NCBI GenBank assembly: GCA_002898395.1
Contig: BEHE01000003.1
Coordinates: 1 to 64,000 of the forward strand
Length of the DNA: 64,000 bases
Direction: 5' to 3'
DNA from: Candidatus Calditenuaceae archaeon HR02
Lineage (GTDB): Archaea > Thermoproteota > Nitrososphaeria_A > Caldarchaeales > Calditenuaceae
How positions within the stretch are numbered: the first letter of the stretch is position 1; each line of letters opens with the position of its first letter. Below the pieces are notes generated by a model. It made no database searches and had not been told where the DNA came from. It saw only the letters and a program-made list of their open reading frames with translations. Positions 1-64,000 of this stretch are shown piece after piece. The position numbers and the translations under genes are program-made.

Positions 1-290
1 TGTAGGCGTCTAGTAGTGTGCTGTGGTTTGTCACTGCAATCATCTCTCCCAAGAGCTCTTCAACAATCTTAGCATACGTCGGCTCGACATCGTTGACTAT
101 TAGGTGGTTGTTGTTTGTGAGTCTGCAGGCTATGGCGGGGATAAATCTAGGCCCCCAAAATGTGGGGAGTACCCCCTACCCCGGCCATAGGGTCTATAAC
201 AACATCTCCAACCCCAACACATCTCCTCCAGAGATAGACAGCTAGATGCTAGACCCTAGCAGCTTTAGTGGAAGACTTTTACTTGTAGAT
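1..290 (-). pseudogene. Degraded DNA (N4/N6) methyltransferase, runs off the window edge
   Basis: Manual minus-strand translation gives LAVYLWRRCVGVGDVVIDPMAGVGG (SAM-binding motif I), then after a frameshift near 147-156 FIPAIACRLTNNNHLIVNDVEPTYAKIVEELL. In-frame stop at 249-251. Confidence 0.6.
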
Positions 291-634
291 ATGACGTTAC
301 TGCTGGCTTCAGGCTTAGGATACCGACGAGTAAGAGGTACCTCCTCCAGCCAGAGCTACTAGTAGGGGAGAAGTCCATACGTATCGATTTATGGATTGAG
401 GAAGGGATACCTTGTATATCGTATAGGCCTGGGGAGAAGGCCGACAATCCACTACCACACATCCATCCCAACTATAGGGCTGGTGACGGCTACTGCCCCA
501 GATGCATGGTTAGCTGGGAGAGACCCATAGGTGACAAGTGCCTATACTGCGGAACAAAGCTCAGGAGGAGGTCAAGAAAGATAAATAACGGTGAGAAGAA
601 ATACATAAACCCAGAAATAGAGGATCTGGAATAG
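269..634 (+). pseudogene. Zinc-ribbon protein (CPRC...CLYCG) with no usable start codon
   Basis: Stop-free frame of 121 codons ending YCPRCMVSWERPIGDKCLYCGTKLRRRSRK...EDLE*. No ATG/GTG/TTG before the internal Met, so it is absent from the ORF track. Confidence 0.5.
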
Positions 635-680
635 TTAAGGCCTAAGACGATTTTGATTCCAGCCCATCTATTGTTGTGTC

Positions 681-828
681 ATGGCTATTATGTGTCCTTA
701 TTGTGGTAGGGGCTTGATACACTGCCTATTACAGGACTAGGTGCAGGTGTGGCCACGAGTTTAGCGAGGTCTACATAGCCGTAGGCATATACGACGAGGA
801 AGGAGAAGAATACATGCAGCTATACTAG
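681..828 (+). pseudogene. Small Zn-ribbon protein, frameshifted
   Basis: MAIMCPYCGRGLI, frame change at about 720, then TAYYRTRCRCGHEF...MQLY*. Its TAG overlaps the GTG of the next ORF (TAGTG). Confidence 0.45.
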
Positions 829-1019
829 TGGCCTCTCTTTTGTTTAAATCCATCGGATATTCTGGTTTGGCTGTGAGCCCCCGTAGGCTGTATGAGGTTC
901 TCTTAGAGAGGTATGGGTCTTCGATGGTTAGTAGCGTCTTTGCAAGCGACTATTATATTGGAAACACCAGGAAGTTATTGTGCGGTAAAACGGGAGACCA
1001 TCTAAAACTACCATTTTAA
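828..1019 (+). CDS. Hypothetical protein, 63 aa, possibly a fragment
   Basis: ORF track; start codon coupled to the upstream stop; no recognisable motif. Confidence 0.3.
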   Translation: MASLLFKSIGYSGLAVSPRRLYEVLLERYGSSMVSSVFASDYYIGNTRKLLCGKTGDHLKLPF

Positions 1020-1038
1020 GGAGAAAGAATGTGGCTTT

Positions 1039-2424
1039 CTAGACGATGCCTCTTTCCCTATGTAGCTTTTCGAGGGCACCTCTCACCTCATCAACTTTAT
1101 CAGCACTTAATGGGTAAAACTTCATTGCGATTAGAAAACATGCCAGTGCTATGGTGAAAAGCGCGGCTGTCAGGACCCGCATGTTTAGTATAATGGTGGG
1201 GGAAGGTGGCGTGCTACCCGGGGTGAAACCGCTTAAGCTGAAGATAATGACCGTGCTAATCCCGGTCAGCCCCAGTGCGAATCTATCGATAAACGTTGTC
1301 ACTCCTAGATATATGCCTTCTCTCCTAAAACCTGTTTTTACCTCGTCTTCGTCAATAACGTCAGGGATTAGAATTTCTCTAACCAAGTTTACTCCTGAAT
1401 TTGTTATACCATAAAAAATCATTACTGCGGCCGCCTCTATAACATTGTCTGCCACCAACACAAACAACAAAACAAACACCGTCTCTAATGTATAAGAGGT
1501 GATCAACGTCTTCTTTGTTCCATACTTAATCCCTATTTTCCTCCAGAATGGGTAAAAAACTATCGCCATCAAGAGAATTGGGGCGCTTATAAAGGTTATG
1601 TCTGCAATGGTTCCGCCCAGAAAATACTCGACAAAAAATGGGCTTATTGCAGCGAGTAAACTCCAAGACCAGCTAATCATTAGAATGCAAAACGCAGCTG
1701 TAATAAAGGACCTGTTGGTGAGCGTAATCTTAAATGCTGAGATGATGGGAAGTGTTCCCGCCATACTGAATTCCTTCTTTTCTCTACTTCCTAGCAGGGA
1801 TAGTGCGAAGGAGCCGCCTGCGATACAGCCTAGAACCAACCCGGTCAAGGCCCATCCGTTTATGGTGCCAAACTCCCTGGTAAAGTGGTATATTATTTGC
1901 GGCGCTACGACAAAACCAATGATTAGCCCTATCATGGCAGCAACTTGTCTGTAGATAGATACCTCCAGCCTCTCCTTAAGGTCCTGGAACATCTCCGGGA
2001 ATAATGAATTCCAGCAGACAGTGACGAAAGTGTATAGAAGTTCAAAAACCCCGACAACAACGAGGAAATAGAGGAAAAGTCCAATGTCGCGCTGGCTCGA
2101 CAATGGTATATCTCTAATTGGTGGGAGCCAAATTAAGGTGAAGAATATTACCATTAGAGGGGTGCCAAAGAGTACATACGGTATTCTGCGCCCCCACCTT
2201 GTCCTAGTTCTATCTGAGATATACCCTGCTATAGGATCATTTATAGAGTTCCATATACCATAAGCAACTGAAAAACCAACTCCGACCAAGGCAGGATCTA
2301 GGCGGATCTCTTTTATGTAGAAATATATTAGAAAAGTCCCTATCATGTGGTAAATGAGTGCTTGGCCGAGGTTACCGGCGCCATAAGCTATTTTTCCTGC
2401 CCTACCCTTTAATCTGCCTATCAC
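1039..2424 (-). CDS. MFS sugar transporter, glycoside-pentoside-hexuronide (MelB-like) family
   Basis: About 12 hydrophobic segments; NDPIAGYISDRTRTRWGRRIPY and DVIDEDEVKTGFRREG motifs. Confidence 0.9.
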   Translation of the reverse strand: MIGRLKGRAGKIAYGAGNLGQALIYHMIGTFLIYFYIKEIRLDPALVGVGFSVAYGIWNSINDPIAGYISDRTRTRWGRRIPYVLFGTPLMVIFFTLIWLPPIRDIPLSSQRDIGLFLYFLVVVGVFELLYTFVTVCWNSLFPEMFQDLKERLEVSIYRQVAAMIGLIIGFVVAPQIIYHFTREFGTINGWALTGLVLGCIAGGSFALSLLGSREKKEFSMAGTLPIISAFKITLTNRSFITAAFCILMISWSWSLLAAISPFFVEYFLGGTIADITFISAPILLMAIVFYPFWRKIGIKYGTKKTLITSYTLETVFVLLFVLVADNVIEAAAVMIFYGITNSGVNLVREILIPDVIDEDEVKTGFRREGIYLGVTTFIDRFALGLTGISTVIIFSLSGFTPGSTPPSPTIILNMRVLTAALFTIALACFLIAMKFYPLSADKVDEVRGALEKLHRERGIV

Positions 2425-2458
2425 TGTATTGATACTTCTACCCTCTTATGTATATCTG

Positions 2459-3421
2459 TTAGACAGATGGGATGATTATGTCAAGTTTCTCAGTCTCTGC
2501 AACCCTTCGCCAGTACTGATATATGTTCTCCTGTATGGCTTTGATTACGTGCTCTTGCCTCTGCGGGTGGAAGAGGTGTTTGTATCTGCCTTGTGTTTTG
2601 AGGTATTCCTCTACCGGTTTTAAGACCCTTGGAGTATAGGTGTGTTTCACCTCCCCGTATATGGCCTCCTTAAGTGGCCAGACTCCACACTCGACGGCAA
2701 GTTTTGAGATCCTTATGCTCTCTGAGGTGTCGTGGTACCACCCCGTCGGGCAGGGGGTGAATGAGATAAACAGCTTGGGCCCCCTATACTTCGACGCGCT
2801 CTCAATCTTCCTAAGCATGTCAACAATATGGGACGGGGCTATGGTTGCTACGTAGGGTGGCTTATGGCTCCTCCAGATCTCGAAGAGGTCCTTCTTCGAC
2901 CCTGTATGTCCTTCTCGTTGAAGCTTTGTTGGCAGGGTGGTTGCGGTCGAGGCAGCGTATGGTGTGGCGCCGCTTTTCTGAAACCCTGTGTTGCTGTAGG
3001 CCTCATTATCATAGACAAGGTAATAGAAGTCTAGTCCCCTCTCGATGGCTCCAGATGTGCTTTGTAAGCCTATATCGTATGCGGCGCCGTCGCCTGTGAA
3101 GCAGACCACTTTGATATCCTCTTCTGGCTGAATTTTACCCTTCTCGATGAGTATGTCCAACGCGTCCCTGATCCCCTGGGCGCCTGCCGGTGCAGATGCG
3201 AAGGCTGTGTACATCCAGCTCGACTTAAAGGGGGTGTAGGGATAGACGTGTAAGAGTGTAAAGCATCCTGCGGCATTGACGAAAACTGCCCTTCCTTCTA
3301 GGGCTTTCAGGAACATTCTCAAGACGGGCGTGGCGCCGCAACCAGCGCATAATGGGTTGCCAGGCGCCAGATACTCTTCGAGCGGTACGTCCCTCAAGGT
3401 CTTAAATCTTGTCTCGCTCAT
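2459..3421 (-). CDS. porB: Pyruvate/2-oxoacid:ferredoxin oxidoreductase beta subunit
   Basis: CAGCG, TPP-binding GDG...DNEAYSNTG, PCPTGW. Start moved to ATG 3421. Confidence 0.9.
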   Translation of the reverse strand: MSETRFKTLRDVPLEEYLAPGNPLCAGCGATPVLRMFLKALEGRAVFVNAAGCFTLLHVYPYTPFKSSWMYTAFASAPAGAQGIRDALDILIEKGKIQPEEDIKVVCFTGDGAAYDIGLQSTSGAIERGLDFYYLVYDNEAYSNTGFQKSGATPYAASTATTLPTKLQREGHTGSKKDLFEIWRSHKPPYVATIAPSHIVDMLRKIESASKYRGPKLFISFTPCPTGWYHDTSESIRISKLAVECGVWPLKEAIYGEVKHTYTPRVLKPVEEYLKTQGRYKHLFHPQRQEHVIKAIQENIYQYWRRVAETEKLDIIIPSV

Positions 3422-3422
3422 T

Positions 3423-4694
3423 CTACCCCCCACCTAAACCTGCGAGACCCAAAGCCTTCCTGACGCCCTCCAACTCATCCTTCCTAAACAGGAATAGTGG
3501 TGTGCTCGGGTCCCTTCCCTCCGGATGCTGTAAGACATTGAAGACATATTCAAACTCTTCTAGTGAGATATATTTTCCCCCGAGCCCCCCAATTACTGAC
3601 ATCAATTTTTCGGGCCTGTTTCTCTGGTGATACAGTGCGCCTGCCACCTCTTGGTACATTATTCCCCCCATTCCAAGTGATATGTTCTGGTCTAGAACTG
3701 CTACCGCCTTCCTGTTTTTGAGGAGCTCAGCTAGCTGGGCCGACGGGAATGGCCTGTACATGACTATCTTAACCAAGCCGGCGGGGACACCCCTCTCCCT
3801 AAGCCTAAGAACAGCCCTCTTACCCATTGTCGTGAAGGAGTTACTCATTACAAGGACGTATTCAGCATCCTCGAGTTTAAACCCCTCAACAGGCTCGTGG
3901 ACCCTCCCCGTCAACTCCGCGTAGTGTTTTGACGCCTCCTCAAAGACCTCAATAGCCCTTCTCATAGATTCGTGGATATTGTGTTTAAAGTATGTGTAAA
4001 TGTGCCCACCCAGCACTGATGCGCCCTTGACGACCGGCCTACTGGCTCTGAATGGGAGGGTAGGGATATAGGGTGGTAGAAACTCCTCCACCGTTTCTTG
4101 GCTGGGGAGGTGGACTGGCTCCCGGGTGAAGGAGAGATAGAAGCCGTCCATGTTTACAATAGAGGGTAGTCTCACCCGTCTATCCTCCGAGACGCGGTAG
4201 GCGAGCAGGACTAGGTCTAATACATCCTGGCAGGTCTCTGCGTGGAACTGTAGGAAGCCGCTATCCCTCGCAGCTAGTACGTCATTATGGTCGGGCTCAA
4301 GGGTTACTGGAGCCGCAACACCTCGTGAGACATTCACTAGGACGAGCGGGGCTCTCCATCCAGAGATATTATAGAGCATCTCGAAACCGTAGAAGAGTCC
4401 TTGACTAGATGTGGCTGTGAAGACTCTAGCGCCTGTCAGGGAGGCTGTGCCGGCGGCCGTGAGCATGGAGTGCTCCGACTCCAGCTGCACCAGCTTAGCC
4501 TTCATAACTCCCTCACCTATCCATTTGGCGAGAGTCTCAATTATCTCGGTCTGCGGAGTTATAGGGTATGCAGGTATATAGTCAACGTCTGCTAGACGGG
4601 CAGCCCAGGCGGCCGCCACGTTACCTGTCAACATCTCAACCCTCATCATCTCGACAGCCGATACGTTGCTCGTCACCGTCTTTACGTCACGCAT
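3423..4694 (-). CDS. porA: Pyruvate/2-oxoacid:ferredoxin oxidoreductase alpha subunit
   Basis: AYPITPQTEI, ESEHS and TATSSQGL motifs. Confidence 0.92.
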   Translation of the reverse strand: MRDVKTVTSNVSAVEMMRVEMLTGNVAAAWAARLADVDYIPAYPITPQTEIIETLAKWIGEGVMKAKLVQLESEHSMLTAAGTASLTGARVFTATSSQGLFYGFEMLYNISGWRAPLVLVNVSRGVAAPVTLEPDHNDVLAARDSGFLQFHAETCQDVLDLVLLAYRVSEDRRVRLPSIVNMDGFYLSFTREPVHLPSQETVEEFLPPYIPTLPFRASRPVVKGASVLGGHIYTYFKHNIHESMRRAIEVFEEASKHYAELTGRVHEPVEGFKLEDAEYVLVMSNSFTTMGKRAVLRLRERGVPAGLVKIVMYRPFPSAQLAELLKNRKAVAVLDQNISLGMGGIMYQEVAGALYHQRNRPEKLMSVIGGLGGKYISLEEFEYVFNVLQHPEGRDPSTPLFLFRKDELEGVRKALGLAGLGGG

Positions 4695-5589
4695 AGACCC
4701 TAACCTCCCTAACCGAAGAAATCGCCCGCAATGGGCACTCCCTCAAACATATCATGCAGCCCTTACAGTTGTCATAGTCGATAACCGCCTTATTGTTCTC
4801 GTTCAGGGTTATGCACGAGTCGGGGCAGTAGATGATGCAGACCATGCAGCCAGTACACTTCTCCGGGTCTACAACAGGCTTGAATATGCGCCAGTTGCCT
4901 GTCCGCCTCAGGGCCGAGTTTCCGAGATTAGCTATGTCTAGGTGGATGACCTCTTCATAGGTGACCGGCTCGTAATCTAGTGGGGATATCTCCCGGGTAA
5001 TGGATCCGCTTTCCTCCGTATTTATCACTGGGCTGGGAATTGCATCGTAAACCTCTGCGGCCAGCTGTATGTTTTTCTCCAACAGCTCATCCTTCAAGTC
5101 CAACTCAGCCAGCTCATCGGCTGTGGCCTCTAGGACGGATGATTTTGTGATTAGACCGGTTATTTTAGCCGCCGCCGCGGCGGAGGGTGAACTGATTATA
5201 GGCTTGCCGAGAATCTCCAGAGCCCTGCCCGTCAAATCATAAGTTATGAAGAACTTGTCATCATGTCCCTCCGGTGGTGGGAACCCGGGCTGCGCGTTCA
5301 CGAATACGGCCCCACCTTTCTTAACACCATCCAGTGGCCGGGCCAGCCAGTCGTTGAGGAGCGTTTCATCCATCACAATCACGATGTCCGGGTCAAAGAT
5401 GAACCCCCTCTCAGTGATCGGGGTCTTGGAAATCCGTGTGAACGATATGACAGGCGCCCCCCGCCTCTCCGCCCCATATATCGGGGAATCCTGCGCTACG
5501 AAGCCATCGAGAAAGGCTGCGCGACCGAGGATGCGGCTGCTGGTTTTAACCCCCTGGCCGCCCCGGCCGTGAAATCTGATTTTAAGCAT
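4687..5589 (-). CDS. porC: 2-oxoacid:ferredoxin oxidoreductase gamma subunit fused to delta (2x[4Fe-4S]) subunit
   Basis: IRFHGRGGQG, YGAERRGAP; C-terminal CTGCMVCIIYCP and CKGCMICLRECP. Start moved to ATG 5589. Confidence 0.9.
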   Translation of the reverse strand: MLKIRFHGRGGQGVKTSSRILGRAAFLDGFVAQDSPIYGAERRGAPVISFTRISKTPITERGFIFDPDIVIVMDETLLNDWLARPLDGVKKGGAVFVNAQPGFPPPEGHDDKFFITYDLTGRALEILGKPIISSPSAAAAAKITGLITKSSVLEATADELAELDLKDELLEKNIQLAAEVYDAIPSPVINTEESGSITREISPLDYEPVTYEEVIHLDIANLGNSALRRTGNWRIFKPVVDPEKCTGCMVCIIYCPDSCITLNENNKAVIDYDNCKGCMICLRECPLRAISSVREVRVYA

Positions 5590-5753
5590 GGGGCTCCATA
5601 CCCCACATCCAAAAGATGGGTGTCGGGTCTTATATATGTACGCCTTGGCCCTAATTTTAAGATATAAAATGAAAGAATTTATTTGAGAGTTTGCCATACA
5701 CCTACAACCCCTTTAAAAATGAGGTACGACATTTTTCTAATGAGTGGGACTAG

Positions 5754-7874
5754 TTGGGTGTGGGGGGATTAGACGCTTTTTTCAACCCGAAGTCCATAGC
5801 CGTTGTAGGTGTTTCCCGTCACCCGGACAAGATCGGCCGGGTGATATATGATCGGCTAATGAGCAATAGGAGGCAAGGCGTCTTGAAGTCTGAGATCTAT
5901 CCGGTTAACCCAGAGTTAAGGGAGCTCTATGGGAACCGAGTCTTTTCCAGCCTATCTGAGATAAATGATGAGGTTGACCTAGTGGTTATAGCTCTTCCAG
6001 CTCCCCAGGTTCCTCAAACCATTCTGGAGGCTGGGAAGAATGGTGCGAGAGCGGCCATAGTTGTGAGTGGTGGTTTCTCAGAGGTGGGGAATGACCAGCT
6101 GACGGAGAGCTTGAGAAGGGCGATTAAACTGTCGGGTATGAGGGTTCTCGGGCCCAACACTGTCGGCGTGATGGATGCATACACTGGTGTAAACACTTTT
6201 TTCACAAGGGAGGTCAAAGCCTTTTCAGATGGGAGGAGCGCCCAGAGCTTTATCTTCCCTAGCAGGGGGAGCATAAGCATCGTATCCCAGAGTGGCGCGC
6301 TTGCCCACTATGTCCTTGACACTCTTGGCGAAAGGGGGGCCGGTGTAAGGGCCGTTGCGTGTGTCGGCAACCAAATAGATGTCAGCATACCTGAGCTTCT
6401 CTCCTACTTTGCGAGTGACGCGTTGACTTCTGTAGTTGCGGTTTACGTTGAGGGTGTAAGTGGCGGAAGAGAATTGCTGAATAGGTTTCTGGAGCTGCGG
6501 CGTAACGGAAAACAGATAGTGGTCCTTAAGGCGGGGAGGACTTTGGTCGGGAGGAGGACGGCCTACACCCATACGGCGAGCATGGTTGGAGAGTGGGAGG
6601 CTCATGTTGGGGCCTTCAAACAGGCTGGCGCGATAGTTGTTGATAACGTCAAGGAACTAGCCGATGTCTCCTTAGCCCTGAGCCTCCAGAAGCCGCCAAG
6701 AGGACGGCGCCTCGCAATACTAACCAACGCGGGCGGCTTCTCTGTCATCGCGTCCGACCTAGCCCAGGCAAGCGGCTTGGAGGTCATACCACTACCTGAG
6801 AGCTCTATCGAGAAGTTGGAGTGGTTGAAAAGTGAGGGGAGGATTCCGTCTGTGTCCGTCACTACTAATCCGGTTGACCTTAGTGGCAGTGCCGACTCAG
6901 CCGCCTTCGAAGAGGCCTACAGAGTGGTTTCAGAGAGTGGGGTGTTTGACATGCATCTTCTGATGCCCTTTCATGTTCCTCCCATGATGGATGAGGGAGT
7001 TGTGTCAAGGCTAGCAGGGATTGCTAGGATCTCTGGTGCTACGGTTGTTGGATGCGATACCGGCGATACTGAATGGTCTGTCACCATGAGGGCTCTAATG
7101 GTCAGGAACGGAATACCGGCCTACAAAGACATGGAGGACGCAATCAGAGTACTAACGCTTATCTCCGATATCTTCACCCCTTCGAGGGAGAGCTTCCCAA
7201 TTTATGAGGCAAGGTCTAGCGAGGCCTTGGAGCCAATCCCCCGAGCCCACCTACTCGAACTCGTCAGTGAACACGGAATTCAGGTCGCTAGAGAGGAGGT
7301 TGTATCGACGGGAGATGAGGCTGTAGAGGCTGCCGAGAGGATAGGGTACCCCGTCGTCATGAAGATATCCTCGGAAAGGATAGTCCACAAAACAGATGTG
7401 GGTGGTGTGCAGCTGGGGATAACCGATAGGGCGCAGGTATTGAGAGCATTTAACAAGCTGAGGGGGATAGCTGAGAAGCTGGGCGTGCGTGAGTGTGGAG
7501 TTGTTGTCCAGGAAACAGTCCAAGGGATCGAGTTGATATTAGGGTCCAAGGTCGACGAAACCTTCGGCCCAACCGTGACTGTCGGCATAGGCGGGGTTTT
7601 GACAGAAGTGATTCGAGACTTCGTCACATTCGTCTCACCCGTTCAAGACGACGAGGCTGAAGAGATGCTAACTAGGCTGAGATTCTCAGGGCTCTTAAAT
7701 GGTTTTAGAGGATACCCACCTGTGGATAGAAAAGCTTTACGAAAAATAATAGTCAACTTCTCTAAAATATTGGTTGAGAACCCATCCATAGCCCAGCTCG
7801 AAATAAACCCCTTAATGGCCTACGGCGGGAGAATTGTGGCAGTAGATGTAAGAGGATGGAGATACAGTCTTTAG
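5754..7874 (+). CDS. ADP-forming acetate/acyl-CoA ligase, alpha-beta fusion
   Basis: PKSIAVVGVS, GPNTVG, SQSGA, phospho-His in YTHTASMVG, ATP-grasp HKTDVGGV and LEINPL. Confidence 0.9.
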   Translation: MGVGGLDAFFNPKSIAVVGVSRHPDKIGRVIYDRLMSNRRQGVLKSEIYPVNPELRELYGNRVFSSLSEINDEVDLVVIALPAPQVPQTILEAGKNGARAAIVVSGGFSEVGNDQLTESLRRAIKLSGMRVLGPNTVGVMDAYTGVNTFFTREVKAFSDGRSAQSFIFPSRGSISIVSQSGALAHYVLDTLGERGAGVRAVACVGNQIDVSIPELLSYFASDALTSVVAVYVEGVSGGRELLNRFLELRRNGKQIVVLKAGRTLVGRRTAYTHTASMVGEWEAHVGAFKQAGAIVVDNVKELADVSLALSLQKPPRGRRLAILTNAGGFSVIASDLAQASGLEVIPLPESSIEKLEWLKSEGRIPSVSVTTNPVDLSGSADSAAFEEAYRVVSESGVFDMHLLMPFHVPPMMDEGVVSRLAGIARISGATVVGCDTGDTEWSVTMRALMVRNGIPAYKDMEDAIRVLTLISDIFTPSRESFPIYEARSSEALEPIPRAHLLELVSEHGIQVAREEVVSTGDEAVEAAERIGYPVVMKISSERIVHKTDVGGVQLGITDRAQVLRAFNKLRGIAEKLGVRECGVVVQETVQGIELILGSKVDETFGPTVTVGIGGVLTEVIRDFVTFVSPVQDDEAEEMLTRLRFSGLLNGFRGYPPVDRKALRKIIVNFSKILVENPSIAQLEINPLMAYGGRIVAVDVRGWRYSL

Positions 7875-7922
7875 ATAAGCCAGGGACTAGATTTTTCAGC
7901 AGAAGCGGCACCTTCACATAAT

Positions 7923-7940
7923 TTCATAAAATTGTATGAA
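7923..7940. promoter_or_regulatory. Imperfect 18-bp palindrome upstream of the HCO operon
   Basis: TTCATA-AAATTG-TATGAA, about 85 bp before the ATG at 8025. Confidence 0.35.
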
Positions 7941-8024
7941 CTAGAATGTAGGAACTCCAAGTAATTTAGCAACTAGAGTTCGCATATAAATTATTTGCTT
8001 GTTTCGCAGATCTATCGTTAAGGC

Positions 8025-8597
8025 ATGTATCCGCAATTTGTTATCGAGGCCATATATTTTGGAATCATATTAATTGTTATAGCGTTCATCGTGGTTTTTT
8101 ATGTTTTGACTCGGAGAGGCGGGCGGGAAGTGGAGGCTGACGGTGGGCATGTGAAGAAGGCCGGTATGGAGAGGGGTGAGAGGAATTGGATTCTTTTCCT
8201 ATTCTCGGTGGCGCTAATTGGCAACATATTATTCCTCTCACCAATCCTCCCTTCTGCCCGCTACACCTTCTACGAGGCTAAGCCAGCTATGACCATAACA
8301 ATACACATGAAGAACTATAGCTTTCATTTCCCCGAGACCCCGATAGTAATCCCCGCGAAAACTCCCGTGGAGTTTGTTGTGATATCTGAAGACTTGGTCT
8401 ATGGATTCGGGGTCTTCAGGAAGGATGGCTCGATGGTCTTTCAGATGCAGGTGGTCCCAAAGCCGTATGTCAACAGGATTGTCTGGGTCTTCGATGAGCC
8501 TGGAGCCTACGATGTACGGTCGACCGAGTATAGTGGTCCTCAGCACCCGTGGATGTTTGTTCGGGATGCTATAGTAGTGGAGGGTGGTAAGTCGTGA
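8025..8597 (+). CDS. Heme-copper oxidase subunit II, CuA-less
   Basis: Two TM helices plus a cupredoxin domain. DLVYGFG and STEYSGPQHPWM stand where H and CxExCGxxHxxM normally occur. Confidence 0.85.
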   Translation: MYPQFVIEAIYFGIILIVIAFIVVFYVLTRRGGREVEADGGHVKKAGMERGERNWILFLFSVALIGNILFLSPILPSARYTFYEAKPAMTITIHMKNYSFHFPETPIVIPAKTPVEFVVISEDLVYGFGVFRKDGSMVFQMQVVPKPYVNRIVWVFDEPGAYDVRSTEYSGPQHPWMFVRDAIVVEGGKS

Positions 8598-10177
8598 ACG
8601 AAAATGAAAGAAAAATACTTGTGTTAAGGTTTGTCGTAGTAGCGTTGATTTTCTTCGCGCTTGCAGGAATCGAAGGGATACTGATGAGGCTCAGAATTCT
8701 AAATCTCCTTACAGACCTCTTTGATGAGCGGCATTTCTACTCCATGATGACTGCACATCCATTCGTGGGCATCTATGGCTGGGCATACATGGCGGTCATG
8801 GGCGCATTTTACTTCTTGGTTCCCTACGTTATGAAGAGGGATGTCTACAGCAAGCGGGCCGCCTATGCGAGCTTCTGGCTAATGATCACTGGTCTGGCCA
8901 TTATATGGACGACCACATTTGCCACCCACTATGCCCCACTCTACACCCTATACTGGCCTATACCCGTCGCGGTAGAGCTGGCGGGCTGGAACCCGGCGGC
9001 AATATTCTCTTTTGGTATGGGTGTGGCGCTGGTTTTAGCTTCTGTACTGGTATTCTTCTTCAACATGTTTGCGACAATCTTCCTCCCCGCTAGGGCTGAG
9101 ATGGATGGGGGCGAAAAGGCAGGTGCTGGCTACGTCTTCAAGGAGCTCATGCTCACGGCATTCAACCTAGATAAACTCTGGGCCAAAGTGAAGGGTGTTC
9201 CACACTACACCGCAAGGGTCTTCAACTATCCAGTCTTCGTCGTCGCGGTGTTTAGAGGCTGCGTAGACACTACTCTAAACGCGTTCGTGATAGGGGGTGT
9301 TGGAGTGCTCTTAGCCCTTTTCGGTGCCTCCTACCTGTTTGTAGGCTCCTCCCCGAGCCACTCCCTGATCGACCCTCTAGTGTATAAGAACGTCTTCTGG
9401 TGGGGTCTCGACTTGATCGCCGATGGGAATGTCCTCATATTCACCGCCGGGACTTGGTATCTTCTCGTACCACTGCTTCTGAATAGGCAGCTCTACGGCG
9501 AACCCGTTGTAAGGACCGTCATTCTTGCGGACCTAGTTGTATCGCTACTTGTCTGGAACCATCACATGCTGGCAGATACGCCGCAGCCCTTGGCCCTCCA
9601 GATCCAGGGACAGATCTTCACTTGGGGAGAATTGATAACAATGGGGCTCACAATGTTCGCGGTGCTAGCTACTATCTGGAGGGCTAGGCCGGTCAAGTAC
9701 TCGGCTCCTCTCAAATTCGTCCTAGCGTCTATAACCGGGTATGCGGTGGGTGGCCTGGCTGGGATAATCCAGGCAAACTACGCCTCGAATCGGTTCTTCC
9801 ACAACACCCAGTGGGTTATCGGGATTCATGGTCATATTCAACTGCTCGTTGGACTTTCATTGACGATCTTCGCGGCAATTTATGCTCTGTTCCCGCTTCT
9901 TACGGGGAAAGCCCTCAGCGAGAGGCTCGCCGATGCCCATCTACTATTGATGGGTGTTGGAGGGGTTGTGATGGGCCTCGCTATGGGGTTGGCCGGTACA
10001 CAAGGCATGTTGAGGAGAACCCTCTATCCGATGGGCCTCGGAATATACGGGCCATACATGAGTGTGGCGCTTATCGGCGCCTTGATGATGGCCGCCGGGT
10101 TCGCCGTATTCCTAGTAAACGTCGTCAGGGCTGTTGGGCTTGGGGCGCTTGTGAAACTCTTCCTACCCCACAAATAA
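8594..10177 (+). CDS. Heme-copper oxidase superfamily subunit I, gNOR-like nitric oxide reductase
   Basis: H55, H323-H324, H412-x-H414 and the RR of GMLRR are retained; helix VI reads FWWGLDLIAD. GTGA overlap with subunit II. Confidence 0.8.
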   Translation: MNENERKILVLRFVVVALIFFALAGIEGILMRLRILNLLTDLFDERHFYSMMTAHPFVGIYGWAYMAVMGAFYFLVPYVMKRDVYSKRAAYASFWLMITGLAIIWTTTFATHYAPLYTLYWPIPVAVELAGWNPAAIFSFGMGVALVLASVLVFFFNMFATIFLPARAEMDGGEKAGAGYVFKELMLTAFNLDKLWAKVKGVPHYTARVFNYPVFVVAVFRGCVDTTLNAFVIGGVGVLLALFGASYLFVGSSPSHSLIDPLVYKNVFWWGLDLIADGNVLIFTAGTWYLLVPLLLNRQLYGEPVVRTVILADLVVSLLVWNHHMLADTPQPLALQIQGQIFTWGELITMGLTMFAVLATIWRARPVKYSAPLKFVLASITGYAVGGLAGIIQANYASNRFFHNTQWVIGIHGHIQLLVGLSLTIFAAIYALFPLLTGKALSERLADAHLLLMGVGGVVMGLAMGLAGTQGMLRRTLYPMGLGIYGPYMSVALIGALMMAAGFAVFLVNVVRAVGLGALVKLFLPHK

Positions 10178-10251
10178 CCCATCTTTGGGATGTTGCGGCT
10201 CTGTTGGATCATGAAAGATTTTTTTCTTAGACCCTCAACTAATACTCTGGT

Positions 10252-11019
10252 TTGAGCGGTGCTGTAGCGCCCTACCTCTTCGAGAGGAAGAAGGTTGAGC
10301 AAGGGTCGCCGATTATTGAGGGGCTTCCTGAGGTTGGGTTGGTGGGCACGATAGTGACGTCCTATATTGCTACAACGTTGAAGGGGGATTCGGTGGGCTA
10401 TATTGAGGTTCCAGAACTCCCACCCATAGTGACCGTGCTAGAGTCTAGGATTATGGAGCCCTGCAGGCTTTACAGGGTCTCGCTTGAGTCGCGGCAGTTG
10501 CTCTTGCTCTATTCCGACGTGCCTGTGCCGCCGAGGGGTATGTGGGGGATGGCTAACTCGATTGTAGAGATCGCGTCAACACTTAAGTCGCCAATAATAT
10601 CTGTTGGAGGGATTCCCGAGCCTGACAGGCTAGACATTGAGAAGCCCAAAGTCTATGTGCTCTCCAACGATGAGGAGTTGATGAAGATGGCTATGGCTAC
10701 CGAGTATGTCCAGAGGTTTGAGAACGGTTATCTCACGGGTGTTAAGGCCGCGATTCTGAAGAGTGCGGCTAAGAGGGATGTGAAGGTCCTCCTAGCACTT
10801 GTTCAGAGCCACATGAATTATCCCGATCCCGGCGCAGCCGCCGAAGTTATAACATTCCTAAACAGGCTGTTGGGTGCGAGTATACCGGTAGACACACTGC
10901 TGGAGCAGGCAGAGCAGCTGAAGATGCAGATGAGAGACTTGATGCGCAGGACTAGCGCAAATCTCGCGAGGATGCCGGTTGGGCTTCAGCTCGAGTCACC
11001 GCCCGGCTACATCAGGTGA
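10252..11019 (+). CDS. Proteasome assembly chaperone (PAC2) family protein
   Basis: EGLPEVGLVG and YPDPGAAA motifs. Confidence 0.85.
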   Translation: MSGAVAPYLFERKKVEQGSPIIEGLPEVGLVGTIVTSYIATTLKGDSVGYIEVPELPPIVTVLESRIMEPCRLYRVSLESRQLLLLYSDVPVPPRGMWGMANSIVEIASTLKSPIISVGGIPEPDRLDIEKPKVYVLSNDEELMKMAMATEYVQRFENGYLTGVKAAILKSAAKRDVKVLLALVQSHMNYPDPGAAAEVITFLNRLLGASIPVDTLLEQAEQLKMQMRDLMRRTSANLARMPVGLQLESPPGYIR

Positions 11020-11025
11020 TGGGAA

Positions 11026-11445
11026 GTGTACCGTCGTAGGAGAAGCATCTTTGACATAATGAGAGAGATTGAGGAGGAGTTTGAAGAGGAGGTTGAGAAC
11101 ATGCTGACGCGGTTGAAGGAGTTGGAGCTTTCAAGCCGCTGTCTCGAGCCATTCTATGAATTTCTCGAGGGGCCTGAAGAATATGTCTTGAGGGTGGATT
11201 TGCCGGGCGCCGATAGGGGAAGGCTGGAAATAAGGACGAGTGGCAGGCTCCTAAGAATCTACGCACCCTGCAACTACTCCGTCCCATATAGGGAGGGGGT
11301 CAGAACCTGTGCCACATGCTATAGGCTGGAGGTGGAGCTTCCCGCAGATGCTTCGTGGGAGGGTGCTAGACAGAGGTTCAAGGAAGGTGTTCTAGAGATG
11401 CGCTTTCCGCGGAAGGTCCGAGAATACAACATAAAGATAGAATAG
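11026..11445 (+). CDS. Small heat shock protein (Hsp20)
   Basis: VDLPG...FKEGVLEMRFPR, with a C-terminal IKIE motif. Confidence 0.88.
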   Translation: MYRRRRSIFDIMREIEEEFEEEVENMLTRLKELELSSRCLEPFYEFLEGPEEYVLRVDLPGADRGRLEIRTSGRLLRIYAPCNYSVPYREGVRTCATCYRLEVELPADASWEGARQRFKEGVLEMRFPRKVREYNIKIE

Positions 11446-11448
11446 GTG

Positions 11449-12102
11449 TCAGATATGCTCGAGGCCGAGCGTGACTAGGGCGGCGGCCACAGCCCCATTC
11501 TCTGCGTCGTGGAGACTTTCTGCGCCTGCCACTATGATGGCGTCGCCCTCCTCCGGCCTCATCTCCTCCAGTATCTTGTTGGCGAATTCGGGGTGCTCGG
11601 CCGTCACATCGCTTATACCCGGCATAAGTAGTCTATCCGAGTGATAGACAAGGGTCATAGCCCCTTTCGCGCCTGCCCTGATCGCAGCATCCCGCTGCTC
11701 CAGCCCCCTCCTCACAAGGCTGGCCCCGCCCCTGACAACTATCCCCACGCTAAACGGATAAGGCCAGGTATTTCGGATGTCGAGGAGTTGCGGCCTCCCC
11801 ATCTTGGCCGTGAGCTCAGAGTAGAGGGCCTTAGCCGCCTCAGTGAGAAAGCACCCAGCCCTATCGGTCTCCACTAGGCCCTCCGCCTTCAGCCGGGAGA
11901 GAAGGGTCCGGGCAACACCCTCTCCCAAGCCAAGGGCCTCAGCAAGCCTCTTCCTCCCCATCCCCGGACTCTCTGCTATCAGGTAGATGGCCCTCACGAC
12001 ATGGGAGTGGCTGAAGCTTGGTAGAGGCCCCGGCTGGCCCTGACTCGACGCCCTCCTGATCACTTCCAGCACTTTCAACCGTCTCTGCACGAACCAGCAC
12101 AT
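11449..12102 (-). CDS. wHTH protein, DUF4443-like
   Basis: GRKRLAEALGLGEGVARTLL helix-turn-helix; GLEQRDAAIRAGAKGA. Confidence 0.7.
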   Translation of the reverse strand: MCWFVQRRLKVLEVIRRASSQGQPGPLPSFSHSHVVRAIYLIAESPGMGRKRLAEALGLGEGVARTLLSRLKAEGLVETDRAGCFLTEAAKALYSELTAKMGRPQLLDIRNTWPYPFSVGIVVRGGASLVRRGLEQRDAAIRAGAKGAMTLVYHSDRLLMPGISDVTAEHPEFANKILEEMRPEEGDAIIVAGAESLHDAENGAVAAALVTLGLEHI

Positions 12103-12163
12103 ATCCGAAATAAATATTTGTGAACTAGTTATATCACCTGCCTTAACAGGTTATCTCCCGCGG

Positions 12164-12898
12164 TTGACTGGCGGGGAGAGCGGCGGCCTAGGCGATGATT
12201 GGGCAAGCGTGGTGAGGGCCATCGAGGCCCTAGGCCCAAAGTACCCAGCCGTGAACCGTGTAATCTCACTAGGGCTGGACCGGGCGATCAGGATCCTTGG
12301 GATTAGACTTTCCGGGGTGAGAGGTGGAAAAGTGCTGGACGCGGGAGCGGGGGATGGCTCCCTCTCAGTCTATATCCAGGAAGAGCTAGGTGGGCGGTGT
12401 GGCTTCTTAGTGATGCTCGACCCCTCAGAAAGGATGATTAGGCTGGCAATGACGAGGGTTAAGCGGCCCAGCTCAGATGCCGTGATTGGCGTGCTGGAGT
12501 ATGCGCCCTTCCGTCCGTCCTCGATCGGGTCAGTCTTCATGGCCTTTGCGCTTAGGGATGTTTTCAGCCTGCCCGACTCCCTCGAGAGGCTCGCCTCCAT
12601 ACTGAAGCCCGGTGGCGTCTTCACCGTAATAGACCTTGCCAAGCCTGACGGATCCTTAGCTAAAGCGGTGCTGAGCCTGTATTGGCGTATAGTGGCCCCA
12701 TTTCTGGTAGCCTCCGCGCTCATGAAGCTGTGGAGGGAAATCCGCATGATCTACCCCACCTATCTCCTGCTGCCTACCGAGTCTGAGCTGATCAGGAGGC
12801 TAGCCAGATACTTCAGGCTGGTTAGGGTGCGGAGGCTGCTTCTGGGAGGTGTACACATCTTGGTGCTCAGACGCCCACACGCTCAAGGAGAGGAATAG
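12164..12898 (+). CDS. UbiE/MenG-like class I SAM methyltransferase
   Basis: NRVISLGLD, VLDAGAGDG, AFALRD, LKPGG. Confidence 0.75.
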   Translation: MTGGESGGLGDDWASVVRAIEALGPKYPAVNRVISLGLDRAIRILGIRLSGVRGGKVLDAGAGDGSLSVYIQEELGGRCGFLVMLDPSERMIRLAMTRVKRPSSDAVIGVLEYAPFRPSSIGSVFMAFALRDVFSLPDSLERLASILKPGGVFTVIDLAKPDGSLAKAVLSLYWRIVAPFLVASALMKLWREIRMIYPTYLLLPTESELIRRLARYFRLVRVRRLLLGGVHILVLRRPHAQGEE

Positions 12899-12936
12899 AA
12901 ATATAGCCAGCTATGCGTGGGGCTTGACAGAGGGTC

Positions 12937-15900
12937 TTGAAGGAGACAGGGGAGATCCTGCGGGAGCTGGGGTACGATTTCTATACGCTGGTTGAGGAGC
13001 CGGTTAAGCCCGAGTTGGTGGATGTAACATTCTCCCAGCTCATCCCCCGCTTCGCCTCCTCTGGCCTCGAGATCGCGGGTAAGAGGCTCTATAGACACCA
13101 GCTCGAGGCGTACAACGCGCTTGTAGCCGGGAAGAACCTGATACTCCGGTCGGGTACTGGTTCGGGGAAGACTGAGGCATGGTTTGCCTACGCCGCTAGC
13201 CACGGAGCCAGGGTCTTGGCAGCCTACCCGACCCTCGCCCTCTCCAACGACCAGGTCAACCGTCTGAAGACGTACTGTGAAGCATTGGGTATGAGGGTGT
13301 CCATTATCGACGCGCCCACTAGGAGTAGGCTAGCTCAGAGCATGGGTATTAGGGGCCTGAGACGGGAGCTGGCATCCTCAAACATAGTCGTCACCAACCC
13401 TGCCTATCTGTTGATGGAGGTCAAGAAGTTGGGGGGTGAGAGGCCTCCCCTCCTGAGGGAGTTTCTCTCTAACCTAGACCTACTCGTGCTGGACGATATC
13501 GACTTCTACTCACCCCGCAGCCTCGCAATTCTCTTAGCGATATGTAGGATATTGAGGGAGAGGGCATCTCCCCACCTCAGATTCGCCGTCTTGACTGCGA
13601 TGCTCGAGAATCCGGAGGAGCTGGCAGAATTCCTCCAATCCATAACCGGGGTGGAGGCGGTGATTGTGAATGGCAAGCCCTTCCACCCACGGAACACTTG
13701 TTACGTGGTATTAGGCCGGAACCTCCGCGTTGTCTGGAACAGCCTCAGGGAGAGGAGGGATGAGATCCTGCGAATCGGGGCTGGAAGGGACATTGCCGCC
13801 GCCCTCGATAGCTATGACGAATTCCTCAAGAATGTTTACAAGGTCGTTGAAGCGGTCCGCGCAGCTGGCCTCGACTTGGCAGGTCTGAACCCACACCCCG
13901 ACCCGGCAGAGCTGATATCCAAGTACGCCGATGACGCCGGCTTGACCATAGTTTTCACCCAGAGCATAGCCAGGGCGGAGGAGCTGAGGAGGAGGGTGGC
14001 CGCGGAGGCTGGAGAAGGCTCGGTAGCAGCACACCACCACCTAGTGGATAAAGAGACTAGGCGGACCGTGGAGGAGAGGGCGAGGACTGGCGCCCTCAGG
14101 CTTCTCATTTCTCCGAGGACCCTCTCCCAGGGAATCGACATAGGCAATGTAGTAAGAATAGTTCATGTCGGCCTGCCCGAGAGTCTAAGGGAGTTTTTAC
14201 AGAAGGAGGGGAGGAAGGGCCGGCGGGAAGGGGTTGAATGGACCGAGTCAGTAATCATCCCCAGCTCGTCTTGGGACTACAACCTCCTCAAGAGGGGTAC
14301 TGACGCGCTCGTCAAGTGGGTCTCCATCAGCCGCGAGCGCGTAGTCGTAAACCCCAGCAACAAGTACATCACATTAGTCGAGGCCCTCTTTAAAGCTACA
14401 CGGCCCGGAGGGGTGAGAAGCCTCACGCCAGAGGAGTCAAAACTGCTCACGAGCCTTGGAATGCTCCGGGAATATGTCTTGACGAGCGTCGGAAAGAGGG
14501 CTTGGATGAGGCTAAACTTCTACGAGTTCGCACCGAGCCTTGGTGTTAAGAGGATCAGGCGAAGGAGAGACGGCTCCGAGCAGTATCTCGAGGATATATC
14601 GCACGTGGACCTCGTTGAGAGGTTCCAGGTCGGCTGTATAGACTACACGTCAGACGGCATGGTCACTAGGCATGCGCGGAGCAGCGAGACGGGCAGGCTT
14701 GTCACCTCAGTGGTGGTCGAGGACATCTCGGAGCAGGTCCTGAGGAGGTATGAGCCGCTTGCGCTAGCGCTTGAAGAGTATGAGGCCGTTAAGAGGAGGT
14801 GGGGGGAGGAGTCTTCGATCGCTTCAGACTACTACGCGGGGCGCCTCCACACCGAAGTAGACTGCCTAGTAAAGCCTCCGGAGGGCTTCGGGCTATACGT
14901 CAAGCTACCAAACCACATAAACTGGATACTCCGGAGCACGACGCTAGACGTCTTCGTCGTTGACGGGAGGACGATAGTATCGCCTAGGCGCCGAGTCCTC
15001 CCAGTCCCCACGCCTACTGATGGTGTCTACACAGACTACACCTACGGCACATTAGTCGAGGCAGATCCGACGGACGACCCCTCTATGCTGAGGCTAGGTA
15101 TGGCGCTAACCGAGATAGTGATGAGGAGGAAGCTAGGGATACCGTTTGAGACGATAAAGTATGACGTTATAGTTGTCGGTGACCGGAAGTTTGTCTCGAT
15201 TCATGAGCCAGAGTCTGCGGGGCTTCTCGAGAAGCTTGACTGGCTGGAGCTTAGGAGGCTGGTTGAGGGGTATACCCCGGACGAACTAGACGAGTGTCTG
15301 CTAGAGGCCATAAACGAGATGGCTTATGCGGCCCTGATGAGCAGGGGCTTTGACTGGACACCAGCCAAACACTACGCCTCAAAGATCCTCGAGAGACTTG
15401 TCCTTAGGGAGAGGCTCAGACTCCAGCTCCCAGTCGGAGAGGTCTCGGTACCCCGACCCAGCAGGGCTCTCAAAAAATGCGTCGTCTCAGGAAACTATTA
15501 CGCGCTAGACGACTCATCATTCTTCCTAGTCTACTGCATCGGAGTCTTCGACGGCGAGTCTGTCAGGGGCTCGGCAGGGCTTAAGACGCCGGAGGGCCCG
15601 GACAACGCCTACATAGAGGCCTCCTCCATAATCTCAGGCCTCCTCGACTCTGGCTTCAACCTGCTAGTATACGACTCGCAAGAGTTCCTAGTCATGCTCG
15701 AACGGCTAGGCATGCGCTCACTAAAAGCCAAGCTGATGGGCGCCTCATCTCTAGGTCTTGTCGAGGATGTCTCTGAAAGATTTACACGGGTCTTTGGAGA
15801 GCGGCTCCCGCTCACCGAGGCATGCCGGGCCCTCGGGCTTGAGAAGACGGCCCAGCCAATAGAAGTTGCGGCAACCGCCTCGAAGGCTGATGCGAAACCC

Positions 15901-16074
15901 TCAAACCCCTACTGGCTCAGAGAGGCGCTTGAAAAGATCGGGCCAGAGTTAGAGCGGGTGACTGGCGAGGATCTTCGCACAATCTACATGCTGGGACTAG
16001 TGCTAGAGGAGCTTGAGAAGGGTGTCAGGGGTGTTCAGGCCTCTGGAGTGTCATATCAGAAAGGGCCTCCATGA
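12937..16074 (+). CDS. SF2 helicase, YprA/Hrq1/SftH-related, 1045 aa
   Basis: Q motif LYRHQ, SGTGSGKT, YPTLALSNDQ, LDDID, TLSQGIDIG, QKEGRKGR. Confidence 0.85.
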   Translation: MKETGEILRELGYDFYTLVEEPVKPELVDVTFSQLIPRFASSGLEIAGKRLYRHQLEAYNALVAGKNLILRSGTGSGKTEAWFAYAASHGARVLAAYPTLALSNDQVNRLKTYCEALGMRVSIIDAPTRSRLAQSMGIRGLRRELASSNIVVTNPAYLLMEVKKLGGERPPLLREFLSNLDLLVLDDIDFYSPRSLAILLAICRILRERASPHLRFAVLTAMLENPEELAEFLQSITGVEAVIVNGKPFHPRNTCYVVLGRNLRVVWNSLRERRDEILRIGAGRDIAAALDSYDEFLKNVYKVVEAVRAAGLDLAGLNPHPDPAELISKYADDAGLTIVFTQSIARAEELRRRVAAEAGEGSVAAHHHLVDKETRRTVEERARTGALRLLISPRTLSQGIDIGNVVRIVHVGLPESLREFLQKEGRKGRREGVEWTESVIIPSSSWDYNLLKRGTDALVKWVSISRERVVVNPSNKYITLVEALFKATRPGGVRSLTPEESKLLTSLGMLREYVLTSVGKRAWMRLNFYEFAPSLGVKRIRRRRDGSEQYLEDISHVDLVERFQVGCIDYTSDGMVTRHARSSETGRLVTSVVVEDISEQVLRRYEPLALALEEYEAVKRRWGEESSIASDYYAGRLHTEVDCLVKPPEGFGLYVKLPNHINWILRSTTLDVFVVDGRTIVSPRRRVLPVPTPTDGVYTDYTYGTLVEADPTDDPSMLRLGMALTEIVMRRKLGIPFETIKYDVIVVGDRKFVSIHEPESAGLLEKLDWLELRRLVEGYTPDELDECLLEAINEMAYAALMSRGFDWTPAKHYASKILERLVLRERLRLQLPVGEVSVPRPSRALKKCVVSGNYYALDDSSFFLVYCIGVFDGESVRGSAGLKTPEGPDNAYIEASSIISGLLDSGFNLLVYDSQEFLVMLERLGMRSLKAKLMGASSLGLVEDVSERFTRVFGERLPLTEACRALGLEKTAQPIEVAATASKADAKPSNPYWLREALEKIGPELERVTGEDLRTIYMLGLVLEELEKGVRGVQASGVSYQKGPP

Positions 16075-16471
16075 CGCTGGCGATGTAGCTATCTACCCTA
16101 TCCGGAGAGATGCCCGCGCGTTTTAGCTCTTCCTTGATGTATCGTTCAACGAGCCTATAGTTCTTGAAGAGTTCGTTTATGCTCCTCCACTTCACGTCCT
16201 TGAGGGCCTTGCCTATCTCCTCGTCATAGGGCAGCAGGCCTTTAATCATCATGAAGGCGAGGATCGGGTAACCTATGTAGTTCCTGAACCGTGTTCCGTT
16301 GTCGTCGGAGTCCGCCAAACCACGTGCAGTGTCGAGAAAGACCCTATAGGTCCTGTCACCCTCTGAGGCCCTAACCTCCGCCTCAGACTCACCCAGCACT
16401 CGGACCCTATCACCCGCAACGGCGCCGACAGCCTCGAGTACCTTCACACGCGGAGGAGTTGAAAGCTGCAT
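16025..16471 (-). CDS. Conserved hypothetical protein
   Basis: PPRVKVLEA...SDDNGTRFRNYIGYP pattern; TATA-like sequence upstream. Confidence 0.7.
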   Translation of the reverse strand: MQLSTPPRVKVLEAVGAVAGDRVRVLGESEAEVRASEGDRTYRVFLDTARGLADSDDNGTRFRNYIGYPILAFMMIKGLLPYDEEIGKALKDVKWRSINELFKNYRLVERYIKEELKRAGISPDRVDSYIASVMEALSDMTLQRPEHP

Positions 16472-16536
16472 CGTAATCAGTTGAATTAAGTGCCTAAAAA
16501 ATCTTAGACCAGGCGCAACAGCTAGCCCTATATCAC

Positions 16537-17616
16537 ATGACGCATAATCTGAAACGTATGCCCGCGGGCGCAGGTATGAGCCCCCGCTTCAGCCACGAAG
16601 ACCTATTCAACTTCAGCCGCGACTGCCTCCTCAAGATGGGTGTTCCTCTACCGGACGCAGAGCTTGTGGCAGACCACCTTGTCTTAGCAAATCTTCGGGG
16701 TGTCGACTCTCATGGAGTGATAAGGCTACCATACTACGTGGAGGGTCTGGAGAAGGGGTATCTCAACGCGCGGTGCAATGTGAGGGTGCTGCGGCAAGGG
16801 CCTACCTGGGCCCTCATAGACTGTGGCATGGGTCTCGGAATAGTGGGAGCGGTGAAGGTCTCAGAGATTGCTTTGGAGAAGTCTCTCAACGCCGGCGTGG
16901 CTGTAGCAGGTGCAGTGTGTCTAGGACATGTGGGTATGCTGGCCTACTACACCTTGAGGGTTGCGGAAAAGGGGCTCATCAGCCTGGCTCTGGCCAACGG
17001 TGTGGCCGAGATGCCGCCATGGGGCGGTGTCGGCAGAGTCTTCGGGACCAATCCGATAAGTATAGGGGTGCCTAGAAGCGGGTCAGCCCCCATACTCGTA
17101 GACATGGCCACCTCAGCGATAGCCAAGTTCAAGGTCCACCTAGCGGCTAGCCAGGGGCAGCAGCTACCGGAGGGCGTTGCACTAGACAGTGAAGGTAGGC
17201 CGACCAGAGACCCTGTAGAGGCCCTCAAGGGCTATCTCCTACCCTTCGGCGGCTACAAGGGATACTCACTGGCACTATTCGTAGAAGTGATGGCCTCTGC
17301 ACTCATCGGGGCGCCAAGCAGCGTTGAGGTTAGGAATCACCCATCCCAGCAAGGCGGGTTCTTCATAACCGTCATAAACCCCGAGGTCTTCGGTGACAAA
17401 AAACAGTTCCTATCACGTATCGAGGCCCTGGTCTCCAACGTAAAGTCCGTGAGGCCTGCGGAGGGTGTTGAGGAGATAATGCTGCCCGGAGAGCCTGAGG
17501 AGAGGTCCATGAAGGAGAGGCTGAAGAAAGGCATCCCAATAGATCCCAACACCCTCCAGAGGTTGAGGGAGTTAGGGGAGCGTCTCAGCGTCTCCTTCCC
17601 AGAGCCCCTAGGCTAG
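16537..17616 (+). CDS. Type 2 malate/L-lactate dehydrogenase family oxidoreductase
   Basis: RGVDSHG, HVG, GTNPISIG, DMATS, GGYKG. Confidence 0.9.
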   Translation: MTHNLKRMPAGAGMSPRFSHEDLFNFSRDCLLKMGVPLPDAELVADHLVLANLRGVDSHGVIRLPYYVEGLEKGYLNARCNVRVLRQGPTWALIDCGMGLGIVGAVKVSEIALEKSLNAGVAVAGAVCLGHVGMLAYYTLRVAEKGLISLALANGVAEMPPWGGVGRVFGTNPISIGVPRSGSAPILVDMATSAIAKFKVHLAASQGQQLPEGVALDSEGRPTRDPVEALKGYLLPFGGYKGYSLALFVEVMASALIGAPSSVEVRNHPSQQGGFFITVINPEVFGDKKQFLSRIEALVSNVKSVRPAEGVEEIMLPGEPEERSMKERLKKGIPIDPNTLQRLRELGERLSVSFPEPLG

Positions 17617-19802
17617 GCCTCCTCGACGAAGTCAGATATCTTCGGCAGCTGGAGCGGCATGCCCTTCCTCTTCCTAATCTCCATGATCACCTTCTCTTTA
17701 ATCGACTCGGGCACCGGCTTCCATGCATGGAACTCAGTACCCCAGAACGCCTTACCCATCGTCGCACCCCTCATGAGCTCAGCTAGGTCAGACGCCTCGG
17801 CAGCGGGAATCTCACCAGATACGACAGAGATGTACTCTGACTGAGCCACGTCAACTATCCTCCCCCTCTTTGAGCCCAGGATAGACGTCACGGCTCCGAT
17901 GAAGTCAGGTGGGACCTTCACCTCGATCTTCAGTATAGGCTCCAGAAGCACCGGGTTGGCCGTTAGTATGCTAGCGTAGATAGCGCGCCAAGTGGCTGGC
18001 GCGATCTGTGCATAACCCCTGTGGACTGGGTCCTCGTGGAGGTCGACATTAACAAGCACAGCCTTAAGGCCTCTCATCCTCTCGCCTGCGAGTGGCCCCT
18101 CCTGAATAACCCTTTGGAACCCTCCAATAATCATCATCCTACTCTCATGCAGGTATTGAGCACCCTTCGTCATGTCAACCAGAATATTGCCACCTGAGTC
18201 GATCATCCATACATTCCTAGCCTCGTCTGCATCCCAGCCATGATCTCTTAGGATCTTCGCAACCTGCTTCCTATCCATCTCGTCGAATAACTCGCCGCGC
18301 CTAATCAGGTCAACGATCGCATCATCGAGCTTCTCTACATAGAAGTATATCTTGTTGTGACGGTTAGGTGACTTACCCTCAAAGACCTTCCCCCTCTGGT
18401 TCACGGACTCCCTGTAAAGGATTATCGGGTTGCCTGCCACAATCTCTAGCCCCGCCTTTTGAATCCAGGTCAGGGCTATCTCCAGGTGCAAAGTACCCAT
18501 CCCACTAATCAGATATTCGCCAGTCTCAGGCCTAACCACCGTCACCAGTGTCGGGTCTTCAATCGTCAGCTTATTCAGGAAGTCGATCAGCTTTGGAAGG
18601 TCTTTGCTGTGCTTAGGCTCTATAGCCACAGTCACAACAGGCTCGGAAACATATTTCAGAGTCTCGAACGGCACTGTCTCGACACCGGCCAGCGTGTCGC
18701 CGGCCCTCGCCTCCTCTATCCCCAGAAGCGCCGGAATATTTCCGGCGGGAAGAGTGTTAACGATCTCCCTGTTGGGGCCCATGTACACCGCGACCTGCTG
18801 GACCCTCGCCTCGATATTCCTACCGACGATCAGGAGTGAATCGCCGTCTGATACAGTCCCGCTGAAGAGTCTCCCGGTCACGACTACTCCTGCGGCTGGG
18901 TCGACCTTAACGTCTGTGACAACCATTACTGGTATCCCCTTCTCGTCACACTCTATCATGTCTTGGCCCACCTCCGAGTCTATCGGACCCTTCCAGATCT
19001 TGGGAATCCTATACTTCTGGGCCTTGTGGGGTGGTGGGTGGTGGTTGATCACCATCTCGAGTATTGCCTCGTGGAGGGGGAAGTTCTCCCGCAGCCAGTC
19101 TATGTTGGAGTCTGCAAAGGCCTTTAATACGTCGCTAAACTTGATCCCCTTCTTCTGGGCCTGCTGAACCGTGAACCCCCACCTATCCTTAGCCGATCCG
19201 AGGGCGATGCTCCCATTCTGGAAACTCACCTTCCACTCTTCGCGCATCCAAGGCTCGCCATACATGTCTATTAGTCGGTTAACCTCTGTCGCAATTCTCA
19301 CAAGTGTCTCCTGAATCTTTTCAGGGGTCAGCTTAAGCTCCTTTATCAGCCTATCAACCTTGTTTATGTAGAGGACTGGCTTGACCCGCTCCGAGAGGGC
19401 CTGTCTGATGACGGTCTCGGTCTGAGTCATCACGCCCTCCACGGCGTCAACAACAACCACCGCGCCGTCAATAGCCCTAAGAGCCCTGGTAACCCTGCCG
19501 CTAAAGTCCACGTGCCCTGGCGTGTCAATCATGTTTATAATATATGGCTTACCGTTCATCTCATAGTAAAGAGATATGTTGGCTGCCTTGATAGTCATCT
19601 GTCTCTGCTGTTCCTCTTCTAGATAGTCTAGGGCTAATGCCCGGCCGGCTAGTTGCGGGCTCAATAGCCCTGCAGCGGCTAATAGCGAGTCGGTAGTCGT
19701 AGTCTTCCCGTGGTCGACATGTGCTATTACGCCTATGTTCCGTATCTGGTCCTTCTGCCTGAGTATGTCCAAGACTTCTGAGATTTTCTTTACTCGGCCC
19801 AC
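17613..19802 (-). CDS. fusA: Translation elongation factor aEF-2
   Basis: AHVDHGKTT, DTPGHVDF, NKVD, diphthamide loop HEDPVHRG. Confidence 0.98.
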   Translation of the reverse strand: MGRVKKISEVLDILRQKDQIRNIGVIAHVDHGKTTTTDSLLAAAGLLSPQLAGRALALDYLEEEQQRQMTIKAANISLYYEMNGKPYIINMIDTPGHVDFSGRVTRALRAIDGAVVVVDAVEGVMTQTETVIRQALSERVKPVLYINKVDRLIKELKLTPEKIQETLVRIATEVNRLIDMYGEPWMREEWKVSFQNGSIALGSAKDRWGFTVQQAQKKGIKFSDVLKAFADSNIDWLRENFPLHEAILEMVINHHPPPHKAQKYRIPKIWKGPIDSEVGQDMIECDEKGIPVMVVTDVKVDPAAGVVVTGRLFSGTVSDGDSLLIVGRNIEARVQQVAVYMGPNREIVNTLPAGNIPALLGIEEARAGDTLAGVETVPFETLKYVSEPVVTVAIEPKHSKDLPKLIDFLNKLTIEDPTLVTVVRPETGEYLISGMGTLHLEIALTWIQKAGLEIVAGNPIILYRESVNQRGKVFEGKSPNRHNKIYFYVEKLDDAIVDLIRRGELFDEMDRKQVAKILRDHGWDADEARNVWMIDSGGNILVDMTKGAQYLHESRMMIIGGFQRVIQEGPLAGERMRGLKAVLVNVDLHEDPVHRGYAQIAPATWRAIYASILTANPVLLEPILKIEVKVPPDFIGAVTSILGSKRGRIVDVAQSEYISVVSGEIPAAEASDLAELMRGATMGKAFWGTEFHAWKPVPESIKEKVIMEIRKRKGMPLQLPKISDFVEEA

Positions 19803-19837
19803 TGTCTCAACACTTCTTTAAGCAACGTGTATTTAAA

Positions 19838-20112
19838 TTAGTGCGTAGTGGCTAGTTCCACGATCGGCTTCGTCTCCACTATCCTAACCTGCGAGATCGG
19901 GATGCCGAGTTCCCTTAGCCTAGCCTCTACGGATCTTACAAGGCCTCTGTTAATCACTCTATCTCGAGGAATCCTTCCTCTTTGGCATCGACGTACACTA
20001 CCCCATCAATCTCCAAGACGTGTCTAGCCCTTTCCCTCAGGTGCTCCGGTGGGGTTGGATTGCCACCGGCTATCACTATATTGGAAGACGCTAAAAGGAC
20101 CAGAAAGAGCAT
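19838..20112 (-). pseudogene. Frameshifted, truncated secreted protein resembling the pro-region of a chymotrypsin-like protease
   Basis: Signal-like MLFLVLLASS...GVVYVDAKEEGFLEI, frameshift near 19955, then VINRGLVRSVEARLRELGIPISQVRIVETKPIVELATTH*. Confidence 0.45.
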
Positions 20113-20338
20113 GCTAACGTCACTCGCATGCCGTTTCTTGTAAACCCATCACATAAATTCGTTCCTACATAAATGCCAGTACTGTCTACTTAGATATTAC
20201 CTTCCTTGTCCTTGTTCACTAGGCTGTCGAGAGAGTCGCTCAATGTAGGGTCATCGTCGATTTCAAACTTCATAAATAAGTAATTTTTAAATAAAAGTTG
20301 ACAATGCCCCGGTGTACGATAGAAGAGCTTAAAGATGT

Positions 20339-20767
20339 TCAAGTGCTAACCTTAGCGGACGTGTAGGATCCATTCATGTTTCGATGGCGCTGAAGGTTAG
20401 ATGATGAATTCATGAGCAATGCTTCAACTGGTTTTAGCCTTTTTTCAACGGGGTCTGGCGCCAAACCCAGTTGCTCCATGGTGACTGAGCCTAGGAGGTA
20501 TACGTCATCTTCTCCGAAGACAGCTGGTGTGGCTGTGGCTCTAAAGCCCTCGATCTCTATCCCAACCTCACCTAGAGGTCTCTCAATAACCCTATTATCA
20601 GCTAGTCTAAGCCTAACAGTCCTTATGCTGACAACTCCAAGCTTTTCTAACACGCTCTGCGGGATCACCGTGTATGTTGAGCCCGTATCAACCAATAGAT
20701 CTACATCAGTTCTCTTCGAAGGTTCTTGGACGTTCCATATAGTTGCTCTAACCCTGAATACTCCCAC
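20339..20767 (-). CDS. Retroviral-like (clan AA) aspartyl protease family protein
   Basis: LVDTGSTYT and LLGSVTMEQLG motifs. Confidence 0.85.
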   Translation of the reverse strand: MGVFRVRATIWNVQEPSKRTDVDLLVDTGSTYTVIPQSVLEKLGVVSIRTVRLRLADNRVIERPLGEVGIEIEGFRATATPAVFGEDDVYLLGSVTMEQLGLAPDPVEKRLKPVEALLMNSSSNLQRHRNMNGSYTSAKVST

Positions 20768-20887
20768 GATCCCCCTTCGGCTCTTTACTTAAGGATCATT
20801 TATAACTTTTCAACATGCAATGCCTTGTGGCCTTGATTCCCTCGGCTCTATTTCCCGCTCTCCGCCGTCGCAGTTCTATCACATAGA

Positions 20888-21157
20888 GTGGGATTCGGTC
20901 TCAGGGTTAAAACCTATGCGAAGGCTGTGGTGTTGCCCCTAATACTGTCGACGCCATTTTGGGTGCTAAAGCTTCCCCCTTTTGTAGGAGTCCCAGCGAT
21001 CCTGACAAACTCCTTCCTATCGTACGCCAAGTTAGGCGTAATTACACGCCGCGACCTAGGAGAGATGGCAGAGGCCCTACTTTCAAAAGACACTGTGATG
21101 AAGATCTATCCATATGTCAGGCCTATACTCAGAATAGCCTATGGGACCGATGGCTGA
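20888..21157 (+). pseudogene. Probable C-terminal fragment of a membrane protein (flippase-like)
   Basis: Two TM segments followed by GVITRRDL; no upstream body. Confidence 0.35.
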
Positions 21158-21299
21158 GAACGAGGCTTGGTGCTCGGTTACGTCTTCCCGGGCCTTTTTC
21201 CATAAAAATCGCTCCTTATCTTACACGTAGGTATAATGGATACTAAGTGTTTCGTCTTTCTATAGTTGGATTTTGGATGTGTTATGGTTTGATGGGTAT

Positions 21300-21760
21300 A
21301 AGCGGTTATCCCTACTACGACAGGAGACATAACAGCCTCAAACCCCTTCAGCAAAGACGGTTGTCAGCAAATCCATCAAAGCCGGGGCCGTGTACAGGAT
21401 AGAATACAGGCTGGAGGCGAAGCCACCCACAGGCTCGACCGGCTCAGGATGGTATAGGCCAAACTCTACAGCTGTGATCAACACACCTAAAGAGGCTCTG
21501 GTAGCCCTCTTCCTAAAGAGGACCCTCTCCCATTATGCTGGGGACTGCGGGGAGAAATGCTTGGACAGCTCGCCGCTGACAGTCAAGACGGACTCACCCA
21601 AGTACATGGAGGCCGTATACGGGTTGAGCTAGACTACCCCTCGATAGCGGTTGTAGGCTCGGTAGCCTCAAGCCCTCTCTAGCCTACTACTTCTCCAGAT
21701 TATCTAGGAAGTCTCCATGGTGGACATGCACCATAATACCGATATTCCTGATGACATCCT
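21300..21760 (+). pseudogene. Fragment of a cell-surface repeat protein
   Basis: EYRLEAKPPTGSTGSGWY beta-repeat motif in ORF 21390-21632; flanking frames are broken. Confidence 0.45.
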
Positions 21761-21912
21761 TCTGGCATAGAACCTCCAGTACTTCACTGGTCTTCTTAAC
21801 TCTCCCAGCTTCAGCCTTGAATTAGTCGCTCAACATATTTAAGCTAAAGTCCAGCGAACAAACTGTGCCATAGGAATAGTAATATGCCGGAGGCCTCAGA
21901 AATGATTTTGAC

Positions 21913-22410
21913 TTGGCGGCAGACATAAGTGTCCGCTTGGCTGAGGAGCGGGATAGAGAGCAAATAATAGACTTGATGGTGAGGGCTAAGAGGCTGAACG
22001 AGGAGTTTGACCCGCTGCTGAAGCTCTCCAGCAGGCTCCAGGAGGTGGTCACAAAATATGTGGAGGAGGCTTTAACCTCGCCGGCCTCTCTCCTCGTTGT
22101 AGCGGAGCGTGGGGGAAGACTGGTGGGGATCCTGAAGGCTGAGATTGTTAACAGGATCTTCTACGACCCACCGCTCGAGGGCATCATAAGGGAGCTGTAT
22201 ATACTGCCAGAGTATAGGAGGAAGGGGGTTGGAAAGATGCTGGTTACAGAGGCGTTCAGAATTCTCCAAGAGCGTGGCGCCGGCCTATTAACGGCCGAGT
22301 TCCCCTCCCTCCACAAGATCGCCGTAGAGTTCTATGAGAAGATGGGGTTCAGGCCTATCTTCAGCAAATACACAATAGAAATTGACAGGGTTAGGACGTC
22401 GCTCGAGTAG
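21913..22410 (+). CDS. GNAT N-acetyltransferase
   Basis: LYILPEYRRKGVGKML and AVEFYEKMGF. Confidence 0.92.
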   Translation: MAADISVRLAEERDREQIIDLMVRAKRLNEEFDPLLKLSSRLQEVVTKYVEEALTSPASLLVVAERGGRLVGILKAEIVNRIFYDPPLEGIIRELYILPEYRRKGVGKMLVTEAFRILQERGAGLLTAEFPSLHKIAVEFYEKMGFRPIFSKYTIEIDRVRTSLE

Positions 22411-22413
22411 TAG

Positions 22414-23382
22414 GTGCAGCGGTGGTTTGTATTGAGTGCTATAGCGTGTGAGGGCCTGAGAAAATATTATAGGGTTAAGGTTAGGAGGAGTTTTTTCAAC
22501 CGCATAGACTCTGTCATTAAGGCGCTTGACGATGTTAGCCTCGAGGTGGAGAAGGGGGTTGTTTTCAGTCTGGTGGGCCCTAACGGTGCCGGCAAGACGA
22601 CGATGGTGAAGATTCTGTCAACGCTCCTCATACCTGATGCAGGGTGGGCGAGGGTCGGCGGCTACGACGTGGTCAAGCAAGCGGGTCGGGTTAGAAGGAT
22701 TATCGGGCTTGTATTGGCCCCTGATAAGGGCTTCTACACGAGGCTAACCGGGCTGGAGAACCTAGTCTACTATGGTAGACTCTATGGCCTCTCAAAGGGT
22801 GAGGCTACTAGGAAGGCCAAGGAGCTGTTGGAGCTCACGGGGCTTGGGGAGGATGGGATGAGGCTATTCGAGGAATATAGCCTGGGCATGCGCGCCAAGC
22901 TCAGCATAGCCAAGGCCCTAATCAATGATCCTGAGATAGTGTTCCTCGACGAGCCCACAATAGGGCTGGACCCACTCTCAGCCAGAAGGATCAGGAATCT
23001 AATCAAGGACCTAGCAGCCGGGGGGATGACGGTATTCATGACGAGCCACAATATGTGGGAGGTGGAGAACCTCAGCAACACCGTCGCGGTCATAAAGAGT
23101 GGGAGTATCGTGGCTAAAGGCTCACCCGCTGAGTTGAAGGAGAAGCTAAAGCTAAGCTATAGAGTCGAGGTCGAGGTAATCGCCGAGAGTTTTCCCGATA
23201 CAAGACTGCCAGTCACTATGGGGGAGAGAGGCTACCCTGTAGTAACCGTGACGACGAACAGGCCAAGTGAAGACCTAGTCAAAGTCATAGACGAGATGAG
23301 GGGTAAGGGATATTCGATTGGGATGGTCCGGGTGCAGGAGCCCAGCCTGGAGGAAGTGCTTACACAGGTGTTGTCGAGTTGA
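22414..23382 (+). CDS. ABC-2 exporter ATP-binding protein
   Basis: GPNGAGKT, YSLGM, FLDEPT. True start may be TTG 22432. Confidence 0.92.
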   Translation: MQRWFVLSAIACEGLRKYYRVKVRRSFFNRIDSVIKALDDVSLEVEKGVVFSLVGPNGAGKTTMVKILSTLLIPDAGWARVGGYDVVKQAGRVRRIIGLVLAPDKGFYTRLTGLENLVYYGRLYGLSKGEATRKAKELLELTGLGEDGMRLFEEYSLGMRAKLSIAKALINDPEIVFLDEPTIGLDPLSARRIRNLIKDLAAGGMTVFMTSHNMWEVENLSNTVAVIKSGSIVAKGSPAELKEKLKLSYRVEVEVIAESFPDTRLPVTMGERGYPVVTVTTNRPSEDLVKVIDEMRGKGYSIGMVRVQEPSLEEVLTQVLSS

Positions 23383-24155
23383 GGGCTCTGAACCAGCTTG
23401 CAGGAATAGTGGAGGCGGAGTTTAAAGCACTCATAAGGGAGGCTGGCGTCTTCATATTCGTTGTCTTCTTCCCATTCATGATATCCCTCCTAACATACGG
23501 TGCAGGCCAAGCCCTAACGGGTGGCGCTGCCTCTCCGACACAGTGGTTCTACCAGTTGATAGGTTTCACAATCATGATGATAGCGCTCACTATGAGCAGC
23601 TCTTCGGCATGGTACTTTAGAAGGGGTATGATGACTGGCAGGCTAGAGTATATCTTAGCTGCGCCTATAAGCCCGCTAACGGCTGTGCTCTCCTCAGCCC
23701 TCACAAACACGATCTTCAACATAGCCTACTTCATAGTCGTGGCAGCGATAGGCGTTATAGCGGTCTATGGGGCATATTATCTCGCCAACATTCTAGGCGT
23801 CATCCTGTTCCTAGCCCTAGCCCTGCTCCCCGTCATAGGCTTCAACCTTCTCGTCGGCATATTAACGATATTTTTCCGCGAACCCGAACCCGTAGCCAAC
23901 CTGATCAATGCTATAGTCTCAACCGTTTCAGGCTTCGCCTACCCAATAATCCTGCTACCCAGCTTTCTCCAAATCCTCGGACTGATACTGCCCTACTCAC
24001 ACATAGTTGACGGCGTGAGGGAAATACTCGCAGGCTCTTTCAGACTCGCCCAGCTCTCGCCCCATATCTTCCTCCTAGGCTATTTAATCCTCGGTCTGGC
24101 TGTTTTTAAGGTTGGTGAGGCCGTCTATGTCAGGAAGAGCGGTGTTCACTGGTAG
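23379..24155 (+). CDS. ABC-2 permease
   Basis: Six TM segments; GRLEYILAAP and SGFAYPIILLP. Confidence 0.85.
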   Translation: MRALNQLAGIVEAEFKALIREAGVFIFVVFFPFMISLLTYGAGQALTGGAASPTQWFYQLIGFTIMMIALTMSSSSAWYFRRGMMTGRLEYILAAPISPLTAVLSSALTNTIFNIAYFIVVAAIGVIAVYGAYYLANILGVILFLALALLPVIGFNLLVGILTIFFREPEPVANLINAIVSTVSGFAYPIILLPSFLQILGLILPYSHIVDGVREILAGSFRLAQLSPHIFLLGYLILGLAVFKVGEAVYVRKSGVHW

Positions 24156-24927
24156 AGTATTTGCGGAGCTGGAGAAGGGACTCACAATCTACGCTAGATA
24201 CAAGATATGGCTGTTCTCGGACCTCATCTCCTGGCCCTTCTGGACAATATTCTTCTTCCTCTCATTTCTGATGTATGCCCCCTCTCTCCTCAGCTCACAA
24301 TACCATTTAAACGCATTCACATGGAGTTTCTTCACATTCATACTCGTGTCATCTTTTATGTGGGCGTCGAATTTTCTCGCCACCTCCGCCCAAGCAGGAA
24401 TACTTGAATATGTAATAATCACAGGGTGTAGCATTAGGGAGCATATGCTGGGACGCTCCATTGTCTCTTTCATAGACCTAGCAGTTGGCGGCCCGCTTCT
24501 ACTTCTCATATCGGCGGCCGGTTTTGGGACCAGGCTTTTTGTGGCCTACCCGCATCTAATGTTTGTGGCACTAGTCTTGGCCTCCGCCTTCTTCTACTTC
24601 TTCTCATCTATGCTGGCCGTCTTACTGGTTTCCCTCAGGTCACCTTGGATAATCATTAATGTGGCCCAGTTTATCATACCTTTTACAAGCGGGGCGATAC
24701 CAGTCGAGGTTCTTCCAGCCGAGCTACGTAGCATAATTACATACTCTCCATTCTTCTACATCATCCATCCAATAGTTGCCTCAGCTACCGGCCAATACTT
24801 CCTGCCTCCAGGGCTAGTTTTAACGGTTGGCGGTATTCTCTGCCTCGCAACCTATCTCGCGAGTAGGGTGCTTGAGGACGTGCTGCTGAGGAGAGCTTTG
24901 AGGCACGGGAAATTCACCATCTTCTAG
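24142..24927 (+). CDS. ABC-2 permease
   Basis: Six TM segments; GILEY and SGAIPVEVLP. Start moved to GTG 24142. Confidence 0.85.
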   Translation: MFTGRVFAELEKGLTIYARYKIWLFSDLISWPFWTIFFFLSFLMYAPSLLSSQYHLNAFTWSFFTFILVSSFMWASNFLATSAQAGILEYVIITGCSIREHMLGRSIVSFIDLAVGGPLLLLISAAGFGTRLFVAYPHLMFVALVLASAFFYFFSSMLAVLLVSLRSPWIIINVAQFIIPFTSGAIPVEVLPAELRSIITYSPFFYIIHPIVASATGQYFLPPGLVLTVGGILCLATYLASRVLEDVLLRRALRHGKFTIF

Positions 24928-25800
24928 CTACATCTTCCGGAGTGCTATGTTGGAGAGGTATATTCCTAGAAGTGTTGCTACTGAGGCGAATATGGTGAGG
25001 ATTGATAGGTGCCAAAGCATCGCCTGGCTGTTGAAGGATGCTCCCAGCAGCAGTACCTCCCTCAGAACCTCTATCCCATGTGTAAGCGGATTAATGGCCG
25101 CCACCGTCCTCAGCCACTCAGGCATAAGAGTTACGGGGTATAATGCGCTACTAGTGAACATGAGCGGGAGGGTTAGGAGATTACTTACGGCTATGTGATG
25201 TTCCCACGACTTCAATCTAATAGTGACTGAGATTATGAGCGAGGAGAGGGACGCGCCTAGCAGTGCTAAGGCTAGGACCGCTATGAGGAGCTCAACCAGG
25301 CCTGAGACCCTCAACCTCATCCCCAACGCAAGACCTATAAGCATAACTAGGAGGGACTGAGTAACTCCACGTATGATGGCTGAGATTACCTTGCCGAGGA
25401 TTATAGAACTCCTGCTTATAGGTGCCACGAGTAGTTTGTTTAGAACGCCCAGTCTCCTATCCCATGCAATTGACATACCGCTTGACATGGATGTGAAGAG
25501 CAGTATAACCCCCATCATCCCCACCGCTATATAGGAGAAGAAGTCAATATCGCTGGCCCCGAAAAATCTTGATAGAATCTCATTCATGATTGCGGCGAAT
25601 CTGGCCGTAGACTCGGGTGGAAGCTGCTTGAGAATATCCTCCGGTATCCTGAACATGCCTGTGAGGTTAAACGCCTTCCCGTAGAGGCTCATCCAGAGTA
25701 GGGGCTGGATCGTCGTCATGAATAAAAGTATGGGAGAGCGGTACCACTTCTTTATCTCGCGCGAGGCTATGGCGCTCACCTCGGAGGCTCTGGCTATCAT
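24928..25800 (-). CDS. ABC-2 permease (DrrB-like)
   Basis: DRRLGVLNKLLVAP and PLMFTSSALYP...NPLTH. Confidence 0.9.
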   Translation of the reverse strand: MIARASEVSAIASREIKKWYRSPILLFMTTIQPLLWMSLYGKAFNLTGMFRIPEDILKQLPPESTARFAAIMNEILSRFFGASDIDFFSYIAVGMMGVILLFTSMSSGMSIAWDRRLGVLNKLLVAPISRSSIILGKVISAIIRGVTQSLLVMLIGLALGMRLRVSGLVELLIAVLALALLGASLSSLIISVTIRLKSWEHHIAVSNLLTLPLMFTSSALYPVTLMPEWLRTVAAINPLTHGIEVLREVLLLGASFNSQAMLWHLSILTIFASVATLLGIYLSNIALRKM

Positions 25801-26792
25801 GCCCTCGCCCTCCTTATCGCGATGGTCCTTCTAGCAATTTCCTCCTTAACCCCGTTCTCGTCCCTCAGCTTCCTGCCTGTGAGGCTCAGGAAAACCTCCT
25901 CGAGGCTCGGCTTCTTCATCTCAACACGCCTGACACTCACCCCCTCCCTTATGAGCACTGATATCATCGCAGGCAGTACCTCCTCCCCCCTAACAACCTT
26001 CACCACAGCCCGCTCATTGTCTAGAACCACGTCGACAACACCAGGCAACGTTCTCAACTTCTCTCCAATGGGTCCATTTACTTCCGAGACTTCGAGCTCG
26101 ACCAGGTCTCCGCCTATCGATGATTTTAGGCGGCTTGGTGTATCTATTGCCTTGACCCGCCCATAGTCTATTATGGCGATCCTGTCGCAGAGGTTGTCCG
26201 CCTCGTCCATGTAGTGGGTGGTCATGAATATTGTTACACCCTTCTCCCTGACCAGCGTTCTTATGTAGTTCCATATCGCAGCTCGGGTCTGCACGTCAAG
26301 ACCGAGTGTGGGCTCGTCGAGGAAAAGCACCTTGGGATAGTGTATGAGTGAGCATCCTATCTCAAGCCTCTTCTTCATCCCGCCCGAGTATGACTCGACC
26401 TTCTTGTTGGCGAACCTCTCCAGCTCCAATAGCTCCAGTATCTCCTTCACCCTTCTTCTTGCTTCGTCCCTTGGCACGTGATAGAGCGCCGCATGTAGCA
26501 TCATGTTCTCGTACCCGGTCAACTCGTCGTCTACAGTCAATTCCTGGGGGGAGAGCCCTATGACCTCTCTTACTTTTTCAGGCTCATCGACTATGTCGTA
26601 GCCCCAAACCCTCGCGCTCCCCGCTGTAGGCTTTATGAGTGTTGTCAGCATATTTATTGTCGTTGTTTTACCGGCTCCATTCGGTCCTAGGAATCCGAAG
26701 ATCTCACCCTCTTCCACGGTGAACGATACGTTGTCCACCGCTACGAGTTCTCCGAAAACCTTTCTAAGATTGTGTGCCTCTACAGCAGTCAT
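25797..26792 (-). CDS. ABC exporter ATP-binding protein (DrrA-like)
   Basis: GPNGAGKT, YSGGM, FLDEPT, TTHYMDEA. Confidence 0.93.
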   Translation of the reverse strand: MTAVEAHNLRKVFGELVAVDNVSFTVEEGEIFGFLGPNGAGKTTTINMLTTLIKPTAGSARVWGYDIVDEPEKVREVIGLSPQELTVDDELTGYENMMLHAALYHVPRDEARRRVKEILELLELERFANKKVESYSGGMKKRLEIGCSLIHYPKVLFLDEPTLGLDVQTRAAIWNYIRTLVREKGVTIFMTTHYMDEADNLCDRIAIIDYGRVKAIDTPSRLKSSIGGDLVELEVSEVNGPIGEKLRTLPGVVDVVLDNERAVVKVVRGEEVLPAMISVLIREGVSVRRVEMKKPSLEEVFLSLTGRKLRDENGVKEEIARRTIAIRRARA

Positions 26793-27283
26793 TTTGGTCC
26801 GCCCTCACCTAGGCCCAGAATCTTCCTCCTCGCCTCTTCTAGTATCTTAGAGACCTCGCCCAGCCTCTCAGTGGGGTAGCCGATGTATGCGTGCATGACT
26901 GCGAGACCAAGCCTCCGAGCCGAATCCAAGAGCTCCAACCCCTCGATAGAGGTGGCCCTCTTACACTTCTCATAGAAGGCTGTTAGCTGGTCTCCCCTCT
27001 CGCTGAGAAACCTCAGCCCTTCCTCTGTTATCTTGTATCGCTTCTTCCCATCCGCAAGTGTTTCCGACTCGATGAGTCCTTCATCCTCCAGCCACTGGAG
27101 CGTAGGATATACAGCACCGGGGCTTGGGGTGTACCAGCCCCCAAACATGTCGCGGATGCTTCTTATGACCTCGTAGCCTCGCTTAGGTCCGTCCTTGAGC
27201 GCCTCTAGCACCAGCAGCCTTACATCCCCCCGCCCCATCCACCTGAGCCCCCATAAGGGCGGTAGCCTCCCGAGCCCCCTCAT
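26789..27283 (-). CDS. PadR family transcriptional regulator
   Basis: GYEVI...PSPGAVYPTLQWLEDEGLI...YKITEEG. Confidence 0.93.
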   Translation of the reverse strand: MRGLGRLPPLWGLRWMGRGDVRLLVLEALKDGPKRGYEVIRSIRDMFGGWYTPSPGAVYPTLQWLEDEGLIESETLADGKKRYKITEEGLRFLSERGDQLTAFYEKCKRATSIEGLELLDSARRLGLAVMHAYIGYPTERLGEVSKILEEARRKILGLGEGGPK

Positions 27284-27284
27284 A

Positions 27285-27300
27285 TCACGATATATCGTGA
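27285..27300. promoter_or_regulatory. Putative PadR operator
   Basis: Perfect 16-bp palindrome TCACGATATATCGTGA immediately upstream of the padR ATG; a second CGATATAT copy at 27308 runs into the TATA box. Confidence 0.7.
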
Positions 27301-27329
27301 GCTTATGCGATATATATACTTAACAACCG

Positions 27330-28391
27330 CTACCTCCTAAACCCAATTCCCTGACATTTTATCTCTACTCCCCGAGTCCCTTCCCCTACCTGGAAGCTCG
27401 CCCCGGTGAGGCTTCCCACAACCTCCACTCCCGTGGAAGTGTGGCTCGTCATGGCGCTAGTCCTTATCCTGGACTCTCCATCTGCTAAGGCCATCCAGAT
27501 GACTAGCTGGTCCGCGAGGTGTTTGTCGACTGGTGCCCCTGTAGCTAGCTGTTGTAGCGCGTCGTCAACCGCCCGTCTAGCAACCTCCTCTGCAGGGACT
27601 CCCTTCTCACCGAGCGAGTCGAAACCCATTGTGAGACCATTGGAGAGCCGCGCAAGTATAAAGACGCCCGTGCCAGGATCTACGGCGTTTCTGGGGTCTT
27701 CTGGGCCAAGAGACTCCGTCCTCACTATGACATCCCTGTATCCAGACTTCTTGAGCATGGACTCAGCCGCCCCGGCCATACGCCTAACGATGTGGTCGGG
27801 AAGGTTACAGCTATATGCATAGACCTCAAGTTCCTTCAACTCAGCTTCCACAGCCTCAATGGGCCTAAGCCTCTCAACGGGCTGGGTCTTAACTCTCACT
27901 ATTCCCTGCCCCCTCGGATAAAATCCCCTCCTCACCAGCGCGACCTCAGCGCTGACACCCATCCGTCTCAACGCTGGCAAGAGTACCTCTTGGATGTAGT
28001 CAATAGGTGGTGCTAGGGGGTTATTCGTCCCGCCCCGGAGCTCGACCTCACATGGTCCGTCGGCGAAGCATAGGATTGGTAAGAGTGACTGGAGGACGAG
28101 TGATACGCTCCCTGCAGTACCAGTGTCGAAGAAGTATCTTCCTCCACGGGGTTTTGAAGGCTTAAAGACTATGCTGGAGGAGCCTACCTTCAGCCCTTCT
28201 ACCGTTCCTCCACATACCTCAGCCACGGATCTAATGGCTGTTATGTGCTGCGGCCTCAACCCCGGCGGCCTACGCTTAGCCCGGATGTTGTAAATCCTCA
28301 GCTCCTCTCCTAATAAGGCGCACGTCGAGACGGCGTATCTCAGGACTTGACCGCCGCCCTCACCTATACTGCCGTCAACCATCTTGACCAT
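27330..28391 (-). CDS. rtcA: RNA 3'-terminal phosphate cyclase
   Basis: GEGGGQVLR, GLRPQH, RRGFYPRG, DKHLADQL. Confidence 0.95.
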   Translation of the reverse strand: MVKMVDGSIGEGGGQVLRYAVSTCALLGEELRIYNIRAKRRPPGLRPQHITAIRSVAEVCGGTVEGLKVGSSSIVFKPSKPRGGRYFFDTGTAGSVSLVLQSLLPILCFADGPCEVELRGGTNNPLAPPIDYIQEVLLPALRRMGVSAEVALVRRGFYPRGQGIVRVKTQPVERLRPIEAVEAELKELEVYAYSCNLPDHIVRRMAGAAESMLKKSGYRDVIVRTESLGPEDPRNAVDPGTGVFILARLSNGLTMGFDSLGEKGVPAEEVARRAVDDALQQLATGAPVDKHLADQLVIWMALADGESRIRTSAMTSHTSTGVEVVGSLTGASFQVGEGTRGVEIKCQGIGFRR

Positions 28392-28445
28392 GCATCCAGT
28401 ACCCGCTCAACAGTTTGTTGACTGATGCTATAAACCGTAGAGGGT

Positions 28446-29804
28446 CTATGCGGGGAGGCCGAGGAGCCTCAGCAGTGCCATGTGTTCCTCGCTTCTCACG
28501 GGATAGTAGATGAAGAACCACATGAGCTGGACCCCCACAACAATCCAGGTGACATAGCTGGGCATATCCCTCCTAGTCAATATGTCCGCCATCGCAATGC
28601 TGAGGATAGGCAGCGTGAAGTAGAAGTAGAATGGATAGACCCAGCGGCTTAAAAGATACGCGAGCGGGAAATAGATAAGATAGTTGAACACCACCCAAAT
28701 CGTGAAGAATGTGTCAACCGCCTCTCTCCCAGAGTAGGGGAGATTCTTCAAGCCCCTAAGATGCTGTATGATATGCCTGAGACCGAAAGGTATTGAGTAT
28801 ATTGCGGCAATCCAGAAGAGCCACCAGAGTGGACTCTGAATGCCGTAATAGAGTATAGGGTGCTGCTCCCGACTATCGATGAGTACTGTCACAATATAGA
28901 AGCCCATCGGGCTGAATCCTCCGATTGGTAGGACCCAGTTTAGTGGTAGGTCAACCACGGTTTTTCCACTATTGTCTTTGTGGACGCAGTAGAGTGGGAG
29001 GTGAGGCTCCGCGCAGTTGAACCTGAGTGAGGAGTGGTAGCTAAGGATAAAGTCCATGTGGGCAAACGGGTGGGGGTAGGCTTGGAAATGGGCGTCATAT
29101 ACCGCGAGACCCGCCGTCATAAGTGCAAAGAGGAGCAGGCCGTAGAATACTATATGTCTCATCGAGTGTGAGATCCGCGAGGCCGCGTCTCCGCCGGACC
29201 TGCTTGTGACAAGTGCGTCATAAATAATGATTCCGAGAGCGGTGAACAATGCGGATGTCTTTGACAATACGGAGGCAGCCAGAACAATTGTCCCCAAGTA
29301 TCTTCGTCCAGCTATGAAGAGGTAGGCTCCTAAGAGTGCGAAGAAGAGTGAGGGCGCGTCTAGAATTGCTATTGAGGATATGTTGAAGCCTGTTACGTCG
29401 AGCGCGAATAGGAGGACGGATAGGAGGGCAGCCATCCCGTCCCCAATCAGCCTGCGAGCTAGTAGATATAAGACGGGAAGTGTGAGCGTCCCGCTAATGA
29501 CTGAGGGAAGCCGCCAAGACAGTGGTGTGTCGCCGAGAGCAAGTATCGAATACATTATGAGATATTTTGCGAGTGGTGGATGTTCATTATTCGCTGCTTC
29601 ACCGTTAATCATCTTCCTCACCGCTCTGACATAGTGTGCCTCGTCGAATACGAATCCACATCCCGATGTCTGCTCTATGCACTCCTGTGGCGGTCTCTCG
29701 GGTGAAGGTGTATTAATTATTGATAGTTTCAGAACAATGTAGATTATAGTAAGCACTATTACGACTGTTTTTGGCTGGCTTAGCTTAGAAAGCGGTGGAC
29801 GCAT
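28446..29804 (-). CDS. GT39/PMT-like protein glycosyltransferase
   Basis: FDEAHY, NNEHPPLAK, WRLPS; multi-pass membrane protein. Confidence 0.85.
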   Translation of the reverse strand: MRPPLSKLSQPKTVVIVLTIIYIVLKLSIINTPSPERPPQECIEQTSGCGFVFDEAHYVRAVRKMINGEAANNEHPPLAKYLIMYSILALGDTPLSWRLPSVISGTLTLPVLYLLARRLIGDGMAALLSVLLFALDVTGFNISSIAILDAPSLFFALLGAYLFIAGRRYLGTIVLAASVLSKTSALFTALGIIIYDALVTSRSGGDAASRISHSMRHIVFYGLLLFALMTAGLAVYDAHFQAYPHPFAHMDFILSYHSSLRFNCAEPHLPLYCVHKDNSGKTVVDLPLNWVLPIGGFSPMGFYIVTVLIDSREQHPILYYGIQSPLWWLFWIAAIYSIPFGLRHIIQHLRGLKNLPYSGREAVDTFFTIWVVFNYLIYFPLAYLLSRWVYPFYFYFTLPILSIAMADILTRRDMPSYVTWIVVGVQLMWFFIYYPVRSEEHMALLRLLGLPA

Positions 29805-29813
29805 GGTTCTACA

Positions 29814-30077
29814 CTACCGCCTTAGAGTGATCTCTATATAGCTGATATTCCGCGGCTTATTGTCCACTACAATCGTCTCAGTGCCGATGCTTATACTCTC
29901 AATCTGAATATCCGTGACAAACCCCCTCTTCAAGGTATTTACCACGTCTACGCACGAGCTTATCCTTCGCCCCCTAGCCCTCAAGACCACCCTGTCGCTA
30001 CCTCTATTGAACGATGTCAGGCAAGCCGTAACATAGCTCAGGAGCGGCTTCTTACCTATTATCACTTGGGGGATCAA
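29814..30077 (-). CDS. albA: DNA/RNA-binding protein Alba
   Basis: IGKKP, RARGRRIS, ISYIEITL. Confidence 0.92.
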   Translation of the reverse strand: MIPQVIIGKKPLLSYVTACLTSFNRGSDRVVLRARGRRISSCVDVVNTLKRGFVTDIQIESISIGTETIVVDNKPRNISYIEITLRR

Positions 30078-30137
30078 CTGGCTTGTAATACCTCATCGCC
30101 CATTCAGATATAACAATTTCTCTTGCAGGGCTTTTCT

Positions 30138-31907
30138 TTACATGAGTATAGCGATGACGAAACCTGTGATCGCTGAGCCGAATAGGCCGGACAGATAGAT
30201 CATGGCGTGGCGCTTTACGCGAGTGGCTAGTTTTTCGAATAGCTCTTCCGTGAAGAGTCTGACACCCTCGTGTTTAATCCTGACATAGGCGGCTTCCACC
30301 TCTTCAGTTGATGCTGAGGCCTCAGATGAGAGCCTCTCAAAGATGCTTACAATCTCTTCGCGGGAAGTATTCTCCCCTATCGGATAGTATCCTCGCCCTC
30401 CCAGCACGACCCCGTTAACAGAATGTGTATCTGTCGTCAATATCTCTGATGTTTGCCATCCCATGTCCATAAGCCTTTGTCTCAGAGTGTCAGTGACCCA
30501 TGGCATAGCATTGTTTCCATCTATTACGCCTAGTGCCGCCCTGTGCCCGTCGACTTCGAAGGCTACGAACGAGTAGCCGCATAGGCCTATACCTCTCCGC
30601 GGGTCATGGCCCCCGAAGCCTGCCCGACATATTGAGAGCTGTAGTCTGCCACGTGTGGTCTCACCTGTCTCGTTAAATCTTTTTATGAGGTCTTGGATGT
30701 CTGCTAGGTCTGCGAGGCTAAGTCTCTTAAATCTGTGGGAAAAAGAGTTGTGCGGGTCAATCACAGAGATGTTGAACTCATCCGCGAATATTGCTATCTC
30801 TTCGGGAATATCCTCCATAGGTTCTGGGTGGCGGCTAATCACTGCCGCCCTCCTCCCTGCCAATTCTATCAGGAAGCCCCCTGCTCTCCCAGTCCTCACC
30901 CATTTCCACAGCGCTGCCTCATCACTCCACCCATCCTTGACACCGCATATCCCTGATACGACTTCTTCCGCAACCCGCTCAGCGTCGCGGCTGGTGATTA
31001 TATCTGACTTATGGGTTGTGCACCCCTTCACGGTTATGGCTATAACACCTCTTTTAGCCGCCTTGGACTCTATCAGCCAGTTAAGCATCGAGCTGCCCAT
31101 CCTCCTAAACGGGCCCATGTGAAACCCCAAAATAACTAGGGCTGACAGCCTCCCAGTCCTCTTGCCCCTAAATACAAATGCCTCAGTGACCCGCTCACCG
31201 ACCTTTCCTAACCTATACAGCTCTTCCTCAAGGATCCTGGGGTTGCCCTCAAGCATAAGCCCGGCCAAGCCTCTTGACAGTCTTATGGACGAGATGCCAT
31301 CCCCATCGGGGAGGCCTAGGAAGAAGAGGGTTGAAGCGGCGATTATTGTCCCCAGAGGTGTACTAGCCAGAATTGTGCCGGGTAATGGTGCCTCCAATGC
31401 AAGGGTGATGAACAGGGACGCGAGGACGGTCTCCACCAGCGCCCAGGCGGCGATAGGTAGGCCCCTATCCCCGTCTATTATCCATGTAATTGTAAGCCTG
31501 ATGAAGGTGGTTAGGGCAAGCGAGGCCGTGAGCAGTGGTATAGTAATGTTCAGGCCCATGGCCGTGGATAAATATCCGAGGAGGGCAGCTCCTGTAATGA
31601 AATAGTTTGAGAAGAGCGTCAACTGACAGAGACGCCTGAAAGTCGAGTGGAGCGGGAGGCCGTGGAAAATATTCACGGATATTGCTGCGAGAAGCAGGGG
31701 TAGTGCTGCGAAGCCAGCAACACTATAGAGCATCGACTGGAGGCTTTTCCCGCTGAGATAGCCCGTGACTCCTCCTAGGACTCCCGCAGTAGCCACGGTC
31801 AATATTATGGGGTGACGGCTCCCCGGGACCCTGAATATGTACTTGTATCTCGATGCAAGGTAGTCAGCGGGATCCTCCATTTCAAGCTGATGAGGCCATG
31901 GCTTCAT
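30138..31907 (-). CDS. DUF2070 family membrane protein
   Basis: N-terminal TMs; HMGPF, DPHNS, IDGNN, TTDTH. Confidence 0.8.
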   Translation of the reverse strand: MKPWPHQLEMEDPADYLASRYKYIFRVPGSRHPIILTVATAGVLGGVTGYLSGKSLQSMLYSVAGFAALPLLLAAISVNIFHGLPLHSTFRRLCQLTLFSNYFITGAALLGYLSTAMGLNITIPLLTASLALTTFIRLTITWIIDGDRGLPIAAWALVETVLASLFITLALEAPLPGTILASTPLGTIIAASTLFFLGLPDGDGISSIRLSRGLAGLMLEGNPRILEEELYRLGKVGERVTEAFVFRGKRTGRLSALVILGFHMGPFRRMGSSMLNWLIESKAAKRGVIAITVKGCTTHKSDIITSRDAERVAEEVVSGICGVKDGWSDEAALWKWVRTGRAGGFLIELAGRRAAVISRHPEPMEDIPEEIAIFADEFNISVIDPHNSFSHRFKRLSLADLADIQDLIKRFNETGETTRGRLQLSICRAGFGGHDPRRGIGLCGYSFVAFEVDGHRAALGVIDGNNAMPWVTDTLRQRLMDMGWQTSEILTTDTHSVNGVVLGGRGYYPIGENTSREEIVSIFERLSSEASASTEEVEAAYVRIKHEGVRLFTEELFEKLATRVKRHAMIYLSGLFGSAITGFVIAILM

Positions 31908-31927
31908 AAAAACCCTGTCACCTTCAT

Positions 31928-32938
31928 TTATGGCAGGATCTCCTCGAGGCTGCGAGCCCCCCTACTGGCCAACATATTGGTTAATTCGGCGACTATTTGT
32001 CTGACGACACGGGGTCCGCGGTATGTCAGCGCCGTGTAGATTTGGACCGTAGACGCTCCGAGTCTAAAGGCTTGCAAAGCATCCTCTGCGGTGAATATGC
32101 CGCCAACAGCATTTATCTCGCAGTTGCCTCCGACAAGCCTGCCCAACTCTCTAAGCGTCTCCAGCATGTAGGGGTTTAGCGGCCTCCCACTTAATCCCCC
32201 GAACCCAGTAGAGAGCCGGGCCTCACTGACTGGAAGCGTGTTAACGGCTGTAATGCTCTCAAAGCCCCGGTCAACCCAGATCTTTACAGCCCTCAGGACG
32301 TGGCTCCTAAGCTCCGTCCGCGCCAGTGGCGGTATCTTAAGCGCTAGGGGACACCACTTGACGCTAGCAAGCAGCTCGACTAGGCGGCTAAACCTCTCCT
32401 CAGACCATATCATAGCTGCATCCCGGAGGCTCGGCGAGCTTAGGTTTACCTCGACACCCGCGACCACCCCTCTCAGCCTCTCATAGCAGGCGACAATCTC
32501 CAATGGATCTGATCCAGCGATGCTCGCAACCACCGGGACCCCTGCAAGCGGCACCCCAAGAGACAAATTTCTTGCAAATACCTCTATACCAGGGTTTGGA
32601 AGGCCCATAGCGTTGACGAGTGCCTCGCCCCTCCTCCTAACTACCCTGGGCTTCTTGTTCCCTGGCCTAGGGTTTAGCGTAACAGAACCTGCCACTAGGT
32701 ATCCGAACCCCAGGCCGGACAAGTGCGCTACACTCTCGCCCGTCTTGTCGAAGCCGGCTGCGAGTCCTATAGGTGGAGCGAGCCTGCCGAGCCATGTCTT
32801 GAGCTGGATTCCCTCAGGAAGCTCAACCTTTCCGGGCCTGAGGAGCTTGACCAGTCTTAAACCTGCTTTATGGGCATCCTCTGGTGGAAGAAGCCTCAGG
32901 AACTTGTGAGCTATACTGGGTATCACGAGCCCTGTCAC
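31928..32938 (-). CDS. pyrD: Dihydroorotate dehydrogenase (class 2-like)
   Basis: PEDAH, GLAAGFDK, NAMG, NLSSP, GGLSG. Confidence 0.9.
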   Translation of the reverse strand: MTGLVIPSIAHKFLRLLPPEDAHKAGLRLVKLLRPGKVELPEGIQLKTWLGRLAPPIGLAAGFDKTGESVAHLSGLGFGYLVAGSVTLNPRPGNKKPRVVRRRGEALVNAMGLPNPGIEVFARNLSLGVPLAGVPVVASIAGSDPLEIVACYERLRGVVAGVEVNLSSPSLRDAAMIWSEERFSRLVELLASVKWCPLALKIPPLARTELRSHVLRAVKIWVDRGFESITAVNTLPVSEARLSTGFGGLSGRPLNPYMLETLRELGRLVGGNCEINAVGGIFTAEDALQAFRLGASTVQIYTALTYRGPRVVRQIVAELTNMLASRGARSLEEILP

Positions 32939-32963
32939 GCCGGAGGGTATTGTTATGCCGCGC

Positions 32964-33419
32964 CTATTTATTTGGGGATTGCGCGTGGAGCTCAGCCGGG
33001 CTGTCAGCCGAGGCTATTATCCTTCCACTCCAAGGACAGTATCGGCCAACGGTGTCTATCCAGTAGTCGAGCTCACTCTCCACATAGCTCGGAAGACCGT
33101 CACACAGCTCTATCGAAAACTCAGCCATCCTGACTGTGTCGGGTCGGAGATGCCAGCTCCAAGGCTTGTTAAAGCCACCATCCCCCCGCTCAAGCTCACC
33201 GGTTGGAAAGAGATTATTCAACCCCCTTAAATTATCCTCAGCCAGCCTTATCGTCTCCTCGTCCGTCACATATATGATGAATCGCTCACCTGATACATCG
33301 ACCAGAAAATACCTGCCACCACTCCCCCTTCCCCCTACTAGTAGGGGATAAAATAGTAGTAATGCTGCAACAGAAACAGCTAAGAGAGTGATAAGAAGAA
33401 TTAGAGAGGTTCGACGCAA
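32964..33419 (-). CDS. Membrane-anchored BP74-like protein
   Basis: N-terminal TM; WSWHL...ELCDGLPSYVE...YCPW. Confidence 0.65.
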   Translation of the reverse strand: MRRTSLILLITLLAVSVAALLLFYPLLVGGRGSGGRYFLVDVSGERFIIYVTDEETIRLAEDNLRGLNNLFPTGELERGDGGFNKPWSWHLRPDTVRMAEFSIELCDGLPSYVESELDYWIDTVGRYCPWSGRIIASADSPAELHAQSPNK

Positions 33420-33470
33420 AACCTACACCTACAAATTCTTGGATCAATATTAATTTATTATTATGCGATT

Positions 33471-33734
33471 TCAGTACACTCTATCCCACTCCTTCACTGT
33501 ACACCTTCGGAGCCCAAACTTTACATATGGGTCAGACTCCGCTAACGATCTAGCCTCCTCAATGTTCTTAGCCTCCAGTATGTAGAGTCCTCCGCTACCG
33601 TCTTTAAAGCGTCCTGATGCGAAGAGAATTCCGCGGGCCTTGAGGGATGCGAGATGGTCGAGGTGAGACCGCCTCTGGTTCTGTGTGGGCTCCACCCCAG
33701 CTATGGTCTCAAGTAGGACAACGAAGTATGGCAT
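33471..33734 (-). CDS. YciI family protein
   Basis: HLDHL, SGRF, GGLYI, SDPY. Confidence 0.85.
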   Translation of the reverse strand: MPYFVVLLETIAGVEPTQNQRRSHLDHLASLKARGILFASGRFKDGSGGLYILEAKNIEEARSLAESDPYVKFGLRRCTVKEWDRVY

Positions 33735-33795
33735 TATCTCTGCCTCACCGATTGGTTGAGAGGGCTTAATTTAAATGCTATTTCGTAGATTAAGG

Positions 33796-34314
33796 TTAGA
33801 GCTCCATGAAAATAGTTATCGAGTCACCTGTCTTGGAATAAATTTTGAGGGGGCCTGTCTTTGATCCATCCATCCCTGGAGACCCCTGCGGCATTCCTGG
33901 GAGTGCGATGCCATCTACATCAGGCCGCTCCACTAGGAGATTCGAAATGGCCTCCAGCGGGACGTGCCCCTCGACGAAATAGCCATCCAAGACCGACGTG
34001 TGGCAGCTAAACAGCTGACTCGGTATCCCAAGCTTCTTCCTCATATCCAGCAGTCCCTGAGGATCCATCATCACTGTCTGCACCTGGACCCCCCTACTCT
34101 TCAAATAGCCTTCATATTTCCCACAACAGTCACAGAGAGAGGTTCTATACAGTTTCACCACAGGGTAAGCTATGCTCGTAAAGGTCGGTTTCTCACTGTT
34201 GGTGGAGCCCTGATTTAGGACGACCACAAGAGCTAATAATATTGTTATCACACTGGCCACGATGGAGTACAGCAGTATGTTACTCTTTTTATTGCCTTTT
34301 CTTTTTCTCACCAT
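33796..34314 (-). CDS. DUF411/CopG-like metal-binding protein, membrane-anchored
   Basis: CDCC, SCHT, EGHVP, PGMPQGSPGM. Confidence 0.88.
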   Translation of the reverse strand: MVRKRKGNKKSNILLYSIVASVITILLALVVVLNQGSTNSEKPTFTSIAYPVVKLYRTSLCDCCGKYEGYLKSRGVQVQTVMMDPQGLLDMRKKLGIPSQLFSCHTSVLDGYFVEGHVPLEAISNLLVERPDVDGIALPGMPQGSPGMDGSKTGPLKIYSKTGDSITIFMEL

Positions 34315-34317
34315 GTT

Positions 34318-34713
34318 TCACTCACCCTTTTCAGCCGTTGCAGCCTTCCAAGTTAGTGCAAGAATTCCTCCGACTATCCCTAGAAGAGACCCTACAATGA
34401 AGCCGCCGAACCCTAAAAGCCCGACTAGTGAGAACACGAGTATAACGGCTCCCCATGGTTGAGCTAGTTTAGGGTCGCTGAAGATAGCTAAGGCTCCAAT
34501 TATAATCACTGCCCCTGAGGCTATGCCTATAATCGCGGGAATCCACCACATCCAAGGCATCCACCACATCATCATTGGCATCATCATACCGCGCCATCCG
34601 CCCCAAGCTGGATAATATGACCAGGATAGAGCGATGGCGCCTCCTACTAGGAGCAACACTCCGGCGGCTAGAGAAAGTACGAAGGCGCCTAGCGGCTTAT
34701 CCCCCTGGCTCAA
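34318..34713 (-). CDS. Four-TM membrane protein with Met/Trp-rich loop
   Basis: GMMMPMMMWWMPWMWW loop; GGFIVGSLLGIVGGILAL. Confidence 0.75.
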   Translation of the reverse strand: MSQGDKPLGAFVLSLAAGVLLLVGGAIALSWSYYPAWGGWRGMMMPMMMWWMPWMWWIPAIIGIASGAVIIIGALAIFSDPKLAQPWGAVILVFSLVGLLGFGGFIVGSLLGIVGGILALTWKAATAEKGE

Positions 34714-35426
34714 TGCCCCTCACCAAGTTCCAACTCCCTGATAAACTCGCCATGCCATGAGTGATACCATATATCCCCCGTATAGCCGTTAACGCTGAGC
34801 ATTCCATGCACCTCGCCGTTTAGCTTATAGTCCATGGTGTAGTAGCCGTAAAACCTTGTAGGCTCCAATACTTCTACTATTCCACTACCGTATCTTCGGG
34901 ATAGGTAGTCTAGGGCTAGCCTCATAGCCTCATCTGAGCTAATAGGCATGTCAGCTGAAGGCTCTGTACTTTGCCCCATCATCGCATAATGCATCCCGTA
35001 CTTCCTATTCCACATCATGTTCGGCCCGGGCTCGGGAGAAACAACGCTTGTATACGGGTCGACAAGCAGTTCAAATGCACCGAGACTAGTATCACTCTCA
35101 ATAACAATGGCGTAGAAGTTATTCTCAAACTCCATTATCTCTTGTATTCTAGGTCCTGGACCGAACCTGGTTGAAATATAGTCCTCGACTAGCTCGAGCG
35201 CCCGTTCTATACCTATTCTAGCCCCTCCTGCGGATGGTGTTTGACCCCACATCCATGGGCACCCTCCCATCATCCAGCCACCTATGCCGTAATTAGGAGG
35301 CGCCACGTTCTGCGGATAGGTTGTTATTGGCCCCCTCCTCCAGAAATCATATACGGCTACGGCGCTACCAGCCACCACTACTGATACGGCGACTAGAGCT
35401 ACAGTGATTAAACCCGGCCTCACCAT
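34710..35426 (-). CDS. Exported Met/Gly-rich protein with two PepSY-like repeats
   Basis: N-terminal TM; GWMMGG, ELLVDPY, EPGPNMMWN, MLSVNGYTG..WYHSWHG. Confidence 0.75.
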   Translation of the reverse strand: MVRPGLITVALVAVSVVVAGSAVAVYDFWRRGPITTYPQNVAPPNYGIGGWMMGGCPWMWGQTPSAGGARIGIERALELVEDYISTRFGPGPRIQEIMEFENNFYAIVIESDTSLGAFELLVDPYTSVVSPEPGPNMMWNRKYGMHYAMMGQSTEPSADMPISSDEAMRLALDYLSRRYGSGIVEVLEPTRFYGYYTMDYKLNGEVHGMLSVNGYTGDIWYHSWHGEFIRELELGEGH

Positions 35427-35477
35427 GCCTCAACACCTACCACATATGAGTTGGCAGGGGTGGGAAAAAGGATATCC

Positions 35478-35502
35478 TGAAACGGTCTTGAAACGTTGAA
35501 AC
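35478..35502. promoter_or_regulatory. Triple TGAAAC direct repeat in a divergent promoter
   Basis: TGAAAC at 35478, 35489 and 35497. Confidence 0.45.
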
Positions 35503-35571
35503 CCTTATTAGGTGATTGGCCGTGTCGGCATGGAATGCTTAAATAGGCTGTAGTTAGAATCTAGAGCCGTA

Positions 35572-36063
35572 TTGGCTATCAGCCGTCACGGCAAGGTTCT
35601 AGCCCTCTTGATGGCCACCTCTGGTGTATCCCTACTCCTCATCACACTCTTCAGCATCTGGCAGCATAACAATATTATGAGCGAGGTTATGGGGGATATA
35701 ATCAACATGCCAATACACGAGTCAATGTTGTTCTGGATGAGCGTTCCACTTGTTGCGGCGTCTCTCATGCTTATCATAGCCGCAATCGCCATCTCTCTAG
35801 TCCAGCAGAAGAAGAGGGTAGATAGTGGTGTTGTAGGGCTAAACGATAGAGAGAGCATGGTTGTCGGGTATCTGATAGAGCGTGGAGGGGTAGCTGAGCA
35901 GCGGGAGATAGCAAAGGGGCTCGGGCTTACTCGTCTCCAAACCCACAGAATAGTCTCATCACTCAGGAATAGGAATATCGTAGACGTGGAACGCTATGGC
36001 AGAACTAATATGGTGAGGCTTAAAGCCGACAAGGTGAAGCAGCTAGGCCAGCGATCTACCTAG
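35572..36063 (+). CDS. Membrane-anchored wHTH transcriptional regulator
   Basis: Two TMs around a His/Met loop; C-terminal QREIAKGLGLTRLQTHRIVSSL...YGRTNMV. Confidence 0.8.
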   Translation: MAISRHGKVLALLMATSGVSLLLITLFSIWQHNNIMSEVMGDIINMPIHESMLFWMSVPLVAASLMLIIAAIAISLVQQKKRVDSGVVGLNDRESMVVGYLIERGGVAEQREIAKGLGLTRLQTHRIVSSLRNRNIVDVERYGRTNMVRLKADKVKQLGQRST

Positions 36064-36068
36064 TTTGA

Positions 36069-37235
36069 TCATTTGGACCTGGCCCGCTCAACGAAGGCGG
36101 CAATCCTCTCGGCCGCCTCCACAAGCTTCTCAGGGCTAGCCGAGAGAGTTATCCTGAAATGCCCTTCACCACCCTTGCCAAACGCCTTCCCAGGAATAGT
36201 AACCACCCCTGCCTCTTTTGCAAGCCTGTTACAAAAGGTTTCCGAGTCTAGGGGAAGTGGTATCCTGGGAAACAGATAGATGCCACCTCTGGGAAGGTGC
36301 GCAGATACTCCATGGGAGTTTAACTCCCTGTGTAGAACATCTCGCCTCCTCCAGTACTCCGAGACTTTTTCATTTATCATCTTATCCACCTCGCTGGATT
36401 TGAGGGCGTATAATGCGACGTATTGTGCGACGCTAGGCGCGCAGGCATTAATGTATGCTTGAAGCCTGATGACACGGGTCTTTAAGTGCGGGGGTGCTAT
36501 CATGTATCCCAGCCTCCACCCCGTCATCGCAAGGGTCTTCGAGAAACTGTTGATAACAACAATCCTATCGTATTCTCCCCAATACTTCGCAGCGCTGGTG
36601 TATTCTACACCGTACACAAATCTCTCGTAAACCTCATCAGATATCAGATAGGTCCCCCTCTCCCTGCACAGTTCCACCACCTCCGAGAAGGCCCGCTCAT
36701 CAATCACAGTACCTGTAGGGTTTGTAGGACTGTTGAGTATCACCGCAACCCCCTTCTCACCCAGTGTTGACTTGACTCCCCCCACATCAAGCTGGAAGTC
36801 GCTCTCTGGGAGCGGCTCCACCTCAACTACCCTACCCCCCAAAATCTGTGTTAGGGCCTTGAACGAGGGGAAGGAAGGGGTGGGGATAACCACCCAGTCC
36901 CCCGGCCGGATTATCGAGGCTAACGACATGAAGAGTGCGCTTGAGGCGCCTGGCGTCACTACTACGTTGTCAGGATCTATGTCAACACCCCACCTCCTGC
37001 TGTAAGCCCCGGCTATCGCCTCTCTCAGCTCAACTATTCCAGCTGTCATAGTGTACTTGTTCAACCCCCGCCTAATTACGCGCTCAGCCTCCTCCTTAAG
37101 CGGCTCAAACATGTCGAAGTCCGGCTCGCCAATGCCCAAGTTTATCATGTTTCCAGCGTTGCCTATATTGTCAAAATATTTTATGACCCATGAGTCGTCG
37201 CCATCACCGTGCTGCATTTCCTTACCCAATTTCAC
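36069..37235 (-). CDS. PLP-dependent class I/II aminotransferase
   Basis: GEPDF, NSPTNPTG, SDEVY, SFSKTLAMTGWRLG. Confidence 0.95.
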   Translation of the reverse strand: MKLGKEMQHGDGDDSWVIKYFDNIGNAGNMINLGIGEPDFDMFEPLKEEAERVIRRGLNKYTMTAGIVELREAIAGAYSRRWGVDIDPDNVVVTPGASSALFMSLASIIRPGDWVVIPTPSFPSFKALTQILGGRVVEVEPLPESDFQLDVGGVKSTLGEKGVAVILNSPTNPTGTVIDERAFSEVVELCRERGTYLISDEVYERFVYGVEYTSAAKYWGEYDRIVVINSFSKTLAMTGWRLGYMIAPPHLKTRVIRLQAYINACAPSVAQYVALYALKSSEVDKMINEKVSEYWRRRDVLHRELNSHGVSAHLPRGGIYLFPRIPLPLDSETFCNRLAKEAGVVTIPGKAFGKGGEGHFRITLSASPEKLVEAAERIAAFVERARSK

Positions 37236-37323
37236 CAGATATGTGCTCTAACGCCTCTCTATTACTTTTCACCACCCGGGCAAGTGGGGCATCATGACTT
37301 ATTAGCGACATATTCCCATGTAG

Positions 37324-38154
37324 TTGGTGGAGTTGGTCTTGAAGGTCGCCGTGCTCCAGCTAGCCTTAAGGGAGGATCAGGAGGAGAGGCTCAAAGAGGT
37401 GGAAGCGTTAATCAAACTCCTTCACAATCGCGAACCAGACATATTCTTATTGCCGGAAGCGTGGATTAGTCCCGACCCCCTAAACAATCTGGGAAGAGCT
37501 GTGGCTGAGAGCAATGTGGCGATAGAGAGGCTGCAAAAACTTGCGGAAGAGCATGGAGCCGCCATACTTGGCGGTGGCCTATACCTCGCCAGGGAGGAGA
37601 AGGTTCATGTCGCCTGCCCAATAATCAGCAGTAACGGAGAGGTTATCGGATTTCAAGAAAAGATACACCTGTATAGGCGCGAGAACGGCATAATCCAGAG
37701 AGGCGAGGCCTTCAAAACATTTATGGTCAAAGGGGTGAAGATAGGAGTAGTAATCTGCCACGACCTCGTCTACCCCGAGGCTGTTAGGACGCTCACCCTA
37801 GCCGATGCCCAGATCATATTCAACCCTGCAAGAATACCATCCCACGGAAAAGAAGCATGGCACCTCTACCTTAAAGTCAGGAGCCTCGAGAACCGGATAC
37901 CACTCTACGCAGCAAACCTCTGGTCACCGCCGAAATATTCGGGCGGCTCCTGCTCAGTCAAGCCAATCCACTACGGCGATGAGATATATCTCCCAGAGCT
38001 AATAGAGGCTAGACCGGGTGTATCCGCCGTTATGGATGAAGTGGACGAGAAGGCGTTGGGTGAAGCGAGGCGTAAGAGACTGGGTGGAAGAATACCGCAT
38101 GCCTACTACGCGCCAAGTGGCGGAACGATTATTGGTATTGGTGATGGATACTGA
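37324..38154 (+). CDS. Carbon-nitrogen hydrolase (nitrilase/amidase)
   Basis: Catalytic triad in LPE, EKIHL and ICHD; RSLEN. Confidence 0.92.
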   Translation: MVELVLKVAVLQLALREDQEERLKEVEALIKLLHNREPDIFLLPEAWISPDPLNNLGRAVAESNVAIERLQKLAEEHGAAILGGGLYLAREEKVHVACPIISSNGEVIGFQEKIHLYRRENGIIQRGEAFKTFMVKGVKIGVVICHDLVYPEAVRTLTLADAQIIFNPARIPSHGKEAWHLYLKVRSLENRIPLYAANLWSPPKYSGGSCSVKPIHYGDEIYLPELIEARPGVSAVMDEVDEKALGEARRKRLGGRIPHAYYAPSGGTIIGIGDGY

Positions 38155-38222
38155 GCGAGGGTGAGGGGAGGCTATATAGGAAGCTAAGCCGGGCAGAAGC
38201 CCTAGCAGACATAAAGAATAGA

Positions 38223-38981
38223 ATGCTGGAGAAGGACCGCTCACTGGACTCTTCCGCCTTCGAGGAGGTCTTTGACCGGGTCACACTCCAGTCACTATAC
38301 GAGTTGATAAGGCGTGGCGTCTTCGAAGATTTTTACGGAGTTGTCAGCGCAGGTAAGGAGTCGAGAATATATTATGCACGGAGTAGGGATAGTGCAGAGC
38401 TAGCGGTCAAGATTTACCTGGTAAACAACACCGAGTTCCGAAGAACGCGGATGATATACGTGGCTGGTGATCACGACTTCGAGAAACCGGGGCTTGGTCT
38501 GAGGAAATTCATAGATGCTTGGGCTAAGCGAGAATTTAGGAACTTGAAAACAGCTTTCGAAGCAGATATTCCTGTCCCAAAGCCCTACACTGTCCATAGA
38601 AACATTCTTGTTATGTCTTTTCTGGGCTCGGATGGCGTTCGATACCCCCTGCTCCGCGAGACCAGATACAGTGTTGAGGAGTACTCCCAAATCTATGAAA
38701 GAGTCATCGACTACATCTTCAAACTCTACAGAAACGCTCGGCTGGTTCATAGCGACTTAAGCGAGTTTAACATCATGGCCCCCGACCCAAATACCGTCTA
38801 CTTCATAGACCTCTCACAGGCCGTCCCACTAACAAACACATACGCTCATATCCTCCTCATGAGGGACTTGAGAAACGTAAATCGCTTCTTCTCCAGCATG
38901 GGTGCCGAAACCTGGGAGGAAGACTCCCTATTCAGAGAGTTGACGGGCGAAGAGCCGCCATCAGGGCTTACACCTATATAA
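38223..38981 (+). CDS. rio1: RIO1 serine kinase
   Basis: SAGKES, AVKIY, HSDLSEFNI, IDLSQ. Confidence 0.93.
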   Translation: MLEKDRSLDSSAFEEVFDRVTLQSLYELIRRGVFEDFYGVVSAGKESRIYYARSRDSAELAVKIYLVNNTEFRRTRMIYVAGDHDFEKPGLGLRKFIDAWAKREFRNLKTAFEADIPVPKPYTVHRNILVMSFLGSDGVRYPLLRETRYSVEEYSQIYERVIDYIFKLYRNARLVHSDLSEFNIMAPDPNTVYFIDLSQAVPLTNTYAHILLMRDLRNVNRFFSSMGAETWEEDSLFRELTGEEPPSGLTPI

Positions 38982-39005
38982 GGAAAACAACTTATCTTCA
39001 GTAGC

Positions 39006-39410
39006 ATGACGCAGTGGCACACGGACTCTCATAAGCGTAAAAGGAGCGGCGGCAAGAAGGGGGTACATCGGAAGAAGAGGAGGTATGAGAGGGGAAGAGA
39101 CATGATATTCTGCACTATTGGGGAGCCAGAGAGGATAAGCATCAGGACTCGAGGTGGCGGAATTAAACAGATACTGAAATCCGATAGGCTTGCTAACGTC
39201 TACGACCCCACTAGCAGGAGAATTATCAGAACAGAGATACTTGGTGTGAGATCCAACCCGGCGAACAGTGATTTTGAGAGGAGGGGTGTGATAACGAGGG
39301 GAGCGATAATAGAGACCAAGCTTGGAGATGCCAGAGTTACATCAAAACCGGGCTCTGATGGTGTGATAAACGCTGTTTTGATAAAGACTGTCTCAACCAG
39401 TCCAGCATGA
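39006..39410 (+). CDS. rps8e: 30S ribosomal protein S8e
   Basis: RKKRRYERGR, RTRGG, VTSKPGSDGVINAV. Confidence 0.97.
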   Translation: MTQWHTDSHKRKRSGGKKGVHRKKRRYERGRDMIFCTIGEPERISIRTRGGGIKQILKSDRLANVYDPTSRRIIRTEILGVRSNPANSDFERRGVITRGAIIETKLGDARVTSKPGSDGVINAVLIKTVSTSPA

Positions 39411-39691
39411 TACGGAGAGAGGGCTACATCATATGGACTATGTATTTCGACGCAGCCCTGAGCAGGTCTAAGGGCAGGCGAGTACCTTTAAAGCTAGCAG
39501 TCAAGAACCCCACACAAGAAATCCTAGTCAGATCGCTGCAAAGGCTGGGGTGGCAGTACGAGACTCTAGATAAAAGCCATCCAGCAGCGTGGTGGAGGAA
39601 AAAAGCCTCAATCCTGGTTAAGCCGCCTAAAAAAATTAAGAAGACTGAAGCCATAAGACTGATTGCGCAGCATATATGGGATAAGCGTTGA
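39407..39691 (+). CDS. srp19: Signal recognition particle protein SRP19
   Basis: IIWTMYFDAALSRSKGRRVP. Confidence 0.93.
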   Translation: MIRREGYIIWTMYFDAALSRSKGRRVPLKLAVKNPTQEILVRSLQRLGWQYETLDKSHPAAWWRKKASILVKPPKKIKKTEAIRLIAQHIWDKR

Positions 39692-39969
39692 ATCAGGAGG
39701 GGCTGGTACCCCTTGGAGAGGTTTTCAGAATATTCCGGGGAAGTGTCCTCTTAAAGGGTAGTGTTGTGCCGAGGCTAGGTGAAACAGTATATACCACCGA
39801 CGGCGAAGTCATAGGCTATGTCTCAGACATATTCGGCAAAATAAGCGGCTTCTATATTCTTGTAAGGCTAACCAGCGAGAAGATAGAGGTCGAGATAGGC
39901 GAGAAGCTCTATCTTCAAGGCAAGACAGGCCCTGTAAGCCCCTCAGGGAAAGCTAAGCCGCAGTTGTAA
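39688..39969 (+). CDS. gar1: H/ACA RNP protein Gar1
   Basis: PRLGETV...IGYVSDIFG; located after srp19. Confidence 0.8.
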   Translation: MNQEGLVPLGEVFRIFRGSVLLKGSVVPRLGETVYTTDGEVIGYVSDIFGKISGFYILVRLTSEKIEVEIGEKLYLQGKTGPVSPSGKAKPQL

Positions 39970-40399
39970 TTTTTCTAAGATTGTTGACAAGCTCCTTTAC
40001 CTTGGACTTGGCTACGTCCTGAATAATCCTTGCGCCTAGGCTTGCCGCGGCACCTCCTACAGTCACATCAGAGACCCATCTCACTTCAGAGAGTCTCTCC
40101 CCCTTTTCGACGATTTCTAAGTCTATTTTCAAATCGATTGTCGACTGCATGCCCGACCCCCTCCCCGCAAGGGTTACGTGGCTTGGCTCCCTCAAATCAA
40201 TGTATGTGAAGTCCATCTTTATGGTGCCGCTTAAAACTCCAAGCTTCACCTTAAACTCAGCCTCAAACCCCCGGTCTGACTTAATGTCTAGTTTTTTTAG
40301 ATCGGGTATTGCCTTACTGATCTGCTTCGGGTTCGTTACCAGCTGCCAGACTTTCTGAGCTGGAAGAGGAGTCTCAAAAGACCCTTCTAGCCTCATCAC
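39953..40399 (-). CDS. coxG: CoxG-like SRPBCC protein
   Basis: VWQLVTNP..I...IP and VGGAAASLGARII. Confidence 0.82.
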   Translation of the reverse strand: MMRLEGSFETPLPAQKVWQLVTNPKQISKAIPDLKKLDIKSDRGFEAEFKVKLGVLSGTIKMDFTYIDLREPSHVTLAGRGSGMQSTIDLKIDLEIVEKGERLSEVRWVSDVTVGGAAASLGARIIQDVAKSKVKELVNNLRKITTAA

Positions 40400-40409
40400 G
40401 ACCTAATGC

Positions 40410-40517
40410 TTCTGCCCCATAAATAAACCATGCCTGTTAACTTGGAATTACTTGACTCCGAACACCCAAACTAGCTTCCTAAGCATGCCCTTCACCATCT
40501 CTTTCTGCCCCATAAAT
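40410..40517. repeat. 15-bp exact direct repeat in the coxG/coxD divergent intergenic region
   Basis: TTCTGCCCCATAAAT at 40410-40424 and 40503-40517. Confidence 0.8.
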
Positions 40518-40593
40518 CTACCGAGAATATAAGATGAGGGAAAAGTTTTATTAATTCAGTCAACAAGAAAGATTTGGATGGTGTATCAATAGG

Positions 40594-41499
40594 TTGTCTA
40601 AAGCCGATTTTCTTGAGGGCCTAACGATAGATACTCTGATCGAAAGGCTCGAGAAGCACCTTTACGTCGCAGACAGAAGTCTAGCTACAGCGCTCTATCT
40701 CGCCATTAAGATGAATAAGCCCCTCCTCATTGAGGGTGAGCCCGGGTGCGGGAAGACAGAGATTGCCAAGGTGCTTGCAGAGGTTCTACAGACAGACCTG
40801 ATACGGCTCCAATGCTACGAGGGCCTCGACGCCTCCGACGCCATATATGAGTGGAACTATCCTAAGCAGCTCCTCTACATCAGGCTGCTGGAGAATAAGG
40901 GTGACTTAAGGGATGTAGAGTCGGAGATATTCAGCGAGAAGTTCCTTCTTAAGCGGCCGCTCTTAGCGGCCGTAATGCATGAGGGCGAGATTCCGCCGGT
41001 TCTCCTAATAGATGAGATTGATAGGGCCGACGAGGAGTTTGAGGGGTTCCTACTTGAATTTTTAGCCGAGTTTCAAGTTACAATACCTGAGATAGGGACT
41101 ATCAAGTGCAAGAAGCAGCCTATAGTCATACTTACCTCGAATAGGACTAGGGAGATTGGTGACGGCTTAAAGAGGCGCTGCCTCTACTATTATCAGTCTT
41201 ACCCGAGTAGGGAAAAGGAGTTAAAGATATTGAAGCTGAAGGTAAGGGGGCTGGACGAGTCTGTTATGGCGAAGATAGTCGACTTCGTGAATGTCGTTAG
41301 ACAGAGGCCTGAGATTTCAAAAAAGCCTGGTATCTCCGAGTCCCTCGACTGGGCAAACGCGCTGGCCAGGCTGTCAGCGAGGGATCTCAACAGAGATACT
41401 GTAATGGCTACTCTCTCTTGTATAATCAAGACTCAAGAGGACTTAATGAGAATGGATGTTGACTCAATCCTCTCCATGATAGGGGGTAAAAGCGGCTAA
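40594..41499 (+). CDS. coxD: CoxD-like MoxR AAA+ ATPase
   Basis: GEPGCGKT, RLQCYEGLD, LLIDEID, LKRRC. Confidence 0.88.
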   Translation: MSKADFLEGLTIDTLIERLEKHLYVADRSLATALYLAIKMNKPLLIEGEPGCGKTEIAKVLAEVLQTDLIRLQCYEGLDASDAIYEWNYPKQLLYIRLLENKGDLRDVESEIFSEKFLLKRPLLAAVMHEGEIPPVLLIDEIDRADEEFEGFLLEFLAEFQVTIPEIGTIKCKKQPIVILTSNRTREIGDGLKRRCLYYYQSYPSREKELKILKLKVRGLDESVMAKIVDFVNVVRQRPEISKKPGISESLDWANALARLSARDLNRDTVMATLSCIIKTQEDLMRMDVDSILSMIGGKSG

Positions 41500-41501
41500 A
41501 G

Positions 41502-42662
41502 ATGCATCTCTACGACTTCGTCTGCGGGCTGGCGAGAAGCTTAAGGATGCAGGGTCTAAAAGTTGGCGTCTCAGAGTCTATCGACGCATGCCAGGCCATC
41601 GGCCTTGTGATTGATCGGGGCTTCGAAGATATACTGACCGCGATACGCGTTACAATGGTGAAAGACCCCTCAAAGTATCATCTCATCGAGCAGGCTCTCG
41701 AGTATGTTGCCTCGGGAGGCGGCGCGTCGGGGGAAGGAGAGTCTGGTGAGGGGGGTAGTGAAGGCTCTGAGTATGCTCTTCAGCCGATGGGTATGTCTAG
41801 AGGCTCGGGGCAAGACCAGAATAGCGCCTCGACTCAGTTCGTCATGTATAGTCCTGCTGAGTCGCTGCACAGGAGGAGCCTAAGGCCAATAGACGTTCAT
41901 GCCCTGAAGACCGGTAAAAGGATAATCAAGAGGATGCGCCGGAGGCTAGCTGTCCTTCCCGGTAGGCGCTCAACCGCCTCAAAGAAGGGCGATATAGCGT
42001 TTGCAAAGACCATCAGGCACAGTTTTAGAACTTTTGGAGAGATAATGGCGCTGAGAAAATCCACCAAGATTCTCTCACGCGCGAGGCTGGTGGCTCTTAT
42101 CGACATAAGCGGCTCAATGGACACGTATACGGACTGGCTTGTCAGGGCCATGTATCTATTCAGCAGGTTCACTCGTCGCGTGGAGGTGTTCGTGTTCAGT
42201 ACTAGGTTGAGGCGCATAACGGATCTTCTCGCAATAACAGACTTCGACGAGATAAGGAGGAGATTATCAAGCGAGGTTGACTTGTGGGGGAGTGGTACAC
42301 GTATAGGCTACAGCCTGAAAATATTCATAGACAATTATGGCAACATGCTGAACAGGAGCTGGATAGCGGTTATAGTTAGTGATGGCTGGGATACAGGTGA
42401 ACCCGAATTGCTGAAGTGGAGCATGAGCAATCTGAGGCAAAGAGTAGGACGGATAATATGGCTGAACCCACACACAGATAAGCCAAACTTCAGGCCCCTC
42501 ACAATAGGTATGACGACAGCCCTCCCCTACATCGACGTTTTGGCAGGCATGAGCGTGCTCGAGGACTATAGCTCATTTCTGAGGTTCTTCGGAAAGTCGA
42601 TTAAACCATTGAGGCGTGGTGAAAGCCTTGTCAGACGCCAGCCCGAGAGACTGGCGTTATAG
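41502..42662 (+). CDS. coxE: CoxE-like VWA domain protein
   Basis: DISGSM (MIDAS), GTRIG, SDGWDTG, WLNP. Confidence 0.88.
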   Translation: MHLYDFVCGLARSLRMQGLKVGVSESIDACQAIGLVIDRGFEDILTAIRVTMVKDPSKYHLIEQALEYVASGGGASGEGESGEGGSEGSEYALQPMGMSRGSGQDQNSASTQFVMYSPAESLHRRSLRPIDVHALKTGKRIIKRMRRRLAVLPGRRSTASKKGDIAFAKTIRHSFRTFGEIMALRKSTKILSRARLVALIDISGSMDTYTDWLVRAMYLFSRFTRRVEVFVFSTRLRRITDLLAITDFDEIRRRLSSEVDLWGSGTRIGYSLKIFIDNYGNMLNRSWIAVIVSDGWDTGEPELLKWSMSNLRQRVGRIIWLNPHTDKPNFRPLTIGMTTALPYIDVLAGMSVLEDYSSFLRFFGKSIKPLRRGESLVRRQPERLAL

Positions 42663-43923
42663 GAGGATATCAAAATTCAGCGAGGTTGAAGAAGTCCTAG
42701 CCGAGGTCACGCAACGTATAGCTGTGAAACTGGGTACGGTTAACTTGAGGCCTAGGTATGCCGTGGGCCATGTATTGGCGGAGGATGTTTTTGCGCGCTT
42801 CGATTTACCGCCTTTCCACATGTCTCATGTCGATGGGTTCGCGGCCCGGAGCTCAGACCTTACTGGTGCTTCTGAGGACGCGCCTGTAGGGCTTGTTGTC
42901 GAAGGACATATTGGGCCCGGAGAGCGTGGGGGGAGGATAGGGCCGGGCAGTACTTTTAGAATTCACACTGGGGGGTATCTCCCCGAAGGCGCTGACACGG
43001 TTATCCCGCAGGAGGATGTCTTCACCGACGGCTCGAAGATCTATGTCCTTCGCCCATATCGCCCATTTGAGAATGTGGTCCCAGCTGGCAGTGACGTGCG
43101 TCAGGGCCAGTTATTGGCTAGGAGGGGGGATGTCTTGTCAGCGGCTAAGGCCTCCCTATTTGAGACGCTCAGGATATACGAGGTTGGTGTTCGTGAGGCT
43201 CCTAGAGTCACAGTACTCTCCTTCGGGGACGAACTCACCGATAATCCCGCCGAGGCTGAGAGCGGAAGAAAGATTCTGAATACACACGCGGTATTAGTTT
43301 CACAAATGGCTCGAGCCCTTGGGTGTGAGCTTATAGGAAACGCTATTGTTCCAGATAGGCTGGAGGCTGTTGGGGCAGCCATAGATCAGGGGATAAAAAA
43401 TTCTCACTGCGTCTTAACAATTGGTGGGTCAAGTGTGGGTGACATCGACTTGGTTGGTGCTGAGCTTGGTAAGCGTGCGGAGCTTTTCATACAGGGACTT
43501 AAGTTACAGCCTGGCAGGGTGGGTGGGGTAGCGTTGATAGGGGGTAAGCCCTTAATAATGCTTCCAGGTCTCATACACTCTACTGTCAATGTCTTTAACT
43601 ATCTTGCGGCGCCAGTATTGCTGCATATGCTTGAAGCTAGCGTGGAGCAATTCGTCATAAAGGTAGATGCATATTTGGCGGAAACTGTAGAGTTTCAGCG
43701 CTGGATCGACTTCAGAAGGATTGTCTGGGTCACTCTAAAGCGGCGGGATGGTGAAGGGTATAAGGCACACCCAAATGTTGCAGACGCCTCTAACATCTCG
43801 TCAATCGCCTATTCACATGGATTCATAGAAGTGCCACCCAATAAGCCGGTCGTCGCTAAGGGAGAAAGAGTGGTGGTTAGGATTCCACTCTGGATTACGC
43901 GAAGCATCAAGGAGCCTGTCTAA
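42616..43923 (+). CDS. moeA: Molybdopterin molybdotransferase
   Basis: SHVDGFA, TGGYLPEGADTVIPQE, GDEL, GGSSVG. Confidence 0.9.
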   Translation: MVKALSDASPRDWRYRRISKFSEVEEVLAEVTQRIAVKLGTVNLRPRYAVGHVLAEDVFARFDLPPFHMSHVDGFAARSSDLTGASEDAPVGLVVEGHIGPGERGGRIGPGSTFRIHTGGYLPEGADTVIPQEDVFTDGSKIYVLRPYRPFENVVPAGSDVRQGQLLARRGDVLSAAKASLFETLRIYEVGVREAPRVTVLSFGDELTDNPAEAESGRKILNTHAVLVSQMARALGCELIGNAIVPDRLEAVGAAIDQGIKNSHCVLTIGGSSVGDIDLVGAELGKRAELFIQGLKLQPGRVGGVALIGGKPLIMLPGLIHSTVNVFNYLAAPVLLHMLEASVEQFVIKVDAYLAETVEFQRWIDFRRIVWVTLKRRDGEGYKAHPNVADASNISSIAYSHGFIEVPPNKPVVAKGERVVVRIPLWITRSIKEPV

Positions 43924-44011
43924 GCATACTGCCTGCGAATACAGGGATATTATCAATCTGGGCCGAGCAGATAGAGGTACTGCTTATTAAGACGCAGGAG
44001 TATGAAGTGTT

Positions 44012-45451
44012 GTGAAGCCCTCAGACCCTGAATACCGGGTTGAGAAAGACACGATGGGTGAGATGCGTGTCCCGGTAACCGCTTACTATGGCGCACAGAC
44101 TGCGAGGGCCCTTGAGAACTTCAAGTTTTCCCAACTTACTATGCCCCGCCAGTTCATTAAAGCCCTTGGGCTTATCAAGGCTGGCGCTGCGAAGGCTAAC
44201 ACCGAGCTTGGTTTGCTCCCTAAGCATATCGGAGATGCGATCTATAAGGCTGCACTAGAGGTTGCGGAGGGCCTCCATGACGACCAGTTCGTAGTGGATG
44301 TGTTCCAGACTGGGTCAGGCACCTCAACCAACATGAATGCGAACGAGGTAATAGCGAACAGGGCCTCTGAGCTGCTGGGCGGTAGGAGAGGCGACAAGAT
44401 GCTTGTCCACCCCAATGACCATGTCAACATGGGGCAGTCGACTAATGACGTGATACCCACCGCCATAAGGGTCGCCGTCGCATCCTTAATTCATGAAAAG
44501 CTCCTGAAGAGGCTTGACCTGCTGGCAAGCACCCTTGAACTCAAGGCCCAAGAGTTTAGGGATGTGGTCAAGAGCGGTAGGACACACCTTCAAGACGCCG
44601 TGCCTGTGACACTTGGTCAGGAGTTTAGTGCATATGCAGAGATGATGAGGAAGAGTGTCTATAGGGTTAGGAGGGCCTCAGAGGGTCTTCTCGAGCTACC
44701 TATAGGTGGTACAGCGGTTGGAACAAGTTTGAACGCTCATCCCGAATTTGCACCAAGGGTTGTGAAATTCCTCTCGGAGACCCTCGGCATACCATTTGTG
44801 ACTGCGAGGAACAGGTTTGAGGCGATGGGCAGCCAAGATGCATGTGTTGAGGTCAGTGGAACACTAAGGTGCGTGGCCGGTAGCATTCTAAAGATATGCA
44901 ATGACCTGCGACTCTTATCGTCTGGTCCGGTGACAGGGTTTGGAGAGATTGAGATACCGGCTGTCCAGCCGGGCTCCTCAATAATGCCCGGCAAGGTCAA
45001 CCCCGTGATCGTTGAAGCGTCAATGCTCGCGGCCTGCATGGTAATAGGCTATGACGCAGCGATCTTTGAGGCATCCCGTGTAGGCGAGCTTGAACTGAAC
45101 ATGGGCAACCCGCTCATCGCCTACTGCCTAATAAACTCCGTAGAGCTCCTGAGTAGAACTGCCCAACACCTCGCCGACAAGGTCATACCCGGAATTACGG
45201 CGAATGTGGAGAGGTGCAGGCTCTATGCGGAGAGCAGTCCAGCCACAATCACGGTGCTTGCCCCTCTGATCGGGTATGATAAAGCCGCTGAAATCGCTAG
45301 GAGGGCGATGGGTGAGAGGCGCTCGATAAAGGATATTGTCGTTGAGATGGGACTTATGAGCAGGGAGGAGATCGATAAGGTGTTTGACGTGAAGAGGATG
45401 ACTGAGGGTGGCATACTAGTGCTGAAGAGGGAGCAGGCTCCTCACGGATAG
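44012..45451 (+). CDS. fumC: Fumarate hydratase class II
   Basis: QTGSGTSTNMN, GRTHLQDA, GSSIMPGKVNP. Confidence 0.95.
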   Translation: MKPSDPEYRVEKDTMGEMRVPVTAYYGAQTARALENFKFSQLTMPRQFIKALGLIKAGAAKANTELGLLPKHIGDAIYKAALEVAEGLHDDQFVVDVFQTGSGTSTNMNANEVIANRASELLGGRRGDKMLVHPNDHVNMGQSTNDVIPTAIRVAVASLIHEKLLKRLDLLASTLELKAQEFRDVVKSGRTHLQDAVPVTLGQEFSAYAEMMRKSVYRVRRASEGLLELPIGGTAVGTSLNAHPEFAPRVVKFLSETLGIPFVTARNRFEAMGSQDACVEVSGTLRCVAGSILKICNDLRLLSSGPVTGFGEIEIPAVQPGSSIMPGKVNPVIVEASMLAACMVIGYDAAIFEASRVGELELNMGNPLIAYCLINSVELLSRTAQHLADKVIPGITANVERCRLYAESSPATITVLAPLIGYDKAAEIARRAMGERRSIKDIVVEMGLMSREEIDKVFDVKRMTEGGILVLKREQAPHG

Positions 45452-46650
45452 AGTATTGGCTCAGGGTCTATATCACCTAACTCCCTAATTTTTTCAAGCC
45501 TTGACATCAGATAGTCTCGGATAGCACGAGTGCTTGGAAGCTCGCCCACAATCTCGCCGTTGAGTATGAGGGGCTTCAACAGCCCCTCAACCGGTCTACC
45601 ACACCTCGGGCACCGTTCAAGCTTTTTCTCCCGAGGCACGACTGTGTCGTGGAACATTCCACACCTGTAGACCTGCTTGGGGGAGGGTAGCTTCCCCCTC
45701 TTAGACACGGGGCGGCCCTCAACCTCCACAATATCTAAGGCTAGGTCAATGGATGGTGGGAACGCTATCGAGGTTCCCACACCAAACCCGTCGGCAACAT
45801 CATAGAGCTCCTCAACTTCGCTTTCATCAATCCCACCGCTCACAAATATCCTGACATCCTTATAGCCGTTGACGGCGAGCGTCCACTTAACCTCCTCCAC
45901 AATCCTCCTCATATTCCCCCTCCTAGAAGAGGGGGTGTCTAGTCTGACACCGTAGAGCCTGTCTCCGAGCGTTCTTGCTGCAAGGAGGGCCTCCTCCCTC
46001 TCGTCTAGGAAGGTGTCGCAGAGCGCGATCCTTGGAACATCTTCGGGTATGGCCTCATCGAAGGACTTCCAAGCCTCTGTCTGGCTTCCCGAGACTATTA
46101 TCAGGGCGTGGGGCATTGTTCCTACAGGTCTCTCACCGATTAGCTCCGCCCCTAAAACCCCTGAGACTGCGTCGCAGCCGCCTATGAACGCCGCCCTATC
46201 TACCGCGGGCGCCACAGTCGGATGGACACATCTTATCCCAAAAAAGATCATCGTCTTTCCCCAGCCCTTCAGCCTAATCCTAGCCGCCTTAGTAGCCACG
46301 CTGGAGCCATGCCGTAGCATGCCCAGTATAGTGGACTCATAGACACCAAACTCGCCATAAGCACCTGAAACCTCTATCACAGGCTCGAAAGGCCTGAATA
46401 CCTCGCCCTCCCTCATCGAATAGACATCGACGCGTCTCCCCTCTAAGACTGCAACAACCTCCTCCACACCGGCCAAGACAGCCCACCGATACCCGCTTGG
46501 AAGACCGTAGGCGTGGACATCGGCAACTACCCTCCTGTCTAGGAGCCCCTTAGATGAGAGGACCTCCTGTGTCCTCAGAAAATATACATCGGTAACCTTT
46601 CCCCTCTTTATATCATCAACCGAAGCGGTGTAAACATTAGGCCTCGCCAA
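45442..46650 (-). CDS. pncB: Nicotinate phosphoribosyltransferase
   Basis: TDVYF, GTMPH, VRLDTPSSRRG, C-terminal Zn ribbon. Confidence 0.92.
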   Translation of the reverse strand: MARPNVYTASVDDIKRGKVTDVYFLRTQEVLSSKGLLDRRVVADVHAYGLPSGYRWAVLAGVEEVVAVLEGRRVDVYSMREGEVFRPFEPVIEVSGAYGEFGVYESTILGMLRHGSSVATKAARIRLKGWGKTMIFFGIRCVHPTVAPAVDRAAFIGGCDAVSGVLGAELIGERPVGTMPHALIIVSGSQTEAWKSFDEAIPEDVPRIALCDTFLDEREEALLAARTLGDRLYGVRLDTPSSRRGNMRRIVEEVKWTLAVNGYKDVRIFVSGGIDESEVEELYDVADGFGVGTSIAFPPSIDLALDIVEVEGRPVSKRGKLPSPKQVYRCGMFHDTVVPREKKLERCPRCGRPVEGLLKPLILNGEIVGELPSTRAIRDYLMSRLEKIRELGDIDPEPILYP

Positions 46651-46787
46651 AACACTTCAAGGCATCCACTAAGTAAAGGACGATAAAAACCCTTAAAAAA
46701 TCATCTCCAATCCCACACCCTACAAGGAGATGTGCCCTCCCCGGAAATAGGCCTTATAAACAGCCCGGAGGAAAGGGGCCTAAAGGA

Positions 46788-47207
46788 ATGCCGCGGTTCA
46801 GGCTACAGCTCAACAGGCCATACGGTGTAATCAGCGTAGAAGCCGAGAGCGTCGAGGAGATCGCCGCCTCTCTAAACAAGCTGGTAGAGCTCTCAAATAC
46901 TATTGACAAGAGCCTAGGCCTAGCCTCCCCTGCGGCTCAACAGCAGGCGCCCTCCCAAGGAAGGTCTAGGCGGAGGAGGGGCAGCTCAGAGGCAGTGCTG
47001 GCCCTTGACACAATTGAGAGGCAAATTTTAGGGTCCGGCTTCTTCTCAACTCCGCGCTCAACATCAGAGGTTAGGCAGAAGATCTATGAGTTGACAGGCC
47101 TAAGGCTTCAGAGCAGAAAGGTCAGCCAGGCGCTGGGGATATTATACGAGTCTAAGAAGATTATGAGGGTGGGGAGCAGAGGCAACTATAGATGGTTTGA
47201 GAAATAG
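46788..47207 (+). CDS. Hypothetical protein with C-terminal wHTH-like domain
   Basis: TATA box about 30 bp upstream; FFSTPRSTSEV...VSQALGILY pattern. Confidence 0.65.
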   Translation: MPRFRLQLNRPYGVISVEAESVEEIAASLNKLVELSNTIDKSLGLASPAAQQQAPSQGRSRRRRGSSEAVLALDTIERQILGSGFFSTPRSTSEVRQKIYELTGLRLQSRKVSQALGILYESKKIMRVGSRGNYRWFEK

Positions 47208-47220
47208 GCGGTCAGTAGGC

Positions 47221-48189
47221 TTATGCGAGGTATGCGTAGACGAACCTATCCAAATGCTTTATACGCTTTGCAGGGTGGGGATGCGTGCTGAAGAGGTCGC
47301 TCAGGGGGTTGGGCTTAGCCCTCCTCAACTCCTCGATAGCCCTCTCGACATCGATGTATGGGTCTACTGCGTGCTCAGGGTCCGAGATGAAGAACATCTT
47401 CAGCTGCTCGGTCCGAGCCCTGGCCTCTGGCGCAATCCTGCCTGAGAGTGCCATAATCCTCACTAGAGCCCTCTGAAGCTTCCTAGCACCGTCACTGACC
47501 ACGGTAGCAGCATGGCTGTCGGCATAGTATTCGCGAAGCCGGCTCATAAGAAAGACGAACAGGTTGAATACGAAGCTCAAAACTATTAGCCCGATGCCTA
47601 TCAATATTGGTGCTGCGCCACCCCCATTCCTCCTAGCGCCTCCGAAAAGACCAGACATGTAAAGTGTATACCCGATATAGTAGATTATCGCCGGTATGAG
47701 ACTTATCATAAGCATGACCACGACGTCCCTGTGCTTAAGGTGCCCCACCTCATGTGCCAAAACCGCCTCAAGCTCTTCGCGCGGGATACGGCCCAAGAGG
47801 CCGCTGGTAACAGCCACCATAGGGCCGGTCAACGGGCTTCCATATGCGAAAGCATTTGGAATATTAATGTTCGCTATCATAACCTTTGGCCTCTGGCGCA
47901 AACCACTCTTAGCCGCCAGCTCGTCAACCATCTGGTACAGCCATGGGTACGCTGTTTGATCTGCCTCTGTCACCCTATAGATAGCGTTGATCAAGAATGG
48001 TCCGAAGAGCCACTGCAAGATGTTTAGGATCACAACGAAGCCTATGACGCCGTAGATATAGAATATTGGCAGTCCTAGATAGAGTATGAGCGCGGTTAAT
48101 AGAAGGGTGGCTGTACCCACAACTGCGAGCCAGATGGTTATCATGCTGACCCGTAGTCCAAGTAGTGAGACCCGAACCTGCTCCATCAT
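47221..48189 (-). CDS. htpX: Zinc metalloprotease HtpX
   Basis: PNAFA, AHEVGH, SRLREYYAD, STHP. Confidence 0.95.
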   Translation of the reverse strand: MMEQVRVSLLGLRVSMITIWLAVVGTATLLLTALILYLGLPIFYIYGVIGFVVILNILQWLFGPFLINAIYRVTEADQTAYPWLYQMVDELAAKSGLRQRPKVMIANINIPNAFAYGSPLTGPMVAVTSGLLGRIPREELEAVLAHEVGHLKHRDVVVMLMISLIPAIIYYIGYTLYMSGLFGGARRNGGGAAPILIGIGLIVLSFVFNLFVFLMSRLREYYADSHAATVVSDGARKLQRALVRIMALSGRIAPEARARTEQLKMFFISDPEHAVDPYIDVERAIEELRRAKPNPLSDLFSTHPHPAKRIKHLDRFVYAYLA

Positions 48190-48340
48190 GAGAACACCCT
48201 GAATACAAATAGTCGGGAAGCCAAGTATTAAATCTTATCTGACATATAGCGTTCGTTACTGAACCTATTTTTATTAAAAAGATGGAAATGGAGATGTTAA
48301 CGGTTAAATAAGTGATTTGGCGAGCGGATGAGCCATGTGA

Positions 48341-48625
48341 TCATATTATCTCGCGTACCTTTCTTTCCTCTCTGGGTCTGACCTTGAGTACGCCGTAGTG
48401 TATGGCGCAGGAGATGCAGAGGTTCTCGGTGACTATGTTCTGTGAGATGTATGCACCAGCCTTCTTCAGCTCTCTGAAGAGGTCTCCGCGGACTAGTGAT
48501 ACGCGCCGAGTTACGCGCTGAATCTTGCTCCTAGGAACAAGTGCGCCGCAGTTATCGCACTGAACCATCGGCTCAGAGCCTTTCTGCCCCTTCGCCCTAC
48601 CCCTATTCTTTCTCTTTACAGGCAT
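48341..48625 (-). CDS. rps26e: 30S ribosomal protein S26e
   Basis: KRKNRGRAK, CDNCG, CISCAIH. Confidence 0.96.
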   Translation of the reverse strand: MPVKRKNRGRAKGQKGSEPMVQCDNCGALVPRSKIQRVTRRVSLVRGDLFRELKKAGAYISQNIVTENLCISCAIHYGVLKVRPREERKVREII

Positions 48626-48726
48626 GTTGTCCAGTGATAACTTGCTAAGGAGCGATTTAAACCCTTTATCTACCTATATTCACGCCGTCAACGCCTTGTT
48701 CAGCCCTTTAAGCCTATACGCCTATG

Positions 48727-49239
48727 CTAGGCCCTCCGCTTTTTCTCCGCCTTCAAGTAGGTCTCAAAAGCCCTGAGAGACTCTTCTTGGACTGGGTCAA
48801 CCGATCCTGGCCTGACCGTCCTAATCCAGTTGAGCGCCTCCTCACTACTCATCCCTTTGCTGTATATCATGTATGCGGCTACTATGGATCCTGATCTCCC
48901 CTGTCCCGCGGCGCAGTGGACCAGCACACTCCGCCCCTGTCTTCTCATCTCGTCAATAAACTTGACCGACTTAAGGATTGTTTCTAGTGGTGGGGGGTCG
49001 TGGTCTGCTGTCGGTAAGTGTTCATAGACGATGTCGAAGCCTTCCAGGAAGATTGGTGGGATCTTGTCCTCGGTCAGGGAGAGTATGGAGCGTATGCCAT
49101 TCTCGTGAAGCCACTGTATCTGCCTCCGTGTAACTGGCCGGCCCGAGACAGCCAAACCTTCGGCAACCCAGCCAAAATTGAAGGGTATGTCTGTAAACAT
49201 TCCCCTTATGCGTCTCGCAACATCCCCCAAATTATCCAC
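48727..49239 (-). CDS. Dual-specificity protein phosphatase
   Basis: VHCAAGQGRSG (CX5R). Start moved to GTG 49239, with a TATA about 25 bp upstream. Confidence 0.9.
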   Translation of the reverse strand: MDNLGDVARRIRGMFTDIPFNFGWVAEGLAVSGRPVTRRQIQWLHENGIRSILSLTEDKIPPIFLEGFDIVYEHLPTADHDPPPLETILKSVKFIDEMRRQGRSVLVHCAAGQGRSGSIVAAYMIYSKGMSSEEALNWIRTVRPGSVDPVQEESLRAFETYLKAEKKRRA

Positions 49240-49321
49240 AGATAATAGTATGCTAGGGGCTTGTATAAGACCCTTGGTCTGGGGAGGGGATATAAATCCC
49301 GAGGAGAGAGTAGTCTCGGTG

Positions 49322-50215
49322 ATGGTGGGGAGGTTTTCACTGGTAGCAGGACCCGCCTCAAGTGAGCTGGGGCTTAGAATTGCTGAGGCGATGGGTCTAA
49401 GAGCCCTAGGGCTCCAGCACAAGACTTTTCCCGACGGCGAGTCCTATTTCAGATTCCTCGAAAAACCAGACTCTACCGTCGTTCTGGTCCAGGGTACGCA
49501 CCCGCCCCAGGATAAACACCTTCTCCAGCTGCTCCTAATGTCGATGGGTCTCAGGGAGCTCGGGGCGTCGCGAATAGTGGCCTTAGTCCCTTACCTCGCA
49601 TATGCGCGGCAGGATAAGGCCTTCTTGGAGGGAGAGACTGTGAGCCTTAAGGTGATTCTACATCTGATGAAGTCGTCCGGGATTGACGAGCTAGTAACGG
49701 TGAATCCACACGCCCCCTGGGCTCTCCGAGAATCTGGTGTCGTGAGCCACTCTATCAGTGTTGCAAAGACTCTTGCATCTAATGTGAAGAGGCGTGGCTG
49801 GCATGTATCCTATGTTGTCTCGCCTGGGAAGAAGGGGATGGAGCTGGCTGTCGAGGCCTCACTCGTGCTTGGAGCTGAGCCTGTGAAGGCTGAGTCGTGG
49901 CGAGACCCAAACACTGGAGAGGTCAGGGTAGAGGTGGAGGATGGGCAGAGATTCAGTAACAAGGGGGTGATGGTTATAGACGACGTGGTAAGTTCGGGGG
50001 GAACCATGAGCAAGCTTGTAAAGAAGCTGAAGTCTGCAAAAGCCTCAAGGGTCTATGCATGCTGCATCCATGGGCTATTCATAGGCGGCTCAGACCAGAG
50101 AATCCTTGAGGCGGGAGCAGATGCAATATTAGCCACAAACACTGTTCCAAACAAGTATGCAGAGGTAGACATATCGGCCGAGGTCGCCGACTTTTTAGCC
50201 ACACTGATATCTTGA
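49322..50215 (+). CDS. prs: Ribose-phosphate pyrophosphokinase homolog (degenerate active site)
   Basis: FPDGE, PYLAYARQDK, IDDVVSSGGT. Start moved to ATG 49322. Confidence 0.85.
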   Translation: MVGRFSLVAGPASSELGLRIAEAMGLRALGLQHKTFPDGESYFRFLEKPDSTVVLVQGTHPPQDKHLLQLLLMSMGLRELGASRIVALVPYLAYARQDKAFLEGETVSLKVILHLMKSSGIDELVTVNPHAPWALRESGVVSHSISVAKTLASNVKRRGWHVSYVVSPGKKGMELAVEASLVLGAEPVKAESWRDPNTGEVRVEVEDGQRFSNKGVMVIDDVVSSGGTMSKLVKKLKSAKASRVYACCIHGLFIGGSDQRILEAGADAILATNTVPNKYAEVDISAEVADFLATLIS

Positions 50216-51243
50216 AGCGTCTTCTCGCACTGCTTTCAGGCGATGCACCTGGACTTGCATTAAGCGAGCTAAAGTCAATACTCCACATCTTCTACGGCAC
50301 GGACAATGTCGAGAAGATCACAGATAGGGTTGTCCAGATCAACGCCAATATCAGTGACGCCGGAGCCATAACTGGACGCGCGGCATATGTGAAGGAGCTG
50401 GTGGAGCCCCTCATCTACTCCCCAAAACTTGGTGTCGGTGGCGCAGTTGAAGTGGCCGAGTCTGAACTCCTGAAAGGACCGCGTAGTTTTGCTGTAAGGG
50501 CTGTGAGGCTTGGTGGAGTCAAGTGTGATAGGACAGCGGTGGAGAGGTTGCTTGGCGGGGTGGTCATGTCTAGCTATCCTCACCTCAAGGTGGACCTATC
50601 CTCGCCTGATATCGTTATTCACGCGTATATCACGGAGAATGGCGTCTATGCTGGCCCTCTCCTCTCACGGCTAAAATACAGCAGATTAGAGGCTAGGCGG
50701 CCTAAAATGAGACCCTTCCGCCACCCCTCGGCTCTTATGCCGGGACTTGCAAGATGCATGGTCAACCTCACAAGGGTTAAGCCACCTGGATGGATAGTCG
50801 ACCCCTTCGCGGGCACTGGCTCGATCCCTATGGAGGCAGCCGATATGGGGTATAGAGTTGTTGCAATCGAGTTGAAGAGGTGGATCGCGCGTGGATGCCT
50901 CACGAACCTGAAGTGGAGTAGCCATGCCGAGAGGGTTGAGCTGTTATGTGGGGATGCCACAGCCCCTCCGTTGAGGGGGAGGTTCCAGGGTGTAGCAACG
51001 GACCCGCCCTATGGCCGCTCAACACAACTAAGCGACAGAAACATCGAGAGGTTGTATCTAAGCGCATTCTCATCGATTGCAGAGCTACTCGAGCCCGGTA
51101 GTAGAATCGTCGCAGCTATTCCGCAGCAGCGGGTTGATCCGTCACTGCTAGAAGAGATTGGACTCCACCTACTAGAGCAGCACCCCATCAGGATACATTC
51201 GAGCCTTACAAGGGTTGTTTGTGTCTATGGTCGAGGGTCTTGA
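50212..51243 (+). CDS. THUMP-domain tRNA G10-N2 methyltransferase (Trm11/TrmG10)
   Basis: THUMP region, DPFAGTG, TDPPYGRS, IHSSLTR. Confidence 0.85.
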   Translation: MKRLLALLSGDAPGLALSELKSILHIFYGTDNVEKITDRVVQINANISDAGAITGRAAYVKELVEPLIYSPKLGVGGAVEVAESELLKGPRSFAVRAVRLGGVKCDRTAVERLLGGVVMSSYPHLKVDLSSPDIVIHAYITENGVYAGPLLSRLKYSRLEARRPKMRPFRHPSALMPGLARCMVNLTRVKPPGWIVDPFAGTGSIPMEAADMGYRVVAIELKRWIARGCLTNLKWSSHAERVELLCGDATAPPLRGRFQGVATDPPYGRSTQLSDRNIERLYLSAFSSIAELLEPGSRIVAAIPQQRVDPSLLEEIGLHLLEQHPIRIHSSLTRVVCVYGRGS

Positions 51244-51416
51244 ACTATTCGTTGTCATTTAGCTAATCCCATGCCATGGCAAATATACGGGGTAGCTAAA
51301 AATCGCTCGTCAAAATTACACCAATTTATCATAATAGATGTTAATATTACGTCTATACTGCTCAAATCATGTAAGAATGCTTATTAATGAGAGTTAACAT
51401 TCCTAATTGGTAACTT

Positions 51417-52418
51417 ATGGAGACTGAGGTCAATGTAGAGCTTCAAAGACTCGCGGAGGTCCTAAGGCATAGTTGGAAGATGGTGAGGACGCCGCGGATG
51501 AAGACCATACTTAAGGTACAGGCTGTCGCGTGCGACGCCATGCGTAGCTACTTGAAGTCTGAGGGCTTCATCGAGCTACTCCCACCTATAATCGGGCCGG
51601 TCACAGACCCAGGCATTAGAGGTGCAAAGCAGGCGACCTTTGACTACTATGGCAGGGAGTACAAGGTGATGAGTAGTGCGATATTGTATAAGCAGGCTGC
51701 GATGAGCGGGCTTGGCAAAATATTCTTCATGTCACCCAATGTGAGGCTTGAGCCTATAGACTCAGCCCTCACTGGTAGACATCTTGTGGAGTTTGTGCAG
51801 CTTGACCTAGAGATGGCGGAGGCAAGCTACTTTGACGCCATGGCCGTGGCAGAGCGGCTCTTATCCGAGGCAGTCAATACTGTCCGTGACACTTGCCAAA
51901 GGGAGTTGGAGCTGCTTGGTCGTGAACTATTAACATTCAAGCCACCATTCAAGAAACTCACCTATGATGAGACCTTAGAATATCTGAGGATGAGGGGAGT
52001 TAAAATGCGGTATGGTGTCGAGATTCCATGGGATGCGGAGCGGTTCCTTTCAAAAGTGATTGGTGAACCCTTCTTCATAATAGATTATCCGAGGGGTGCT
52101 CGCGGCTTCTATGATAGGGAGGATGAGAGGCGGCCGGGAATACTCCGGGACTTCGACCTGATCTATCCCGAGGGGTATGGTGAATGCGCCTCTGGCGCCG
52201 AGAGAGAGTATCGATACGAGAGGGTGTTGGCGAGGATGAAGGAGACTGGTGAGGACCCGAGGAAGTATGCCTGGTATCTTGAGATGCTGAGGGAGGGTAT
52301 TCCGCCCAGCGCTGGGTTCGGGATGGGTGTGGAGAGGCTTACGCGCTACCTCTGTGGGCTGGAAGCTGTTTGGGAGGCTAGGCTCTGCCCAAAGCTAGCC
52401 GGAATATACTCGCCATAG
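51417..52418 (+). CDS. asnA: Archaeal asparagine synthetase A (AsnRS-like, no anticodon domain)
   Basis: SPNVRLE, RHLVEF, SGAERE, SAGFGMGVERL. Confidence 0.85.
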   Translation: METEVNVELQRLAEVLRHSWKMVRTPRMKTILKVQAVACDAMRSYLKSEGFIELLPPIIGPVTDPGIRGAKQATFDYYGREYKVMSSAILYKQAAMSGLGKIFFMSPNVRLEPIDSALTGRHLVEFVQLDLEMAEASYFDAMAVAERLLSEAVNTVRDTCQRELELLGRELLTFKPPFKKLTYDETLEYLRMRGVKMRYGVEIPWDAERFLSKVIGEPFFIIDYPRGARGFYDREDERRPGILRDFDLIYPEGYGECASGAEREYRYERVLARMKETGEDPRKYAWYLEMLREGIPPSAGFGMGVERLTRYLCGLEAVWEARLCPKLAGIYSP

Positions 52419-52445
52419 ATATTAAGCGGGGCGGTACGCTTCAAA

Positions 52446-53819
52446 GTGAGCCTCTCAAAACCCTTCTTGAACGTCTTCCTAAGCCTCCATCGATTCTACT
52501 CATTATTCTCAGACCTCGCAGAAATGTGGAGTAGCTATCCATTTAGAGAGATTATTGAGCGCGCACGTAAAGGGGTTGACGCCATATATCCTGCAGACCT
52601 CTTGAAGCCTTCAATAATGCTGCTCAAAGGCGCCAACATATACAAGCAACCAACACGCTATGCCACGCTTGACGAGCTGCTGCTTCTCCCACCAGCATTC
52701 ACCCCCCTCAGACTTAAGAAGATGTCCGAGCTGCTGCGTGAACCTATCTTCAGCGACGTCGATCTGAGGCATAGCGTGGGTGGCTTCAACGTAAATATGC
52801 CTGCGGTGGTGGCGTCTATGGGCTCCGTACAGGTTGCAAACAAGATCTCCCTCGAAATTGCGCGGGGTGCTGCGCGCATCGGTGTCCCGATGGGGATAGG
52901 CGAGAATGTAGCCACTATGTGGGGGTATTCGAGGAGGGTTAAGAGAAACCAGCCTTCCTTTAAGGAGAGGGTAATGACATATCTCGAGAGCTTGGATGGC
53001 AATGTTGGTGGAGTAACTATCCAACAAAGCGTAGAAGACGCATACAACGAGCTTTGGAATAGGGTCTACTCAGACCCCGATATCGAACCATTCATTCAGA
53101 AAGGGCTTATCGGATTAGAGATTAAGATCGGTCAAGGTTCTAAGCCCGGGCTTGGAGGTGAGGTGAGACTATCAAGAGAGGAGGCTGAGCGCCTCATGGA
53201 TAAGTACCACCTCTCAGAGGACCCGCGGAGCTCCGCGAGAGAGAGCATTGAGAGACACTCAGCCCCGGGGACGTTTACGCCCGAGATACTACGAGGCATG
53301 ATCAGAATGATGAGGAACAACTATCCCAGGTGTAGGATCTGGGTGAAGCTGGGCCCATTCAGGGACTTGCCCGAGGTTCTTAATGTCTTGACCTCAGAGG
53401 GCGTGGATGCTGTATGGATTGACGGGAGGGAGGGTGGGACGGGTATGAGCCCCTACGCCTCTATGAGGCATCTCGGCCTCCCCCTCGTCGCGATATTATG
53501 CCACATATCTAGACAGCTAGAGTCGAGGGTTGGCTCGACCTCTTTTATAGTCTCGGGGAGGCTTTACGACGGTGGCCACCTAGTAAAATGCCTCTCCCTC
53601 GGCCTCGATGGGGTGGCGTTTGGGCGCCCTGTCGCTGTTTCAGCGTGGGTCGCCGGTTCGCGTGGTGTGGAGAACTATCTTAAAACCGTGGAGCTAGAGG
53701 CCAAAATGCTCATATCCGCCCTAGGCAAATACCATGTGCGGGACTTGTCACGTGAAGATCTGGGGTGCCTGGATAGGGATATTGCTGAGAGGCTAGGTGT
53801 GAGATACGTATACTCGTAA
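52446..53819 (+). CDS. FMN-binding glutamate synthase-like protein
   Basis: EIKIGQGSKPGLGG, IWVKL, DGREGGTG, SGRL. Confidence 0.8.
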   Translation: MSLSKPFLNVFLSLHRFYSLFSDLAEMWSSYPFREIIERARKGVDAIYPADLLKPSIMLLKGANIYKQPTRYATLDELLLLPPAFTPLRLKKMSELLREPIFSDVDLRHSVGGFNVNMPAVVASMGSVQVANKISLEIARGAARIGVPMGIGENVATMWGYSRRVKRNQPSFKERVMTYLESLDGNVGGVTIQQSVEDAYNELWNRVYSDPDIEPFIQKGLIGLEIKIGQGSKPGLGGEVRLSREEAERLMDKYHLSEDPRSSARESIERHSAPGTFTPEILRGMIRMMRNNYPRCRIWVKLGPFRDLPEVLNVLTSEGVDAVWIDGREGGTGMSPYASMRHLGLPLVAILCHISRQLESRVGSTSFIVSGRLYDGGHLVKCLSLGLDGVAFGRPVAVSAWVAGSRGVENYLKTVELEAKMLISALGKYHVRDLSREDLGCLDRDIAERLGVRYVYS

Positions 53820-53873
53820 TCATGGGTGAGGGCTATAACTTCCCAGCCAGAGGACTAGTCCTGTGGCTCGGCG

Positions 53874-54794
53874 ATGACTCAGATGCTTGTGTGTTTCTTG
53901 GGCACAAGCGGTGGCATGCCCACCCCCCATAGAGCTCTGCCAAGTGTGGCTGTAAGGTTTGCCGGCTCTCTACTGGTCTTTGACTGTGGGGAGTCTACTC
54001 AGAGGCAGCTCCTAGCCTCAGGTCTAGGGTTGCCGAGGGAGTTCAGGGTTTTTATCACACACCGACACGCCGACCACCTCCTAGGCATACCGGGCGTCCT
54101 ATACACCCTCAGCATGATGGGGAGGGAAGACCCCGTAACCATTTTTGGACCCAAATCGGCCTGCGAAGTCGTCAGAAATCTGCTAGAAGCCCTCGAGACA
54201 GAGGTGGGGTTTGATGTGGAAATCAACTCTGTAGGGCCTGGTCTAGTATATCAGGGGAGGGGATTTAAGGTCGAGGCCGTCGAGGCGGTACACTCAGCCG
54301 AGGCGATATGCTACAGGCTTCTGGAGGACGACCGGCCTGGAAGGATGAGGGTCGGGTATCTGGAGAAGCTTGGCCTCCCGCGAGGCCCGCTCTGGGGCAG
54401 GTTGCAGAGAGGCGAGCCAGTAACGTATCAGGGAAAGGTGATTAGTCCGGAGGAGGCAGTAGACCCGCCGAGGAGAGGGAGAAAAATAGTCTACACAGGC
54501 GACACAAGGTACTCAGAGAGAATAGTGGAGTTCGCTCATCAGGCCGACCTACTGATACACGACGCCACGTTCGACCAGAGCCTCTCAGACCGTGCAGTGG
54601 CGGAGGGACACAGCACCGCCTCCGAGGCTGCGACCGCCGCCCTACAGGCGCAGGCCCGCGCACTGGCCCTCTTCCACATAAGCCCTAGATACCACGGCAA
54701 GGAGGACGTACTTCTGAACGAGGCGAGGAAAATATTTCCAAACACGATCCTGCCGAGCGACTTAGAGAAATTGGAGATCCATTATCCTAAGTGA
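53874..54794 (+). CDS. rnz: Ribonuclease Z
   Basis: LGTSGGMP, THRHADH, GPLWGRLQ exosite, TGDT, HISPRY. Confidence 0.95.
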   Translation: MTQMLVCFLGTSGGMPTPHRALPSVAVRFAGSLLVFDCGESTQRQLLASGLGLPREFRVFITHRHADHLLGIPGVLYTLSMMGREDPVTIFGPKSACEVVRNLLEALETEVGFDVEINSVGPGLVYQGRGFKVEAVEAVHSAEAICYRLLEDDRPGRMRVGYLEKLGLPRGPLWGRLQRGEPVTYQGKVISPEEAVDPPRRGRKIVYTGDTRYSERIVEFAHQADLLIHDATFDQSLSDRAVAEGHSTASEAATAALQAQARALALFHISPRYHGKEDVLLNEARKIFPNTILPSDLEKLEIHYPK

Positions 54795-55246
54795 CGTCTT
54801 AGCGTGTATATTTGCGGGGGCCACTCTGACAGGTCTATCCATCCCGTCAAAACATCATCCAGCGGAAAACTCTTTACTTCTTCAGGCTCCTTCCCATCTA
54901 TCTTTCGGCGAAGCCTATAGTCACTTCCGACGATAAATTCATCCTCACCTAGGTGGGGAGTCTCTATCCTAACCTCTTCGCCTGGCTTCACCGCAATCGC
55001 TGTGACATCTGGGGGTATGGCCCCAGACCCCCTCCAGAATACTACAACCCATCTAGCCTCGCCGGGTTCTAGAAGCTCCAAGAGACCCTCTGTCGAAGTC
55101 ATGGTCCCTGGCCCCCTGAGCCCAACCTTCGTCGCACCACACCTCCTACACCTCCACGCTTCCACAACCTTCACCACCTCCTCGCCCTGCATAATATTCA
55201 AAGCCCCCGCGTACTTCAGGTCGTGGACGCAACCGCTGGCTGACAC
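54782..55246 (-). CDS. Hypothetical protein with N-terminal CxH...CxxC Zn ribbon
   Basis: CVHDL...WRCRRCG. Confidence 0.65.
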   Translation of the reverse strand: MSASGCVHDLKYAGALNIMQGEEVVKVVEAWRCRRCGATKVGLRGPGTMTSTEGLLELLEPGEARWVVVFWRGSGAIPPDVTAIAVKPGEEVRIETPHLGEDEFIVGSDYRLRRKIDGKEPEEVKSFPLDDVLTGWIDLSEWPPQIYTLRRHLG

Positions 55247-55257
55247 TTATAGACCAC

Positions 55258-55926
55258 CTATCCTTCGGGCTCTAGTATCTCGACCCTACACTTCGCCATC
55301 TTCTTAAACTCTTCAGCGTCCTTTCGCGAGCCTACTATCGTGCCGTAGTGCATTGGAATTGCGACATCAGGCATTATGGTGTTTGCGGCTTCAGCTGCCT
55401 CAGCAGCCGTCATGACATATACCCCGCTCACGGGCAGAAAGGCTACATCTATCTTTCCCAGCCCTTTCATTTCAGGGATAAAGTCGGTGTCTCCTGGGTG
55501 GTAGACCCTTACACCAGCCAGCTCCACAAGATATCCCACACCACCATACTCCTTTGGATGATATACGACGCCCGGCGACCTGAACTTATTCACATTATAG
55601 GCCGTGACCACAGTGTATCTGAGGTCTCCAGCCTCTCCGTGGTCGCCCGTCGTAACAAACACTTTAGACCTGCATGAGACGCTCACGAGCCCTGACATAC
55701 AGTTTTTCGCAGCTACTATAGTTGTTCTCTCTGGAGAGGTTACTTTTGCTAGGTCATTGGCCGAGAGGTGGTCGAAGTGGTCGTGCGTAATGAATACTAC
55801 ATCTGCCGCCATCTTGGTCTTAGTCTTGAGCTGGTAGGGGTCAAACACTACCTCGCGGCCGCTCCAGCGGATGCTGAAGCCCGCGTGGCCAAGCCATCTT
55901 ATCTCAAGCCCCTTGTATACCAGCAT
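55258..55926 (-). CDS. MBL-fold metallo-hydrolase
   Basis: WLGHA, THDHFDH, GDT, PMHYG. Confidence 0.92.
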   Translation of the reverse strand: MLVYKGLEIRWLGHAGFSIRWSGREVVFDPYQLKTKTKMAADVVFITHDHFDHLSANDLAKVTSPERTTIVAAKNCMSGLVSVSCRSKVFVTTGDHGEAGDLRYTVVTAYNVNKFRSPGVVYHPKEYGGVGYLVELAGVRVYHPGDTDFIPEMKGLGKIDVAFLPVSGVYVMTAAEAAEAANTIMPDVAIPMHYGTIVGSRKDAEEFKKMAKCRVEILEPEG

Positions 55927-56166
55927 CGAGATAACTAGCTATACCTTCCCCTATATATCAGTAGCCATACATCACTCCATAGTTATATCGCAGGTGGTCA
56001 TGCATCGGACTTGTACTTAAGGCGAGGCTTTCAAAACCTTTATGGTTAAGAGGACGGCATCGGCTTGAGATGGATCGAAGTTGTTGATCGAGAAGATCGC
56101 ACTCGAGCTTGGGCCTGAGATTGACGTGGCTCTTGTGGAAGGTGATGTTAAGATTAATGAGCAGGT

Positions 56167-57165
56167 GTGAATCCCTTGAGTGATGGATTGGCTCTGCAGG
56201 AGACCATACCGTGGATTGAGAAGTATCGCCCTCGAAGCCTCTCCGAGATAATCAACCAAGAAGCAATCGTGAACAGCCTCAAGACGATACTGTCCACACA
56301 CTCCGTTCCACATATGCTGTTTACTGGGCCGCCCGGCGTCGGGAAAACCGCCACAGCCCATGCCTTTGCCATCGACCTTTATGGCGGAAGATACGTTGAA
56401 GATGGACACTTCCTGGAAATTAACGCGAGCGATGAGAGAGGTATAGACGTCATAAGGGATAAGGTTAAGGGGTTCGCCAGAACCATACCTATAGGAGGAA
56501 TAGGGTTCAAGATCCTACTACTAGACGAGGCGGACCAGCTCACAGCTGACGCCCAGCACGCCTTTAGAAGGGTCATGGAGCAGTTCTCAGCAACTTGCAG
56601 ATTCATCCTAGCAGCAAACTACGCCAACAGGATAATCGAGCCTATACAGTCGAGGTGTGCAGTCTTTAGGTTCAAGCCGATAGAGCTGGAGCACATGAGG
56701 ATTGCTGTACAAAGGATAGCCTCCAAAGAGGGCCTAGAAGTTACGGGCAGGGCAGTTGAGGCCCTATACGAGGTCACGGAGGGCGACCTGAGAAGGTGCA
56801 TCAACCTACTCCAAACAGCGTCAACCTACAGCAAGAGAATAGATGAGAACCTTGTCTTTCAGGTTGCGGGGCTCGCTTGGGGGAGTGAGGTTCGTCGGCT
56901 ACTGGAATTGGCCGCGGCTGGCAAGATAGAGGATGCCAGAAAACAGCTTAAGCTCATACTCTACGTCAACGGGGCCTCGGAGAGGGATCTTATCGGCCAG
57001 ATATACCGCGACCTATTCTACCTCTCAATCCCGGAGAAGAAGAAGCTGGAGCTGATATCGCTGCTAGGTGAGGTTGACTTCCGGGTCTCTCAGGGAGCTA
57101 ACCCCGAGCTGCAGATTATGATGTTCTTGGCGACCCTATACTCTGCATCTCAGGTGGGTAAGTAG
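56167..57165 (+). CDS. rfcS: Replication factor C small subunit
   Basis: WIEKYRP, GPPGVGKT, NASDERG, LDEAD, SRC. Confidence 0.97.
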   Translation: MNPLSDGLALQETIPWIEKYRPRSLSEIINQEAIVNSLKTILSTHSVPHMLFTGPPGVGKTATAHAFAIDLYGGRYVEDGHFLEINASDERGIDVIRDKVKGFARTIPIGGIGFKILLLDEADQLTADAQHAFRRVMEQFSATCRFILAANYANRIIEPIQSRCAVFRFKPIELEHMRIAVQRIASKEGLEVTGRAVEALYEVTEGDLRRCINLLQTASTYSKRIDENLVFQVAGLAWGSEVRRLLELAAAGKIEDARKQLKLILYVNGASERDLIGQIYRDLFYLSIPEKKKLELISLLGEVDFRVSQGANPELQIMMFLATLYSASQVGK

Positions 57166-57169
57166 CCGT

Positions 57170-58483
57170 TTGAGCCTGCCCTGGACCGAAAAGTATAGGC
57201 CGAGGCGCGTCGCCGAGGTGGTGGGCAATGAGGAGGCTAAAAGGCAATTTGAGATGTGGATGAGGGATTGGGAGAAGGGCAATCCCTCCACCAAAGCCGC
57301 CCTACTAGTGGGGCCCCCAGGAACCGGCAAGACGTCTCTCGTGTTGGCCTACGCCTCTGAGCATGGCTACGACGTTGTAGAGATAAACGCGAGCGATGAG
57401 AGGAGCTCTGAAAAGCTGAAGACTATTGTGGGAGAGTCTGCGCGGCAGACCACGCTGAGCGGAACCAGGAGGAGGATTATACTGCTGGATGAAGTTGACG
57501 GGATTGCGGGAAGGGAGGCGGCTGGCGGCATAGCCACACTTTCCTCGATAATAAAGTCTACGCGAACCCCTATCGTCATGGTTGCCAACGACCCCTGGAG
57601 CCCTCGGCTAGCGCCGCTGAGGGAGAGTGCCCTAATGATAAAGTTCAACAAGCTCAGGCAGCGGGAAATAGTCTCTCGCCTGAAGAGGATACTGGAGTCG
57701 GAGGGGGTCCACCTCGACGAGGAAATTCTGGCCGAGATAGCTAGGCGCAGCGAAGGCGACATGAGAAGCGCAATAAACGACGCCCAGGTCCTCATATCAA
57801 CACGCGGCTCAGCCGAGTCACTGCTAGCCACTCTCGGACTTAGGGATAGACAGAAGACATCCTTCGAGGTCTTGGCAGAGATCTTCGGCTCAACCTCGGC
57901 AGCATCAGGCAGAGTATCGGTCCAAGGCTCAGACATGGAGATAGAAGATATCGTGACTTGGGTATGTGACAATATTTTAAACCAAATACATAGCCCGCAG
58001 GCCATTGCCGACGTCTTTAAGCTACTGGCAGATGCTGACCTTCACTACTCGAGGGTAAAGAGGCTTCAGAGGTGGGAGCTTCTGCGCTATGTCGCCCCCC
58101 TACTAGGTGCCGGCCCCGGCGTTGTGAAACACATGTATGGTGAAAAGGGGGTGAGATTTGAGTTCCCCTCAACAATCAGGTTTATGCAGCAGACAAGGGA
58201 GCAGAGGGCTCTAATCCAGTCTGCGCTGGCAAAGGTGGCCGCAAGGACTAAGATGTCGAGAACTAAGGCGGCTAGTGAGATGCTGCCATTCCTAGCGGAG
58301 ATGCTCAGGAGGGGGGAGAAGGGTGTTGCGCGCTATTTCGAACTGTCAGACGAGGAGGTAAAGGCCTTAATCGGGCTAGGCGGCCGGCAGCCATCTGAGG
58401 TCACCCACGCGACAAAGGCCGCGCCGCCGAGGGGGAAGGCTACTCGCCCTCGGCAGACTCGAGGAGCGCGGAGATCTCCCTAA
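57170..58483 (+). CDS. rfcL: Replication factor C large subunit
   Basis: WTEKYRP, GPPGTGKT, NASDER, LDEVD, GDMRSAIND. Confidence 0.95.
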   Translation: MSLPWTEKYRPRRVAEVVGNEEAKRQFEMWMRDWEKGNPSTKAALLVGPPGTGKTSLVLAYASEHGYDVVEINASDERSSEKLKTIVGESARQTTLSGTRRRIILLDEVDGIAGREAAGGIATLSSIIKSTRTPIVMVANDPWSPRLAPLRESALMIKFNKLRQREIVSRLKRILESEGVHLDEEILAEIARRSEGDMRSAINDAQVLISTRGSAESLLATLGLRDRQKTSFEVLAEIFGSTSAASGRVSVQGSDMEIEDIVTWVCDNILNQIHSPQAIADVFKLLADADLHYSRVKRLQRWELLRYVAPLLGAGPGVVKHMYGEKGVRFEFPSTIRFMQQTREQRALIQSALAKVAARTKMSRTKAASEMLPFLAEMLRRGEKGVARYFELSDEEVKALIGLGGRQPSEVTHATKAAPPRGKATRPRQTRGARRSP

Positions 58484-59591
58484 CCATGATCGATGCGGGG
58501 ATGCCGGGCAGTGTTATGAAGCTCTTTCTCCCATGTAACTCACCCTTGCCTATCTTTATCCTAATTAGGCCAAGGTCTTCTAGGCGCTGCATATGTTCCC
58601 AAAACCTCGTGTAGGCCCTTGCCGGGGCTCCAAACTCCTCGCAAACGACCTTGTATGCTTGATAGAGCTCGGTGGAGGAGATATGTGACTTGCCGCTACT
58701 TAGCAGGAGCCGAGCTGCTGCCAGTAGCAGGAGCTTCTCATGCCTAGATACGTATGTGAGAACCTCCCTCTTGATGGAGGGATATATGCTAGCAGCCGCC
58801 TTCCTGACATGCTCTGGGACCACCTTTGTCGCGCCCTCATTCTCCGCGTATTTCCCAGCCCTCCATAGGAGTTCAACAGCATACCTCGCATCACCCCTCT
58901 CCGATGCCATTTCAACGATGAGGCTCTTAGCATCCTCAGTCATTACGCCTGGATAGAAAGCCTCCGAGCACCTATACTCCACAATATCCGCTAGCTGGCT
59001 GTGGTTGTACTCCTCCAAGTAGATCACGCCGGCTTGAAATACTCCTCTCACACTCTCATCCATCTCCTCCAGAATCTCGGCATTCCTGCTGATCGCTATG
59101 ATTGAGATTCTAGCCCCTCTATCAGTCTCCTCTCCCAGACGGAGAAGGGTGTAGACGCCCCTCGGGTCCGAGTGTAGAAAGCCGTCAAACTCGTCCAGCC
59201 CGACGACTGCGAGAATCTTCTTACGCTCCAGAAGATCCACTATCCTCGCTCCAAGCTCCTCAGCGGCGAGTCCGCGCGAAGGAATCGGCGCCCCAAGTGT
59301 CTCGACTATCTTCTTTAGGATGGAGCTAAGTGTTGCGTGTATCCTGCAGTTTATGTGGATGTATTTGGCTTGGCTGCTGGACTCCTCTAGCTTCCGGCCG
59401 AAGAGCTTGCTTAAAGCAGTCTTGCCAGTCCCTACAGCTCCCACTATCAAGACCCTAACCGAGACGGCTGGTCGCCCAGCCATGTAGCTGGAGAAAAAAG
59501 TCTCGAGAAGACCCAGCTCCTTCTCCCTATGAGGAAGTCTCGGCGGTACATACTCGGGCGATAGCTTCTCCTCACTCTTAAAAATCCTCAA
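58440..59591 (-). CDS. cdc6: Orc1/Cdc6 replication initiator
   Basis: YVPPRLPHRE, GTGKT, INC, LDEFD, GDAR, C-terminal wHTH. Confidence 0.95.
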   Translation of the reverse strand: MRIFKSEEKLSPEYVPPRLPHREKELGLLETFFSSYMAGRPAVSVRVLIVGAVGTGKTALSKLFGRKLEESSSQAKYIHINCRIHATLSSILKKIVETLGAPIPSRGLAAEELGARIVDLLERKKILAVVGLDEFDGFLHSDPRGVYTLLRLGEETDRGARISIIAISRNAEILEEMDESVRGVFQAGVIYLEEYNHSQLADIVEYRCSEAFYPGVMTEDAKSLIVEMASERGDARYAVELLWRAGKYAENEGATKVVPEHVRKAAASIYPSIKREVLTYVSRHEKLLLLAAARLLLSSGKSHISSTELYQAYKVVCEEFGAPARAYTRFWEHMQRLEDLGLIRIKIGKGELHGRKSFITLPGIPASIMVREISALLESAEGE

Positions 59592-59659
59592 TCTCCAGCC
59601 AACATGCCTCTCTCAACAGAATATTAAAGTGTTAAAGAGGAACCAGCACGTACAAGGCC

Positions 59660-59953
59660 TTACCTATTTTTCAGGCGCTTTGAGGGAAGCTTCAGAAGGC
59701 TTCCTTGGCCAAGGCCAGGGGGCAGTCCCACGGTGGCCTGCTCGCTGAAGACAACCACGACCACGTCGCCGGCGCTATCAACTATCCTACCTCTCCATGG
59801 ATTGCCATTGTAGTCCTCGTACAGCGCCTCCTCTCCGACGAAGGAGGTGAGCTGGGAGGGCTCTATAGGTGAGGTGGGCGAGGCGAGTATCCTCTCCTCC
59901 TCGTCGAACCCGACCACTATTGCGTCGATCCACTCAACCTCCTCATCAGACAT
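59660..59953 (-). CDS. Acidic protein with L35Ae-like pattern
   Basis: FVG..ALYED.NG..WRGRIV...G..VVVVF...GLP.G.GQGSLL resembles L35Ae; TATA about 30 bp upstream. Confidence 0.6.
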   Translation of the reverse strand: MSDEEVEWIDAIVVGFDEEERILASPTSPIEPSQLTSFVGEEALYEDYNGNPWRGRIVDSAGDVVVVVFSEQATVGLPPGLGQGSLLKLPSKRLKNR

Positions 59954-60045
59954 ACGTGAGAAAAGTCTGCGTCTCCCATTTTTAAATCCTTCCCAGACCG
60001 CCGCCTCATAGATACTGCTATATCCCTCTAATCTGGTTTTTCTGT

Positions 60046-61539
60046 GTGTGCGCGAAGTATTCTCTGGGCTCTGAGTTTAAGTTTGGCTTTTCAACTGTAG
60101 GCGTGCAGCATGAGATGGGTGTCCCGGGCTCTGAGTTCAGCTCCGACTGGGTTGCCTGGCTTCATGACCCGGAGAACATACTAGCTGGGATTGTGAGCGG
60201 CGACGCTCCCGAGGATGGGCCTGGATACTGGAGGCTTTTCAGAGAGGACCATGAAAGAGCGCGGAGCATCGGAATGGATGCGGCTTGGATAACGGTCGAG
60301 TGGGCGAGGATATTCCCAAGGCCGACCTTTGATGTGAAGGTACCTATGGAGAAGGCTGGCAGAGTCATTACCCGGGCCTTAGTTGAGAGGAAGCATTTAG
60401 AGGATCTTGAGAGGATAGCCGACATGCAAGCGCTCAACCACTACAGGGAGATACTCTCTGACTGGAGGAGCAGGGGCGGCCTCGTAATCGCAAATCTCTT
60501 CCACTGGTCCCTACCACTCTGGCTCCACGACCCTATCAAGGTGAGGAAGCTTGGGCCTGACCGGGCGCCATCCGGCTGGATTGATGAGAGGTGCGTCACA
60601 GAGTTCGCCAAGCTCTCAGCATTTCTAGCCCACCACCTAGATGACGTGGTTGACATGTGGTATACGATGAACGAGCCACTTGTCATCGCCAACGCGGGCT
60701 ATCTCCAAGTAAACTCTGGATTCCCACCCGGTTATCTCGACCTAGAGACCTTTATGACTGTCATCAAAAATCTCGAGATGGCGCATGCAGTCGCCTACGA
60801 CGCTGTAAAGAGCTATTCTAAGAAGCCTGTCGGCGTGGTGGAGTCGGTGGCCCACTGAACCCCCTTAACAACCGAAGACCAGGCCGCGGCAGATAGGGGC
60901 TTCGAATTTAACATCGCGATATATGATGCGGCTGTGAGGGGGCTTGTAGGTGGAGAGGTTGTTGACGAGGCTCGAAATAGGATTGACTGGATTGGTCTCA
61001 ACTACTATTCCAGAATGGTTGTTAAGGCTGAGAGTAGGTCGCCCACAGGGTTTAGGATTGTTAGCGGCTATGGCTATGGCTGCCAGCCTAGAGCATACTC
61101 GCTCGATGGGAGGCCAACAAGTGATTTCGGTTGGGAGGTTTACCCAGAGGGTCTCTACCACGTGGCTAAAAGGCTCTACGGCCGCTATCGATTACCAATC
61201 TACGTGACTGAGAATGGGTGTGCGGACTCTGAAGACCGTCTAAGACCAAGGTTCATTGTCTCACACCTTTACCAGATATACCTCGCCAAGAGAGAGGGTG
61301 TGGATTTGCGGGGATACTTTCACTGGAATCTTACCGACAACCTGGAGTGGGCGAAGGGGTATAGCATGAGGTTTGGGCTATTTGAGGTTGACATGTCTTC
61401 TAAGAAAAGATTCGCTAGGCCTAGCGCTTTGGTCTTCAGGGAAATAGCCACCTCCAAGGCGATACCTGAAGAGTTTGAGAACATCACTCATCCCCCGTCG
61501 AGAAGAAATAGATGCCCCGTTCACACAGATATTTGTTAG
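60046..61539 (+). pseudogene. GH1 beta-glycosidase (LacS/BgaS-like) interrupted by a single in-frame TGA at 60856-60858
   Basis: ORFs 60046-60858 and 60934-61539 share a frame; catalytic TMNEP and VTENG and DNLEWAKG are intact. Confidence 0.88.
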
Positions 61540-61547
61540 TATCTTCT

Positions 61548-61907
61548 TTAGGGCTGTTCGCTGGTCCACTCGGACATTAGTCTATCGTACCAAGAGTCTT
61601 CCTCTTCGATCTCCTCATATAGCTTCTCCCTCAGCGCAATCTCTAGGGCCTCTAGGTGATAGCATCTTGCCTTCTGCCTATGTAGGACCCTGAAGTAGAA
61701 GTCGTCACAACTGCAGTATGGCGCCTCTGGGAGGAGCAGATAATCCCTCTCCCTCCCGACCACCACCCACCTAACCCTACCACTCGGCTTGAATACATAT
61801 CGCTTAACCCTCCCGCTTTCCGCCAGGATGCGTGGAGCCTCTATACTATTACCAGAGCTCTCTCGATCTGACACACCAATCGACACTCCCGAGCCTCGAC
61901 CCATCAA
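61548..61907 (-). CDS. SWIM zinc-finger protein
   Basis: CSCDDF...CYH. Start uncertain. Confidence 0.82.
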   Translation of the reverse strand: MMGRGSGVSIGVSDRESSGNSIEAPRILAESGRVKRYVFKPSGRVRWVVVGRERDYLLLPEAPYCSCDDFYFRVLHRQKARCYHLEALEIALREKLYEEIEEEDSWYDRLMSEWTSEQP

Positions 61908-62658
61908 GCATCAGGACACTAGCATCGCTGAGACTGAATAACCCGCTTCTAAGCAGGGGGCTAACACCCCTACCCCCCCTTAGGAGCTGTGAGAGCTCTA
62001 CCCCCTGTAGGGCATTGTTAAAGTGAGGCATGACGAGAAGTGTGACCTGACGCCTACGCCGCGCTGTGAGGGCTCCACCCATCTTACTCGAAAGCACTTT
62101 GACGACCCTGCTTCCAGATGCTTTCATCATCAGGAATACCTTCCGCCTCGAACCCGGCTCACGCGCCAAGCTAATCACAGGGTGTGTATGCCCTATTATT
62201 ATGATCTTGGCGTCTGCTGCCTGGGGTGGAGGCCAGCAGTGGCCGTGAAGCATCCATGCCTCTCCGATCCTTATTCCCCGCCCCGAGACCACTTTAGCCA
62301 TATCGCCGGCAAGGTTCATTATGCCCGCATCATGGTTTCCAGGCGTAATTATGATTTCTCTTACCCTTGCTTTCACGGAGTGTAACAGATCTACCACCTG
62401 TCTAGACTCTCTCCAGCTAACTCCAGCCACCCTGTGCTTCACGTCTCCGAGAAGAACAAGGGCGTCCGCTCTATGATCCTCTAGGAGCTTCAGGAGCCTC
62501 TCGAGTATGTTGGGGAGCTGGTTGGGGAAGTGTATGTCTTCACGAGCAAGCTCCACCTCGTATCCAAGGTGCAAGTCCGAGACAATCAGGTATTTCTTAC
62601 CACCGCTCTCTAAGACAATCGCTGCCTCGTCTCCAGGGAAATTCAGCATCACTGGCAA
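61849..62658 (-). CDS. Calcineurin-like metallophosphoesterase
   Basis: SDLHLG, LGDVKH, GNHD, HGH, GHTHP. Confidence 0.92.
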   Translation of the reverse strand: MPVMLNFPGDEAAIVLESGGKKYLIVSDLHLGYEVELAREDIHFPNQLPNILERLLKLLEDHRADALVLLGDVKHRVAGVSWRESRQVVDLLHSVKARVREIIITPGNHDAGIMNLAGDMAKVVSGRGIRIGEAWMLHGHCWPPPQAADAKIIIIGHTHPVISLAREPGSRRKVFLMMKASGSRVVKVLSSKMGGALTARRRRQVTLLVMPHFNNALQGVELSQLLRGGRGVSPLLRSGLFSLSDASVLMLDGSRLGSVDWCVRSRELW

Positions 62659-62687
62659 GAGAATGATGTATTTGGGGCTGTTTATCC

Positions 62688-63818
62688 TTAGCGCTTCTGT
62701 AGCTCGGCAAGCCTCTCGGGTAGGAAGTCCTTCACAATGAACTCGAGCCCATATCTCGAGAAGGCCTCCAGCTCGGCCTTCCGCTTAATCTTTCCGAAGA
62801 ACTGGACCTCACGCCTCCACGGGTCCACCGTATATCTCGGGTCCTGCTCAAGTTCCCTGAGCCTCTTAAGGTCCTGCTCCGTCAGCCTCATCGCAGGCAG
62901 CCTATACTTTGTGATGTCTGTAGCGTATACTCCTGCCCATACCGCGTCCGGAACATTTATCTCCCTAATATGCGCGGATAGGGCCGACCCGTGGATAAGT
63001 ACGCTAGCTATGTGGACACCGTAAGGATCGGCATCCGTAAATATGTATACTGGCAAATTCAGCTCCTCTCTGAGTCTCCGTATAAGTTTTCTACAGTTCC
63101 TTGGCGACTGTCCCGCCGTGTGAATGAGGAGCGCCTTGAACTTCTTATCAGCCCTCTCCTCAACGAACCTGCTGAACACAGCACCCTTCTCTATCACGAA
63201 GACCTGCTCCGCCCCGCATTTCACGAACTCGGACGTCGTCAATGCCGGCCCGATCGCGTAGCCGTCTGGATGCGTGGACAGGTCAACCCTCTGACCCCTA
63301 AAACCCGGTACCGTGTACTCAATAACTAAGTCGCCGTATATAGAGGCCCTCTCTTCAGGGAAGATATTCATGTCTTCTCTTGGATGGTTGATGAGGCTCT
63401 CCACCTCCATGATTATGTCGTCGCTCTCGTCTTGAGACTCGAAATCTATTCCTTCACCTATTGCGACATAGTATGTATCCCTAAGCGTTGATGTCTTACC
63501 ATTTGTTAAGAGCTGTTTTGCGAATTTAGACACCCAGATGAGCTGGGCGAAGGGTCTCAAATGCCGGATATTTGCTACAGTCCTCTCCGCCTTCTTAGAG
63601 CCCAGAACATATTGGCGTAGACTGTGGTCGTAGACTATGTTCTTGGTGCTTCTCACCGGGAGGTAGAGGGTTGGCCAATCACCCCTATTGAGGGCCTCCA
63701 CAACCTCCTCGCCTATCCTTTTCAGCTTGGCTAAGACCGCCCTTTTCACCTCGTCAGACTTGTAGTGCTGCCCCACTCTACCTTCGGTCCCAGCAGTCTC
63801 GCCACGCTTCTTGGGCAC
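62688..63818 (-). CDS. top6A: DNA topoisomerase VI subunit A
   Basis: LRDTYY (catalytic Tyr), Toprim IEK and DADPYG, KAELEA. Confidence 0.95.
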   Translation of the reverse strand: MPKKRGETAGTEGRVGQHYKSDEVKRAVLAKLKRIGEEVVEALNRGDWPTLYLPVRSTKNIVYDHSLRQYVLGSKKAERTVANIRHLRPFAQLIWVSKFAKQLLTNGKTSTLRDTYYVAIGEGIDFESQDESDDIIMEVESLINHPREDMNIFPEERASIYGDLVIEYTVPGFRGQRVDLSTHPDGYAIGPALTTSEFVKCGAEQVFVIEKGAVFSRFVEERADKKFKALLIHTAGQSPRNCRKLIRRLREELNLPVYIFTDADPYGVHIASVLIHGSALSAHIREINVPDAVWAGVYATDITKYRLPAMRLTEQDLKRLRELEQDPRYTVDPWRREVQFFGKIKRKAELEAFSRYGLEFIVKDFLPERLAELQKR

Positions 63819-63882
63819 GAGTATCTAATGTATAGGGCGCCTAATTAACAAGACTCGAGAAATAGCCTTCTATACACTTAGG

Positions 63883-63911
63883 TGCCTCACACCTGAGATA
63901 GGTGTGAGGCA
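63883..63911 (-). terminator. 12-bp perfect stem-loop overlapping a stop codon
   Basis: TGCCTCACACCT-GAGAT-AGGTGTGAGGCA. Confidence 0.4.
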
Positions 63912-64000
63912 AGCTGGAAAACGATTGAGAGGAATGGTGAGGAATAGACTCCTATCAGGACGCATAGAGCCGCTAGGACTAGGAGTGGGGCAAGCATCGC
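63887..64000 (-). CDS. 3' end of a membrane protein resembling an Mrp/complex I antiporter-like subunit (partial)
   Basis: Manual translation AMLAPLLVLAALCVLIGVYSSPFLSIVFQLASHLSQV*. Confidence 0.55.
   Translation of the reverse strand, partial: AMLAPLLVLAALCVLIGVYSSPFLSIVFQLASHLSQV

Follow-up and report, generated by a model that had tools for sequence, protein, structure and literature searches.

Introduction

Subunits I and II of the heme-copper oxidoreductases (HCO) form a textbook pair, and automatic pipelines label a gene pair of this kind coxA/coxB or "cytochrome c oxidase". The question raised by the locus described here is whether that label can hold for an archaeal pair in which residues of both the catalytic site and the CuA centre have been replaced. 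The locus lies in Candidatus Calditenuaceae archaeon HR02 (GCA_002898395.1), and the window, meaning the whole stretch of DNA that was analysed, comprises positions 1 to 64,000 of contig BEHE01000003.1 (64,000 nucleotides). The matter bears on surveys of microbial respiration, in which coxAB has served as the mark of an aerobe among Nitrososphaeria and Caldarchaeales (PMC10833072, PMC10547907). An initial annotation had proposed a gNOR-like NO reductase with a subunit II devoid of CuA. The reading favoured here, with somewhat better than even confidence, is that the operon encodes a two-subunit, membrane-bound HCO of the gNOR type, with Asp at two active-site positions (hereafter D/D), which in this (hyper)thermophilic, Caldarchaeales/Aigarchaeota-like archaeon would most likely reduce NO rather than O2.

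The Gene Pair

Both genes, and all features given below, lie on the + strand. The subunit II gene (8025..8597) encodes 190 amino acids, with two N-terminal membrane helices and a cupredoxin domain lacking the CuA ligands, and the subunit I gene (8594..10177) encodes the 12-helix HCO catalytic subunit of 527 amino acids (Pfam COX1, 2e-64). Read directly from the DNA, the two reading frames overlap by 4 nt (GTGA, 8594..8597), the GTG start of subunit I running into the TGA stop of subunit II, an arrangement that suggests translational coupling within one operon. Scores against dedicated oxidase models are low, NCBIfam CtaD giving 136.8 bits for subunit I (cut-off 670.75) and Pfam COX2 giving 19 bits for subunit II, below its 22-bit cut-off, with NCBIfam CoxB at 33.8 bits. 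In the ESM Atlas, subunit I retrieved generic COX1 clusters only, the identical protein being present there letter for letter, a result that does not help to place it. Scans of the window for tRNA genes and Rfam families found nothing.

Active Site of Subunit I

The histidines that bind the hemes, and two of those that bind the active-site metal, are retained, as the initial annotation had stated. Alignment to solved oxidases identifies H55 of helix II (codon 8756..8758) as the low-spin heme ligand, H323-H324 of helix VII (9560..9565) as the pair of active-site metal ligands, and H412-G-H414 of helix X (9827..9835) as carrying the ligands of the high-spin (H412) and low-spin (H414) hemes.

Helix VI is where the site departs from that of the oxidases. 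The motif FWWGLDLIAD occupies residues 268-277 (nt 9395-9424), in which D273 (9410..9412) stands at the position of the CuB histidine (ba3 H233) and D277 (9422..9424) at that of the cross-linked tyrosine (ba3 Y237), so that the earlier claim of Asp at both positions is borne out by a gapless alignment. In HMMER, IDPLVYKNVFWWGLDLIAD pairs with VDPLVARTLFWWTGHPI(A/V)Y of ba3 with no gap; both printed alignments are of ba3 point-mutant entries, with residue numbers following 1ehk, under which D273 corresponds to H233, D277 to Y237 and H323/H324 to H282/H283. The wider helix VI-VII signature (DPLV...FWW...; HHxxAD; Y289 = Y248) is likewise shared with solved ba3 without gaps. A-family alignments require gaps at helix VI, so that the position of the His or Tyr falls to L272 or A276, and they supply no His or Tyr either. 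The two aspartates, at i and i+4, lie on one helix face.

The initial annotation had also raised the possibility of an alternative His or Tyr at the CuB site, and none is found. There is no His between subunit I residues 256 and 323, and within helices VI-VII only one Tyr, Y289 (9458..9460), is invariant; it aligns with ba3 Y248, three turns further down the helix from the active site. In ba3, Y248 has a role in the proton path.

Conservation of these positions is strict. Across the 30 sequences of alignment A1, which share 49-94% identity with the window protein and have a mean column identity of 60%, D273, D277, Y289 and all five His are invariant, and the motif WWGLD[LM][IV]ADG is found in 39 of 39 archaeal sequences covering helix VI, at identities down to 48%. 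About 130 columns of subunit I, the heme ligands and both Asp among them, are invariant in sequences down to 49% identity. A structure model of subunit I reached a pLDDT of 79.7 and a pTM of 0.84, with pLDDT falling to about 50 near residues 270-280, 320-330 and 397-407; models were built without cofactors. Its PDB fold matches (TM 0.71-0.79) include bo3 and aa3-600, and all 50 matches listed are A-family subunit I chains, which confirms the fold without discriminating between families.

Subunit II and the Loss of CuA

Subunit II contains no Cys at all. It reads D-L-V-Y126-G-F-G and, further on, S166-T-E-Y-S170-G-P-Q-H174-P-W-M177, and alignment of its profile to ba3 subunit II places Y126 on H114, S166 on C149, S170 on C153, H174 on H157 and M177 on M160. 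Sequence and profile alignment thus agree with the earlier description of a motif S-T-E-Y-S-G-x-x-H-x-x-M in which both CuA Cys have become Ser (8520..8555) and the upstream His has become Tyr (8400..8402). Relative to ba3, therefore, the CuA ligands H114/C149/C153 are replaced by Tyr/Ser/Ser, alongside the change of H233 and Y237 to Asp in subunit I. Of the clade's 37 subunit II genes, 36 carry Tyr at the Y126 position and the loop R-S-T-E-Y-S-G.

The protein nevertheless remains recognisably close to the ba3 subunit. The best match of its profile (A2) is Thermus ba3 subunit II (1ehk_B, 44.6 bits, E 9.5e-11), its model (pLDDT 83.3) shows two helices and a beta sandwich, and its ten best PDB fold matches are without exception ba3 subunit II or its CuA domain, making this the nearest solved relative by both profile and fold. 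Both enzymes are small and consist of two subunits. Subunit II of ba3 has one membrane helix, and two are predicted here.

The exception among the 37 genes, at locus L025, has His at the Y126 position and a loop reading R-C-T-E-Y-C-G, and so keeps the full CuA ligand set (H/C/C), a finding reported here for the first time. Also new is the observation that the Ser codons at both former Cys positions belong to incompatible families across the clade, TCN and AGY, which suggests that CuA was lost by Cys-to-Ser replacement repeatedly and independently.

Relationship to Known Families

A phylogeny with references from the other heme-copper families, which the initial annotation had proposed, places the D/D clade on the B-family side and outside the A family. 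The references in the tree (25 rows, careful search), from the A, B and C families and of sNOR-like and eNOR-like type, came from a plasmid collection, in which no D/D protein was found. The D/D clade is supported at 100/99 and groups with the B family, one eNOR-like row and the sNOR-like rows, the A family and CcoN being split off (85/81); the A-family clade (100/99) excludes it.

The earlier statement that the scaffold derives from the B family stands in part. In its favour are the tree split (85/81), the proximity of subunit II to ba3 and the gapless helix VI-VII alignment; against it, the profile of subunit I favours the A family, with 104 bits against aa3-600 and about 65 against ba3, A-family structures giving the highest scores, and the fold matches listed for its model are all A-family. 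A B-family derivation of subunit I may thus be regarded as no more than moderately supported.

Several named families can be set aside. A B-family, ba3-type O2 reductase would carry the helix VI His-Tyr (GHPxVY) and CuA in subunit II, and both are missing; the haloarchaeal b(o/a)3 references have FWYFGHPVVY and C-x-E-x-C. The A-family O2 reductases are set apart by GHPEVY and by their own clade (100/99). Quinol oxidases of that family (Bacillus subtilis aa3-600, Escherichia coli bo3) do resemble the present enzyme in having a subunit II without CuA, but they keep GHPEVY with its His-Tyr cofactor, align to helix VI only with gaps and fall in the separate A clade.

The sNOR-like operons on megaplasmids of Thermomicrobium roseum (L046) and Ruegeria pomeroyi (L050) and the eNOR-like gene of Defluviimonas (L054) lie on the same side of the tree and have likewise lost the tyrosine. 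Subunit II shows 29% identity to the CuA-bearing counterpart in the Thermomicrobium operon (E 8e-21), and subunit I has the stretch HH(M/L)xxDxxQPLxL in common with it. Yet these genes keep the helix VI His, have their tyrosine replaced by Asn (GHTLVN, GHVFIN), as in sNOR/bNOR, or by Gln (GHSSQQ), as in eNOR, retain CuA and form clades of their own. On these grounds sNOR/bNOR and eNOR are excluded. L046 and L050 adjoin formate/nitrite transporter genes, whereas L054 does not.

With cNOR/qNOR the likeness is one of proposed chemistry, namely a heme and non-heme-iron site with carboxylate ligation and, for qNOR, a quinol donor. These enzymes are kin to the C family, with three His and a Glu at FeB, a cytochrome c subunit or a fused N-terminal domain, and no cupredoxin subunit, whereas the partner here is a cupredoxin. 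NorB gave only a marginal partial match to subunit I (E 7e-4 over about 90 residues, single sequence) and is absent among the profile matches listed, and cNOR/qNOR was rejected.

The family that remains is gNOR (Hemp and Gennis, 2008; Sievert et al., 2008; Murali et al., 2024, PMC11214002). Section 7 of the last source describes it as a relative of the B family in which Asp replaces one active-site His and the cupredoxin lacks the CuA residues, with quinol as the likely donor and conserved residues able to bind it; the active-site residue is also given as D in Table A4 of PMC8756737, after Hemp and Gennis (2008). The present operon shares with gNOR the Asp in place of the CuB/FeB His (D273, invariant in 39/39), D at the cross-linked Tyr position (D277) with the other heme and metal His kept, and a cupredoxin subunit II without CuA ligands (36/37 genes), from which L025, with its complete ligand set, is the exception within the clade, a case absent from the family description. 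The match is to the published description of gNOR, whose reference members come from Sulfurimonas, Sulfurovum, Persephonella and Ca. Methylomirabilis (Damo_1118-1119). On that footing the operon would add a further archaeal representative to the gNOR-type family already described. The invariant D273/D277, the ba3-like cupredoxin without CuA, the tree position and the published traits together uphold the description of the pair as gNOR-like, CuA-less and not an O2 reductase.

One element of the initial annotation needs correcting, namely its view of gNOR as known mainly from bacteria. The D/D clade has archaeal hosts and not Campylobacterota, Aquificota or NC10; section 7 and Table 1 of PMC11214002 report the family from both Bacteria and Archaea, in 156 GTDB genomes, and an archaeal gNOR is therefore to be expected rather than a surprise. 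The portions of the Aigarchaeota, gNOR and heme-copper literature searched nowhere describe the present clade as a NOR; Datasets S1-S7 of PMC11214002 may list such archaea.

Proposed Function and Electron Donor

A site of this composition would not support four-electron reduction of O2, because the His-Tyr cofactor is missing, and for the same reason the gene pair is not to be counted as an O2 reductase. Two His with one or two carboxylates would instead be expected to bind a non-heme iron (FeB) beside the high-spin heme, at which two NO could be reduced to N2O (2 NO + 2 e- + 2 H+ -> N2O + H2O). Since subunit II has no CuA, electrons would probably be drawn from membrane quinol, entering near helices I/II at E27 and H47 and passing to the low-spin heme. 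NO reduction, quinol use and non-heme iron are all put forward by inference from the sequence, the function of gNOR being itself a proposal by the authors who described the family.

The candidate quinol site was located by alignment with the menaquinol oxidase aa3-600 of B. subtilis (6koc_A), whose D74 and H94 are quinol-site residues. E27 (8672..8674), invariant in A1, aligns with D74, and H47 (8732..8734), which 90% or more of the A1 sequences keep, aligns with H94. Two of the four aa3-600 quinol positions are thereby matched, L23 and S50 sitting on R70 and E97.

Genomic Context

The window itself offers no partner in nitrogen-oxide metabolism, a Pfam scan of its 68 ORFs finding no nir, nor or nos domains; the earlier statement that it holds no nitrite reductase is thereby confirmed. 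Nor were nirK/nirS domains detected in 213 neighbouring ORFs of related loci (150, 25 and 38 scanned), a scan that covered all but about 40 of the 215 chosen representatives. As no nitrite reductase lies nearby, the physiological role would be NO detoxification or a modular step of denitrification.

Two loci are more suggestive. Downstream of the operon in L020 come two HTH_10 regulators together with nosY, nosF, nosD, nosL and nosZ, the NosZ scoring 802.7 bits against TIGR04246 (cut-off 625); this is the only one of 41 sources with nos genes beside the operon. Locus L009 belongs to Pelearchaeum maunauluense, for which PMC10547907 lists nirK and coxA/coxB with "no NOR identified", and it carries a D/D subunit I gene at 76% identity. 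Taken as a whole, the argument from gene context for a nitrogen-oxide role is thin.

The HTH_10 regulator is the only recurrent neighbour (18/40 sources) and is absent from the window. It may be linked to the haloarchaeal denitrification regulator NarO. Its Cys pattern is too weakly conserved for it to be called a sensor, a single Cys being shared by 90% or more of 19 sequences. A gene for heme o synthase lies directly downstream of the operon in L038, and iron-handling genes occur near a few loci, FeoB with FeoA-DtxR in L030 and ferritin with Fur in L031/L032.

Taken together with the distribution of the gene, which was found in Caldarchaeales, Bathyarchaeia and Geothermarchaeota-like archaea, these observations allow a more tentative proposal. 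The D/D enzymes may be the "missing" NOR of those members of the three groups that have nirK or nosZ and no recognised NOR, and the active site may have been rebuilt before the repeated loss of CuA. The order of events is proposed because L025, with H/C/C, would represent a stage at which the site had changed while CuA was still present. Both parts of this proposal are judged possible rather than probable.

Alternative Explanations

The alternative that survives best, although it is given a rather small chance, is that the rebuilt site serves other chemistry, be it NO dismutation, reduction of another oxidant (N2O, nitrite, peroxide or a chalcogen/sulfur species) or scavenging that is linked to quinol but not to energy conservation. 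The literature searched, as far as its accessible portions go, contains no assay, purification, metal content or heme type for any gNOR, and a nitrite reductase adjoins the operon neither in the window nor in the scanned flanks. Many holders come from lineages of sulfidic or anoxic habitats, gNORs being mostly from sulfidic environments according to PMC11214002, and the iron genes near L030 and L031/L032 would suit any iron enzyme. NO reduction is nonetheless favoured by the combination of a heme with a non-heme metal under carboxylate ligation, which is the architecture of cNOR/qNOR, by the nosZDFYL cluster adjoining the operon in L020, and by the L009 organism, recorded with nirK and without a recognised NOR (PMC10547907).

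Marginally less probable still is that the clade is a separate archaeal family which converged, from an independent B-like origin, on the D/D site and CuA loss of the bacterial gNOR; it would still reduce NO or carry out some comparable two-electron chemistry. The genome contig scan returned archaeal D/D sequences only, and the tree was built without reference gNORs. A 2019 preprint (10.1101/592808) attributes to gNOR a His-to-Glu change of a heme ligand, which this clade lacks, all three heme His (H55, H412 and H414) being invariant in it; this is the main discrepancy with the gNOR literature, although we regard the change as a trait of uncertain standing and do not count it as defining. Convergence also has a precedent in the superfamily, in the active sites of sNOR/bNOR and nNOR/cNOR (Murali et al., PMC11214002, section 7). 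The contig scan, however, used 8-residue peptides of the query itself as patterns, and the absence of bacteria from it is uninformative because such peptides cannot reach distant bacterial relatives. Moreover, the gNOR description in the peer-reviewed PMC11214002, in its section on the family, mentions no Glu heme ligand and places gNOR in Archaea, and of the four published features of gNOR the two Asp and the CuA-less cupredoxin are present here, kinship with the B family being moderately supported. Membership of the gNOR-type family is accordingly preferred to convergence.

That the pair is after all a genuine O2-reducing terminal oxidase with an alternative His or Tyr, as the coxA/coxB annotation implies, is improbable. 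It would accord with the Pfam COX1 match, with the nearest solved structures being oxidases, and with the C family, where the tyrosine sits on another helix (PMC11214002), but it has to contend with a helix VI devoid of His, with Y289, the only invariant Tyr, lying well below the site, with D273 and D277 conserved in 39/39 sequences and with NCBIfam oxidase models far under their cut-offs. Some holders of the gene, in addition, belong to lineages described as anaerobic (Geocrenenecus and Benthortus of the Wolframiiraptoraceae; PMC9246946). A decaying or non-catalytic remnant, which the disappearance of the canonical catalytic residues and of the CuA site might suggest, is more improbable again given that neither ORF is disrupted and the two are coupled in translation, that some 130 subunit I columns including the heme ligands and both Asp are invariant, and that even the former CuA loop is kept in 36/37 genes.

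Implications

If the gNOR-type reading is correct, coxAB-based surveys misread the D/D lineages as aerobic respirers. The enzyme would provide a candidate NO-reducing step for thermophilic archaea that possess nirK or nosZ and no NOR, and would bear on how N2O is budgeted in hot springs, at vents and in the subsurface. Being compact, made of two subunits and from a (hyper)thermophile, it is a good candidate for the first gNOR structure and metal analysis. The CuA-retaining L025 and the codon evidence give a testable order of events, and the clade would then constitute a natural series in which a heme-copper oxidoreductase changes both its substrate and its electron donor.

Operon Organization and Active Site

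The operon consists of two overlapping forward-strand ORFs, subunit II (8025-8597, 190 aa) and subunit I (8594-10177, 527 aa), in which the TGA stop of the former is overlapped by the GTG start of the latter, as read from the sequence. For subunit I the Pfam COX1 match stands at 2e-64, subunit II gives a weak COX2 match (19 bits, cut-off 22), and NCBI oxidase models fall far under their cut-offs (e.g. CtaD, 136.8 vs 670.75). Window G+C is 52%, and a scan of the window for tRNA and Rfam families found none. The IVYWREL fraction over 40 window ORFs (0.4555) indicates a hyperthermophile by the Zeldovich relation, reportedly an indicator of growth temperature.

Residues 259-329 of subunit I align by HMMER with the Thermus thermophilus B-family oxidase ba3 without gaps across helix VI, where IDPLVYKNVFWWGLDLIAD lies over ba3 VDPLVARTLFWWTGHPI(V/A)Y, both printed ba3 alignments being to point mutants. 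The equivalences are D273 = H233, D277 = Y237, Y289 = Y248 and H323/H324 = H282/H283, bearing out the initial annotation, which had named every residue at its correct position in the translated ORFs and had read both the CuB His and the cross-linked Tyr as Asp. A-family alignments are gapped at helix VI and supply no His or Tyr there either. The predicted model of subunit I (pLDDT 79.7, pTM 0.84) matches the fold of A-family subunit I chains, bo3 and aa3-600 included (TM 0.71-0.79).

In subunit II, profile alignment places Y126, S166, S170, H174 and M177 on ba3 H114, C149, C153, H157 and M160, in agreement with the earlier reading of both CuA Cys as Ser and of the upstream His as Tyr. The structure predicted for subunit II (pLDDT 83.3) combines a pair of membrane helices with a beta sandwich, and its ten best PDB fold matches all come from ba3, either the CuA domain or subunit II. 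Profile scores rank ba3 subunit II (44.6 bits) over bo3 CyoA (35) and A-family subunits (<=27).

Distribution and Phylogenetic Placement

One scan of species-representative genomes returned 41 loci, its patterns being 8-residue peptides of the query itself, which puts distant bacterial relatives beyond its reach. Archaeal loci number 39 (94-48% identity, two being the halves of a gene split between contigs) and are recorded as Caldarchaeales/Aigarchaeota, Bathyarchaeia, Geothermarchaeota-like MAGs and one Methanomassiliicoccales bin; Bacillaceae A-family oxidases with GHPEVY make up the remaining two. WWGLD[LM][IV]ADG occurs in all 39 archaeal sequences spanning helix VI (window counted), and D273, D277, H55, H323, H324, H412 and H414 are invariant in a 30-sequence alignment with 60% mean column identity. 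Subunit II lies directly upstream of subunit I in 37 cases, the remaining three loci ending at contig edges, and 36/37 carry D-[LV]-x-Y-G-F-G and R-S-T-E-Y-S-G. The protein with Asp at both sites (D/D) is thus a conserved family rather than an accident.

In a subunit I profile search against structures, A-family proteins score best (aa3-600, 104 bits), followed by ba3 (~65) and cbb3 (~45), and NO reductases (NORs) are absent from the matches listed. The tree (25 rows, 513 columns) combined 13 of the 40 D/D sequences, picked to span the clade, with references from annotated plasmids: haloarchaeal and bacterial A-family genes, two haloarchaeal b(o/a)3 oxidases with FWYFGHPVVY, Sinorhizobium CcoN, the CuA-keeping operons of Thermomicrobium roseum (GHTLVN, L046:1619-4541) and Ruegeria pomeroyi (GHVFIN, L050:1358-5866), and a Defluviimonas gene (GHSSQQ, L054:1723-4934). 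The last three are labelled sNOR-like, sNOR-like and eNOR-like because of Asn or Gln at the Tyr position and the entry of "Silicibacter" under sNOR in PMC8756737 (Table A4). Formate/nitrite transporter genes adjoin L046 and L050, as does an Rrf2 regulator in R. pomeroyi.

In this phylogeny, covering A, B, C, sNOR-like and eNOR-like rows, the D/D sequences form a separate clade (UFBoot/SH-aLRT 100/99). The A family (100/99), the B family with the eNOR-like row (100/99) and the sNOR-like rows (100/100) are likewise recovered. CcoN and A separate from B, eNOR-like, sNOR-like and D/D at 85/81, and D/D joins the sNOR-like rows at only 64/57. The D/D clade is thus distinct, and its position on the B-family side is moderately supported. 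The T. roseum operon also shares HH(M/L)xxDxxQPLxL with the window in subunit I, and its subunit II is 29% identical to that of the window (E 8e-21).

Presence and Loss of CuA

Full CuA ligands (His, Cys, Cys, His, Met) occur in one locus alone among the relatives seen, the Thermofilaceae MAG contig L025 (operon 1713-3824; subunit II 1713-2288, subunit I 2295-3824). Its subunit II reads D-V-T-H-G-F-G and R-C-T-E-Y-C-G-F-R-H-S-E-M, its subunit I is D/D, and apart from CuA it is an ordinary clade member, nested within the subunit I tree (98/98). A molybdopterin oxidoreductase gene lies 1.7 kb downstream, its best match (Fdh-alpha) being under cut-off.

Codons at window 8520-8534 and at the homologous positions of the related loci L001-L039 were compared across 37 subunit II genes. 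The first former Cys position carries TCN Ser codons in 29 genes and AGY in the seven that make up the subclade around L025; the second carries AGY in 27 and TCN in nine, which form the deepest subclade. L025 has TGC at both, and CAT at the CuA His position, where 36 genes have TAY. No single step converts TCN into AGY or back, and each is one step from TGY, a pattern that points to repeated Cys-to-Ser replacement, which probably occurred more than once and later than formation of the D/D site. The CuA of L025 may represent either retention, with parallel losses elsewhere, or a three-step reversion.

Genomic Context

The window operon neighbours genes for pyruvate:ferredoxin oxidoreductase, ADP-forming acetyl-CoA synthetase, PAC2 and a UbiE-like methyltransferase. 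A domain scan of the ORFs in the 64-kb window found no nir, nor or nos genes, consistent with the earlier remark that nitrite reductase is missing there. The sole recurrent operon neighbour, in 18/40 sources, is a regulator of ~200 aa that carries an HTH_10 domain at its C-terminus and a C-x2-C motif in its N-terminal domain (e.g. L007:5360-6028, L010:8742-9359, L031:8712-9293); tblastn found none in the window.

Genes for nos adjoin the operon in 1/41 sources, Ca. Geothermarchaeum rappei (L020:11580-21316), where two HTH_10 regulators, nosY, nosF, nosD, an unknown ORF, nosL and nosZ follow. Its NosZ (TIGR04246, 802.7 bits, cut-off 625) is of clade II (Sec-type model) with a weak TAT-signal match as well, and the cluster includes a cupredoxin and a NapH/NosR-like Fer4_5 membrane protein. 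Heme o synthase is encoded directly downstream of the operon in L038. No nirK or nirS domains were found in 213 flanking ORFs of related loci, a scan that leaves about 40 further representatives outside. In the accessible text of PMC10547907, Pelearchaeum maunauluense, the organism of L009, has coxA/coxB and nirK and no NOR, and in that of PMC10833072 coxAB is taken as a sign of aerobic Nitrososphaeria.

In a few loci the operon also has iron-related or gas-sensing genes nearby: FeoB and FeoA-DtxR (L030:12572-15287), ferritin and Fur (L031/L032, about 12.7-13.5 kb), a DUF438-hemerythrin-PAS protein (L035:12575-13855) and a hemerythrin (L017:2873-3451). An archaeal MAG contig encodes a strong Arf-family small GTPase match (L031:154-1119, minus strand; PF00025, 3e-51).

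Elsewhere in the window, grouped CoxG, AAA (CoxD-like) ATPase, CoxE-like VWA protein and MoeA genes (39953-43923) are aerobic-type CO dehydrogenase maturation genes; CoxLMS structural genes were not found in the window. Adjacent plus-strand ORFs (60046-60858 and 60934-61539) match the N-terminal-middle part (profile positions 95-219) and the C-terminal part (284-451) of GH family 1, and make up a split or frameshifted beta-glycosidase gene. At 33796-35426 (minus strand), a DUF411 protein, presumably of a metal-binding family, adjoins DUF6114 and an unannotated 238-aa ORF.

Proposed Function and Relation to gNOR

The window enzyme lacks CuA, has a pair of heme sites, and at its second metal site presents two His plus one or two Asp from a single helix face. 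Four-electron O2 chemistry would be excluded by such a site, and non-heme iron beside the high-spin heme may instead reduce 2 NO to N2O, with quinol as the likely electron source. In alignment to the Bacillus subtilis A-family menaquinol oxidase aa3-600, E27 and H47 correspond to D74 and H94, and L23 and S50 fall on R70 and E97, these four being quinol-site residues of aa3-600.

The accessible portion of Murali et al. 2024 (PMC11214002) describes gNOR as related to the B family, as the first heme-copper oxidoreductase family in which an active-site His has given way to another residue, Asp, and as having a cupredoxin subunit without CuA residues and quinol as probable donor. It reports gNOR in Bacteria and Archaea, mostly of sulfidic environments (156 GTDB genomes), and presents NO reduction as proposed, not demonstrated. 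In PMC8756737 (Table A4, based on Hemp & Gennis 2008) the gNOR active-site residue is given as D vs Y in O2 reductases. The window protein has the Asp in place of His, the D at the Tyr position and the cupredoxin subunit without CuA residues; its B-family kinship is moderately supported and quinol would be its donor. This is a match to published descriptions, the plasmid records having yielded no reference gNOR. However, a His-to-Glu heme-ligand change mentioned for gNOR in the available part of a 2019 preprint (10.1101/592808) is absent from the window protein, and is not repeated in the accessible portion of PMC11214002.

The shared features support the gNOR-like, CuA-less assignment of the initial annotation, as judged from sequence, and the operon would be an archaeal member of a known, biochemically uncharacterised kind, so that its novelty is modest. 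New here are the CuA-keeping L025 and the Ser codon pattern, and the side findings are useful for annotation, for context and for the evolution of CuA loss.
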